DNA of 44,966 nt from a virus (Duplodnaviria; Caudoviricetes). The translations under genes were made by a program, and so were the position numbers. The stretch covers positions 1-44,966 of the IMG/VR virus record IMGVR_UViG_3300032074_000006; one strand, written 5' to 3'. The notes beneath the pieces were generated by a model, which saw only the letters and a list, made by a program, of their open reading frames with translations, was not told where the DNA came from and did no database searches. The number at the start of each line of letters is the position of its first letter. Position 1 is the stretch's first letter. This document shows, in pieces, positions 1 through 44,966 of the stretch.

Positions 1-244
1 CCCTTGAGGGCAAGACTGGCGGCTGGAAGCCTTGGAGGGACAACAGCGGTTCCAATGTCTACAACCACGAGCAGTCTCGTGAGCTGACTGACTGGATGCG
101 CGCCAACGGATACGGCAAGGTCATCGTCGATGACGCCGCCGAATCCGGCATGTTCTCCTACATCGCCCTGCCTGAGATGATTGCGCACAACACTGATGTT
201 GTGAAGGCGTACAAGAAGGCGTATAAGGCGGCGTCCAAGCCGCA
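1..244. repeat. Terminal direct overlap (copy 1), matches 44723-44966
   Basis: 1-244 reads the same as 44723-44966 except C128 vs T44850; the reading frame of the giant gene continues across the join, so this is most simply a circular-assembly overlap. Confidence 0.93.
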
Positions 245-2429
245 GGTTCCGTCTGGCGCTGCCCTCACCAAGCACATTGTTGATGACCCGCGTTACGCAC
301 GGTTGCAGCAGGAGCTTGAGCTTTACAACATTGATGAGGCCGGCAATAAGCTACTGCCTCACGAGACGGAAGCTCTGCGGGCTGCGCGGGCACGTATGGC
401 TGAGCGGTACGTGTCGGACGTTGCGGCGGCGGTGACCGGCAAGAACGGGGAGATTGATCCCGAACTTGCGGCCATGCTGTTGCGCGGTGAGCTGCCCGAC
501 GCGAACGACCTTCGCCGGCTCGGCAGTGACAAGCTGCCCCCGCACGCAATCAAGGCGCAGTACGGTCCGCTCACTGAGGGGCCGATCAATGGTGTCTTCG
601 ACGGCGCTACCGTGGCTCTGCGGAAGGGCTACGACTTTGTGGTCACCCGCCCGCAGCGGGCACTGATTCGCACTCCCCTGTTCACGCAGTTCTTCGTCAA
701 GGCGTCCAAGCAGACGGACCTCATGGCAAAGGAGCTTATCGAGAAGCACGGGTGGGAACCGGCTGCCGCTAACGAAATGGCGTTTAAGAACGCCGAGAAG
801 GCTGCGCTCAACGAGCTTATCAAGCTGGTGGACAACCCCAAGGTTGCATCGCAGTTCTCTGCAATGAATCGCAACTGGTGGTCGTTCTTCCGTGCCCAAG
901 AGGATTGGGTGCGTCGTTACGGTCGGGCCGTCAAGGCCGATCCGGTGCTGATCCAGAAGGCGCACCTGGCAATCATGGGCGCTGAGGACGCGGGCATTCT
1001 TGACCGCGACGGGGACGGCAACCTGATCCTGACCTATCCCGGTTCGGGTGCGGTCACCGAGGCGCTACTGCATGTTGGTGCATTCCTGGGCATTACCGAT
1101 CCGGTGATGATCCCTTCGGTGCCTGACCTGACGACCCGGCTCACGTTCATCAACCCGTCACTGAATAACCCGTGGGGCTACTCGTCTACCCCGCTGGTGT
1201 CGATCCCCTGGAAGGTAATTTCCACGCTCGCTCCGGGCGGGGAACTTCTGGATCAGGTAGTGGACGAGCGGATCAACGGGCAGTTGGGTGCTGGCCGTAA
1301 GTGGTGGGAGACGTTGCTTCCCTCCCCGATCTCGCGGGTTGCGCAGATCGCGTCTGGCGATTGGGATAACACGGGCTCGATGGTGGGCGGTGCCACCGCT
1401 ACGGCGATGGTGCACATGGCGCTGAATGGCAGCTTGGAGAAGTACGGCGACACCAAGGATGACCGGGCGCGGGCCATTGCCGATCTACAGCAGCAGTCAC
1501 GCAACGTGCTGGGCATCCGCGCTTTCATGGCGCTGTTCGCCCCGGGTGCGCCCGGCATGCCACAGATCGGTGAGGACGACGCCGTTCAGCCTGACCCCTC
1601 CTACCAGAATGCGGGCATTCAGACCCTCAAGTCTGAGTTCGATGCAATGGTGCGCCGTATGGGTGTCGGCCCCGCCTACACGCTGTGGGCGGAGCTTCAT
1701 CCCGAGGCGTCGGTGTTCACGGATGCGCGGCGCACCGAGAGTGCGCCGTCTGCCCGTACGCCGGCCACCATGAGTTCCGCGCAGTACATCGTGGACAACA
1801 AGGAGTTTTTCACCGGCAAGTACAAGGCTATCGCCCCGTACTTCCTGCCGGAAACTCCGGGCGAGTTCAGCGGTATTGCGTGGCGGACGATGACTGAGCT
1901 TGGGGTGCGGGAGTACCGCGACCTCGATTCGATGTTCATTGACCTCGTGAACGCTAATGGTGTGAACGTCTGGTACAAGAAGAAGGACCAGAGCGACGCG
2001 GCCATTGCGCAGGCTCGGGTGACCGGCGACTCGGATAAGGTCAAGCAGTTGCAGGCGGCGTGGAAGGAAACAGCCGCCAATCTCAAGGTGCGTTATCCGA
2101 CGCTGGATGACTACTTCGACCAGGGTGCGGCGCGTAAGCGTGCGCGCATGGATGCAATCGAACGCCTAGAGGAACTTGCCGCTGACCCGAATGCGCCGGC
2201 CGATGTGCTCAATCAGCTCGCCGGCGTGACCGATATGTTGCAGGTGTACCGCGAATACAACGCCCGCGTCGCGGACCTTGGTACGTCGCGGACGGATGCG
2301 ACTACGGCGGAAAAGGCAAACCTCCGGGTGGCCTATCACGACACCATGAAGGAACTGATCCATAAGTATCCCTCGATTGAGGACGTTTATAACGGCGTCT
2401 TCCGGTCGATGGTCGAACAGGAGAACTAA
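1..2429 (+). CDS. C-terminal part of giant internal virion/ejection protein (continues from 40984)
   Basis: The 777-aa track ORF (96-2429) is in frame with the open frame running from 40984 to the window end; joined length 6168 nt = 2055 aa; located between portal and scaffold. Confidence 0.8.
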   Translation, partial: LEGKTGGWKPWRDNSGSNVYNHEQSRELTDWMRANGYGKVIVDDAAESGMFSYIALPEMIAHNTDVVKAYKKAYKAASKPQVPSGAALTKHIVDDPRYARLQQELELYNIDEAGNKLLPHETEALRAARARMAERYVSDVAAAVTGKNGEIDPELAAMLLRGELPDANDLRRLGSDKLPPHAIKAQYGPLTEGPINGVFDGATVALRKGYDFVVTRPQRALIRTPLFTQFFVKASKQTDLMAKELIEKHGWEPAAANEMAFKNAEKAALNELIKLVDNPKVASQFSAMNRNWWSFFRAQEDWVRRYGRAVKADPVLIQKAHLAIMGAEDAGILDRDGDGNLILTYPGSGAVTEALLHVGAFLGITDPVMIPSVPDLTTRLTFINPSLNNPWGYSSTPLVSIPWKVISTLAPGGELLDQVVDERINGQLGAGRKWWETLLPSPISRVAQIASGDWDNTGSMVGGATATAMVHMALNGSLEKYGDTKDDRARAIADLQQQSRNVLGIRAFMALFAPGAPGMPQIGEDDAVQPDPSYQNAGIQTLKSEFDAMVRRMGVGPAYTLWAELHPEASVFTDARRTESAPSARTPATMSSAQYIVDNKEFFTGKYKAIAPYFLPETPGEFSGIAWRTMTELGVREYRDLDSMFIDLVNANGVNVWYKKKDQSDAAIAQARVTGDSDKVKQLQAAWKETAANLKVRYPTLDDYFDQGAARKRARMDAIERLEELAADPNAPADVLNQLAGVTDMLQVYREYNARVADLGTSRTDATTAEKANLRVAYHDTMKELIHKYPSIEDVYNGVFRSMVEQEN

Positions 2430-2432
2430 GCG

Positions 2433-3350
2433 ATGACGAGTCCCGGTAGTTGGTTCGGTGGCTTCCTCAATGATTCGACTAGCGGGAAGCCGCCAACCAC
2501 TCCGGGCTCGTCTAGCGGACCCGTGCCTAAGAACAAGCCTGGCCTGCCCAATGTGGTGGGCGGTGCTGCGGGTGCGGCTACCCGTGCGCCCGTCATTACG
2601 CAGGAGGCCAGCAAGACCGGCCAGGTTCTTTATGACGCGCTCGACATGCCGAAAGAGTGGGCGGATGACGCGTTCACGATGGGCACCAACGATCAGGGTC
2701 AGCTCCTCCGCATGACCGTGGGGGCTGGCCTTGAGTGGTTCCGCAATATGTCGGTGAAGAATCGGGATGACTACAACGCTTGGCTGGTCAAGTTGTACGA
2801 CGCCGGCTACTTGTCCGAGAAGGATCTGCGGTTCGGCGCGTACACGTCCACGGCCGGGCAGGCGTTCGTTGAGGCCGCGTATGACACGGCGATGATGAAC
2901 CTCGACCCGGAGAACGGCGGCGGGGTCGTTTCGCTGGGCGACAACTTGCAGCACATCGCTGACGGTGCCGCCGCTATGGGCGGTCCGGGTGGCGGGGCAA
3001 AGGCCCCGGTGCGTGTCGATCAGCAGTTGGACGACGAGACGCTTAAGCAGTCGCTGCGGGATACGTCGCGCAATCTGTTGGGCCGGGCATTGACCGACAG
3101 CGAGGAGGCGTCCCTTGTGGGGCGGTTCCGTTCTGTGGAGTCGGCGTGGAACGACCAGAGTTGGAATGCGCAGCAGCACGGCGGCACGGTGAACAGCGCG
3201 CCCAAGCCTGACGCAATAGGTGAGGACGCTATCAAGGAAGGCCCGTTGGGAACTGAGCGTGCCGCTCAGCAGCTCGGCGGTTATGCCGGCGTGCTGATGA
3301 ACATGGTTGGCCTCAGCGGCGCTACGTCTATCGGAGGAACCCTTGGCTAA
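2433..3350 (+). CDS. Putative internal virion protein
   Basis: 305-aa ORF tightly packed in the virion operon; Gly/Ala-rich, helical; function inferred from position only. Confidence 0.6.
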   Translation: MTSPGSWFGGFLNDSTSGKPPTTPGSSSGPVPKNKPGLPNVVGGAAGAATRAPVITQEASKTGQVLYDALDMPKEWADDAFTMGTNDQGQLLRMTVGAGLEWFRNMSVKNRDDYNAWLVKLYDAGYLSEKDLRFGAYTSTAGQAFVEAAYDTAMMNLDPENGGGVVSLGDNLQHIADGAAAMGGPGGGAKAPVRVDQQLDDETLKQSLRDTSRNLLGRALTDSEEASLVGRFRSVESAWNDQSWNAQQHGGTVNSAPKPDAIGEDAIKEGPLGTERAAQQLGGYAGVLMNMVGLSGATSIGGTLG

Positions 3351-4194
3351 CGTGGGGTCGGGCGCTGCCGTCGCAGCGAAGTGGTTTCCGCAAACGGTGA
3401 TTGTCGCCCCGCGCCAAAAGACCACGGTCGGTTCGGCTGCCGTTCTGCCGTCCCATTTCCGCGCCTCCAACATCGAGAACGACGTGCCGGTGGTTGGCGT
3501 CCCGAATCCTTATGGTGTGGGCGCGTCGGCGTACGAACCGGAGACGGAGCTGTACGACCCGGGTGTGGACAATCCGTTGCTCAAGGGTTGGGACGACGCG
3601 TACAACGCGGTGCAGCGGTCCCGCGCTAAGGAGCGGGCGGCGCAAGCCGGCACCACGGAGATTCCTGCCGACACTGTAATAGGTTCCGACGCCCACGGGC
3701 CGATGGTCAAGGGCTCGGCTGCCGCCGTCATCGCCGCAGCTAAAACAATGCTGGGCAAGCCGTACATCTGGGGCGGCACCACGTCACGAGGCGTCGATTG
3801 CTCGGGCCTCCTGTACCTGGCCTTTAACCAGGCCGGTATTCCGATGAGGCGGTTTGTTGCCAGCGAGTACGGCAAGATGGGCCAGCAGGTCAGCGCACAC
3901 GATGCGCGCCCTGGCGATGTTGTCTACTGGGACGAAAAGGGCCCCGTCGATCACGTCGGTATCTACCTGGGCAACGGCATGGTCATTCAGTCCCCGCAGT
4001 CCGGGGACGTTACGAAGATCAGCCGCGTGTGGGGTAATCCCACCTACCGCCGCATTCTCAACGATTCCGCGTTCGGCAAGCAGGCCACGCCTTCGGGGCA
4101 GCCGGTCGTCTCATACAGGGGCCAGGTCGCTACCGGCGCTGCCGCTGCCGCTATCGGCGTCGCATCACCCGTTCACCTTTCAGGGGGGAGTTAA
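3343..4194 (+). CDS. NlpC/P60 (C40) peptidoglycan hydrolase, probably virion-associated
   Basis: PYIWGG...DCSGL...GDVVYW...HVGIYLGNG motifs; GGAGGA RBS before TTG 3343. Confidence 0.9.
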   Translation: MANVGSGAAVAAKWFPQTVIVAPRQKTTVGSAAVLPSHFRASNIENDVPVVGVPNPYGVGASAYEPETELYDPGVDNPLLKGWDDAYNAVQRSRAKERAAQAGTTEIPADTVIGSDAHGPMVKGSAAAVIAAAKTMLGKPYIWGGTTSRGVDCSGLLYLAFNQAGIPMRRFVASEYGKMGQQVSAHDARPGDVVYWDEKGPVDHVGIYLGNGMVIQSPQSGDVTKISRVWGNPTYRRILNDSAFGKQATPSGQPVVSYRGQVATGAAAAAIGVASPVHLSGGS

Positions 4195-4197
4195 CCC

Positions 4198-5046
4198 GTG
4201 GCACTAGACCTGGCTACCGCTATGACGCAGTACGGCTATGTGTCTGAGCTGGCTAAGACGAACCCCGAGATTCAGGCAAAGCTCAATCAGGCCGTCGCTG
4301 AGGAATGGGATTCGGCCCGGTTCGACCGGGAGATTCGCAGCACCCAATGGTTCCAGTCGCGCACTGAGCAGCAGCGGCAGATCGCGGTACAGAAGGCCAC
4401 CGACCCGGCCACGTACAACAACACCCTTCTGCAAAAGCAGAACGAGGTCTATCTTGCCGCGAACCGCATGGGCCTCTCCGGGGTCAATGCGTGGGAGGTG
4501 GCGACCCTCGCACTTGAGAACGGCTGGTCCGACAACGTTCTGCAAGGGTGGCTGGCCGATAAGTACAGGGCAGCCACTACCGCCTCCGGTGGTTGGACTG
4601 GCAGTGCCGGCGAGATTGAGTCACACATTCGGCAGACCTGGGCGGACTACGGCCTCACCATTTCGGACGCCACGGTCGGCACGTACACGACGGCTGTTCT
4701 CGCTGGGCGTAACACGCTGGGCGGTGTGGACAACGAGGCCCGTAACTATGCGAAGGCGGCGTATCCGCCGTTCGCGCAGCAGCTCGACTCCGGGCTGAAC
4801 ATGCAGCAGATCGCGGACCCGTACATGCAGACAATGGCGAACACGCTGGAACTGTCGGCTACTTCGGTGAAGCTCAGTGACCCGGCTATCAAGCGGGCAT
4901 TGCAGGGCACGGACGGTAAGCCTCTCGCCATGTGGGACTTTGAGCGCCAGCTTAAGGACGATGCTCGCTGGCAGGAAACGAAGCAGGCGAAGAATGAAAC
5001 GTACTCCGTGCTACAGCAGGTCGGTAAGGATTGGGGCTTCCTGTGA
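4198..5046 (+). CDS. Putative internal virion protein
   Basis: 282-aa ORF, GGGGGAG RBS, GTGA overlap with next gene; position in ejection-protein block. Confidence 0.6.
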   Translation: MALDLATAMTQYGYVSELAKTNPEIQAKLNQAVAEEWDSARFDREIRSTQWFQSRTEQQRQIAVQKATDPATYNNTLLQKQNEVYLAANRMGLSGVNAWEVATLALENGWSDNVLQGWLADKYRAATTASGGWTGSAGEIESHIRQTWADYGLTISDATVGTYTTAVLAGRNTLGGVDNEARNYAKAAYPPFAQQLDSGLNMQQIADPYMQTMANTLELSATSVKLSDPAIKRALQGTDGKPLAMWDFERQLKDDARWQETKQAKNETYSVLQQVGKDWGFL

Positions 5047-5870
5047 CTTCCCCGGTTAGTTCCTCCGCACGGCAAATCCTTGCCGACCAGCTTCGGCAGT
5101 GGGGCCTCGATGAGTTGTCTACTGACCTAGACAAGCTGATCAAGGATGGGCTCGACGCGCCGGCTATCACTATTCAGCTACAGCAGACGCAGGCGTACAA
5201 GGATCGTTTCGCCGCTAACGAGGTTCGCCGTCAGAAGGGGCTGCCGGTCCTGGCACCGGCTGAGTACATTGCCACCGAACAAGCTTATCAGCAGGTGCTC
5301 CGCTCGTATGGCCTGCCCACTTCTTTCTATGACGACCGTTCGGATTTCCACCAGTTCATCGGCAACGACGTTGCCCCGGACGAGCTGAATAACCGTGCGC
5401 AGATTGCGCAGCAGGTGTGGCTCAGCAACGACGAGGCGACTCGTGACACGTGGCGCAGCTTCTATGGACTGTCCGATGGGGCGGCTATCGCTTCCATTCT
5501 GGACCCGGACAAGGCGCTTCCCATTGTGCAGCGCATGGCTAATGCTGCCCGCTTCGGCGGGGATGCCGCCCGTCAGGGATTGACGGCGGACAAGGGCCGG
5601 CTTGAGCAGTACAGCGACCTTGGGGTTACTGAGGCGCAGGCCAACCAGGCGTTCGGTCGGATCGCGGCTACCAAGCCGGCTGACGACAGGATCGCGCAAC
5701 GCTTCGGCACTGAATTGACTCAGGCTGAGCGTGAGCGCGAGGAGCTACTTGGTAACGCCGCTGCCGCCAACAAGCGTTCCTCCCTTTATCAGAGTGAGTC
5801 GGCGCTGTTCCAGGGCAAGGCGTCTGCCGGCGACGCGGCGCTACAGCGCACGAAGGCGGGGAGTTTCTAA
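5043..5870 (+). CDS. Putative internal virion protein
   Basis: GTG start coupled to upstream TGA; helical Gln/Ala-rich protein directly before the scaffold region. Confidence 0.6.
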   Translation: MTSPVSSSARQILADQLRQWGLDELSTDLDKLIKDGLDAPAITIQLQQTQAYKDRFAANEVRRQKGLPVLAPAEYIATEQAYQQVLRSYGLPTSFYDDRSDFHQFIGNDVAPDELNNRAQIAQQVWLSNDEATRDTWRSFYGLSDGAAIASILDPDKALPIVQRMANAARFGGDAARQGLTADKGRLEQYSDLGVTEAQANQAFGRIAATKPADDRIAQRFGTELTQAEREREELLGNAAAANKRSSLYQSESALFQGKASAGDAALQRTKAGSF

Positions 5871-6178
5871 TGGCCGACGACATTACTGACGGTATCGCGG
5901 ACGCGATCATCGGCGCGGTGTTCCTCTTCCACAAGGTCACTAAGGCCACCGCTGGAGCGTACGACGCGACAACCAGTGTGATGCACGGCAGGGGCCTCCC
6001 TATTGATGTGACCCCTAAGCCGGGCACTAAGCCGTTCCAGATGGACCCGCGCGACGCCGACATTAAGCGGGCTCCGGTGCACCGGCTGCCGTCTTCGCAG
6101 CGGCGTCCGATGAATGACGCGCAGACAACTGAGCAGTACCGGCAACAGTCGGCGCAAGAAGATCCCGGCACCAACTAG
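5870..6178 (+). CDS. Hypothetical protein
   Basis: TAATG coupling with upstream gene and GGGGAG RBS; no recognisable motif. Confidence 0.45.
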   Translation: MADDITDGIADAIIGAVFLFHKVTKATAGAYDATTSVMHGRGLPIDVTPKPGTKPFQMDPRDADIKRAPVHRLPSSQRRPMNDAQTTEQYRQQSAQEDPGTN

Positions 6179-6223
6179 CAGTAAGGGCGGCGGAGGCTCG
6201 ATACCTCCGCCGTTCACTCCGTA

Positions 6224-6330
6224 CACAGATCGACCGGCCCTGTGACGCGTATTAGACCGGGAAGTGGGAGCGAGACACGGTACCCCTGCCGTGAATTAGG
6301 CCCGCGCTTACAAAGAAGATAAGGGTGTAT
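6224..6330 (+). ncRNA. Candidate structured cis-regulatory leader of scaffold gene
   Basis: Stem cacag/ctgtg with loop CCGG able to pair with CCGG 6257-6260; second domain gtggg/cccgc enclosing cacggta-CCCC-tgccgtg. Confidence 0.45.
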
Positions 6331-6335
6331 TACCA

Positions 6336-6800
6336 ATGTCCAGTTTCGACAATGACCTTTTTAATGATGACCCCAACGACAGTGACCTGATCAAGAGTCT
6401 GCGTAAGGCTCTCAAGGATGCTGCCAAGACCATCAAGGAAAAGGACGACGTTCTCTCGGGTTACTCCAAGAAGGAGCGTGCCGCTTCCCTCGCAGACGTG
6501 TTGAGGGAGAAGGGGCTCGACAACCCCAAGGTGACCAAGCTTTATCCGGCGGACGCCGACACCACCCCTGAGGCGGTTGATGCGTGGCTGACTGAGTTCG
6601 GTGACCTGTTCGGGATCAACCGGCAGGAGTCGGTTGCGGACACGGAAACGCAGGCGGCGGCGCGACAGATCACTAACGCGTCCGCGAATGCGCCGGCTGG
6701 CAACGCGTCGTTTGACGTGAGTGCGCTCGTGGCCGAAATCCAGAACGCGAAGAACGACACGGAACTGGCTGCGGCCTATGCAAAGGCCGGGATGAAGTAA
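6336..6800 (+). CDS. Capsid scaffolding protein
   Basis: 154 aa, acidic N-terminus and coiled coil (LIKSLRKALKDAAK), immediately upstream of major capsid gene. Confidence 0.8.
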   Translation: MSSFDNDLFNDDPNDSDLIKSLRKALKDAAKTIKEKDDVLSGYSKKERAASLADVLREKGLDNPKVTKLYPADADTTPEAVDAWLTEFGDLFGINRQESVADTETQAAARQITNASANAPAGNASFDVSALVAEIQNAKNDTELAAAYAKAGMK

Positions 6801-6870
6801 GCCTCAGGCTTACTCCCGGTATTTCCCCATTTCCTGTAATACACGAAATAGAAAGGAGGGTTGATCCAAC

Positions 6871-7818
6871 ATGGCACAGATGACTGTTGACCCGGTTAAC
6901 TTCCACGACAGTACCGCCTGGTCCCTGCTGATTACCAACGCCTACGACAAGGCTGTTGAGTTTAAGCGTTGGGAGCAGCCGCTCTTTAACCAGTTCTTTA
7001 ACAAGAAGGTTGTCAGCCCGACGAACGAGAGCAACACGTTCGTCTTCACCCTGCACAACAACTTCGCTGCCTCTACCACTCCCCTGGCTGAGACGACCTC
7101 TCCGTCTGCGCTTGCCGCGCCGACGCCTGAGCGCGTGTCTGTCACTGTGGCTGAGTACGGCGCTTACGCCGTGGACACGATCAAGCTTGAGAAGATCGCG
7201 TTTACGCAGCCGAACAAGGAACTGGTTGCGCTACTTGCCCGTCAGCAGGGTGACACGCTGGACAAGCTGGCGCTCAACGTTGTTGACGCGAGCACCAACA
7301 TTCAGCGTTCGGCTGGCCGTGCAACCGATGTGGCTATCACTGCGGCTGACGTGTTTAACGCGGCCGAGGCCCGTAAGGCTCGGACCCGCATGGACCGCAC
7401 TCTGAACCAGCCGCTCGGCGGCGGGTCTGAGTATGTGGTTGTGGCTCATCCCGATCAGCTCTTCGATCTGAAGAGTGAGGCAGGGGCCAATGTTTGGAGC
7501 ACGCCGCATGTTTATCAGGACACCAAGAACATCTATTCTGGTGAGGTTGGGTCGTATATGGGTCTGCGCTTTGTGCAGTCTACTCGTGCGACCATTAACA
7601 CTGGTGTCGGTGCCGGTGGCATCAACGTCTACAACGCCTATGTCTTCGCGGACCAGGCTGTTGCTGAGGTTGAGCTGATTTCCCCGACCGTCGTCATCGG
7701 CCCCCAGGTCGATCCCCTGCGGCGCTTTAACACGATCGGTTGGAAGACCATGTGGGGCGCTTCGCTGTTCCGCCCCGAGGCGCTGCTCAAGATCCGTACC
7801 AGCACCTCGTTCGTCTGA
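6871..7818 (+). CDS. Major capsid protein (N4-gp56-like, HK97 fold)
   Basis: 315 aa, strong AAAGGAGG RBS; motifs VTVAEYG, VAHPDQLFDLK, GEVGSYMGLRFV, DPLRRFNTIGWK; followed by terminator. Confidence 0.9.
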   Translation: MAQMTVDPVNFHDSTAWSLLITNAYDKAVEFKRWEQPLFNQFFNKKVVSPTNESNTFVFTLHNNFAASTTPLAETTSPSALAAPTPERVSVTVAEYGAYAVDTIKLEKIAFTQPNKELVALLARQQGDTLDKLALNVVDASTNIQRSAGRATDVAITAADVFNAAEARKARTRMDRTLNQPLGGGSEYVVVAHPDQLFDLKSEAGANVWSTPHVYQDTKNIYSGEVGSYMGLRFVQSTRATINTGVGAGGINVYNAYVFADQAVAEVELISPTVVIGPQVDPLRRFNTIGWKTMWGASLFRPEALLKIRTSTSFV

Positions 7819-7843
7819 CCCTAACTGAATAGCTCCGACTAAT

Positions 7844-7888
7844 CGCCCGTCCCTTCCCCCCTACTCCGGGGAGGGGGCGGGCGCTTTA
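7844..7888 (+). terminator. Intrinsic terminator after capsid gene
   Basis: cgcccgtcccttcccc-ctactcc-ggggagggggcgggcg followed by cttt. Confidence 0.75.
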
Positions 7889-7922
7889 GGCGGTAGAAGG
7901 CCATTACAGTGAGGGAGCGTCC

Positions 7923-8348
7923 GTGACGTACGACAAGCAGACCTGGCAGGACGGTCGTAACGGCGGCACTCCGTTGACGGCTGCCCGGCTGAATCATATT
8001 GAGGACGGCGTTGACGCCGCGCACGCCGACTTGGGTGGGCGCCTTTCGGACGCCGCACTGAGCGCAACCTTCGTGCCGTTTAAGCAACTGGCGTTAAACC
8101 CCGACCTGCTCATCGTCGGCACGATCACCCGCGACGCCAACGGCGCGGCCACCAGCGCCCCCGTCGTCTGGCCCGACGGATCCCCCGGCACCTACACCGC
8201 GACCACGGTAAGTACGGCCTTCCCCGGCGCTATCGACGCCTACACCATCACCTACGGGAGTCCCGTGACCAAGACGTACACGCAGCCCGCCGTCACGCGG
8301 GATGCCTCTGGTGCTGTCACCGCCCGCCCCGCGCTGGTCGTGTCCTGA
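7923..8348 (+). CDS. Tail appendage anchor/adaptor protein
   Basis: N-terminal ~53 aa paralogous to 9928 ORF (YD.Q.W.DG..GGTPL.AARL.H.E.G...GRLSDAAL.A.FVPF); short beta-rich C-terminus. Confidence 0.65.
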   Translation: MTYDKQTWQDGRNGGTPLTAARLNHIEDGVDAAHADLGGRLSDAALSATFVPFKQLALNPDLLIVGTITRDANGAATSAPVVWPDGSPGTYTATTVSTAFPGAIDAYTITYGSPVTKTYTQPAVTRDASGAVTARPALVVS

Positions 8349-9478
8349 TGGGCATTCTTGACGCACCGGCCCTGAACAGGCAGCAGGGTGACGCCCGGTA
8401 CTTGAGTCAGTCGGCCGCCGATGGTCGGTATATGTCCGGTGCACTATCACCGCTGTACGGCTTCCATTCCAAGCTCGCCCTTGCGCAGACGCAGCGGTGC
8501 GAGGTGCTAATGGTCGGCGACTCCATCATGGAGGGTCAGGGTGCGCCGAATCCTTCGTCTCGCTGGATTACCCTGGCGCAGACCCTGATCCAGTCTCGCT
8601 ACGGCCCCGGACCTGCGGGGGCCGGCTTCTACCCTGCCTCCTTCGCAGTCAACGACGGCACGACCGCGTGGGCCGACCGTTGGATTTACAGCGGTGACCG
8701 GGGGGCTAACAGCTTCGGCCTCGGCTGGCGGGGCGTCCAACTCCGCATCAACGGCACCGGCAACGGTTCGGCCACCATTACCAAGACCTGTACGTCGTTT
8801 AAGCTGTACGCCACGCGGCAGGCTGCCGACGCCATGACCATCACCATTGACGGCGGCGCTCCGGCGACATGGACTATGGCCACGAGCGGTGCCGTTCAGC
8901 AGTCGTGGACCTCTCCGGCGCTTACCGCCGGTAGTCACACCGTCGTCGTTACGGCGTCGGCTGGTGGGCCTGTGTTTACCGGGGGGTTCTTCTATAACGG
9001 GGACGAGACGGCGGGCGTCAGCCTGTGGGACGCCTCCCGCTCCGGGGCGAAGTTCTCCGACTTCATCACCAACACGGACTGGTACGGCTACCTGCCGCTG
9101 ATCAACCCGTCGCTTGTGGTCCTGGGATGCGGCACGAATGACGCCCGCACCAGCAGTGGCGGCTACTCCTCCGCCACCTACAAGGCCAACGCCCTGTCCG
9201 TGGTCGGCAGCATCCGGGCGAAGATTGCCACGGTGCCGATCCTGCTGATGCCGCCGTACAAACCGCTCGGGACACTCATCGAGCCGTGGGCCAACTACAC
9301 GGGGGCCCTCCGCGAGATCGCGGACGCGACGTCGTACACCGCGCTCTACGACATGAGTGCACGCATCCCCGATCTCACCAGCGACCCGTACAGCTTCCTG
9401 ATCGACACCGTGCACCCCACCGCCCGGGGGCACGCGATGCTCGCCCGACTTTCGTTGGCAGCCCTAGAGCCGCGCTAA
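8348..9478 (+). CDS. SGNH/GDSL hydrolase, probable tail spike esterase
   Basis: Blocks GDS, SRSG, GTND, DTVHP all present; TGATG coupling to anchor gene. Confidence 0.85.
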   Translation: MGILDAPALNRQQGDARYLSQSAADGRYMSGALSPLYGFHSKLALAQTQRCEVLMVGDSIMEGQGAPNPSSRWITLAQTLIQSRYGPGPAGAGFYPASFAVNDGTTAWADRWIYSGDRGANSFGLGWRGVQLRINGTGNGSATITKTCTSFKLYATRQAADAMTITIDGGAPATWTMATSGAVQQSWTSPALTAGSHTVVVTASAGGPVFTGGFFYNGDETAGVSLWDASRSGAKFSDFITNTDWYGYLPLINPSLVVLGCGTNDARTSSGGYSSATYKANALSVVGSIRAKIATVPILLMPPYKPLGTLIEPWANYTGALREIADATSYTALYDMSARIPDLTSDPYSFLIDTVHPTARGHAMLARLSLAALEPR

Positions 9479-9544
9479 AGCCCTAAGGGGGCCGCTTCGG
9501 GTTGGCCCGAATAACTTTCTCGTCTGCGCATATAGGAGCGCCGT

Positions 9545-9931
9545 ATGGCACTTTTCCCTGCGGGCTTCTATGCGCCCGCCACCGACGTTTATCCGAGCCG
9601 CGACTATCCACGGCAAGCGTTGTTCCCGTCGAATCTTTTGTGGCCCGGCGACAACCTCTTTCTCGGATCCATTTATCACATCGTCTACAAGTTCGCCCCG
9701 CCGTTCGTTGTTCGTGAGCACATCATTTCGGGTGCGCTGCGCGGCGCATTGCAGTACGGCATCACAGTTATGCGCATCGCCGGCGAATGGGTGGAGGCCG
9801 AGTTCCCGACGTGGGAGCAGGAATCTACGGCCGACCTGCTTTTGCGGGGCGGAACTGATTGCACTATCGATGAGCAGACTGCCGCTGATCTGACGGCTGC
9901 CGGCTATGAGCCTTCTTTGGAGTATGCGTGA
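9545..9931 (+). CDS. Small virion protein
   Basis: AGGAG RBS; N-terminal (F/Y/W)P repeats; GTGA coupling to the next gene. Confidence 0.6.
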   Translation: MALFPAGFYAPATDVYPSRDYPRQALFPSNLLWPGDNLFLGSIYHIVYKFAPPFVVREHIISGALRGALQYGITVMRIAGEWVEAEFPTWEQESTADLLLRGGTDCTIDEQTAADLTAAGYEPSLEYA

Positions 9932-11244
9932 GTTACGACAGGCAGTCATGGGTTGATGGGGAGTCGGGGGGCACTCCCCTGTCGGCTGCCCGCCTGGCTC
10001 ATATGGAGACAGGTATTGGTAACGCGGCCGACGAGATTGCCGGCCGGCTGTCCGACGCCGCACTGAAGGCGGCCTTTGTGCCGTTCGCGCCCCAGTTTCA
10101 TGGCGTCCGCTACTACGCCTACGGGCACTCCTTCGGCCAGGTACAGGCCCCGGCGAACGCCTGGGCGGGCAGCCTCTACCCCGCCCGGCTGCGCGACCTG
10201 CTGCACGCCGACTCGGCGCTGTACGCCAACCGCACCATCTCCGGTGCGTCGATGGACGCGATCGTTACCGACCTAAACGGCTCGTGGACGCCTGGCACCT
10301 ACGGACTGGTGAGCCTGCTCGGCAATCAGAACAGCGCCGGCAACGGCCAGACGCAGGCGGCTTTTAAGACGCAGGTTCGCGCCTTCCTCAACCACCTGTT
10401 CAGTGGGGTCGAGTTCCCGCCGACCGTGCTAATCATCAAGGACACCACTTGCACGTCGGTCGGGTATGCCCGCTACGGCGGCGGCACCTACAACGACGCC
10501 ACCGTGGCCGCGTTTAACGGCTACCTGATGGATGTGATCGCGGAATACCCCGGTGCGCCGATCGTCGTCGCTGACCCGATCGCGGACGGCTGGAACGCGG
10601 CCACCATGACCTGCCCGGACGGGCAGCACCCCAACGACCGGGGGCAGGCGCACATCGCCGCATCCTGCCTCAAGGCGCTCGCTGCTGCGCCATACCGCGA
10701 GGGGCTGAACCTCGGCATCACTGCACCGACCGCCTATGCGGCCGACAACTTTAACCGCGTAGACGGTCCCGTGGGCTCCACGCCGACTGGTGGCTTCGCG
10801 TGGACCCCGACCGCCATGAGCGGCACGGTCACCTGGGCAACATCGGGTAGCCACCTCGCCGGGGCGACCGCTGGCGGGGAGGGCCTGCTGTTGATTGACG
10901 ACGGGCACGCGGACGGCACCCTCAGCGCCACCTACCTCGGCGGCGACGGCGGCCTGGTGTTCCGCGCGGTCAGCGCGACCAACTTCATCATGCTGTGGGT
11001 CAACGGCGGCACCTGGACCCTGATCCGCCAGAACAGCGGCTACGCGGTCCTGGCGGGCGGGCTCGCCGCTGCCGCCAACGGCGACGTCGTGCAGGTCGTC
11101 CTGGCCGGGTCCACCGTCACCGTCAAGGTCAACGGAACGCAGGTCTACACCGGCACACAGGCGATCAACACCACCGCCACCAAGCACGGCCTGCGCGTCG
11201 CCGACGCTGGCGGGGCCTGGGACGACTTCTCGCACACTGCCTGA
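9928..11244 (+). CDS. Tail appendage protein: anchor + SGNH-like esterase + beta-sandwich
   Basis: Anchor shared with 7923 ORF; GHS, ISG, NQN and DGQHP motifs; C-terminal beta-rich lectin-like region. Confidence 0.75.
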   Translation: MSYDRQSWVDGESGGTPLSAARLAHMETGIGNAADEIAGRLSDAALKAAFVPFAPQFHGVRYYAYGHSFGQVQAPANAWAGSLYPARLRDLLHADSALYANRTISGASMDAIVTDLNGSWTPGTYGLVSLLGNQNSAGNGQTQAAFKTQVRAFLNHLFSGVEFPPTVLIIKDTTCTSVGYARYGGGTYNDATVAAFNGYLMDVIAEYPGAPIVVADPIADGWNAATMTCPDGQHPNDRGQAHIAASCLKALAAAPYREGLNLGITAPTAYAADNFNRVDGPVGSTPTGGFAWTPTAMSGTVTWATSGSHLAGATAGGEGLLLIDDGHADGTLSATYLGGDGGLVFRAVSATNFIMLWVNGGTWTLIRQNSGYAVLAGGLAAAANGDVVQVVLAGSTVTVKVNGTQVYTGTQAINTTATKHGLRVADAGGAWDDFSHTA

Positions 11245-11301
11245 CCCTCTCGCCCTGAGAGGCCGCTTAGTCATGCCTTGATTATCTTTGGAGTTCCCGA
11301 A

Positions 11302-11541
11302 ATGAATTGTACTAGCGGCTGCCTGACGCGTGATCATTCCACTTGGGGTGAGTGCGTGCGGGGTAAGGCCCTGCACATCATTGATCCCGGTGGCACGGGC
11401 ACGGCGAAGAAGTGGGACGGCGACCTACAGGCGTATGCGGACGCGAAGGCGCAGGGCATTCAGCCGTCCGGTATTGACCGTCCGTCTATTGATCGGGCGG
11501 TCCGCATTTCGCAGGAGGACGGGACGGCGTTCCGTGGCTGA
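11302..11541 (+). CDS. Small Cys/His protein of the tail region
   Basis: CTSGC...DH..WGEC and KKWDGDLQAY...GIQP motifs; GGAG RBS. Confidence 0.65.
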   Translation: MNCTSGCLTRDHSTWGECVRGKALHIIDPGGTGTAKKWDGDLQAYADAKAQGIQPSGIDRPSIDRAVRISQEDGTAFRG

Positions 11542-12421
11542 AACACTGGGGTCGCTGATTGATTACATCGGCAACCAGTTGCAGGGCTTCTATGTGGATC
11601 AGCCCATGTATGCGACGACCGATGGTCTGGTGCAGGCGAACGCCCTGGAAATCAAGTTGACGTTGCCGGAGCAGGCGCAGCCGCAGGGCTTGCTTGAGCT
11701 GGACGGCGAACTGATCCATGTGCAGTCGTTCGACGCGGACACCGGTATTGCCACGGTCCCGGCGTGGGGTCGCGGGCAGCAGGGCACGACGCCGGCCGTG
11801 CACGCCTCCGGCTCTAGGGTCACTGTTAATCCCAGGTACCCGCGTAACCGTATCGCGCAGGTCATCAATCAGGTGGTGGCCGGTTTGTGCCCGCCACTCT
11901 TTGCAGTGCAGCGGGGAACGTTCACGACGACGCCTCTGGTGTGGGAGTACGCGCTGCCGACCACGACCCGCAACCTGATCGCGGCCGAGTACCGGCCGTT
12001 CTCCTCGTCGCAATACGACTGGACGCCGATCCGGTCGGCGCACATCAAGCGGGACTCCGGGCTGCCCACTCTGCACATCGGGGATCGCGGCATCGACGCC
12101 TATTCGTGCGAGGTGCGGTACACGGTGGCCGCTAATCCGACCGCCTTTACCAGTGAAGCGCAGGCGTTCACGGCCTGCGGCCTGCCCGAGTCGTGCATCG
12201 ACATTGTGTCGCTCGGCTCTATTCCCCGGCTGGTCACCACTAACGACCTGGCCCGTCAGCAGCTCACTTCGGTTGAGGCCAGCGAGCGCGCCGTTCTCCT
12301 GCCTTCTGGCTCGGGGCCGGCTACCGCCCGTTTCTACATGCAGATGTACGAGGCCCGCCTTAAGGCTGAGGCACAGCGGCTCCGCCAGGAGTACCCGCTA
12401 CGAGTGATGCGGACTATCTAA
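11534..12421 (+). CDS. Head-tail adaptor / tail tubular protein A-like
   Basis: GTG start after AGGAGG; RGQQGTTPAVHA insert, EYALP motif, helical C-terminus typical of podovirus adaptors. Confidence 0.65.
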   Translation: MAETLGSLIDYIGNQLQGFYVDQPMYATTDGLVQANALEIKLTLPEQAQPQGLLELDGELIHVQSFDADTGIATVPAWGRGQQGTTPAVHASGSRVTVNPRYPRNRIAQVINQVVAGLCPPLFAVQRGTFTTTPLVWEYALPTTTRNLIAAEYRPFSSSQYDWTPIRSAHIKRDSGLPTLHIGDRGIDAYSCEVRYTVAANPTAFTSEAQAFTACGLPESCIDIVSLGSIPRLVTTNDLARQQLTSVEASERAVLLPSGSGPATARFYMQMYEARLKAEAQRLRQEYPLRVMRTI

Positions 12422-13617
12422 TGACCACACGAAACTTTAGTAACACGACGACGGCGGGCGCGTTGACCGCGCCGGCCTCCCCTAGTGCCACCATTGTCGG
12501 GGTGTCCGGGTTCGCCAATTACCCGGCTGTCCCGTTCACTGCAACCATTGAGCGCGGCACGGCGACGGAAGAGATTGTCCTTGTCACCGCTGTCAACAGC
12601 GGCAACCTGACGGTCACCCGTGGATACAACGGCACTGCGGCGACTACGCACTTGGCTGGCGGCACCGTTGAGCACACCGCTGTTGCGTTGGACTTCTCGG
12701 AGGCCAACGCGCATGTGAATGCGACGGCGAACGTGCACGGCATTGTCGGTGGGCTGGTGGGCGACGAGGCCCCACAGACCCTTCTCGATAAGACTCTGGT
12801 GTCGCCCGTGGTGGAAGCCGATGTGACTGCCGGCGACGCCATTGTGGCGTGGGTGCCTGACGGCGCACAGGCTCGCAACCTGTTTCGGGGCATGGACCCG
12901 GCCGGCGACGATGTTGCGGTCATCGCCTCGACGGGTGCGGCCACCTTCCTCGGTGTGCATTCCACGGGTACTGCGGAGGTGGACGGCAACACTCAGCTTG
13001 ACGGCAACCTGGCTGTCACTGGTACTTCGACGTTTACGGGTGCGGTCACCATTCCGGTGCAGTCGGCTGCCAGCTCTCCGACGCGTAAGTCTTACGTGGA
13101 TGCAATCGACACCCGCCTTATCGCCGCTGAGGCCACGCTGACGGCGGCTACGTCCGGTGCGTCTAACTCGACGCTGGTCAAGCGCGATGCGAGCGGCAAC
13201 ACGGCCATTGACACTGTTGTCCTGACGGACGCGCCCACGGCGGTCAATCATGCGACCCGCAAGGATTACGTGGACGCCATTGGTACTCGGGTGACCACGC
13301 TGGAAACGGACGGCGGTTGGCTTTCGCTGACGCCGGCTGCCGGATTCTCGGTGGGCGCATCCGGTCACGCCCGCTATCGGGTGAAGGGCGGCATCTGTTA
13401 CTGGTCGGTGTACCTGGCGTACGGCGGCACGATTGGTGCGGCGGTGAACGTGGTCACGTTCCCCGTTGGTGCGCGCCCCACGGCGCAGCTCGCCTTCCCC
13501 TCGTCCTATTCCGGGGTGTCCACCGAATTGACGCTGGCGACTGGCGGCGTGCTGGCGACCGTTGCGTCAACCGGCGCTAGTGGCATTGTCGCCGCCGGCT
13601 CCTTCCCGGTCAACTAA
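12421..13617 (+). CDS. Tail fibre protein
   Basis: EEIVLVT...VTRGYNGTAATTH N-terminal motif, two TRKxYVD fibre repeats, GARP C-terminal tip motif. Confidence 0.8.
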   Translation: MTTRNFSNTTTAGALTAPASPSATIVGVSGFANYPAVPFTATIERGTATEEIVLVTAVNSGNLTVTRGYNGTAATTHLAGGTVEHTAVALDFSEANAHVNATANVHGIVGGLVGDEAPQTLLDKTLVSPVVEADVTAGDAIVAWVPDGAQARNLFRGMDPAGDDVAVIASTGAATFLGVHSTGTAEVDGNTQLDGNLAVTGTSTFTGAVTIPVQSAASSPTRKSYVDAIDTRLIAAEATLTAATSGASNSTLVKRDASGNTAIDTVVLTDAPTAVNHATRKDYVDAIGTRVTTLETDGGWLSLTPAAGFSVGASGHARYRVKGGICYWSVYLAYGGTIGAAVNVVTFPVGARPTAQLAFPSSYSGVSTELTLATGGVLATVASTGASGIVAAGSFPVN

Positions 13618-13625
13618 GAGGAATT

Positions 13626-14384
13626 ATGACTGCATCATACAACGGCTTTAAGGCCAGCCCGAATCCCGCCGACTTCGGCGGGCTCGATAACTCTTACGTT
13701 CCCGGTAGTGGCGCGAAGCTCGCACCGGGTGTGCGCGCCGGCGACGTTGCCACCGTCCTGTTCTATGTGGCCGGTCAGCTCGACGCCCGCGTTGAGGACG
13801 GCGACCTGTATCCGCAGGGCGACGAGTGGGGCTATTCGTACCGCCCGTCGAAGAACAGTGCGGCGCTACTTTCCTGCCACAGTTCGGCCACCGCATTCGA
13901 CTGGAATGCGACCAGGCATCCCAATGGTAAGCGGGGCACGTTCACTGCCGCGCAGGTCGCGGAGATTCGCAACATTCTCGCTGAGGTTGATGCCCTCGTG
14001 TATTGGGGTGGCGACGCCTGGGGCAACGGCACCCCGGACGAAATGCACTTTGAGATAGCGGAGGGTGTGACCCTTGAGCAGCTAGCCGAGACTGCGGCCA
14101 AGATCAAGGCCGGTCTGCCTAAGCCGCCCAAGACGCCGGACCCTGATTTCACGTGGCAGCGGGTGCCGCTCGGTTCCCGCATGTTGTCCATCGGCAACCA
14201 GGGCGAGGATGTGTCCGACTTGCAGCGAATCCTCAATACCCGGTTCCCGCTGTATTCCAAGCTGAACGTTGACGGCATCTTCGGTGAGCGCACGGGCGCG
14301 GTGATCCGCGAGTTCCAGAAGCGCAGCAAGCTTGAGGTTGACGGCATTGTCGGCCGGAAGACACTTAAGGCTCTAGGCATTTAA
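13626..14384 (+). CDS. Endolysin: M15 peptidase + peptidoglycan-binding domain
   Basis: SCHSSATAFD and DEMHFE Zn motifs; GEDVSDLQ...DGIFG...FQ...DGIVG PG_binding_1 signature. Confidence 0.92.
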   Translation: MTASYNGFKASPNPADFGGLDNSYVPGSGAKLAPGVRAGDVATVLFYVAGQLDARVEDGDLYPQGDEWGYSYRPSKNSAALLSCHSSATAFDWNATRHPNGKRGTFTAAQVAEIRNILAEVDALVYWGGDAWGNGTPDEMHFEIAEGVTLEQLAETAAKIKAGLPKPPKTPDPDFTWQRVPLGSRMLSIGNQGEDVSDLQRILNTRFPLYSKLNVDGIFGERTGAVIREFQKRSKLEVDGIVGRKTLKALGI

Positions 14385-14394
14385 GGAGTGAGGG

Positions 14395-16293
14395 ATGGTC
14401 ACCGTTCCACTTTCTGATCCCGTTGGCGGTGACCTCCCGATCCCGCTCGGCGGCGGTGAAGTCGGCGCTTCGGGCAAGCTCGATCCCGAGTTCGACGTGT
14501 TCGTGGGCGGGCTAGCGCTGAACCTGCACATCACGAAGGACCAGCCGTACCGCCGCGAGACGGCGGAGTGGCGGAAGCAGCAGGTTGACCAGCAGCCGGA
14601 AGCGGGGGAGCAGTCCCTTTCCGACTGGTGGCTCCGTTCGCAAATGAGCTTTCACGGCGGGGCTGGCATCAAGTATCTGGACACCACGCAGGACGAGGGC
14701 ACGAACCGCATTCGCTACGAGGACTCGCGGGGCATGGACGTGTGGACGGCGGGGGAGATTAAGCCCCTGCCTGACACAACCCTCATGGCAGCCACCAGTG
14801 GAAAGACGTGGGCGTACGCAACGACGGTGGGCTCGGAGTCGTACCTTGTGTACGGCTACGCCAATACAGTGAAGGCGCGTCGCAAGGTTGCGAACGACAC
14901 GATCACCTACACGGTCACCGGAATGGCCGGCTCGATCAAGAGCATGGTCATCGACGGCTCGCACTACTACGTTGCCACGAGCGACGGGCATGTGTTTAAG
15001 GGGCCGATTGATAACAGCGCGGCCGGCGCTGCGATATGGGATTTCGTTTCGTCTAGTGACGTAACCCTGGGGTGGGTCAAGCAGCGGCTCATGGCCGGGA
15101 TCGACAACAAGGTTTACGAGCTGGCCGGGCCGGGGCCGGCGCTGCCCACCGTGCTCTACACGCACCCGTCCTCGGGGTGGCGCTGGACGGCTTGGTCGGA
15201 TGCGCCGACCGCGATCCTCGCGGCGGGTGCCAACGGGCTGAACTCAGCGATCTACGCGTTCAGCCTGAACGACTCGGGCACTGGCGCTCCGGTGCTGACG
15301 CCGGGCCAGATGTTTTGTCAGCTTCCGGTGGGCGAGATAGTGAACTGCCTGTATCTCTACGTCGGGTCGAAGCTTGCGATCGGCACGTCAGCCGGCTTGA
15401 GGGTTGGTCAGTTCGCCGCGTTCTACGGCACGTTCGACCTGGGTCCGTTGTCGGTGAACACGCTGACCAACGTGGGTGCTGTCACTGCAATTACTGGGCG
15501 CGGGAACTTCCTGTACGCGGGGGCTCAAGTTGAGGGTGAGACTTCGCTGTTGCGCCTCGACCTGGGAACGGCCACGGCGGAAGGCCCGGTCTACGCGTGG
15601 GCACCTGATTTGCGTTCTCCGTCCCCGCTGGTCACCGGCCAGGTCAACACCCTCACCGTGGACTCCGATGGACGCCTAGCCTTTGCAGTGCAGGGCTACG
15701 GGGTGGTGCGCGAGGCCACCACGTACGGCGCTCGGGACTCGTGGCTGCGCACGGGCCGGCTGCGGTTCGGCACCGTCGAACCCAAGAACATCAAGTACGG
15801 CCGGGTCCGCACGGAGGGCACGGGCACGGTTTCCGTCACAGCGGTAACCAGCTCGGGGGAGACGCGGGCAGCGTTCGCCGCGTCCACCGCCGCTGACTCT
15901 CAGCGGTTCGGGCTCATCAACGGCCCGGTGGAATGGGTGCAACTCACGTTCACCCTGACCGGCACGGGCAAGCTCACCTCTTATCAGGTTATGGCGTTGC
16001 CGGCTCAGCCGCGCACGCGCCTGTTCGCCCTGCCGGTCGCATTGTTCGACCGGGAAAAGAATAGGCATCAGCGGGACATTGGGTATCCGGGCCGCGCCAA
16101 GCAACTAATGACGGCCCTTGAGGCTATCGAATCATCCGGTGACGAAGTAACGGTCCAATGCCCGGTGCTTGGTGTGGACGCCACTCGTTGCACTGTCGAG
16201 CGGATCGAGTTTACGCAAATGTCGAATCCGACAGCCGGCAAGGCTTACGGACTCGGAGGCTACGCAAACCTCGTGTTCCGTACGAGCACGTGA
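14395..16293 (+). CDS. Tail nozzle / tail tubular protein B-like
   Basis: 632-aa beta-rich protein, GEQSL..WWLRSQ.SFHGGAGIKY N-terminal motif, AAGGAG RBS. Confidence 0.65.
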   Translation: MVTVPLSDPVGGDLPIPLGGGEVGASGKLDPEFDVFVGGLALNLHITKDQPYRRETAEWRKQQVDQQPEAGEQSLSDWWLRSQMSFHGGAGIKYLDTTQDEGTNRIRYEDSRGMDVWTAGEIKPLPDTTLMAATSGKTWAYATTVGSESYLVYGYANTVKARRKVANDTITYTVTGMAGSIKSMVIDGSHYYVATSDGHVFKGPIDNSAAGAAIWDFVSSSDVTLGWVKQRLMAGIDNKVYELAGPGPALPTVLYTHPSSGWRWTAWSDAPTAILAAGANGLNSAIYAFSLNDSGTGAPVLTPGQMFCQLPVGEIVNCLYLYVGSKLAIGTSAGLRVGQFAAFYGTFDLGPLSVNTLTNVGAVTAITGRGNFLYAGAQVEGETSLLRLDLGTATAEGPVYAWAPDLRSPSPLVTGQVNTLTVDSDGRLAFAVQGYGVVREATTYGARDSWLRTGRLRFGTVEPKNIKYGRVRTEGTGTVSVTAVTSSGETRAAFAASTAADSQRFGLINGPVEWVQLTFTLTGTGKLTSYQVMALPAQPRTRLFALPVALFDREKNRHQRDIGYPGRAKQLMTALEAIESSGDEVTVQCPVLGVDATRCTVERIEFTQMSNPTAGKAYGLGGYANLVFRTST

Positions 16294-16628
16294 CCGCCAC
16301 AGTGATTATCACGGGGGTTGCAACTCTGGTGGCCGCGCTCATCGCGGCGGTAGCTGGCCTGATCACCGTTTGGGTCAAGGACAAGCGGGATTATCAGACG
16401 GCAATCCTCGGGGCTAACGACAAACTCATTGACCAGTTGCAGGAGGAACGCAACGAAATCAAGGAGAAGCTGACGCGTATCGCCGTGAAGGTTGACGGCC
16501 TGCTATTGCAGGCCCGATATAAGGACGACTACATTAACTCTCTTCGCTCACACATCGAGCAAGGGAATCCTCCGCCCCCGCCAGGCTATCCGCCTGAGCT
16601 GTTGCGCATTGGAATTGAGGGCCTATGA
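16290..16628 (+). CDS. Lysis-module membrane protein (TM + coiled coil)
   Basis: GTGA-coupled start, one hydrophobic helix, coiled coil, C-terminal PPPPP. Confidence 0.7.
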   Translation: MTATVIITGVATLVAALIAAVAGLITVWVKDKRDYQTAILGANDKLIDQLQEERNEIKEKLTRIAVKVDGLLLQARYKDDYINSLRSHIEQGNPPPPPGYPPELLRIGIEGL

Positions 16629-16816
16629 CTCCCACTCCTAAGGTAGCTGCCGGTGGTATCGCCGGCGCTATCTCAATCCTACTTATCGCAGTGCTGGCTT
16701 ACTTCGGTGTGGACGTTGAGCCCACGGTCGCGTCAGCTATCACCGCGCTCATCGGTTTCGGTGTGGCTTGGCTTAAGCGCGAGAAGGGAATTGACCTTGA
16801 CGACCCCGGTCTATGA
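16625..16816 (+). CDS. Holin
   Basis: 63 aa, two hydrophobic helices, charged C-terminus, PTPKVAAG start. Confidence 0.75.
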   Translation: MTPTPKVAAGGIAGAISILLIAVLAYFGVDVEPTVASAITALIGFGVAWLKREKGIDLDDPGL

Positions 16817-16964
16817 GGACGGCTACTACTCGGGCATCTGCTCTAAGTGCAAGGCTAAGCGCACGTTCTACGGCACCCTCCGCGTGTCGGAGACGGGGCG
16901 CATCTTTGCTGAGGGCCCGTGCCCGATAGACGGCACGCTTATTACTAAGGTTTTGGTGGCATAG
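16797..16964 (+). CDS. DUF5679-like small zinc-ribbon protein
   Basis: CSKCKAKR...GRIFAEGPCPIDGT pattern; GAAGGG RBS before TTG (start may be 16791). Confidence 0.65.
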   Translation: MTTPVYEDGYYSGICSKCKAKRTFYGTLRVSETGRIFAEGPCPIDGTLITKVLVA

Positions 16965-16988
16965 CCGTATCTTCGCACTGTAAATAGT

Positions 16989-17044
16989 AAGACGCCCCTC
17001 CGGGTACCTGGGATTAAACTCCCTGGCCCGGAGGGGCGCTTTTT
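16989..17044. terminator. Bidirectional terminator between convergent operons
   Basis: cgcccctccggg...cccggaggggcg stem flanked by A-rich and ttttt tracts. Confidence 0.8.
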
Positions 17045-17113
17045 GCATTTCCGGTGGGTCAGGAAATGGGGAAACCATACCCACCGTCGATGCAAGGTCC
17101 GGCGGAGGTGGTG

Positions 17114-17374
17114 TCAGGAACCGGACTCGGCCAGTGTAGCAGCAAGGCCACGCTCGGTGGGGAACACGTTGTTGGGGTGCACGGTCACTCGTGATCCAAG
17201 ACAACGTGCCTGCCGCCCGCGATCACCGGGGGTGCGGGCATGCACCATTGCTCGCCAGTCGTTGTACGCGACGTCGCCCCTGTTGTCCCAGTTCTTTGCA
17301 ACGGGAACCGTTCGTCCGCAGTCATTGCAATGAGTGACGTACTTGGCTCGGCTGCGCTGGTGATCTTGTGCCAA
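17114..17374 (-). CDS. Hypothetical Cys/His protein
   Basis: TTG start after AAGGA; HCNDCGRTV...H...CLGS motif. Confidence 0.55.
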   Translation of the reverse strand: MAQDHQRSRAKYVTHCNDCGRTVPVAKNWDNRGDVAYNDWRAMVHARTPGDRGRQARCLGSRVTVHPNNVFPTERGLAATLAESGS

Positions 17375-17571
17375 AACCAGTCCTTCCGATATTGGGCCGT
17401 GAGGCAGCGCCGACATGTCCGCTGTTCGTACTTGATGGACACGAGGTACCACGGCCCGAACTTGTGTGGGTACTTGAGGCACAGTAGCGACGGGCCGAAC
17501 ACTACGGTAAGCAGGGTGCCCACCAGAAAGCAGGCGACGGCAAGTGTGATCACAGCCGCTTGTCCTCCCAT
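17185..17571 (-). CDS. Membrane-anchored Cys protein
   Basis: N-terminal TM, C..PHKFGPW...RTCRRC; the C-terminal half overlaps the next gene and may be spurious. Confidence 0.5.
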   Translation of the reverse strand: MGGQAAVITLAVACFLVGTLLTVVFGPSLLCLKYPHKFGPWYLVSIKYEQRTCRRCLTAQYRKDWFWHKITSAAEPSTSLIAMTADERFPLQRTGTTGATSRTTTGEQWCMPAPPVIAGGRHVVLDHE

Positions 17572-17735
17572 TGCATGTACGTGTTCTCCTCTTCACCGTC
17601 CCAATCCGGGTTGGCAATGAGGCACGAGCTGACGGCCTCGATAGCGACGGGCCAGGTGGCCCCACGGTTGAGTGAGCGCATGATGAGGAACTGGCGCAGC
17701 GTGTACTTGTGGTCGGGAACGGTATTGGTCACCAT
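17550..17735 (-). CDS. Hypothetical protein
   Basis: 61 aa, overlaps both neighbours in operon style. Confidence 0.55.
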   Translation of the reverse strand: MVTNTVPDHKYTLRQFLIMRSLNRGATWPVAIEAVSSCLIANPDWDGEEENTYMQWEDKRL

Positions 17736-17971
17736 TCCTCGCGGACATAAGCGAGGAAGTTGGCAACCCTCTGGTAGCCGGCAGGAAGATTGTCGGCGTA
17801 GAACGGGTCAGCCTCGGTGCCGCGAATCGTCTCGGCCAGGTCGGGGCGCAGTTGCGCGAGCGTGTTAAAGGCGGTCTGCCCCAACCGCCAGTTCATGTAC
17901 TTAACCTGATTGATGATGACTGCCTCAAGGTAGTCGTCATACGCGATGTTGGCTGTGACCTCGACTGCCAT
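17729..17971 (-). CDS. Conserved-looking phage hypothetical protein
   Basis: WRLGQTAFN...IRGTEADPFY motif; AAGGGGGA RBS. Confidence 0.7.
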   Translation of the reverse strand: MAVEVTANIAYDDYLEAVIINQVKYMNWRLGQTAFNTLAQLRPDLAETIRGTEADPFYADNLPAGYQRVANFLAYVREEW

Positions 17972-18119
17972 AAACGTATCCCCCTTGGTTGGAGAGCTTG
18001 GCGAGCAGAACGTTCCTTCTGGCATTCGCAGTGCAGTCGCACAGCCCGCCTCTGCGGGTGAGACAGTACCCGGTGTGCGGGATTGCTGCGGCTACCGCTT
18101 GTTCGACGGCAGGGTTCAC
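17937..18119 (-). CDS. Small hypothetical protein (H..YC...CDC)
   Basis: GTGA-coupled start; MNPAVEQAVAAAIPHTGYCLTRRGGLCDCTANARR. Confidence 0.5.
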   Translation of the reverse strand: MNPAVEQAVAAAIPHTGYCLTRRGGLCDCTANARRNVLLAKLSNQGGYVYGSRGHSQHRV

Positions 18120-18391
18120 GCCCTGTGCTTCCCCTCCGCAATGTCGTTCAGATCCCCGATCAGCCATGCCCCCTCGCACTCGGCGTGGATCATGAATACC
18201 TTGTCCCGGTTGGCGTGGGCGATGGATTCCAGTGCCGCCCACGGCGACGGGTAGGAGGGGTCGGTGATGACCGGCTCGGGAATGTCGGTCCCGATGCTTG
18301 CGGGAATGGCGGTGTAGCCGCCGTTCAGGTGGGACCGCACAACCCAAAAGGGTTTGCCCCGGGTTGCTGCCTGAATCTCCGCGACGTTCAC
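18116..18391 (-). CDS. Hypothetical protein
   Basis: 91 aa, GTGA coupling on both sides. Confidence 0.6.
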   Translation of the reverse strand: MNVAEIQAATRGKPFWVVRSHLNGGYTAIPASIGTDIPEPVITDPSYPSPWAALESIAHANRDKVFMIHAECEGAWLIGDLNDIAEGKHRA

Positions 18392-18900
18392 ACGCCCACC
18401 AGTTCGGACACGCGGAAATCCTCAAGGGCCTGACGCCGGCTGTCGGCGGTGGCCTCGGCCTTGTCGGCTGCGAGCCGCATCATGTTGATAGCGACCTTAT
18501 CTCCGGTGCAATGCTGGTCGTTGTAGTGGGTGACAAGATCAAACGGTTCCATTTCCCGCGTGTTCTTGCACCCGCATTCGCAGGACGCCTCGGGGTCGCA
18601 CGAGGAGCACAGGCCCGTGGGGATCATATCTGCGAGGACGGTAATGGCAGCTTCGCAGCGGAACAGGCCGGGGTCGTCGTGGTGCAACGACAGGCCCATG
18701 AATCCTGCGCTCGGACTCATGGAGAAGGTGCGGGTGACCAGTGTCTTGTAGGTGGCGAGTTCGATAGCGCCCACGGCGCACACCGATCCGCTGGCGTAGT
18801 CAACGAGCGAACCCTGAAAGTGGCCGGCGTGTTTGATGACCATTGCGGCGTTGCGCAGGTCGTGTGCGGCGGTGACGAGCTGGTGCTGCGTGAGCTGCAT
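18388..18900 (-). CDS. DUF6197-like protein
   Basis: G.FQG...GSVCAVGAI...HYND pattern with Cys-rich insert; AGGGGGA RBS. Confidence 0.6.
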   Translation of the reverse strand: MQLTQHQLVTAAHDLRNAAMVIKHAGHFQGSLVDYASGSVCAVGAIELATYKTLVTRTFSMSPSAGFMGLSLHHDDPGLFRCEAAITVLADMIPTGLCSSCDPEASCECGCKNTREMEPFDLVTHYNDQHCTGDKVAINMMRLAADKAEATADSRRQALEDFRVSELVGV

Positions 18901-18908
18901 TGTTCCCC

Positions 18909-19316
18909 CTAGAACAGTTCGGCGTCGAACGACTCGGGTCGTTCGGTGGCGAGCACGATCAGCTCACCCCATGCGGACTCAACGACCTTGTACTTGGGCG
19001 TGTTGTCCTTGGCGCTGGTTGGAATGGTGGCCGGGTCGATGCAGTCGCGTGGCCCCATTCCTTTCCGGTGGTCATCGAACCAGCGGACGGTGGAGAACTG
19101 CCGGTGGCAGATAGGGCAGTGGCATTCGCGTGCCGCCGTCCATACCCGCTTGCACTTGTGGCAGGTGGCGGAATTGCTAGGCCGGTCCTGTACTAGTTCC
19201 GGGTGTGCCGCTCGGTAGGCGCTGTGAATCTCGGGGGCTATGCGCCCCCTGTCCGCAATGGTGTAGCCGTTGGTGCGCGCCCATTCGCGGACGGACGGGA
19301 TAGATGTTGCGGTCAT
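18909..19316 (-). CDS. Lsr2 DNA-binding domain fused to FDxHR zinc-binding domain
   Basis: VREWARTNGYTIADRGRI (Lsr2 C-terminal domain) then CHKC..W...HCPICHRQFS...FDDHR. Confidence 0.85.
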   Translation of the reverse strand: MTATSIPSVREWARTNGYTIADRGRIAPEIHSAYRAAHPELVQDRPSNSATCHKCKRVWTAARECHCPICHRQFSTVRWFDDHRKGMGPRDCIDPATIPTSAKDNTPKYKVVESAWGELIVLATERPESFDAELF

Positions 19317-19342
19317 GTAACTTCCTCATTTCCTACTGACTC

Positions 19343-19372
19343 AACGTAATCGGACGGATACGGGTCGGTCAA
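19343..19372 (-). promoter_or_regulatory. SigA-like promoter for Lsr2-FDxHR operon
   Basis: TTGACC-18 nt-TACGTT on the minus strand; the -35 overlaps the recombinase stop codon. Confidence 0.55.
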
Positions 19373-20367
19373 GGCCGCAACCGGATGACCGTTGCCAAAC
19401 CGAACCGTTCCGTTTCGGCACTAGTTGCCGTAGCCAACGGCGACACCCACACATTGCTACGCATGATCTTGTTACGCCGGTCACGATCCCCCTGCACGCC
19501 CAAGTACAGCTCCGTGGTGCGACGCGACTGGTGGTGCAGGAGCGCGGCGACCACGCCCACCGGGTCTTCCTCGCCGGCAGCCACGAGTGCGTCATAGCGC
19601 AGGCGTGCCATGCTGCGCCGAATGGTGTGGAAGCCTCTGCGCATTTCCACTGCCACCCCGAGAGCGTCAAGGGCACGGTGCACAATGAGGTACGGGTGGC
19701 TCATCGGCTTGTCCGGGTGCAGGAGCAACTGACGCCCGCCCTCGGTGATGCGGTACGTCAGCGACGGGAACAGGTAATCCTCGGGGGCGAGGGGCCGACC
19801 GATGTTCGCCGCATAGGCGTGCAGATAGTTCGCAAGCTCAAGCTCAAGATCATCCGTGATTGGCATTTCATCCCACGCGAACTCGCCTTCCGTCTTCATC
19901 ACCCGCACATCGGCATAGCCGTCCTGCCTTCGCAGGTGCCCCACCCGCAGATAGGCAATCTCCGAACCGCGCAGCAGCCATTCGATAGCGACGGCGATAG
20001 CGGCACGGTCACGCTTGTTCTTAGCCTGATCGGGCAGCGCCTTAATCTGGTCCAAGTCAAGGCGTAGTTGCCGACGCGCGGGATCGTGTAGCCGGCTGAC
20101 GGTGGGCGTGCGTTCCATCCACCCTTCCCGCCGTGCGTAATTGAGGAAGGCACGCACCCGGTCTAGGTACTTCTCCGCCGACGACGGGGACACCTTGAGT
20201 CCGTTCCGCCAGTGCCGCAGCATGGCGGCGGTCAGCTCGGGCAGCTCGACGCCGCCGTACTGGTCTGCTAGCCGGCCCAACGTCTGCTTGATGTTGCGGT
20301 AGGTGAGGGCACTGACCTCGGGCTCACGCTCACTCAGGTACAGTGCAATAGCTTCTGACACCTTCAT
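19369..20367 (-). CDS. Tyrosine recombinase (Xer/integrase family)
   Basis: LRGSEI (R), K, HTIRR (HxxR), LLHH...TTELY (H,Y); core-binding domain but no N-terminal arm-binding extension. Confidence 0.92.
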   Translation of the reverse strand: MKVSEAIALYLSEREPEVSALTYRNIKQTLGRLADQYGGVELPELTAAMLRHWRNGLKVSPSSAEKYLDRVRAFLNYARREGWMERTPTVSRLHDPARRQLRLDLDQIKALPDQAKNKRDRAAIAVAIEWLLRGSEIAYLRVGHLRRQDGYADVRVMKTEGEFAWDEMPITDDLELELANYLHAYAANIGRPLAPEDYLFPSLTYRITEGGRQLLLHPDKPMSHPYLIVHRALDALGVAVEMRRGFHTIRRSMARLRYDALVAAGEEDPVGVVAALLHHQSRRTTELYLGVQGDRDRRNKIMRSNVWVSPLATATSAETERFGLATVIRLRP

Positions 20368-20384
20368 ACGGCGCACGGTAGCAG

Positions 20385-20422
20385 AGAGGCCCGCCCCCCA
20401 CCACGGGGGACGGGCCTCTTTT
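20385..20422. terminator. Hairpin/terminator upstream of recombinase
   Basis: agaggcccgccccc-accac-gggggacgggcctct then ttt. Confidence 0.65.
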
Positions 20423-20433
20423 CCAGTGCGGGT

Positions 20434-20643
20434 CTACGCCTCGGGGCTTAGGTAGACCTCGATCACCTGGCGTCCCCGCGCTCGCTCGCGGATCACACAC
20501 AGCTTCGCCCAATCCGACGCCCCCCCGTAGGGGGTCGCCTTCGGCTGATGGAAGAATGCATAACCCCGCCCCTCGCCAGGCAGCTTGTGCGCTTTCACGG
20601 TCGCCTTCCACTCCATGCCGGTGAGGCCCACGTTGTCGCTCAT
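20434..20643 (-). CDS. Hypothetical protein
   Basis: 69 aa, TGATG coupling with ParB-like gene. Confidence 0.55.
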   Translation of the reverse strand: MSDNVGLTGMEWKATVKAHKLPGEGRGYAFFHQPKATPYGGASDWAKLCVIRERARGRQVIEVYLSPEA

Positions 20644-21533
20644 CAGACGATGGGGATGAACGGGTCGTGGTCGTGCACCACCACACGGTCAAGCGTCTCA
20701 TCCATGCGCCAGGCATTCCACACCGTCAACAGGACAGTGAGGCTCTTGTCCGACGCGTTGCGTTCCTGAACCAGCTTGCCCGTCTTAGGCCGGGCAGCAA
20801 TCGCAGCGAGATAGCGGTACAACGCCATGACCGGGGAACCCGGCCGCATCTCCCCGCCCAACACCTCGTTAGCGAACGTGAACGCATCCCGTTCTTCCTG
20901 CGCAGCGGCCATAGCCATGAACGCAAACCACACGCTCTTAGAAATACCCGGCCCCGTCTTGTGCATCTGACCAGCAACCGGCGCAGTCTTAGTGTGTTCC
21001 GGGTGCTTGCCCAAGTATTCCAAGGCAGCGTCGGGGGAGAGGGCCACCACGTCACGGCGCATAGACGGCGACGCATCATGCTTGAGGCCGCGTGCCTCGG
21101 CAGCCTCATACCGCAACCGCAGATTGATAGCGGCAGCCACATTGTTCGCCTCGTAAATGCCTTCCATCTGGAAGGTGTGCGACGTGTTGCGGCGCAAACC
21201 CACATCGACACGGCGCTTCGTGTCCAACGACAGGCCGGTCTTAATGGTGGTGGCGAACGGCACGCCGGCCTGCACGCACGCCTTGAGGCGGTGCTGCCCG
21301 TCGATCAAATCACCAGTGCGGGCAAACTTAATGTCGGACGCGTCGGGATCCCACCGGCCCGCCTTCATTTCGATAACCCAACGGTCAACCGCCGCCTTGG
21401 ACAGTTTGCGGTTGTTCGGGTTCCGATCGGTCAGCCACTTGTCGGCCAACTCGGGGGTGACGAGAACGATGTGCGTACCCCGCCGCACCATCCATTCGTC
21501 GTCCCATTCCTTGACCTCAGGTCCGTCGTTCAT
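20643..21533 (-). CDS. ParB/Srx-like N-terminal domain protein (DGQHR motif)
   Basis: VTPELA.KWL..N..NR.L...G.LIDGQHRL.A; ATG 21533 follows GGAAATGGGGA. Confidence 0.8.
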   Translation of the reverse strand: MNDGPEVKEWDDEWMVRRGTHIVLVTPELADKWLTDRNPNNRKLSKAAVDRWVIEMKAGRWDPDASDIKFARTGDLIDGQHRLKACVQAGVPFATTIKTGLSLDTKRRVDVGLRRNTSHTFQMEGIYEANNVAAAINLRLRYEAAEARGLKHDASPSMRRDVVALSPDAALEYLGKHPEHTKTAPVAGQMHKTGPGISKSVWFAFMAMAAAQEERDAFTFANEVLGGEMRPGSPVMALYRYLAAIAARPKTGKLVQERNASDKSLTVLLTVWNAWRMDETLDRVVVHDHDPFIPIV

Positions 21534-22189
21534 CCAGTCCCCATTTCCATCTCGTCGCGGTAGTAGCCGTCCGGCCCCACCATGTCTGCGATCCAGAACG
21601 CACCCCAACCAGTGCGCTCCACAACCTGCGACAGTGAATAGCCCTCGCGGACCATTCGACGCACATCGCGCAGGGAGAATGCAGGATTGCGTGACTTGCA
21701 ATCCATGTCGATAGCCGGCCGTTTCGGCTTGAGCTTCGCAAGCATGCGCTGCACCGTGACCAACTGAGGGTCGGGCTTCGGCTCAGGCTTCGGCACTTCC
21801 TCATCGCCGTATCGGTAGCGCCACCAGTCCTCGCCTCCGATGGACGCCCACCATTCCCGCTTGCTCTGACCAGTGCTGAACGCATCCGCGACCGTGACCA
21901 CGGGCTCAGCGTGGGAAAAGGGTACGACAGTTTGCTTGCGCACAGGGGAGGCGGGGGACAGGTCAGCACCCCGTTTGCGCAGGTCAGATAGCCAGTTCTG
22001 CCAGCCTCGGTACTCGCTCGGGGTGGAGGGGACGACCACCTGCGACGCCTCGCGGTCGGGCGGAACTAGAACCGGGTGGTTGTGGCCTCGCTTGTACCGC
22101 CACCCCTGGTCGCGGACCAGTAGCCGGCACACGTTCCGGTACTCGGGCTGTAGCTCAGCTCCGGGCCAATCGGATTCTGCGGGAGGCAC
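21530..22189 (-). CDS. HicA-like domain protein with C-terminal HTH-like segment
   Basis: QGWRYKRGHNHPVLVPP...VVVPSTPSEYR..NWLSDLRKRG; C-terminal VRRMVREGYSLSQVVERTGW; AGGAG RBS before GTG. Confidence 0.65.
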   Translation of the reverse strand: MPPAESDWPGAELQPEYRNVCRLLVRDQGWRYKRGHNHPVLVPPDREASQVVVPSTPSEYRGWQNWLSDLRKRGADLSPASPVRKQTVVPFSHAEPVVTVADAFSTGQSKREWWASIGGEDWWRYRYGDEEVPKPEPKPDPQLVTVQRMLAKLKPKRPAIDMDCKSRNPAFSLRDVRRMVREGYSLSQVVERTGWGAFWIADMVGPDGYYRDEMEMGTG

Positions 22190-22276
22190 GGTGCTCCTGT
22201 GTGCGTAGACGACAGAACCCCCACACCGTAGCGGCATGGGGGCTTGCTGTCACCACGGGGGGTGTGACCTGCATGT

Positions 22277-22501
22277 TTAGGGTGTGGAGACTAGCCGCTC
22301 AATCTCGCGCTGCACGTACCACGCGGCCTTGCGCAAGTCCTCAAGCTCGGTGGTCTTGCTCTTGACGCCGGCACGGGCCAGGTACTTGACGGCGTTGCCA
22401 CGGCAGAAGTTCATGTGCTCCGTAATGTCGATGACCTCGGCACCATTCGACCAGCCTTCGGCGTAATGGGTCGGATGATTCACCGGGTCAGGCTGCGTCA
22501 T
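22277..22501 (-). CDS. DUF3310 protein (T7 gp1.7-like nucleotide kinase family)
   Basis: DPVNHPTHY...EVIDI...FCRGNAVKYLARAG...EDLRKAAWY. Confidence 0.92.
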   Translation of the reverse strand: MTQPDPVNHPTHYAEGWSNGAEVIDITEHMNFCRGNAVKYLARAGVKSKTTELEDLRKAAWYVQREIERLVSTP

Positions 22502-23132
22502 CAGTCACCCGCCCAAGGTGCCGGGTGACAATGCGGTCAAGGATTCGCATGTACTTCGCGTACGCGCTGTTAGCCTGAATGCCCAGGTGAATACCGACGG
22601 CATCCCACTTGGAGTCCAGTGCGATGCACAGCTTCACGTATTCTTGGTCGTCGGCACTCAGCTTTCCGTAAGCCGTTCGTACGTCCACAATCGAAGCAAG
22701 CATTCCGCCACCGTAGGCAGGGTCGGCTTTTGCGCTAGGTCCGTCGTGCAACCCGCCACCGGACAGACCGGGAATCGTGGCGGGATCGAGCGCAAGAGGG
22801 AGCAGGCGGGCGACTTCGGGTCGGGAGTAGTTGTAGTCATCCCGCCAATCATAGCCCAGGTTCGCCTTGCGCTCACGCTCACAGTAATTCACTGCCGCGT
22901 TCGTGATCGCACGCGTCAGCTTCCGCTTGGCCTCGGCTGCGATCTTCTCGTCCCGGTCCTGCATCAACTCCTTGTACTTGGCGACGCCGGCAGCGCCAGC
23001 CCCATACCACCAGCACCACACCTCCTGCGCCACGTCCTCGTGGTCAATGTGCGGATAGCGGGTGGCGACACTGCGCGCCTGCTTATCCACGAGGAACACG
23101 TCATCGAGCAGCGGGTTAGTAGCTGCGGCCAT
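22488..23132 (-). CDS. Sigma-70-like / HTH transcription factor
   Basis: ARSVATRY...EDVAQEVW region-2-like segment; DVRTAYGKLS...W..VG..LGI region-4-like HTH. Confidence 0.65.
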   Translation of the reverse strand: MAAATNPLLDDVFLVDKQARSVATRYPHIDHEDVAQEVWCWWYGAGAAGVAKYKELMQDRDEKIAAEAKRKLTRAITNAAVNYCERERKANLGYDWRDDYNYSRPEVARLLPLALDPATIPGLSGGGLHDGPSAKADPAYGGGMLASIVDVRTAYGKLSADDQEYVKLCIALDSKWDAVGIHLGIQANSAYAKYMRILDRIVTRHLGRVTDDAA

Positions 23133-23859
23133 GAAAGGTGAACCGTCCCTTCGGGAACACGGGGACAACGCCCGGAGTGACGCGCTTACCTTCGACCTCA
23201 AGAAAGCCAAAGCCCTGCTGCCAGTTAGCGACACCGGGGAAGTCAAGGTAAGAACCAGCTCTACGAATATCTCCCAGCCAACCAGACTCAAGAGCAAAGC
23301 GCGTGACATTCGTCGTCTCATAGATCACGCCTAGTCTGTGCGTGTGTCCCTGCACGATTCCCCGGTCAGGATTGTGGCGCAGCAGTTCCTTGCGGGCAGA
23401 GAATCCGGCGTGGGGAGCGAGCATTTTTCCGTGGATACAGGACACACCCGGTGCGATTGCCCACGGCTGCGTCTTGGGGTGCTTGACATTAAACGAATCC
23501 AGCTTCATCAGCTCGGCGGTTGACGGCACAATGTCCCGCAGTGCCGGCGCGTAGCTATTGACGTATGCCTTAAGCCGATCCTCATGGTTACCAGTGACCC
23601 ACACCAGCTCGGCGTCGCCGGCTGCCTGCCGTAGCATCGTCCAGAACCGGACACCGGACTCCGCCTCTTCCTGCACGCTGTTGCAGTATTCGGCTGCGGT
23701 GCCCTTCGACCAGCGGGCGGGTGCCTTCATATCGAGCAGGTCACCGACCTGCACAACACGGTCCGGCTTCACGTCCTGCACCATGTTGAGCACGGACTCG
23801 ATTGCGTACTTGTCTTCGTACGGCAGGTGAATGTCGGGGAGAATAATTGTCAGGGTCAC
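23116..23859 (-). CDS. Calcineurin-like metallophosphoesterase
   Basis: PDIH, GDLLD, GNHE, HG, GHTH motifs. Confidence 0.92.
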   Translation of the reverse strand: MTLTIILPDIHLPYEDKYAIESVLNMVQDVKPDRVVQVGDLLDMKAPARWSKGTAAEYCNSVQEEAESGVRFWTMLRQAAGDAELVWVTGNHEDRLKAYVNSYAPALRDIVPSTAELMKLDSFNVKHPKTQPWAIAPGVSCIHGKMLAPHAGFSARKELLRHNPDRGIVQGHTHRLGVIYETTNVTRFALESGWLGDIRRAGSYLDFPGVANWQQGFGFLEVEGKRVTPGVVPVFPKGRFTFHGRSY

Positions 23860-24059
23860 AGGGGCACATCCACATACAATTCGTAAGCTGCGGTGTCATC
23901 GTTCAGGACGAGCGCGAACGGAGTTTGTACACCGCCCATCGCAACAAAGATTGGGGACTCGGAATCCAGAATGACGCCGTGAGCCGAGACAAGGAAGTTG
24001 AGGTTCGTGACAAACGCACTGATCCGCCCGTGTTCCTCTTCATCGAATAGCCGCTTCAC
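23856..24059 (-). CDS. Hypothetical protein
   Basis: 67 aa, GTGA coupling at both ends. Confidence 0.6.
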   Translation of the reverse strand: MKRLFDEEEHGRISAFVTNLNFLVSAHGVILDSESPIFVAMGGVQTPFALVLNDDTAAYELYVDVPL

Positions 24060-24166
24060 TTCTTCTGACTTCCCGGCTTCTTAAACGAAAGCTTGCTGTT
24101 CTTGTTCTCGGCTACCGTCTTCTCGTAGTCGGCAAGCCGGCGCTCAAGGTTGTTCTTCTTGCTCAT
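24056..24166 (-). CDS. 36-aa basic peptide (not in ORF track)
   Basis: MSKKNNLERRLADYEKTVAENKNSKLSFKKPGSQKK; ATGA and GTGA couplings fill the gap exactly. Confidence 0.6.
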   Translation of the reverse strand: MSKKNNLERRLADYEKTVAENKNSKLSFKKPGSQKK

Positions 24167-24594
24167 AGAAGGGGAAGCTTCCTCGCTGAGATTCGGAGTG
24201 GCTTACCCTCCCGGTCGGGAGACACCACCATTGCGATACCGCTATTGGCAATAACCTTGCAACAGCTAATGCAAGGCTGGTCCGTTACATACAAGGTGCC
24301 GCCTTCGACCTTCGATCGGTCGGCGTACAGCAGTGCATTCACTTCGGCGTGATTGCTAATGCAGTTCTCGTATCCCTTATAAGGCTGGCATTCCTGATAA
24401 GACAGGAGGCCACGAGGGCAGCCACCCTCAAGGCAGCCCCGTTCACCGGGCGGTGCGCCGTTATATCCGGTTGCAACCACCCGATGCCCCGTGTCAAGAA
24501 CCACTGCGCCCACTCGTCGGCGGGTGCAGTCGGCTCGGGTGGCGACGGCTCGGGCAAGTCCAAGTCCCCACTCATCCCAGCTCGGGCGTTCCAC
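24163..24594 (-). CDS. dCMP deaminase
   Basis: RPSWDE...RADCTRRRVGAV...GYNG...HAEVNAL...PCISC. Confidence 0.93.
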   Translation of the reverse strand: MERPSWDEWGLGLARAVATRADCTRRRVGAVVLDTGHRVVATGYNGAPPGERGCLEGGCPRGLLSYQECQPYKGYENCISNHAEVNALLYADRSKVEGGTLYVTDQPCISCCKVIANSGIAMVVSPDREGKPLRISARKLPLL

Positions 24595-24940
24595 GCTTAC
24601 CCCCGAAGTAGGGCACGGCGAAGCCGGCGCTGAGCAGTCGGTCATTCACACTGTCGCCCCACACGTCGCCGTGGTCGTTGTCCCACAGCGTTGCGAGTAG
24701 CCGGCCGTACTTGTCGTCGGCGTCCTTCCGTGTGCGAATGGTGATCGTCTGCCCGATGGGCAGCATGTTGCGCAGGTAGTCCCGCGCTTCCTTACCACCC
24801 GCCGCGCCCAGCTCGGGCGCGTCGATGCCGTACAAACGGAGCGACTGGTTGGCGGTCCAGATACCGAACCCCAGGTCAATGTCTGCCCGGATGGTGTCGC
24901 CGTCGTATTCACTGCGGACGTGCGCTATGTACTCGTACAT
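24572..24940 (-). CDS. Thermonuclease (SNase) family protein
   Basis: YDGDTI..DIDLGF...RLYGIDAPE...DKYGRLLA. Confidence 0.92.
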   Translation of the reverse strand: MYEYIAHVRSEYDGDTIRADIDLGFGIWTANQSLRLYGIDAPELGAAGGKEARDYLRNMLPIGQTITIRTRKDADDKYGRLLATLWDNDHGDVWGDSVNDRLLSAGFAVPYFGGKRGTPELG

Positions 24941-25176
24941 CACTGAGCATTCACGCGGCAGGAGATGAGCAGTCCGTCGATCAGTGCATCGAACCGGGTG
25001 CTGATGGTCAGCGTCGCCCAATCCAACGTCTCGTTCTTATCCCTGGCCGAGTGGAACAGGTCGTCCAGCCGCTCATCGAGAATGGCTAGGATGATCCGGT
25101 CCGGGTAGCCGGCCTCAAGGTCGCGCCTCGGCACAATGTCCTGTGTCGCGTACAGGTTCCGATTGATAACCGTCAT
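24940..25176 (-). CDS. Hypothetical protein
   Basis: TGATG coupling at both ends; MTVINRNLYATQ... Confidence 0.55.
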   Translation of the reverse strand: MTVINRNLYATQDIVPRRDLEAGYPDRIILAILDERLDDLFHSARDKNETLDWATLTISTRFDALIDGLLISCRVNAQ

Positions 25177-25292
25177 CAGTAGTCGTCCTCGCCCGGGTCC
25201 AGTGCCACAACCCAACGGGAAAGGTACTGACTGAACTTCCACACCTTGTCGTCCAGCCAGAACAGGATGGGCAGACCGTAATGCGTGAGCAT
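25176..25292 (-). CDS. 38-aa peptide (not in ORF track)
   Basis: MLTHYGLPILFWLDDKVWKFSQYLSRWVVALDPGEDDY; TGATG couplings at both ends. Confidence 0.5.
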   Translation of the reverse strand: MLTHYGLPILFWLDDKVWKFSQYLSRWVVALDPGEDDY

Positions 25293-25564
25293 CAGCGGAT
25301 AGGGGACAGATAGACGGCGTGGTACACGTCATCGGGCAGCGGCCAGAAGTCGTTAAACTGGTCGCGGATAACCCACTGCCCCCGCTTCACCGAATCGATA
25401 CCGTCACCGAGAACGATGACCGGCTCGTGCGGGTGCACCGCCGCGAATCCGCCGTTCGATTCGATCCAATCCACGATCAGCTCGGCACTGGTGTCGTCGG
25501 TGTACCGCCACGCCTGAATGGTGGTCGGCTTCTTGGTGGCAATGACCGGGTTGAGCTGAGTCAC
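25292..25564 (-). CDS. Conserved phage hypothetical protein
   Basis: KKPTTIQAWRY...GQWVIRD...FWP...VY..VY pattern common in phage small proteins. Confidence 0.75.
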   Translation of the reverse strand: MTQLNPVIATKKPTTIQAWRYTDDTSAELIVDWIESNGGFAAVHPHEPVIVLGDGIDSVKRGQWVIRDQFNDFWPLPDDVYHAVYLSPIR

Positions 25565-25827
25565 GCGAACAGCTCCTTAATGGTGGTGGCCTTCCGCTTG
25601 GCGTCGGCCGCACTGCGGCGGGCGGTGCCGGCTACACGGGCAAGCTCACCGGCCGTGGTGTCGGCATCGTGAGCCAGCACCCCAAACTGTTCCGCCGCGT
25701 CCTCAAGATCGTTGGCAGCCGTGGTGAACACGTCCACCGCATAGCCCTGCAATGCGGCCACACTGTTAAGCCGTTCCTCGTGGGTCATCGGCTTCGGCGT
25801 GTAGCCCGGGATCAACCTGCGAATCAT
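25561..25827 (-). CDS. Coiled-coil hypothetical protein
   Basis: Ala-rich helical ORF; start uncertain (25827 or 25788). Confidence 0.55.
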   Translation of the reverse strand: MIRRLIPGYTPKPMTHEERLNSVAALQGYAVDVFTTAANDLEDAAEQFGVLAHDADTTAGELARVAGTARRSAADAKRKATTIKELFA

Positions 25828-26506
25828 CGAATATCCATTCATCAAGATCACAACGTGTGAGGAATCCCTCGGCACCTTCGGTGGAAAGAACTTCGTTCGC
25901 ATCCATATCCGTAGGCATGTGAACAACCCGTGCCTGCGGAACGTCCTGAGCGATGAGCTTGGCTAGTGCCTTGCCCGCCTTATCCCCGTCAGCCGGCACA
26001 ATGACCAGCGGGAAAGGGGAGAGAGTGCGCGCCCAATACTTGTGCTTGGCCCACATATCCGCACCCGGCACAGCAACAGCCGGGTAGCCGGTGAATGTCT
26101 GCACTGCAATGCAGTCCAGCTCACCCTCTGTTACGAATATGAATGGGGCGCTGGTGAGGGTGGCCCCCGCATTAAACAAGCGGGGTTCCTCGCCGTCGTC
26201 ATGCAAATACTTAGGGCAGCCGGTGCTCTTGCAGTCATGGTTACGCATGCACCGATACTTGATGCCCAGCATTCCGCTCATCGTGAGATACGGGATGCTC
26301 AGCCGGCCGATGAGGTAATCCTGCGGGTGGTCATCGACCACACCCAGCCGGAAGTTCTCGACGGCGGTAGTGGCAAGGGGCTCAGTAAAGCCCCGTGTCA
26401 TCAAATAGTCCACCGCTGCCCGACTGTTTGCCTCGTACGCCTGACTGCGCTTGTCCAGTAAGTTCCTCTGCTCGCTCGACGGCAACCGCAAAGGTGATCC
26501 CTTCAT
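25766..26506 (-). CDS. DNA primase, catalytic/TOPRIM part
   Basis: YL..RG, RLSIPY, IKYR, KYL, VTEGELD, VPG, DGDKAG, D.NE motifs. Confidence 0.9.
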   Translation of the reverse strand: MKGSPLRLPSSEQRNLLDKRSQAYEANSRAAVDYLMTRGFTEPLATTAVENFRLGVVDDHPQDYLIGRLSIPYLTMSGMLGIKYRCMRNHDCKSTGCPKYLHDDGEEPRLFNAGATLTSAPFIFVTEGELDCIAVQTFTGYPAVAVPGADMWAKHKYWARTLSPFPLVIVPADGDKAGKALAKLIAQDVPQARVVHMPTDMDANEVLSTEGAEGFLTRCDLDEWIFDDSQVDPGLHAEADDPRGTA

Positions 26507-26723
26507 GCCGCATCAGCAGCTCAATAGCATCGCCCGTCTCCCCGCAAGCGAAGCAACGGAACCTGTTGTTCTGGTAGTCGATGACGGCGGAGGCCACACT
26601 GTCATCGTGGAATGAGCACTTGGCTTTCACTCTGCCGCTGCGCCGGCCACCGGGAATGATCTGCCCCAGGTAGTCAAGGATTGGTTCGATAGGAAACTTA
26701 GTGATCCGGGTTTTGCGGGCCAC
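26382..26723 (-). CDS. DNA primase, CHC2 zinc-finger part
   Basis: CSFHDD...S...FRCFACGETGDAIELLM..EG..F..AV. Confidence 0.9.
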   Translation of the reverse strand: MARKTRITKFPIEPILDYLGQIIPGGRRSGRVKAKCSFHDDSVASAVIDYQNNRFRCFACGETGDAIELLMRHEGITFAVAVERAEELTGQAQSGVRGKQSGSGGLFDDTGLY

Positions 26724-26835
26724 GCTGTACCTCTATTTCTCCCACACCCAGGCACCTGAGGCAGAGGCCGGCGAACTCATCGAACGCCTCCGACCACCAG
26801 GCAGCGCCGGTCCCTTCGCACTCCGGGCAGGTCAC
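26698..26835 (-). CDS. Small CxxCxGxG zinc-finger protein
   Basis: CPECEGTG...CLRCLGVG; GTGA coupling. Confidence 0.6.
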   Translation of the reverse strand: MTCPECEGTGAAWWSEAFDEFAGLCLRCLGVGEIEVQRGPQNPDH

Positions 26836-27269
26836 CGTTGCGAGGGCCAATGGCGCAGGTAATCCGCGCCCCTCTCCCACGCCAACGGGTCGTCCCTCAG
26901 GTGACCCAGCATCTTGTTGCAGGTCGAACACAACAAACCCCTGACACAATTAGGACAACCCTTGTCGGCCTCGTGCCCGTCCCGAATAGCTTGGGCGTGG
27001 TCGTGGTCAACGGACAGTCGCTTGTATGTTCCCGTCGCCCGCTCGCAGATAAAGCAGCGATGCCCCTGCACTGCAAGGATTCTCGCGTACTCGTCGGCAG
27101 TGATGGAGTACACGGTCTGCAATCGCCGTGCGTGCGCAGTATTCCTATTAAGTTTCTTGCGCTCCCGATGGTGCGTGGCACACCGGGGGCCGGGATACGG
27201 TGACTTCCGCGTGAGCGGCAATCCCAGCCCCGCACAATCCTTACAGGTGGGTCGGGCTACCGCCGCCAC
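26832..27269 (-). CDS. Recombination endonuclease VII-like protein
   Basis: YSITADEY...Q..RCFIC...LSVDHDH...VRGLLC..CN..LG. Confidence 0.92.
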   Translation of the reverse strand: MAAVARPTCKDCAGLGLPLTRKSPYPGPRCATHHRERKKLNRNTAHARRLQTVYSITADEYARILAVQGHRCFICERATGTYKRLSVDHDHAQAIRDGHEADKGCPNCVRGLLCSTCNKMLGHLRDDPLAWERGADYLRHWPSQR

Positions 27270-27361
27270 CGCTGCACCAGCTCGGGCAGCAGGACAACCA
27301 CAATGCCCAGCATGAATACAGCGAGTCCGATGCCGGCGAGGATTGTCTTAACAATCCACAT
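27257..27361 (-). CDS. 34-aa membrane peptide (not in ORF track)
   Basis: MWIVKTILAGIGLAVFMLGIVVVLLPELVQRWRR fills the gap between neighbours. Confidence 0.6.
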   Translation of the reverse strand: MWIVKTILAGIGLAVFMLGIVVVLLPELVQRWRR

Positions 27362-27364
27362 CGG

Positions 27365-27721
27365 TCAGTCCGTCTCGGGATTCTGCACGGTGACCGCCTC
27401 GGGTCCATCCCAACCAGTCGGGTCGAACCACGACGCCGCCTTAGTGGCAAACACGGACTCAAGGTAGGCGTCCAGATCGCGCCCGTCCCGAATGACGGAC
27501 GCTCCCTTGCCGATGAGCCGGCCGACATTGACCAGCACCGCAGCAATAAGGGTGAGGCCGAGAGGCAGTGCACCCTCGCTGTCGCTCAGGGAAGTAGCGG
27601 CAGTCAGAGCCACGGCCAGCACACCGGAGAGGGTGAAGTCGCCGCGCTTGGTGTTCCACACCAGCCGTGCCCCTCGGATAACGTCACTGACGGAAAGCCG
27701 GGTCTTAGTGATGGGGGTCAT
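27365..27721 (-). CDS. Membrane protein
   Basis: Two hydrophobic segments; ATGA coupling. Confidence 0.6.
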   Translation of the reverse strand: MTPITKTRLSVSDVIRGARLVWNTKRGDFTLSGVLAVALTAATSLSDSEGALPLGLTLIAAVLVNVGRLIGKGASVIRDGRDLDAYLESVFATKAASWFDPTGWDGPEAVTVQNPETD

Positions 27722-27828
27722 TCGTCCTCGTCCTCTACCTGCTCAAGAAGTTCCTCAAGGAAGTCAACGATTGCCTCGATGAAATCCACATCACCCGGAG
27801 TGAGGGTGATATTTGCAAACCGGCTCAC
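27718..27828 (-). CDS. 36-aa acidic peptide (not in ORF track)
   Basis: MSRFANITLTPGDVDFIEAIVDFLEELLEQVEDEDE; AAGGGA RBS; ATGA coupling. Confidence 0.55.
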   Translation of the reverse strand: MSRFANITLTPGDVDFIEAIVDFLEELLEQVEDEDE

Positions 27829-27860
27829 AACGCATCCCTTAATTGGAGGTTACTATCCGT

Positions 27861-28637
27861 TTAACTAGCATCCCGAAATGTCATGGTCGCTAGATCAACC
27901 TGCAACCGGGCAGCGAGCCCGGCCTTCGGGTCTGCCTTGCCGGCGCGATTCTTAACGATGTGCACACCCATATAATTGTGCGTGCGGGTGAGGGTGAGAA
28001 CCTGAGCCGGGATCTTCCCGACCTTGTTCTCTAGCCCGCCGAGAGGAATGGGAATGTCCCCGTCCTCATATTTTCCATTAGCATGATGCAAGATCATTAC
28101 GTGTGCGCCGGTGTTATGGGCCAATCGGTCCATATCCTGCACTGCCTGACGCATGGCCCGGTAATCGTCGTCGTCATCGGTGACGTTCACCAAGTTATCC
28201 ACCACCAACAATGGCGGGAACTGTCCGTGCGCTGTTGCGTAAGCGAACACCTCGTCACGCACGTCTTCCATGCATTGCGCATCGAAGGAGAACCGCACGT
28301 TCCAGAGCTTTGACAGCAGCTCGTGATACATCGGGGCGATAGTCTCATCGGCCATGCCCCGCTCGACCTGTTCTTGCGGGTGGCCGCTCATCTTCGCAGC
28401 CGCACGCATTCCCATTGTGAAACTGTCGGTGTCAGCACTGATGTACAGGGACCGCATGTGCAAGCGCATTGCAATGTCCAATGCGAGCGCGCTCTTGCCC
28501 ACTCCGGGGGCAGCCGCAACCATCGACGCCTGCCCCCGCCGCAGCGAGAACCCGAGATTCGTCAGTGACGAATACGGGGTGGGTATAGCTGCCCCCTGTA
28601 CGCCCTGCTGAGCCACCGCCTGACCCAGCGTGAGCAT
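27861..28637 (-). CDS. DnaB-like helicase (C-terminal ATPase domain only)
   Basis: Walker A AAPGVGKS, LYISAD, LLVVDNL, ILHH, VKNR. Confidence 0.9.
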   Translation of the reverse strand: MLTLGQAVAQQGVQGAAIPTPYSSLTNLGFSLRRGQASMVAAAPGVGKSALALDIAMRLHMRSLYISADTDSFTMGMRAAAKMSGHPQEQVERGMADETIAPMYHELLSKLWNVRFSFDAQCMEDVRDEVFAYATAHGQFPPLLVVDNLVNVTDDDDDYRAMRQAVQDMDRLAHNTGAHVMILHHANGKYEDGDIPIPLGGLENKVGKIPAQVLTLTRTHNYMGVHIVKNRAGKADPKAGLAARLQVDLATMTFRDAS

Positions 28638-28951
28638 TAGTGCGCCAGTGCCCCGGCCGCCCGCTCGGCAGCCGAATCAATGGCCGCGTTCACGGACCGG
28701 ATCAGCACCTCAAGCCGCACCTTCACCTCTTCCGCAGCGAACAGCACCGTGGCGAGAATGTCGGCAGCCGGCTCGACCGGCAGGTGATTGACGAACTCAA
28801 ACAGGTCGAACGACGACCAGTCGGAGGTCACGTCAAGCATGAGGCCAAGCGCACCATTCCACGTGCCGACCGCAAGCATGCTGCCGGCGAGCTGGTCAAG
28901 CTCGGCATTGGTGTAGGTGTTGAGCTGAGGGCCAGGAAACTCCGTCACCAC
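28637..28951 (-). CDS. Hypothetical protein
   Basis: GGGGAG RBS before GTG; TAATG coupling with helicase. Confidence 0.55.
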   Translation of the reverse strand: MVTEFPGPQLNTYTNAELDQLAGSMLAVGTWNGALGLMLDVTSDWSSFDLFEFVNHLPVEPAADILATVLFAAEEVKVRLEVLIRSVNAAIDSAAERAAGALAH

Positions 28952-28953
28952 GA

Positions 28954-29343
28954 TTACTCCCCGAACTTCGGAGAGCACTGACCGGGCGTGCCCTTCGGAG
29001 TGGGACAGAACCAGCCAACCCACGGACCCTTACCGCTGGTACCCGTGCGGCGGACACGCGCCCCGTGGTCGCACGTCGGCGCACCGGGCGGTGCGAACCC
29101 ACCGCCACCAGCAAAGCCGGCAGGCTGAGCGGGAACCGGAGTACCCGTGCGCAGCGGTGCCGCATTCGCCACGGCCGGCGCAGCCTCGGGGTTCACGACG
29201 AGCTGAAAGTCCTCGACCAATCGCTGTGCCTGGTCGCCCAGGATATCGACGGCGTTCTGCCAGAAGGAGTCGAACGTGTCACCGCCGATCACGAAGATAC
29301 GTCCGGCACTGTCCTTGCCCGACACCTGAATGTTACTTGTCAT
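28954..29343 (-). CDS. Hypothetical protein with C-terminal CxHG...WxxWxC motif
   Basis: Pro/Ala linker then CDHG..V.RTG...PWVGWFC...QC; neighbour of the exonuclease as in actinophage replication blocks. Confidence 0.7.
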   Translation of the reverse strand: MTSNIQVSGKDSAGRIFVIGGDTFDSFWQNAVDILGDQAQRLVEDFQLVVNPEAAPAVANAAPLRTGTPVPAQPAGFAGGGGFAPPGAPTCDHGARVRRTGTSGKGPWVGWFCPTPKGTPGQCSPKFGE

Positions 29344-30164
29344 TCATCATCCTTATGCTTAGTGCCACCCATGTAGACACAATGCTCCCGGAAAGAGCAC
29401 ATATATTTGCAGTGCGAACCGATGTTGGGCAGGTATTCACCGGCCCGTTCCTGCCTATCGAATGCGGCGAACATCGAACCAATGCGGTCCTCCGTCCAAT
29501 GACCCAGGGGTAACGGGTTATCCAACGCCCCCTTGCGGGCCATGTAATAAGCGCCCCATTCGATTGTCACGCCCAGCAATTTCTCGACGCCCACTTTATA
29601 GACGCCCAATTGCAGGCTCGACTCAATGGCTTTACTCCCGGTCTTTAGATCAACGACCAAGAGCTGCCCGTGCTTATCAACCATGATGCGGTCGGCAAAC
29701 ATTTTCACCGGCACATCATTAAGGATTGGCATAAGTTCCGCCTCAATCAAGGCGGTGTCCCCATCCCAAAAGATTTGCAGGTCTGATTGGTCACGCCACT
29801 TGGCGTATTCCTCACAGAATCCTAGCCCTGCTTTGCGCCACCATTCCAGGGTTTCTTTACCCTTGTTCGCAGCTCTCCAATTGGCGGGCTCAAGCCAATC
29901 AGCCTGAACCTTTGCGCCGTCTAGTCTGCTGAGCTGGTCATCAAGGGCACGGTTCCACTCCCGCAACCACGTCTGCTCAATCGACCCATCCAATAGGTTG
30001 TCGTGGTCGATGTATTCAGTTGTGTTGTGGAAAGCGGTACCACCGGGAAGCCAAACACTTGGCTTCTCCTGAATGCCGACACGGCGTTGCAATCTAAATT
30101 GCTCACCGCACGTCATCCAAGTATCTAGTTGTGAATAGGAACGGTAAGCCGGCCGGTCCTTCAC
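29340..30164 (-). CDS. PD-(D/E)XK Cas4/RecB-like exonuclease
   Basis: SYSQL..W..C, GTAFH, E...ADRI...VVDLKTG...QL.VY, C-terminal C..C..C. Confidence 0.9.
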   Translation of the reverse strand: MKDRPAYRSYSQLDTWMTCGEQFRLQRRVGIQEKPSVWLPGGTAFHNTTEYIDHDNLLDGSIEQTWLREWNRALDDQLSRLDGAKVQADWLEPANWRAANKGKETLEWWRKAGLGFCEEYAKWRDQSDLQIFWDGDTALIEAELMPILNDVPVKMFADRIMVDKHGQLLVVDLKTGSKAIESSLQLGVYKVGVEKLLGVTIEWGAYYMARKGALDNPLPLGHWTEDRIGSMFAAFDRQERAGEYLPNIGSHCKYMCSFREHCVYMGGTKHKDDE

Positions 30165-30247
30165 AGTGTGCTCTCAAAGATATAGAGCAGGCCGAGAGCA
30201 CACAGTATGACGACCGTGATTAGCCCGATGATTGCTAACACGGTCAT
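30161..30247 (-). CDS. 28-aa membrane peptide (not in ORF track)
   Basis: MTVLAIIGLITVVILCALGLLYIFESTL; ATGA and GTGA couplings. Confidence 0.6.
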   Translation of the reverse strand: MTVLAIIGLITVVILCALGLLYIFESTL

Positions 30248-30510
30248 GCTGCCACCAGCCGACGCCGGCCGGCGAGGATGCGACGCCGCTCAGGAGGCGT
30301 GGTGCCTCCGAACATTCCGTGCGACCGATACTCGGGATCATCAAGCATGGCAGCCAGCTCATATTCCAGGCATTCACTCTTGACCGGGCATTCGCCACAG
30401 ACGAGGCGCGGCACATTGTAAGTGGGACTGCCCGCCGTACTCGGAAAGAATACTTCCCGATCATCGACGCCCACACACATTGCGTCTCGCATCCAGTCCG
30501 TCTCGCTCAC
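30244..30510 (-). CDS. whiB: WhiB family transcription factor
   Basis: W...AMC...VFFP...CGECPVKSEC...GMFGGTTP.ERR. Confidence 0.95.
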   Translation of the reverse strand: MSETDWMRDAMCVGVDDREVFFPSTAGSPTYNVPRLVCGECPVKSECLEYELAAMLDDPEYRSHGMFGGTTPPERRRILAGRRRLVAA

Positions 30511-30609
30511 AGGAAGAACATTAGCGGGTGAGGTTTAACGATCAGGTGGTATGAAACTGCCAAACGGACCGGACAGTATTGGTAATCGCATTGCAATACC
30601 CGTAAATGC

Positions 30610-30651
30610 AGAAAGGCCCGGCCCCCCATGTCGGAGGAACCGGGCCTTTCT
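30610..30651. terminator. Terminator between early region and replication operon
   Basis: agaaaggcccgg...ccgggcctttct inverted repeat. Confidence 0.75.
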
Positions 30652-30710
30652 GGTGCGTGATCGTACGATTACAGTGTGTCAGTGACCTAGACCACCCGCA
30701 CTGTAATAGG

Positions 30711-31259
30711 TCAGGCGTCCGCCTTCTCCTTCTCGCCACCCTTGGTGGCAGCAGCCGCCTTCTTCGGCTCGGAGGCATTGCGCTGCCCCTTCGCTGCCTC
30801 CTTCGCTGCCTCCACCCGCGCCGCCACGTTCTCCGGGTGGTTGGCGTTGGTCAGCAGCTCAGCGTCCGTGGCCTTCGCCGGCGACGGGATCGTGGTCTGC
30901 GTCCCCGAGTTGCGGGACTCGTACATCTCCACGATCGCGTGCGGGATGCGGCCACGAGACTCGGGCTTCATGTGCCCGTGCTCCACCGCCCACTCGCGGA
31001 TCGTGCGCGCCCGCTCCCGGTCGGACTCCGACCGGCCACCGCCCGACGAGGAACGGCGCGAGCTGGTGTGCCGGGTCAGCCGGCGCGCAGCACCGACGTA
31101 CTTGTTCAGCGCGTCCCGCATCTTGTCGGCGTTCTCCGTGGACAGGTCGATCTCGTACTCGTGCCCGTCCAGAGCGAACGTCACCGGGCCACCCTGCCCC
31201 TCGGGGATTTCCGTGCCGGTCAGGTCGTCCACGTACAGGGTCAGAACCTTGCTTGCCAT
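30711..31259 (-). CDS. lsr2: Lsr2 nucleoid-associated protein with Ala/Lys-rich tail
   Basis: MASKV...VDDLTG...FALDG..YEIDLS..NA dimerisation domain; IREWA..HG...SRGRIP DNA-binding domain. Confidence 0.95.
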   Translation of the reverse strand: MASKVLTLYVDDLTGTEIPEGQGGPVTFALDGHEYEIDLSTENADKMRDALNKYVGAARRLTRHTSSRRSSSGGGRSESDRERARTIREWAVEHGHMKPESRGRIPHAIVEMYESRNSGTQTTIPSPAKATDAELLTNANHPENVAARVEAAKEAAKGQRNASEPKKAAAATKGGEKEKADA

Positions 31260-31295
31260 GATGTGTTCTCCATTTCGCTTGGGTTGTTGAGTCGA

Positions 31296-31544
31296 TTAGA
31301 ACAGACGAGCTATCTCACGCGCAATACGGTCCGCCGATCGGAGACAGGTGGTGCAGTCCACCGGGTAATCCTCCCCGACATTGCGGCCGATCAGATCCCT
31401 GCCACATAGGGTGCGCCAGTGCCACCAGTCCTCAGGGTTCACGTCCTCAGCGGGCAGGCGCTTAGCCAGCTCCTCATTGCCAGCCTTGGCCCAATGCACC
31501 ACGTACCGTGTCCGCCCGTAGTTGAGGACACGGAACAGGGCCAC
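31296..31544 (-). CDS. Hypothetical Zn-binding protein
   Basis: VH...TLCGR...CTTC motif. Confidence 0.6.
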   Translation of the reverse strand: MALFRVLNYGRTRYVVHWAKAGNEELAKRLPAEDVNPEDWWHWRTLCGRDLIGRNVGEDYPVDCTTCLRSADRIAREIARLF

Positions 31545-31547
31545 GGC

Positions 31548-31910
31548 TCAGGCCCTCTCAAGGTGGCGCAGGTTCTTGCGGTCACGGCCACACACCCCGC
31601 ACCCAACCCACGGACCCTCGGCGAACTCATGGAACTCGGCCAGCTCAGGCAGCGTGCGGTTCATCGCCGCAGCCGTGTAGTCGTCATCGCGCTCGGGCAG
31701 GTGCGAGCCGTTGACACCAGGGATCGGACCGCCGAGAGGTTCCACGTCAACATGGAACTGCGCCCCACCCGCAGCGCGCACGCCGTCCACCTCAGCCAGC
31801 AGCCGGCGCACCAGCGCCAACACCTCACGCGCAGCGGCCGGCTTAGCTACCCGGCCAGCCCCATCGAACTCCGACATTGCCTGCCGCAGCTCAGCTATTA
31901 CGTCCGTCAT
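31548..31910 (-). CDS. Hypothetical early protein
   Basis: AGGAAATGGGGA RBS; C-terminal HEF...CGVCG...H. Confidence 0.65.
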   Translation of the reverse strand: MTDVIAELRQAMSEFDGAGRVAKPAAAREVLALVRRLLAEVDGVRAAGGAQFHVDVEPLGGPIPGVNGSHLPERDDDYTAAAMNRTLPELAEFHEFAEGPWVGCGVCGRDRKNLRHLERA

Positions 31911-32006
31911 CGTTCCCCATTTCCTGTGTGTTCCCTGTCAACCGTTCCGGCTGAACGGTCAGCCCCACGCTCAGACGATAGACCGTCTGAGCGTGAGACT
32001 CACCCC

Positions 32007-32270
32007 TCAGTCGTGACCGCCCCGCAGGAAATCCTCCCGCGCATCCCACCCCTCCTCATCTGCCGGCGAAGGTTCACGGTCCGGCTCATCCGGCCCCTCC
32101 CGCCACACCTCAGGCGGCATGCCGCCGTTCGATAGGTGCGAGTCCAACACAAAGAACATCGACGCCATGCGCCGCGCCTCAGCCGGCGACCCACCGTCCG
32201 TGATCCACGCCTCAGCCAGCCGGCGCAACTCAGCTAGCACCGTCTCAACTGTCAGCCGGTGATCGTCCAT
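32007..32270 (-). CDS. Hypothetical early protein
   Basis: LD.HLSNGG.PP..W motif, acidic tail; GAGGA RBS. Confidence 0.65.
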   Translation of the reverse strand: MDDHRLTVETVLAELRRLAEAWITDGGSPAEARRMASMFFVLDSHLSNGGMPPEVWREGPDEPDREPSPADEEGWDAREDFLRGGHD

Positions 32271-32273
32271 TCC

Positions 32274-32552
32274 TCAGCCCTCCCGATTCATCGAGTCGAT
32301 TTCGATGATGCGCCAATCCTCAGCCAGCGTGAACAGCCGCTCATACGCACCGTGCCAGCCCTTCGCCAGGTCCAGCACCCGTGCCCCCGGACCGTTGCGC
32401 CCGTTCACCATGCGGGACCGATCAGTCAGGTACAGGTACGTTCCGCCCATCGTCTCGACGGCCAGGCTGCCGGCGCACGACATACCCAACCGTCCCGCTT
32501 GCTCGTTCAGCGCCACCAGGATCCGCGCAACGTCCGCCTTAGTGTGTGCCAT
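32274..32552 (-). CDS. Hypothetical early protein
   Basis: GGGAATGGGGAG RBS before ATG 32552. Confidence 0.6.
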   Translation of the reverse strand: MAHTKADVARILVALNEQAGRLGMSCAGSLAVETMGGTYLYLTDRSRMVNGRNGPGARVLDLAKGWHGAYERLFTLAEDWRIIEIDSMNREG

Positions 32553-32679
32553 GACTCCCCATTCCCTTTCGTTGACTGACACACGGCGGGAGCCGTGGTC
32601 TGCCAATGCTTACGCATTGACTGAGTGGATCAGGCAAGGCACGGGGTGATGAGCCCGTGCCCTCCCGTGTCCCGATCAG

Positions 32680-33615
32680 TCAGTCAGTGCCAAGCTCGAT
32701 GCCGGCGATCCACTCATCATCGACCAGCGGGGCAATCTTGCCGATCAGCTCTAGCCCCGCCTTACGCACCGTGTCAGCCGCCGCAGCGATCTTCTTAGCA
32801 TCGCCACCAGACCACACACCCACATAAGGCACCGTGTAAGAGGACGAATCCGCACCAGCCCAGTGCATCACCAGATAGGCCACCGACTCGGCCTCCACCT
32901 CGCACCGGCCGCGCGCCTCCCGGTCCGTGTGATATTCGGCAGTATTCTCCCCGTGCCCACACAGAATGTGGCCCAACTCGTGAGCCAGCGTCTTACATTT
33001 CTGCGCATCGGCCACATCATCACGCACCCGGACCAGCCGCTTACCGAAGTCCGTAAAGCCGTTCGCCGTGCCGCAATCGCCCCACTCAAGAGCGAAACCC
33101 ATGTCGGCAGTGATAGCCACCAGCGCCTCTAGCAACGTGCCCGGACCGTCACCCGTCAACAACTCCGGGCCGAACGCTGGCAGCTCCTCCCCGTCCGTCT
33201 GCGCAGCCACCCACACATAGACGACACGGAAACCGACCAGCACCCGCCGTTCCTCCACCTTGCCCGACTCCCGGTCGATCACCTCACGCTTCGCCATGAT
33301 CGGAGCAAGAATCGGAATGCCCTTCTCGCCCTTACGCACCGACCGGCCAAGCTTCTTCCACGTGTGAAAGCCAGCGGCCGGACCGTACTCAATGCCGCGC
33401 CGATCACACTCCACCATGATCAGCAGAGAATTGTTGAGCGAGTAGTTGTGGAACGTCGCCGCCACCTCAAGCATGCGTCGCCACCCCTCATCCGTGGCGA
33501 GGCCGGCTACGGCGGACTCAAGCGACGCCAACGCGGCGTCAACCTTAGCCTTCCGATTCTCAGCGGCCATTGCGTGATCCTCCGCCGTCATACGTGAACG
33601 AGTCGAAACAGTCAT
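32680..33615 (-). CDS. ardC: ArdC-like antirestriction protein (ssDNA-binding + metallopeptidase-like domain)
   Basis: FHNYSLNN.LLI...GFHTWKKLGRSVRKGEKGIPILAP; TLAHELGH...EVEAESVAYLV. Confidence 0.9.
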   Translation of the reverse strand: MTVSTRSRMTAEDHAMAAENRKAKVDAALASLESAVAGLATDEGWRRMLEVAATFHNYSLNNSLLIMVECDRRGIEYGPAAGFHTWKKLGRSVRKGEKGIPILAPIMAKREVIDRESGKVEERRVLVGFRVVYVWVAAQTDGEELPAFGPELLTGDGPGTLLEALVAITADMGFALEWGDCGTANGFTDFGKRLVRVRDDVADAQKCKTLAHELGHILCGHGENTAEYHTDREARGRCEVEAESVAYLVMHWAGADSSSYTVPYVGVWSGGDAKKIAAAADTVRKAGLELIGKIAPLVDDEWIAGIELGTD

Positions 33616-33715
33616 CGGAAATCCCCATTTCCTCATCGGTACAGGTAACGCCTACTCGGCTGAGTAGACACCGCGCCACACTAGCCACGCCATATCTAGT
33701 GCGGACGGAATCAGC

Positions 33716-33913
33716 TCAGCGAATACGGACGCCTACTATCACGTAACCTAGCTGCCGCTCAATCGCGCCGGCATACTCGCGTGCCGTCATCCCTGCCGGC
33801 AGGGCCACAGGAATCTGCCGGCCGTCCGGATAACGGACGATCACAGAAACCGTGCTAACGCCGTTCACCACCTCAGCCGGCCGCGACCACTCGGCACCCG
33901 ACATATCCGCCAT
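33716..33913 (-). CDS. Hypothetical early protein
   Basis: 65 aa, flanked by conserved intergenic modules. Confidence 0.55.
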   Translation of the reverse strand: MADMSGAEWSRPAEVVNGVSTVSVIVRYPDGRQIPVALPAGMTAREYAGAIERQLGYVIVGVRIR

Positions 33914-34001
33914 GTCAGCTCACCACCCCTTTCCACTTCCGCCGTTCGGTTGTGAACGGTCACGGATAGGCACCGGGCCACCGATGCCGCACCGTCGCCC
34001 C

Positions 34002-34214
34002 TCACTCCCCGTACGCGTGCCAATCACACACAACCGAGGTGCCCCAATCACCCGACACCCGCCGCACCGTCGTCGGCCCCTCCCCCGGGCAACCGTCACA
34101 CTGCCCGATGAACGGCGCGCCGTACGTATCCGGCACCGTCACCGCCGCAGCGCCATAGGTGCGGAAATCGTCCGTGGACTCTCCGTCGCTGACCCATTCA
34201 TCGCCCGCGTACAT
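34002..34214 (-). CDS. Hypothetical early protein
   Basis: CDGC...VCDWH; TGATG coupling. Confidence 0.55.
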   Translation of the reverse strand: MYAGDEWVSDGESTDDFRTYGAAAVTVPDTYGAPFIGQCDGCPGEGPTTVRRVSGDWGTSVVCDWHAYGE

Positions 34215-34417
34215 CACAGGATCGTACCCTGAGCTGAGGGCATCACGTGAACGGCCAGACCATCGGCGCGCAACACATCCGCGAACCGCTGCGCATTACC
34301 CGCACCCGCGAACATCGCCACGATCACCTGAGGGTTGCCGTACGTGTGGAACGCGAACCGCAGACCATCCTCCCGGCCCGGAACCGCGTACACGTAAAGG
34401 TCACTGCCACCAACCAT
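34214..34417 (-). CDS. Hypothetical early protein
   Basis: ATTGGGGAG RBS before ATG 34417. Confidence 0.55.
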   Translation of the reverse strand: MVGGSDLYVYAVPGREDGLRFAFHTYGNPQVIVAMFAGAGNAQRFADVLRADGLAVHVMPSAQGTIL

Positions 34418-34499
34418 GATCACTCCCCAATCGATTCGATACGGAACCTGAACGGTCCGCCCCTCGCAGAGACTCCGCACTCTGCGAGAGACGCGCCCC

Positions 34500-34757
34500 T
34501 CAGTAACCGAGTGCCGCCAACAACGACCCAACATGAACCGTCGTGCCGACACCGGCCGGAGTCCAACCCGACCACCACAGCTCCGAGTTCAGCTCTGCGA
34601 GCGTGGCACCGTGTGCTTTCGCAACGTTCGCCGCCTTCGCCTCCGGCATGTAACGGCCGTAACGGGCGATCAGCCCGTCATACGTGTCCGACCGACCGGA
34701 GAACAGCCGATCCAAGGCAACCGGAGTCGCCGTCGCAGTCACAATGAAAGAAGTCAT
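34500..34757 (-). CDS. First early gene, hypothetical, probably leaderless
   Basis: 85 aa ending LLAALGY; TAGCTT -10 lies 6 nt before ATG, no RBS. Confidence 0.6.
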   Translation of the reverse strand: MTSFIVTATATPVALDRLFSGRSDTYDGLIARYGRYMPEAKAANVAKAHGATLAELNSELWWSGWTPAGVGTTVHVGSLLAALGY

Positions 34758-34806
34758 GGAGACAAGCTAACCGACGAATGGCGGATGTGCCGAACCAACC
34801 GCCGAT

Positions 34807-35211
34807 GTTACCAAACCGTTACAAAGCCATCATAACGTTTAACCATGCAACACCATGCATAACCATACATCCTCGTATTCGTCATACATTCGTCATACAA
34901 CGGAGGAGCTAGCGTGCCATGCACGATGGCCCGGGCCATATAGTTGTGCGCAACTCAGTTGTGCAGGGTATGGGTGTCGCCCTGCCCGTGGATTCCGTCG
35001 GGAATCACCATCGCCGCAGCTCAGCACCTCGTTAGGGTGCCCTTATGTCGGTGGCGTTGGGCCGTTAGGCCCCTACGCCGCACCCGGGGTTGTTGATCCC
35101 CGTGCGCGTATAAATGTGTACTAACCCAGTGTGGATTTGTGGGGGTTGTGGGGTGGGGGTTGGCCGGCTGGGCGTGCATAGTCATGCATGGCTTGGTAAC
35201 GGTTGTGTAAC
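34807..35211. repeat. 24-bp imperfect inverted repeat pair, each with GTTAC-N6-GTTAC
   Basis: 34807-34830 gttaccaaaccgttacaaagccat vs reverse complement of 35188-35211 gttacacaaccgttaccaagccat (21/24). Confidence 0.85.
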
Positions 35212-35278
35212 GTTTGGCGCTTTTTGTGGGGTTGGCTGTCAGAGGTTGCGTCTGATAGCAGGCTTTTATATAAGTGAG

Positions 35279-35418
35279 GGAGCGAAGCGACCGAACGCTC
35301 CGCTCCTTGTAATGAGGCGCTTTGAGAGCGCCTCTTACTTACTTGTTTTACGACGCCCTTTAGGGGGCGTCGATATTGGGAGAGGCTGGGGCCTCTCTTA
35401 CAGGGGCGCTTTAGCGCC
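35279..35418. repeat. Cluster of five tandem hairpins
   Basis: Stems 35279-35306, 35314-35334, 35351-35372, 35380-35397, 35405-35418. Confidence 0.85.
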
Positions 35419-35692
35419 TTAGGGAATTACGTGGGCCAGGGGTCTATTGACACGAGACGCGCTCAATTACCGCTAGCTGAGGCCAGAGGTTACGCGTGTG
35501 GCGCGTGTGGTGTGGGCTTGTGGCCGGCGCTGGGGTGCCCTTAGTCTGGTTGCGCTGCCGGGTTCCAACTTGAGAGGAAGTCTCTCCCTGTCGCCCGGTG
35601 GCCGCGTTTCCCTCATCAGATATGGGGGCTCGTGTGCGTGTTTGCTGTGTGGCTGTTCGCAGTTCTGGGGATAGAGTCTGCGAACGACGGAG

Positions 35693-35726
35693 AGCCCCCG
35701 CCCCTTGTTCCTGGGCGGGGGCTTTC
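35693..35726. terminator. Intrinsic terminator-like hairpin
   Basis: agcccccgccc-cttgttcct-gggcgggggct then ttc. Confidence 0.7.
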
Positions 35727-35737
35727 TGCTGTGCCGG

Positions 35738-35836
35738 CTATAGCCAGAGGGTGAGGGCGATGAGTACGCCGACCATGAGGGCGATGCTGGCGAGGACTGC
35801 GACTCTGAGCCACCAGGGCCAGGGGTCTACTCCCAC
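35738..35836 (-). CDS. 32-aa membrane peptide
   Basis: MGVDPWPWWLRVAVLASIALMVGVLIALTLWL; overlaps upstream stop, followed by hairpin. Confidence 0.55.
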   Translation of the reverse strand: MGVDPWPWWLRVAVLASIALMVGVLIALTLWL

Positions 35837-36000
35837 GCCCGGAAGTATGGGCGCATCCACTTGGGGAGCTGGGCGATGACGCTCGCGGCGGTGATGACGC
35901 CGGCCGCGTCGTCGGCGGCGGTGAGGGTTTCCACTGCGCGTTGGGCGCGGGCTCGGGCGACGACGGGTCGCGGCTTCGGCGGCGGCTTCCGGCTGGTCAT
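35827..36000 (-). CDS. 57-aa basic hypothetical protein, leaderless
   Basis: MTSRKPPPKPRPVVARARAQRAVETL...; promoter directly upstream. Confidence 0.55.
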   Translation of the reverse strand: MTSRKPPPKPRPVVARARAQRAVETLTAADDAAGVITAASVIAQLPKWMRPYFRAWE

Positions 36001-36006
36001 GGCCGC

Positions 36007-36035
36007 ACTGTAGGGACGGCGACACGCCGTGTCAG
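36007..36035 (-). promoter_or_regulatory. SigA-like leaderless promoter
   Basis: CTGACA-17 nt-TACAGT-6 nt-ATG(36000). Confidence 0.6.
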
Positions 36036-36211
36036 CCCACGTCCCCCGATGCGGTGTATTGCCGTGCGAGGGTTCCCCGGAACGCAGTGAGGGCCAGGGG
36101 TTCCGACGCCCCTGACCCTCGTGTACTGCACCCACCAACGCCCGGTGGGGTTGCCCCACAGTACAGGGGCTTCTCCCTCTCAGGCGCGAAGGACACGCCG
36201 AGGGGTTGAGG

Positions 36212-36373
36212 ATGAACAGGAAGCGCAAGAGCCGCAGGGCTCCGCTGCCGGCGACGCCTCCCCCGCTTCACTGCTCGACGTGCGGTTGGCCGCGTGGCGG
36301 TTCGTACGACTGGACCGGCTGGCACCGCTTCTGCGCCCCGGACGCGAAGAACCCCGGACTGCCTATGGAGTGA
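36212..36373 (+). CDS. 53-aa Cys/His peptide (not in ORF track)
   Basis: MNRKRKSRRAPLPATPPPLHCSTCGWP...WHRFC; GAGGGG/GAGG RBS. Confidence 0.45.
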   Translation: MNRKRKSRRAPLPATPPPLHCSTCGWPRGGSYDWTGWHRFCAPDAKNPGLPME

Positions 36374-36654
36374 ATCCACAGGAAGTGCCGGGGTTCCAGG
36401 CGTCGGGCCAACGACTGGAACCCATTGTCCACACCCGTGTGCGTTCGCGCAACCGGGCCTGAGGCGTGTCTGAAAACTCCACAGCTCTGCCGACCGTGCT
36501 CGACGGCGCTCGCCTCGCGCGGTTCCTTTTTAGAACGGTCCCCGGAGGGGACCGTAAAACAGTTCTTCGGCTTTCAGTTAGATGACGTTGAGACTTTCTC
36601 CGTTATTACGTTAGCCGGGTACGTTCATCGCACCTGTGGAAATGTGGAAAACTC

Positions 36655-38541
36655 ATGGCTGAACGCGTCATCAACCGTGCTCGCGGTTCCAACTCCGGTA
36701 AGGCCGGGAAGCTTTCTGTGCCGCTGGCTAAGGAGAAGGTGCTTAAGGGCCTACGGGACGGCCTCACGGTGCGGGACGCTATGGCGACCGTGGATAGGCA
36801 GGCCAGTACGTACATTGATTGGCGTCGTAATGACGACCAGTTTCGTCTGGCGGTGGATCAGCTCCGCGATATTGCTAATGCGGCTCGCCGGCGCGGCGAT
36901 GAGGGCGCTACTCAGGTGCCGGAGTTCACTGAGTTTTCCGAGGTTTATCTTGACCATGCTGTGCCGGAGCATCATCTGCGCACGCTGGATATGATGGAAG
37001 GGCGCGAACCGCGCAATCTTCACCCGGCCATGAAGTACCACCGGGGCAGGCAGAACTATTTGCTGATCAATTACCCGCCGGATCACGCGAAGTCAACGAC
37101 TTTTAGTGTCAACTTTCCCACGTACCAGATCATTCGTGATCCGAATACGCGGGGTGCGATCATTTCTAAGACGGGTAATTTGGCCCGTCAGTTCCTTGGC
37201 GCTATCAAGAACCGTTTGACGAATCCCCGGTACAGCTCGCTACAGCAGGCTTTCGCCCCGGAGGGCGGGTTTGAGGGTGAGTCGTGGACGCAATCCGCTA
37301 TCTATGTGGGTGGCCGTAACTCGGGTGAGAAAGACCCGACGGTGCAGGCGTTGGGCATGGGCGCTGCGGTGTATGGCGCTCGTCTCGATTGGGTTGTGCT
37401 GGACGACTGCATTGACACGTCGAACGCGCACCGCTTTGAGGAACAACTGCAATGGCTTTCCACTGAGGTTCTGACCCGGCTACCGGATGACGGGCTGGTG
37501 ATGATCCTGGGCACCCGTATTGCGGCACAGGATTTGTACCGCAAGTTGCGGGAGATGCTGGATTACGACGGCACTACCCCGCTGTATACGTATCTGGCGC
37601 AGCCGGCCGTGCTGGACGGCAGTGCGGAGACTCCCGAGGGCTGGGAGTGCCTGTGGCCGGAACGCTGGCCGGGGCCGGCGCTCGCTCGACGGAAGGCCAC
37701 GCTCGGCTCGGCCGCGCGGTGGGCGCTCGTCTACATGCAGCAGGACGTGTCCGAGGAGGCCACGTTCCCCGCTGGCGCGGTTGAGGCCGCAGTGAATAGG
37801 GCTAGAGCGGCCGGAAGCCTCACGTCGGGTGTGCAGGGCATGGACGCCGCGTCGAAGCCTCAGAACCTTTACATTGTGGGCGGGCTTGACCCGGCCACCA
37901 CCGGCAAGACGGCGATGATCGTCGCAGCTCTTGATAGGGCGACCGGGCAGCGGATCGTGCTGGACGGCTTTAACAAGGCCAACTGCCCGCCGCTGATGAT
38001 GCGCGAGAAGATCGTTGAGTTCACCCGGCGATACAACATCAAGGAATGGGTCATCGAACGAAACGCCTTTCAGCGTTATCTGACCCAGGACGAAACTCTC
38101 AAGCGTGAGCTGTTCGGGCTCGGGTGCATTCTCCGTGAGCACTGGACGGGCAGCAACAAATACGATGAGGACTTCGGTGTCATGTCAATGGCCCCTCTCT
38201 TCTTGTCGTGCGTTGACCCCGTTGAGGGTGACCCGTGGAGAAGGCGTAAGGGCGGCGGTCTGATTGACCTGCCGAACCGTCAGTTCTCCACGTTTGTTGA
38301 CGAGCTGGTGGAACAGCTCATCACCTGGGCTCCGTCCGGTAATAAGCGCACCGTGCTCAGCGACCTCGTAATGGCCCTTTGGTTCTGCGAGATTGCCTTT
38401 AAGCGCCTGCTGGATAACGGCAGGTCCGCGCCGAAACATTCGGACAATCCCTTCCTGCCGCGCCGCGAGAAGGCACGCCGGCAGTCAGTCAACTTGGCAG
38501 CTCTCCGAGAAGAGGCTGTGGCCGCACGCCTAAGCGGATAA
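36655..38541 (+). CDS. terL: Terminase large subunit with N-terminal HTH-like extension
   Basis: Walker A-like PPDHAKST, Walker B VVLDD, GTR motif, nuclease GLDPA and DLVMALWF. Confidence 0.92.
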   Translation: MAERVINRARGSNSGKAGKLSVPLAKEKVLKGLRDGLTVRDAMATVDRQASTYIDWRRNDDQFRLAVDQLRDIANAARRRGDEGATQVPEFTEFSEVYLDHAVPEHHLRTLDMMEGREPRNLHPAMKYHRGRQNYLLINYPPDHAKSTTFSVNFPTYQIIRDPNTRGAIISKTGNLARQFLGAIKNRLTNPRYSSLQQAFAPEGGFEGESWTQSAIYVGGRNSGEKDPTVQALGMGAAVYGARLDWVVLDDCIDTSNAHRFEEQLQWLSTEVLTRLPDDGLVMILGTRIAAQDLYRKLREMLDYDGTTPLYTYLAQPAVLDGSAETPEGWECLWPERWPGPALARRKATLGSAARWALVYMQQDVSEEATFPAGAVEAAVNRARAAGSLTSGVQGMDAASKPQNLYIVGGLDPATTGKTAMIVAALDRATGQRIVLDGFNKANCPPLMMREKIVEFTRRYNIKEWVIERNAFQRYLTQDETLKRELFGLGCILREHWTGSNKYDEDFGVMSMAPLFLSCVDPVEGDPWRRRKGGGLIDLPNRQFSTFVDELVEQLITWAPSGNKRTVLSDLVMALWFCEIAFKRLLDNGRSAPKHSDNPFLPRREKARRQSVNLAALREEAVAARLSG

Positions 38542-38550
38542 CACTTACGA

Positions 38551-40374
38551 ATGGAGTCCGCAGTGGCGGAAAGTTGCAGTCAGAGGATCAAGCGGCTTAA
38601 GCACGCTTCGTCCGCTCGTGACCGGCGTATGCGTGAAGTGACGATGGTCCGCAAGGGCGAGGTTCACCTAATGGCACCGGGCCTGTTCTCCGAGGACTGG
38701 CCTAAGCCGTTGATCGCCAATACCGTTGACACAATCGCTCGGGATTTCGCGGGCACTCTGGCTCCGCTTCCGTCGCTGAACTGCGCGTCTCGCGCCATGC
38801 GGACCGATAAGGACAAGCGGGCAGCCGAGAAGAAAAACAAGATCGGTGCCAACTATTGGCGGATCAGCAGCCTGGCATCGGCCATGCTGATCGGGGCCGA
38901 TCACTACTTGTCTTATGGCTTTATGGTTGGCTACGTCGAACCGGACTTCGACAAGCAGCAGCCGATGATCCGCATTGAGGATAGCATCGGCGCGTACTAC
39001 GAACGCGACCGTTTCGGTAACGTGACCTTCTACGTGAAGACGTGGCAAGAGCCGGCGTGGCGGGTAGCCGAACGGTTCCCCGAGTTGGCGCACATGATCA
39101 TCCCAAAGACCTCGTACGGCAAGCCTGATCCCGAGGCAATGCTCGAGGTGGCCCGGTCGTGCGACGAGTCGGAGTGGCGACTGTCCATCGTGGACGGCGT
39201 AACCCTGTCCTCGTACAAGCACGGGCTCAAGCGTCCCCCTGTGGTGGTGGCGCAGCGGCCGGGTATCGACGGCAACGAGGCGCACGGGCAATTCGATCAG
39301 GTGTTGTGGACGTGGCTTGCCCGCGCCCGCCTGGCGCTCATGCAGCTCGACGCGGCGAACAAAGCGGTCAACTCGCCCATTGTTCTGCCCAATGACGCTG
39401 TTGAGTTTAACGTCGGACCGGACGCGGTTATTCAGACGGACAACCCGAGTGCGGTCCGCAAGGTCAGCCTTGAGTTGCCGTCGTCCGCTTTCGCCGTGGC
39501 AGATCAGCTCGACAATGATGTGCGTATCGGCTCGCGTTTCCCCGAGGTGCGCAACGGCACCCCGCAGGCTTCCGTCATCACGGGACGCGGCGTGCAGGCT
39601 CTCATGTCTGGCTATGACGTGCAGATCGCGGAGGCGCAGGTCGTCATCGGCCAGGCCATTTCGCGGTTGACCTCGCTGGCCTTTGAGATTGATGTGGCCC
39701 TGTGGCCGAATACGCGCAAGCGCATCATGGGAAACAGTGCGGGCGAACCGTTCGACCTGACGTACACGCCGGCCACCGATATTTCGGACAACTTCTCGTG
39801 CGATGTGAGCTACGGATACGCAGCCGGCCTTTCGCCTAACCAGGCGATTGTGATGCTGTTGCAGCTCCGTGGCGACAAGCTGATTAGTCGTGACACCTTC
39901 CGCCGTCAGCTACCTTTCGACGTTGATGTGGACGACGAGCAGCGCCGCATTGATGTTAATGAGACTGAGGATGCGGCAATGCAGGGGCTCTTTGCCCTGT
40001 TGCAGTCGCTCGGCCCTATGGCGAGTGCCGGCGTCGATCCCATGCCGGTGCTCCGCGCATCGTCGGAGTTCATCAAGGCGCGGCGTAACGGCGTGCCCGT
40101 TGAGATTGCGATGGAAAAGGCGTTCACTAAGCCGACCGTGAATGAGGAGCAGGGCGAGACTGCGCCCGATGCCGAGACTGGTCCCGGTGAGGGCGGCGGT
40201 CCCGGTGGTGAGCTACCTCAGGGCGTGAACGCGAATGGCCTGCCGACTGGTGTCGCACCGGGGCAGGCAGGTATGTCCCCCGGTGGCATGCCCGACATTT
40301 CTACTTTGGTCGCCGGCTTGCGCGGTGGCCGACCCGTTTTGGACGGCAGCGTTACGCGACGCCTGCCAATCTAA
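38551..40374 (+). CDS. Portal protein
   Basis: 607 aa directly after terminase; RDRRM...PLIAN...LAPLPSLNC...ITGRGVQALM; Gly/Pro-rich tail. Confidence 0.85.
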   Translation: MESAVAESCSQRIKRLKHASSARDRRMREVTMVRKGEVHLMAPGLFSEDWPKPLIANTVDTIARDFAGTLAPLPSLNCASRAMRTDKDKRAAEKKNKIGANYWRISSLASAMLIGADHYLSYGFMVGYVEPDFDKQQPMIRIEDSIGAYYERDRFGNVTFYVKTWQEPAWRVAERFPELAHMIIPKTSYGKPDPEAMLEVARSCDESEWRLSIVDGVTLSSYKHGLKRPPVVVAQRPGIDGNEAHGQFDQVLWTWLARARLALMQLDAANKAVNSPIVLPNDAVEFNVGPDAVIQTDNPSAVRKVSLELPSSAFAVADQLDNDVRIGSRFPEVRNGTPQASVITGRGVQALMSGYDVQIAEAQVVIGQAISRLTSLAFEIDVALWPNTRKRIMGNSAGEPFDLTYTPATDISDNFSCDVSYGYAAGLSPNQAIVMLLQLRGDKLISRDTFRRQLPFDVDVDDEQRRIDVNETEDAAMQGLFALLQSLGPMASAGVDPMPVLRASSEFIKARRNGVPVEIAMEKAFTKPTVNEEQGETAPDAETGPGEGGGPGGELPQGVNANGLPTGVAPGQAGMSPGGMPDISTLVAGLRGGRPVLDGSVTRRLPI

Positions 40375-40384
40375 GGAGACTTCG

Positions 40385-40612
40385 ATGGACGAGGACGACG
40401 ACACTTTTGAGCCGCTGCCAGCGACCCCGATGCAGGGCATTGATGCCGTCGTCCTCGTCCTCGATCTAGTTACCAACCTGTTCCGGGTGGGTGGCCGTTT
40501 CTGGCAGGACGCCACGGAGCTTGTTGCCCGGCACGCGAACTACCGCGTGGCGGTCAAGGAGTTTGAGCGTGAGGCTGGCTTGGAGATTGAGCGGATGGTG
40601 AGCGGCGAATGA
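40385..40612 (+). CDS. Small hypothetical virion-operon protein
   Basis: AAGGAG RBS; ATGA coupling. Confidence 0.65.
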   Translation: MDEDDDTFEPLPATPMQGIDAVVLVLDLVTNLFRVGGRFWQDATELVARHANYRVAVKEFEREAGLEIERMVSGE

Positions 40613-40983
40613 GTATGCCCGTGTCCGGGCCTGGCCCCTATTCTCAGCGGACCGATAAGCAGCCGATCCGCCCGGTGACCGGCCTGCCCTACGGCGACGG
40701 CCAGGCGCTTGTGGCGCAGCAGCAGGGAGCGCCTATGGCGCAGACCAACACCACTCCCCCGCCCGAGGCTATCCCTTTCACTGCCCCGTCTAGCCGGCCG
40801 AATCAGCCGGTGACCGCAGGTGCCGACAAGGGGGCTGGTCCGGGCAGCGAGATTCTTGCGCAGCGCCCCTATGCCGCGCCTGTCGCCTCAAAGCTTGTTC
40901 AGGCCCTACAGCGTGCGTCCGCTTCGGACACGTCGGGCACCCTCGCCTCCCTTCTTTCGGTGGCGATTCAGAGAGGACTGTAA
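40609..40983 (+). CDS. Small Pro/Gly-rich virion-operon protein
   Basis: PVSGPG..SQRTD...YG.G...RP..PVTAG..GAGPG motifs. Confidence 0.7.
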   Translation: MSMPVSGPGPYSQRTDKQPIRPVTGLPYGDGQALVAQQQGAPMAQTNTTPPPEAIPFTAPSSRPNQPVTAGADKGAGPGSEILAQRPYAAPVASKLVQALQRASASDTSGTLASLLSVAIQRGL

Positions 40984-43900
40984 GTGACTGAGCCGGTTGA
41001 CCCGCAGGACCGTTACCTTGAGCGGCTTCGCGCCGTGTGGAACGAGGATTTCGGGACACAGTACCGGCCTGGCCTTGCAGATAAGCTCGCGTCGTCCGAT
41101 GCCAGCATGGAGGACTTGGCCCGTATCGGCGCGATGGTCCGGGCTCTGGACGCGCAGAAGACCACCCGTCTCGCTCAGCAGTCGGGCGCAATCGAATCCG
41201 CTTCCGGGCAGAAGACGGACCTGCTTAACGCGGTGGGCGCGGGACACGAGGCGGTCAAGACCGCCAATTACCACGCGCACGCGTCGGCCGATAAAGACCT
41301 GCCGTGGTGGCAGGACGTGCAGCAGTGGGTCACTAAGAACATTTACGGTATTGACCTGACTGACCCCAACATGCACGACGAGGCAGTGCGGTCCGCGCTC
41401 ACCTCGCCGGGTAGCGCCGCGCTCGGCAAGGGACTTGAGCAGGTCGCCAAGTTCGCCGGCTTCCTGTACCGCTCGGAATCCCCCGTTGGCCTGAGCCCTA
41501 TTGCTGGCGCGGTCATGGCCCTCAAGGGCGAGAACCCTTTGCAGCAGGGCACGAACGCCGACGTGGCGGAGAAGCACGCCGCCATGCAGGCGCAGGGCTA
41601 CGACCCGCACGATGTGTGGGACAACATTGCGTTTAACTGGAACCAGGGCGAAAGCACCTTCCGCGACCTGTCGGCCGTGCGCGACAGGTTCGGCAGCAAG
41701 GACGTTGACCTCGCGCTCAACGTGTTCCGCAACGGCTCCGAGTTCGATGACTCCCTGTACGCCGCTCGGGTGGGCGTGGAGAACGACTACGCGGCCGGGA
41801 AGATCACGCTGGAAGAGGCCACGCAGAAGATCAACCGCCTGGAAGACCCGCAGTTCCGCGAGGTGTACGAGGCAGTTGACCGTAGCCACGTGTCTCCCGG
41901 CCGCGACCTTGGCCGCATGGTTCTGCCTAAGACGTGGCAGAACGATTGGGGCTTCACCGCCCTTTCGGGCTCGGCCGACTCCCTGTGGACACTGTTCATG
42001 GACCCGACCATTATCGGCGGTAAGGCACACGAGGCGTACCAGCTTTCCAAGTGGGGGCTCGACGGGCTCACCGACACCCGCATCTACCACCTGTTGGGCG
42101 AGACGGACGCGGCCGGCGTTGCGCCGGCCGCTAAGTACCTGTCGAACAACGTCCGCCGTGCCGGCGTGCAGTCGTTCCTCGACGCCCGCAAGGCGTGGGA
42201 CGAGGCGCTTGCCAGCGGCGACGAGGATGCCGCCGCAGTGATTAAGGCTGGGGCGAACGAACGGCACCGTGACCTTATGCCGCTGTGGTCTGAGGTGGGC
42301 GGCATCCGCCCGGCCATTACACCGGCTGAGCGTGAGGCGGCGACCAAGCAGGGCATCCGCTATCTCGACGTTAACGGCATTGAGCACCTGGGCATTCAGA
42401 CTGCCCCGATCACGGACGTTCGCGGCTTCGCTGAGTACGCGGTCAACAATTTTGCTTTTCAGCGGTTGGCTAACGGCATGGCCGCGCAGGCGCGTCCGCT
42501 CCTGCCGGGCAAGGTGGGGGTTGCGGCGGAGCGCCGCGCTCTCCGCGCCGAGAAGCGTACCCGTGACGGAATCGACAGGGCGTACGACGAGGGCCAGACG
42601 GTTCTCAACTTCTCGGCCGCGAAGCTCAATGGCATTGTGGCCGATGAGGCTTCGGCCAAGCTGGAAGAGGCTGCCCGCCTGCGCGGTGAGGAACTGTTCG
42701 ACCAAGCTGACGCGGCGGAGCTGTCTGCGAAGAAGCTGCGCTACAAGGCGGATGCGACTGCGCGCCGGCTGTCCACGTTCCTGCCGCAAGGCCGGGAGCT
42801 GCGGCTTAATTCTGCGACGGACTCTCGGGTCGTTGAGCAGTTCGCCCGTATCTTCCTGCCCAAGTGGGAAGCTACCCGTTACGCGTCGATGTGGGAGGCG
42901 GCTTCCCCCGCTGGCCGGCGCACGCTGGCTAAGGCGCTACTGGTGCAGACGCTTGAGGCGTCCGGGCTGACCATTTCCGGTGTCGGCAAGGAACTGACCG
43001 ACAAGTACATCAACGACTTGGACAAGCTGGGCAAGCGCCGTTACGGCTTCGGTGACTCCGACAAGATTGGCGAGACGTACCGGGGCGATATTCGCGCCGG
43101 CCTGTACGAGTCGCAGATTGAGGATTCGGTTTCGATCCCGTCGTTCACTGAGCTTCGGCAGGCAGCCGCGAAGGCGGCGGTCATGGGGTACGACCCGAAC
43201 ATGACTAAGTTCGGTCTGGACGCGGCGTCGATGCGTCAGCTCGCTATGGGCAAGGGCCGCAGGATTCCGCGTCTCGGGACGACGGCGCTGCGCTATTACC
43301 TGTTCTCGTCACCGGCCGCTGATCGGCTGATGAACTTTGTCAAGCTCGGCTGGATTCTGACGCCGGCCAACATGATCCGCAATGCTGGCGATGAAGGTCT
43401 GTTGATCTACGGGACCGGGCATGGCGGCGACCTGAATCGCGGCCGCGAGATTATGCAGCGCGGCGGCATTCGTGCCGACCTCAACCCGGACCTGCCCCGG
43501 CACCGTGTTCTGCTGAGCATGGTGCCCCGCGATCTACGGCCCAAGGTTAAGACTCTGGCCGATGCGGCGCACGCACTCAGCATCGGCAAGCTGCGCACTC
43601 TCGGCAATCCGGTGACGGAGGAAGAGATTGCGATTGCGAAGCGGCTTGAGGAGCGCACGCTTTCCGACGAGGTTCTTGAGGTTCTTGGTGGCCGGCTCAT
43701 CGACAATGCCGAGGACGGTCTAGGGCACCAGTTCGCGCAGGACGCGCACGCGGCCGGCGTTCCGCTGGAACGCTGGAAGTTCCAGGGCTACAAGCTCGAT
43801 GACGTGGACGCCGATTCTGGCCTGGGCTTGCAGGCGTTGATCAACAACTATGGTCAGCGGTTCATGCCCAACTCTCCCGCCAATGCAACGCTGTCGTGGC

Positions 43901-44966
43901 TGCTGTGGCAGCAGGCGAAGAAGAACCCCGAGTATTACAAGGCTCTGCCCGAGGATACGCGGGCGACGATGAGTCACTTCTTCCCTGACGGCAAGATTCC
44001 CGATGGTCCGCCCGAGGGAATGCTGACGCCGGAAGAGTTCGCGCAGACCGGCGAAGAACTGATGCACGGCACGTCCGCGAAGTTCGACACGTTCTCCGGT
44101 GACCGCAATGTCGGCAACACCGGCCGTGGTGCCGGCGACCGGGTTTACATGACCGATCAGGAGAAGGTTGCTCGCGGTTTCGCATGGAGCGGCAGTGGCA
44201 AGGCCGCGCTGGAACTGCCCGAAACCTTCTTTCAGAAGGCGTCCCGCAACGCGTATGCCGGCGACGGCGTTAGCCAGGAGACGGCGGATAAGCTCGCCAC
44301 GGTCTATGCCCGCATCGAAGATGCCAACCCGGTGCCTAAGGAGTTGTACGCGGAGGCGCGTCAGCTTGAGGCGCAGGCAATGCGCGAGATGGTCACTGAC
44401 CAGCTCGACAAGGGTTGGCGTGTCCGGGTTGATCCGCTCGACGGCGGCGACAAGAAGATCCTTGCGTCACAGGGCGACCTTGCCGCAATCACGGATCAGG
44501 ACGTGCTCACCTCGCCCGAGGCGTGGGAGTTCATTCCGCCGAACCGCGATCCTCGCGTTATTACGGCGAAGGTCTACGGTAAGACGCTCGACCTTCGGCA
44601 TCGTGCATACGTGCAGGACAAGAACGGCAGCTACCACCTGCGGCGGGGCAAGGGCCCCGAACCCCGCGACCTCAACGGGTACGCGAAGCTTGAGCCAGAA
44701 ATCCCGGCCTCTCTGCGGGAGGCCCTTGAGGGCAAGACTGGCGGCTGGAAGCCTTGGAGGGACAACAGCGGTTCCAATGTCTACAACCACGAGCAGTCTC
44801 GTGAGCTGACTGACTGGATGCGCGCCAACGGATACGGCAAGGTCATCGTTGATGACGCCGCCGAATCCGGCATGTTCTCCTACATCGCCCTGCCTGAGAT
44901 GATTGCGCACAACACTGATGTTGTGAAGGCGTACAAGAAGGCGTATAAGGCGGCGTCCAAGCCGCA
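40984..44966 (+). CDS. Giant internal virion/ejection protein, N-terminal part (open to window end; total ~2055 aa)
   Basis: GTG right after upstream TAA with GAGAGGA RBS; no stop to the window end (hence absent from ORF track); MTEPVDPQDRYLERLRAVWNEDF...SPGRDLGR...SGSADSLWTLFMDPT; contains ART-like domain from ~44050. Confidence 0.85.
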   Translation, partial: MTEPVDPQDRYLERLRAVWNEDFGTQYRPGLADKLASSDASMEDLARIGAMVRALDAQKTTRLAQQSGAIESASGQKTDLLNAVGAGHEAVKTANYHAHASADKDLPWWQDVQQWVTKNIYGIDLTDPNMHDEAVRSALTSPGSAALGKGLEQVAKFAGFLYRSESPVGLSPIAGAVMALKGENPLQQGTNADVAEKHAAMQAQGYDPHDVWDNIAFNWNQGESTFRDLSAVRDRFGSKDVDLALNVFRNGSEFDDSLYAARVGVENDYAAGKITLEEATQKINRLEDPQFREVYEAVDRSHVSPGRDLGRMVLPKTWQNDWGFTALSGSADSLWTLFMDPTIIGGKAHEAYQLSKWGLDGLTDTRIYHLLGETDAAGVAPAAKYLSNNVRRAGVQSFLDARKAWDEALASGDEDAAAVIKAGANERHRDLMPLWSEVGGIRPAITPAEREAATKQGIRYLDVNGIEHLGIQTAPITDVRGFAEYAVNNFAFQRLANGMAAQARPLLPGKVGVAAERRALRAEKRTRDGIDRAYDEGQTVLNFSAAKLNGIVADEASAKLEEAARLRGEELFDQADAAELSAKKLRYKADATARRLSTFLPQGRELRLNSATDSRVVEQFARIFLPKWEATRYASMWEAASPAGRRTLAKALLVQTLEASGLTISGVGKELTDKYINDLDKLGKRRYGFGDSDKIGETYRGDIRAGLYESQIEDSVSIPSFTELRQAAAKAAVMGYDPNMTKFGLDAASMRQLAMGKGRRIPRLGTTALRYYLFSSPAADRLMNFVKLGWILTPANMIRNAGDEGLLIYGTGHGGDLNRGREIMQRGGIRADLNPDLPRHRVLLSMVPRDLRPKVKTLADAAHALSIGKLRTLGNPVTEEEIAIAKRLEERTLSDEVLEVLGGRLIDNAEDGLGHQFAQDAHAAGVPLERWKFQGYKLDDVDADSGLGLQALINNYGQRFMPNSPANATLSWLLWQQAKKNPEYYKALPEDTRATMSHFFPDGKIPDGPPEGMLTPEEFAQTGEELMHGTSAKFDTFSGDRNVGNTGRGAGDRVYMTDQEKVARGFAWSGSGKAALELPETFFQKASRNAYAGDGVSQETADKLATVYARIEDANPVPKELYAEARQLEAQAMREMVTDQLDKGWRVRVDPLDGGDKKILASQGDLAAITDQDVLTSPEAWEFIPPNRDPRVITAKVYGKTLDLRHRAYVQDKNGSYHLRRGKGPEPRDLNGYAKLEPEIPASLREALEGKTGGWKPWRDNSGSNVYNHEQSRELTDWMRANGYGKVIVDDAAESGMFSYIALPEMIAHNTDVVKAYKKAYKAASKP
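44723..44966. repeat. Terminal direct overlap (copy 2)
   Basis: Matches 1-244 with one synonymous mismatch. Confidence 0.93.

Follow-up and report, generated by a model that had tools for sequence, protein, structure and literature searches.

The leftward early arm of the phage described here ends in a predicted RNA hairpin whose open loop is antisense to a short tag in the ribosome-binding sites (RBSs) of genes of the same phage, and we put the probability that this hairpin is an antisense RNA damping the tagged early genes at roughly 0.55. The tag, its positions, its complementarity to the loop and the predicted fold are read directly from the window, that is, the whole stretch of 44,966 nucleotides that was analysed. 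The element is real and non-random, and it is outside every catalogued RNA family; an Rfam scan of the whole window gave 0 matches at the gathering threshold. In the proposed mechanism, the element would form the 3' terminus of the early transcript, would survive as a stable fragment between two strong stems and would accumulate over time. The open loop would pair with the tag in the RBS of four early genes and cover the Shine-Dalgarno (SD) bases, by which translation would be damped, so that the first early genes (ORF 31910, ORF 32552, ardC and ORF 21533) would come under negative feedback after a delay. The bases of the tag that do not match 16S rRNA would make the RNA specific for phage messages. 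If loop and tag do pair, a single small RNA would govern a whole set of phage genes via a shared, phage-specific RBS.

The source is a soil phage, and its record is complete, with a 244-nt end repeat. The rightward genes, structural and lysis, extend up to the holin at 16625, and the leftward genes, from about 34.7 kb to 17.1 kb, include those for replication, an integrase, a sigma-like protein, lsr2 and ardC. The nearest cultured kin are the Streptomyces cluster BF podoviruses (capsid 32-37%, tail protein 33-36% identity), and because of this kinship and of Lsr2 the host is probably an actinobacterium. Closer kin are known as proteins (60-94% protein identity). Comparison of window positions 14500-22000 and of the hairpin with cultured phages by blastn gave no match, scans for capsid and helicase relatives returned nothing besides the phage's own contig, and a search of genome contigs yielded four distant fragments, all without the late/early junction; four DNA runs, possibly the source of the phage DNA, showed no variant letters. 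A Kineococcus genome contig (L177) matches the start of the tail protein at 49%, a possible prophage relative and a hint to the host. The primase (25766-26723) is split over two overlapping ORFs, an arrangement also annotated in the BF phage Immanuel3. A stretch of about 1.8 kb (34760-36600) that separates the early arm from the large terminase gene (terL) carries no confident gene and contains short repeats and hairpins; it is likely a control region or an origin.

The junction of the two arms contains the following features:
17114..17374, minus strand: last ORF of the early arm, probably a gene (86 aa, no family), with its stop 19 nt before the hairpin
17043..17095, minus strand: predicted RNA hairpin with a 6-bp and an 8-bp stem, at the 3' untranslated end of the leftward early arm
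17060..17078, minus strand: C/U-rich 19-nt loop, antisense to the start tag and containing UCCC
16981..17044, no strand assigned: terminator-like hairpin where the late and early arms converge, flanked by T runs on both sides

The stem arms are TTGCAT (17043-48) with ATGCAA (17090-95) and CGGTGGGT (17052-59) with ACCCACCG (17079-86). The hairpin folds at -25.3 kcal/mol with a z of -3.48 (0/200 shuffles as good), and hairpin and terminator together reach a z of -4.98. The 12-nt loop core is unpaired at 0.82 in the ensemble, and an open-centred hairpin of this type occurred in 4 of 3000 random 57-nt windows. The terminator arms, 16991-17004 and 17027-17039, were detected only in part by a simple plus-strand scan. 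On the other strand the hairpin energy is nearly equal (-24.4 vs -25.3) and the terminator looks bidirectional, so the window alone leaves the strand unfixed; sigma-70 scans found no promoter near the hairpin. The terminator apex (17001-17017) has a 17-nt exact inverted match within late-gene coding sequence (11826-11842), which may be chance.

The sequence-only reading had proposed that the early genes share one RBS motif complementary to the loop, and the coordinates that it gave for hairpin, loop and tags all agree with the sequence. Counted against the shuffled genome, the motif, represented by the 11-mer GGAAATGGGGA, occurs 8 times at no more than one mismatch, with 0.58 +/- 0.71 expected and 0/100 shuffles reaching this count. 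The sense copies number seven, one two-mismatch site counted in, and each lies 3-7 nt before an ATG; six of the seven are in the early arm and the remaining weak one precedes terL:
31913..31926, minus strand: tag 3 nt before ORF 31910 (120 aa, no family), the loop's best RBS partner, 14 nt exact
33622..33633, minus strand: tag 6 nt before the ATG at 33615, ardC-like (Pfam ArdcN and Peptidase_M78), 12 nt exact
21538..21548, minus strand: tag 4 nt before the ATG at 21533, within the last part of the preceding ORF, 11 nt exact
32556..32566, minus strand: one-mismatch tag 3 nt before ORF 32552, the changed base making a G-U pair with the loop
19323..19333, minus strand: one-mismatch tag of ORF 19316 (Lsr2 DNA-binding and zinc domains), a weak partner
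31267..31277, minus strand: two-mismatch tag of lsr2 (31259), a weak partner
36638..36648, plus strand: one-mismatch tag of the large terminase (36655), a weak partner

The exact complement is 8 nt long before 32552 and 19316, and 7 nt before 31259 and terL. Relative to the inferred local transcription, two of the nine copies would be antisense, namely the hairpin loop and a stretch at 6822-6836. About a dozen other, unrelated exact repeats of at least 15 nt exist in this genome, and match length therefore proves little; it is position and the shared tag that count. The matches before ORF 31910, ORF 21533 and ardC were borne out, with two reservations: ardC has a second possible start at 33570 with an SD of its own, and if this start is used the tag is not the ardC RBS, and the 'ParB-like' label of ORF 21533 goes back to a single weak PHROG match (phrog_5931, E 6e-4).

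The AATG core of the tag is kept in seven of seven copies and does not pair with the usual 16S anti-SD. The ideal actinobacterial SD is GAAAGGAGG. Judged by its letters (GAAAUGGGG vs the ideal GAAAGGAGG), the tag is an SAS-like (start-associated sequence) variant of an extended Shine-Dalgarno sequence. Reading the ATG inside the tag as the start of an upstream ORF was rejected; it is never in the frame of the gene, and a common stop pattern is absent. The 120 nt upstream of the seven tagged starts, when read and folded, contain long stems, and a shared repeat was not noticed by eye. Long predicted minus-strand stems lie at 33640-33735, 32575-32670, 31930-32030 and 19340-19435, each directly before a tagged start; they leave the tag single-stranded and resemble RNase III processing sites. 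Two Lsr2-domain genes (18909-19316 and 30711-31259) are both tagged, one of them a fusion of an Lsr2 DNA-binding domain with a phage zinc-binding domain.

Ranked over the 58 predicted starts, the loop pairs best with 31910, 33615, 32552 and 21533 (-25.6 to -20.3), a ranking with four tagged starts at the top that 0/500 shuffled loops matched. Genome-wide, the best duplexes are formed with the loop's own complement, the complement of the 6822 copy and then three tagged RBSs. After opening costs, the net energies are -17.7 for 31910, -9.8 for 33615, -13.9 for 32552 and -12.6 for 21533; the weak tags (19316, lsr2 31259 and terL) reach -3.9 to -5.8, and five untagged control starts -6.0 to +0.4. 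As the weak tags fall within the control range, only four targets are credible, including ardC with its uncertain start. The variants reported before 32552, 19316, lsr2 and terL are thus all present, but only that before 32552 pairs beyond the controls. When whole molecules are cofolded with kissing disallowed, the values for 31910, 33615, 32552 and 21533 are -17.6, -7.5, -2.8 and -10.3, which is weak for three of the four targets (-2.8 to -10.3).

Junction and second hairpin were compared in the two closest relatives whose DNA covers this region, L004, with 57% identity in the tail protein, and G001, with 43% in the capsid. In both, a terminator with an adjoining hairpin occupies the junction; the stem letters of this hairpin differ from those of the window, and its apex on the early strand is C/U-rich. 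The shuffle z of the early strand is -2.5 in L004 and -3.3 in G001, with -0.9 and -1.3 on the other strand; by raw energies the early strand is favoured in L004, and the strands are equal in G001 and the window. In L004, whose DNA covers the last early genes only, two G-U extensions close much of the loop. The junction loop of G001 has a match of at least 9 nt at one of its own 65 starts and resembles two RBSs (8 and 7 nt exact), neither of them among its top 25 duplexes. The main tag of G001 is GGCACAC, the complement of which occurs five times and matches 3/65 starts at 9 nt or longer; it stands at two early-strand predicted hairpin apices (14180-14245 and 35545-35600), the terminator apex being assigned by fold and that at 14202 by reading the arms. 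The covariation of loop and tag expected in relatives is weak: a hairpin with other letters is kept in position, but the loop-tag match of G001 is poor. In distant relatives the terminator is general and the second hairpin rare (flagged at 4/82 and 3/63 loci, including the phage itself); L018, L035 and L242 were flagged by script, and their printed bases are unlike the junction anatomy of the window. A scan for the stem pattern found ten loci, which are L004, G001 and eight unrelated chance hairpins. G002, G003 and G005 end before the junction.

The same design with another tag was found in the cluster BF Streptomyces phages. In FlowerPower, Immanuel3 and Abafar, a tag of their own, CAAGGG(G)AGAGA, is found at 7-9 starts that lie upstream of a single intergenic gap. 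In these three genomes, read whole, the only reversed copy, GGGGAGAGA, is the loop of a long hairpin in this gap, on the transcribed strand. All 29 BF records (some duplicates) match the anti-tag element. In an alignment of 11 copies (10 distinct), 99% of the cells pair as against 32-61% in slid controls, and a figure from shuffling cannot be read as a probability here, the sequences being related; 3/20 pairs are changed on both sides (compensatory), the loop core is invariant, and G-U pairs mark the tagged strand. The hairpin is downstream of most tags (9/11, 8/10 and 7/9 minus-strand matches). As it is sited elsewhere than the hairpin of the window, it is an analogue. With a 16-nt probe, the tagged starts of FlowerPower and Abafar did not rank within the top 14 duplexes.

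In cluster K mycobacteriophages, one reversed SAS was listed in four K1 phages and left unexplained in the accessible passages (Pope et al. 2011, PMC3203893). In Adephagia this reversed SAS is the loop of a predicted hairpin of -33.7 kcal/mol in the gap after gene 92, a region matched by 146 records, and in LastHope, Niklas and Enkosi, as in Adephagia, it is a predicted hairpin loop on the transcribed strand. Among nine cluster K copies chosen for divergence and aligned, the loop is open and unchanged in four, has one change in one (Ekdilam, with the SAS unchanged) and is lost in four: the anti-SAS loop is absent from Keshu, Pixie, SirPhilip and Yuna, and Pixie, of which the right arm was covered, has 18 sense tags there and the loop replaced. 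Blind whole-genome tests of TM4 (9 sense, 0 reversed) and AnnaSerena (10 sense, 0 reversed) revealed no anti-tag loop, which shows that tags do not require one.

Starts matched at 9 nt or more by the loop of their own group number 3/58 in the window, 9/66 and 10/62 in BF and 16/60 in K; across groups, a loop matches 0-1 starts at this length, and the K loop matches 0/58 in the window. Part of this own-group match is built in, as a reversed-tag search was used to find the BF and K loops; what the comparison adds is that the reversed copy forms a loop.

The SAS and ESAS of cluster K (PMC3203893) and of cluster EF Microbacterium phages (PMC7302621) are, in the passages available, asymmetric, over-conserved motifs at the RBS position, 3-7 nt before the ATG as here, and mostly at non-structural genes after gaps. 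The cluster K consensus is GGGATAGGAGCCC in 11-19 copies, whereas the tag of the window is a different motif with seven sense copies; compared with SAS, it has fewer copies (7 vs 10-19), is more degenerate and has two reversed copies, and an ESAS repeat was not recognised. The K1 phages carry one reversed copy, which in the present analysis is a predicted hairpin loop; neither a function of SAS nor a hairpin is given in the passages available of PMC3203893 and PMC7302621. Among antisense RNAs, the element is predicted to act like those with a UCCC loop or of the c4 type, with an SAS-like tag. RNAIII, RsaE, SprD, FsrA and LhrC present a C-rich single-stranded loop to the SDs of several mRNAs, according to the part of PMC4132741 at hand, as the window element would; these are host-encoded, proven transcripts, whereas the latter is phage-encoded and predicted and would target its own tagged genes. 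In c4 antisense RNA of P1/P7, the loops of a phage RNA base-pair in the RBS region of a phage mRNA and so prevent its translation (PMC12197685, in part), a further likeness, but c4 serves one antirepressor operon in an immunity region, whereas the window loop would serve several scattered genes from the late/early junction and has no Rfam match. Literature linking SAS to an antisense hairpin was not found in a search of largely open-access papers; tag and hairpin are unmentioned in the accessible text of PMC9753666, and looking up the terms in PMC8263002 and PMC9262239 gave nothing relevant.

The sequence-only reading, a phage-encoded antisense circuit shutting off early genes, thus gains from the target ranking, the hairpins of L004 and G001 and the same design with other tags in BF and K, while the weak covariation in G001 and the incompleteness of a one-RNA model limit it. 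It had also named a DNA operator as the alternative. All copies would then be sites in double-stranded DNA at which a protein of phage or host binds, of the operator or stoperator type, and the hairpin would be incidental, which we consider unlikely. Cluster A stoperators are repeated asymmetric motifs of 11-15 bp, in one orientation relative to transcription, which serve as DNA sites for the repressor. They act on transcription, whereas the copies in the window occupy the SD position, 3-7 nt before ATG, or, when reversed, lie in hairpin or leader RNA; with two of nine copies antisense, the one-orientation rule is broken in the window. In favour of a DNA site, the two non-start copies share 15 nt in opposite orientations, both at regulatory gaps, and the gene products of the phage include an integrase, a sigma-like protein and two proteins with an Lsr2 domain; PMC3203893, which names the stoperators, leaves open in the passages available whether SASs bind protein or RNA. 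Nevertheless, the reversed copies are hairpin apices in three unrelated tag systems although a DNA site needs no stem, and the compensatory and G-U pairs of BF make sense for one RNA strand only.

The antisense inventory of the sequence-only reading contained the loop and overlooked a second copy, which lies in the capsid leader:
6822..6836, plus strand: second antisense copy, which shares 15 identical nt with the loop and lies in the gap between scaffold and major capsid genes
6796..6814, plus strand: hairpin of 8 bp that spans the scaffold stop codon and immediately precedes the antisense copy at 6822-6836

This copy is a 15-nt exact complement of the 31910 tag and is predicted to pair in cis with a tag-like stretch (6841-6854) just before the capsid SD. 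As the capsid leader thus holds an equally good antisense copy, the one-RNA model is incomplete, and the copy might serve as an additional repressor that acts late, or as a switch opening the capsid RBS; in the antisense mechanism it may do the same job as the hairpin once late mRNA is abundant. It is improbable, in our judgement, that capsid leader and tag are the working pair, with the minus-strand loop secondary. Here a tag RNA, either early messages or a late-strand read-through hairpin, would bind 6822-6836 and open the capsid RBS, and early shut-off would be coupled to the capsid. Self-pairing apart, the loop sequence forms its best duplex with the 6822 site, the late-strand loop reaches -27.8 with the phage's own capsid gap as against -14.6 with the next of 20 gaps, the leader and the 31910 RBS cofold at -26.6 with the capsid SD region freed, and the capsid gap of G001 resembles the G001 junction loop. 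However, C-rich tracts are common in capsid leaders of the phage's family, of which the window's own pair alone stands out and that of G001 ranks 2/20; the late-strand hairpin needs terminator read-through and gains only -5.5 in cofolding; and the shuffle z in L004 and G001 favours the early strand. In BF capsid gaps (L181:18660-18685, L277, L278), a short cis hairpin right behind the scaffold stop sequesters the capsid SD, which suggests translational coupling.

Loop and tag might also pair without repression, by a kissing contact within one early transcript or by guiding an RNase or stabilising the message, to which we give a low probability. Hairpin and targets are on the same strand and could share one transcript, and four tagged starts follow stems of at least 20 pairs that resemble processing sites, but it is the purine-rich SD bases that the pairing would cover, and with UCCC-loop sRNAs such pairing blocks initiation (PMC4132741, in the part available), and the targets are 4-16 kb distant. 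It is very unlikely that the parts are ordinary ones, a favoured extended SD and a 3' stabilising stem with a C-rich loop, matched by chance or as the leftover of an inverted duplication: the other long repeats of the genome, the resemblance of the tag to the ideal SD and the several tagged phages without a loop fit this, but the usual 16S anti-SD matches only 0-1 starts per phage at 9 nt or more without preferring the tagged ones, the loop carries the non-SD bases of the tag, and the design recurs with three different tags. A decoy of the CsrA/Rsm type was rejected, as no CsrA domain occurs in 56 Pfam or 65 PHROG translations and the strand clues favour antisense.

Beyond the window, we tentatively propose, at clearly less than even odds, that actinophage lineages have repeatedly evolved private RBS tags on their early genes, each with a matching anti-tag loop placed after the tagged genes, as a protein-free early timer, and that here the capsid-leader anti-tag couples early shut-off to capsid synthesis. 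If such a lineage-wide system is true, it would explain the SASs of cluster K and the unreported hairpin in all BF records searched. The role of SAS was left open in the passages available of the 2011 and 2020 papers (PMC3203893, PMC7302621), and the antisense reading is a testable answer to it; the phage of the window is uncultured, and the same design in cultured BF Streptomyces phages and K1 mycobacteriophages makes it testable there. Tag/loop pairs from different phages do not cross-match and are therefore candidate orthogonal translation switches for actinobacteria.

The intergenic regions of both groups contain more than the anti-tag loop. In BF, a conserved three-part element (L181:38045-38115 of FlowerPower, L277, L278, L279-L286) consists of a small hairpin, the anti-tag hairpin and a strong canonical SD, and is unannotated in the records read. 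The cluster K gap (L161:3440-3890, Adephagia 58.4-58.9 kb; L168-L174) has a terminator, an invariant TAGACT hexamer, a first hairpin that is conserved, and further stems; it is a candidate stand-alone structured RNA, which persists also in phages that have lost the anti-SAS loop.
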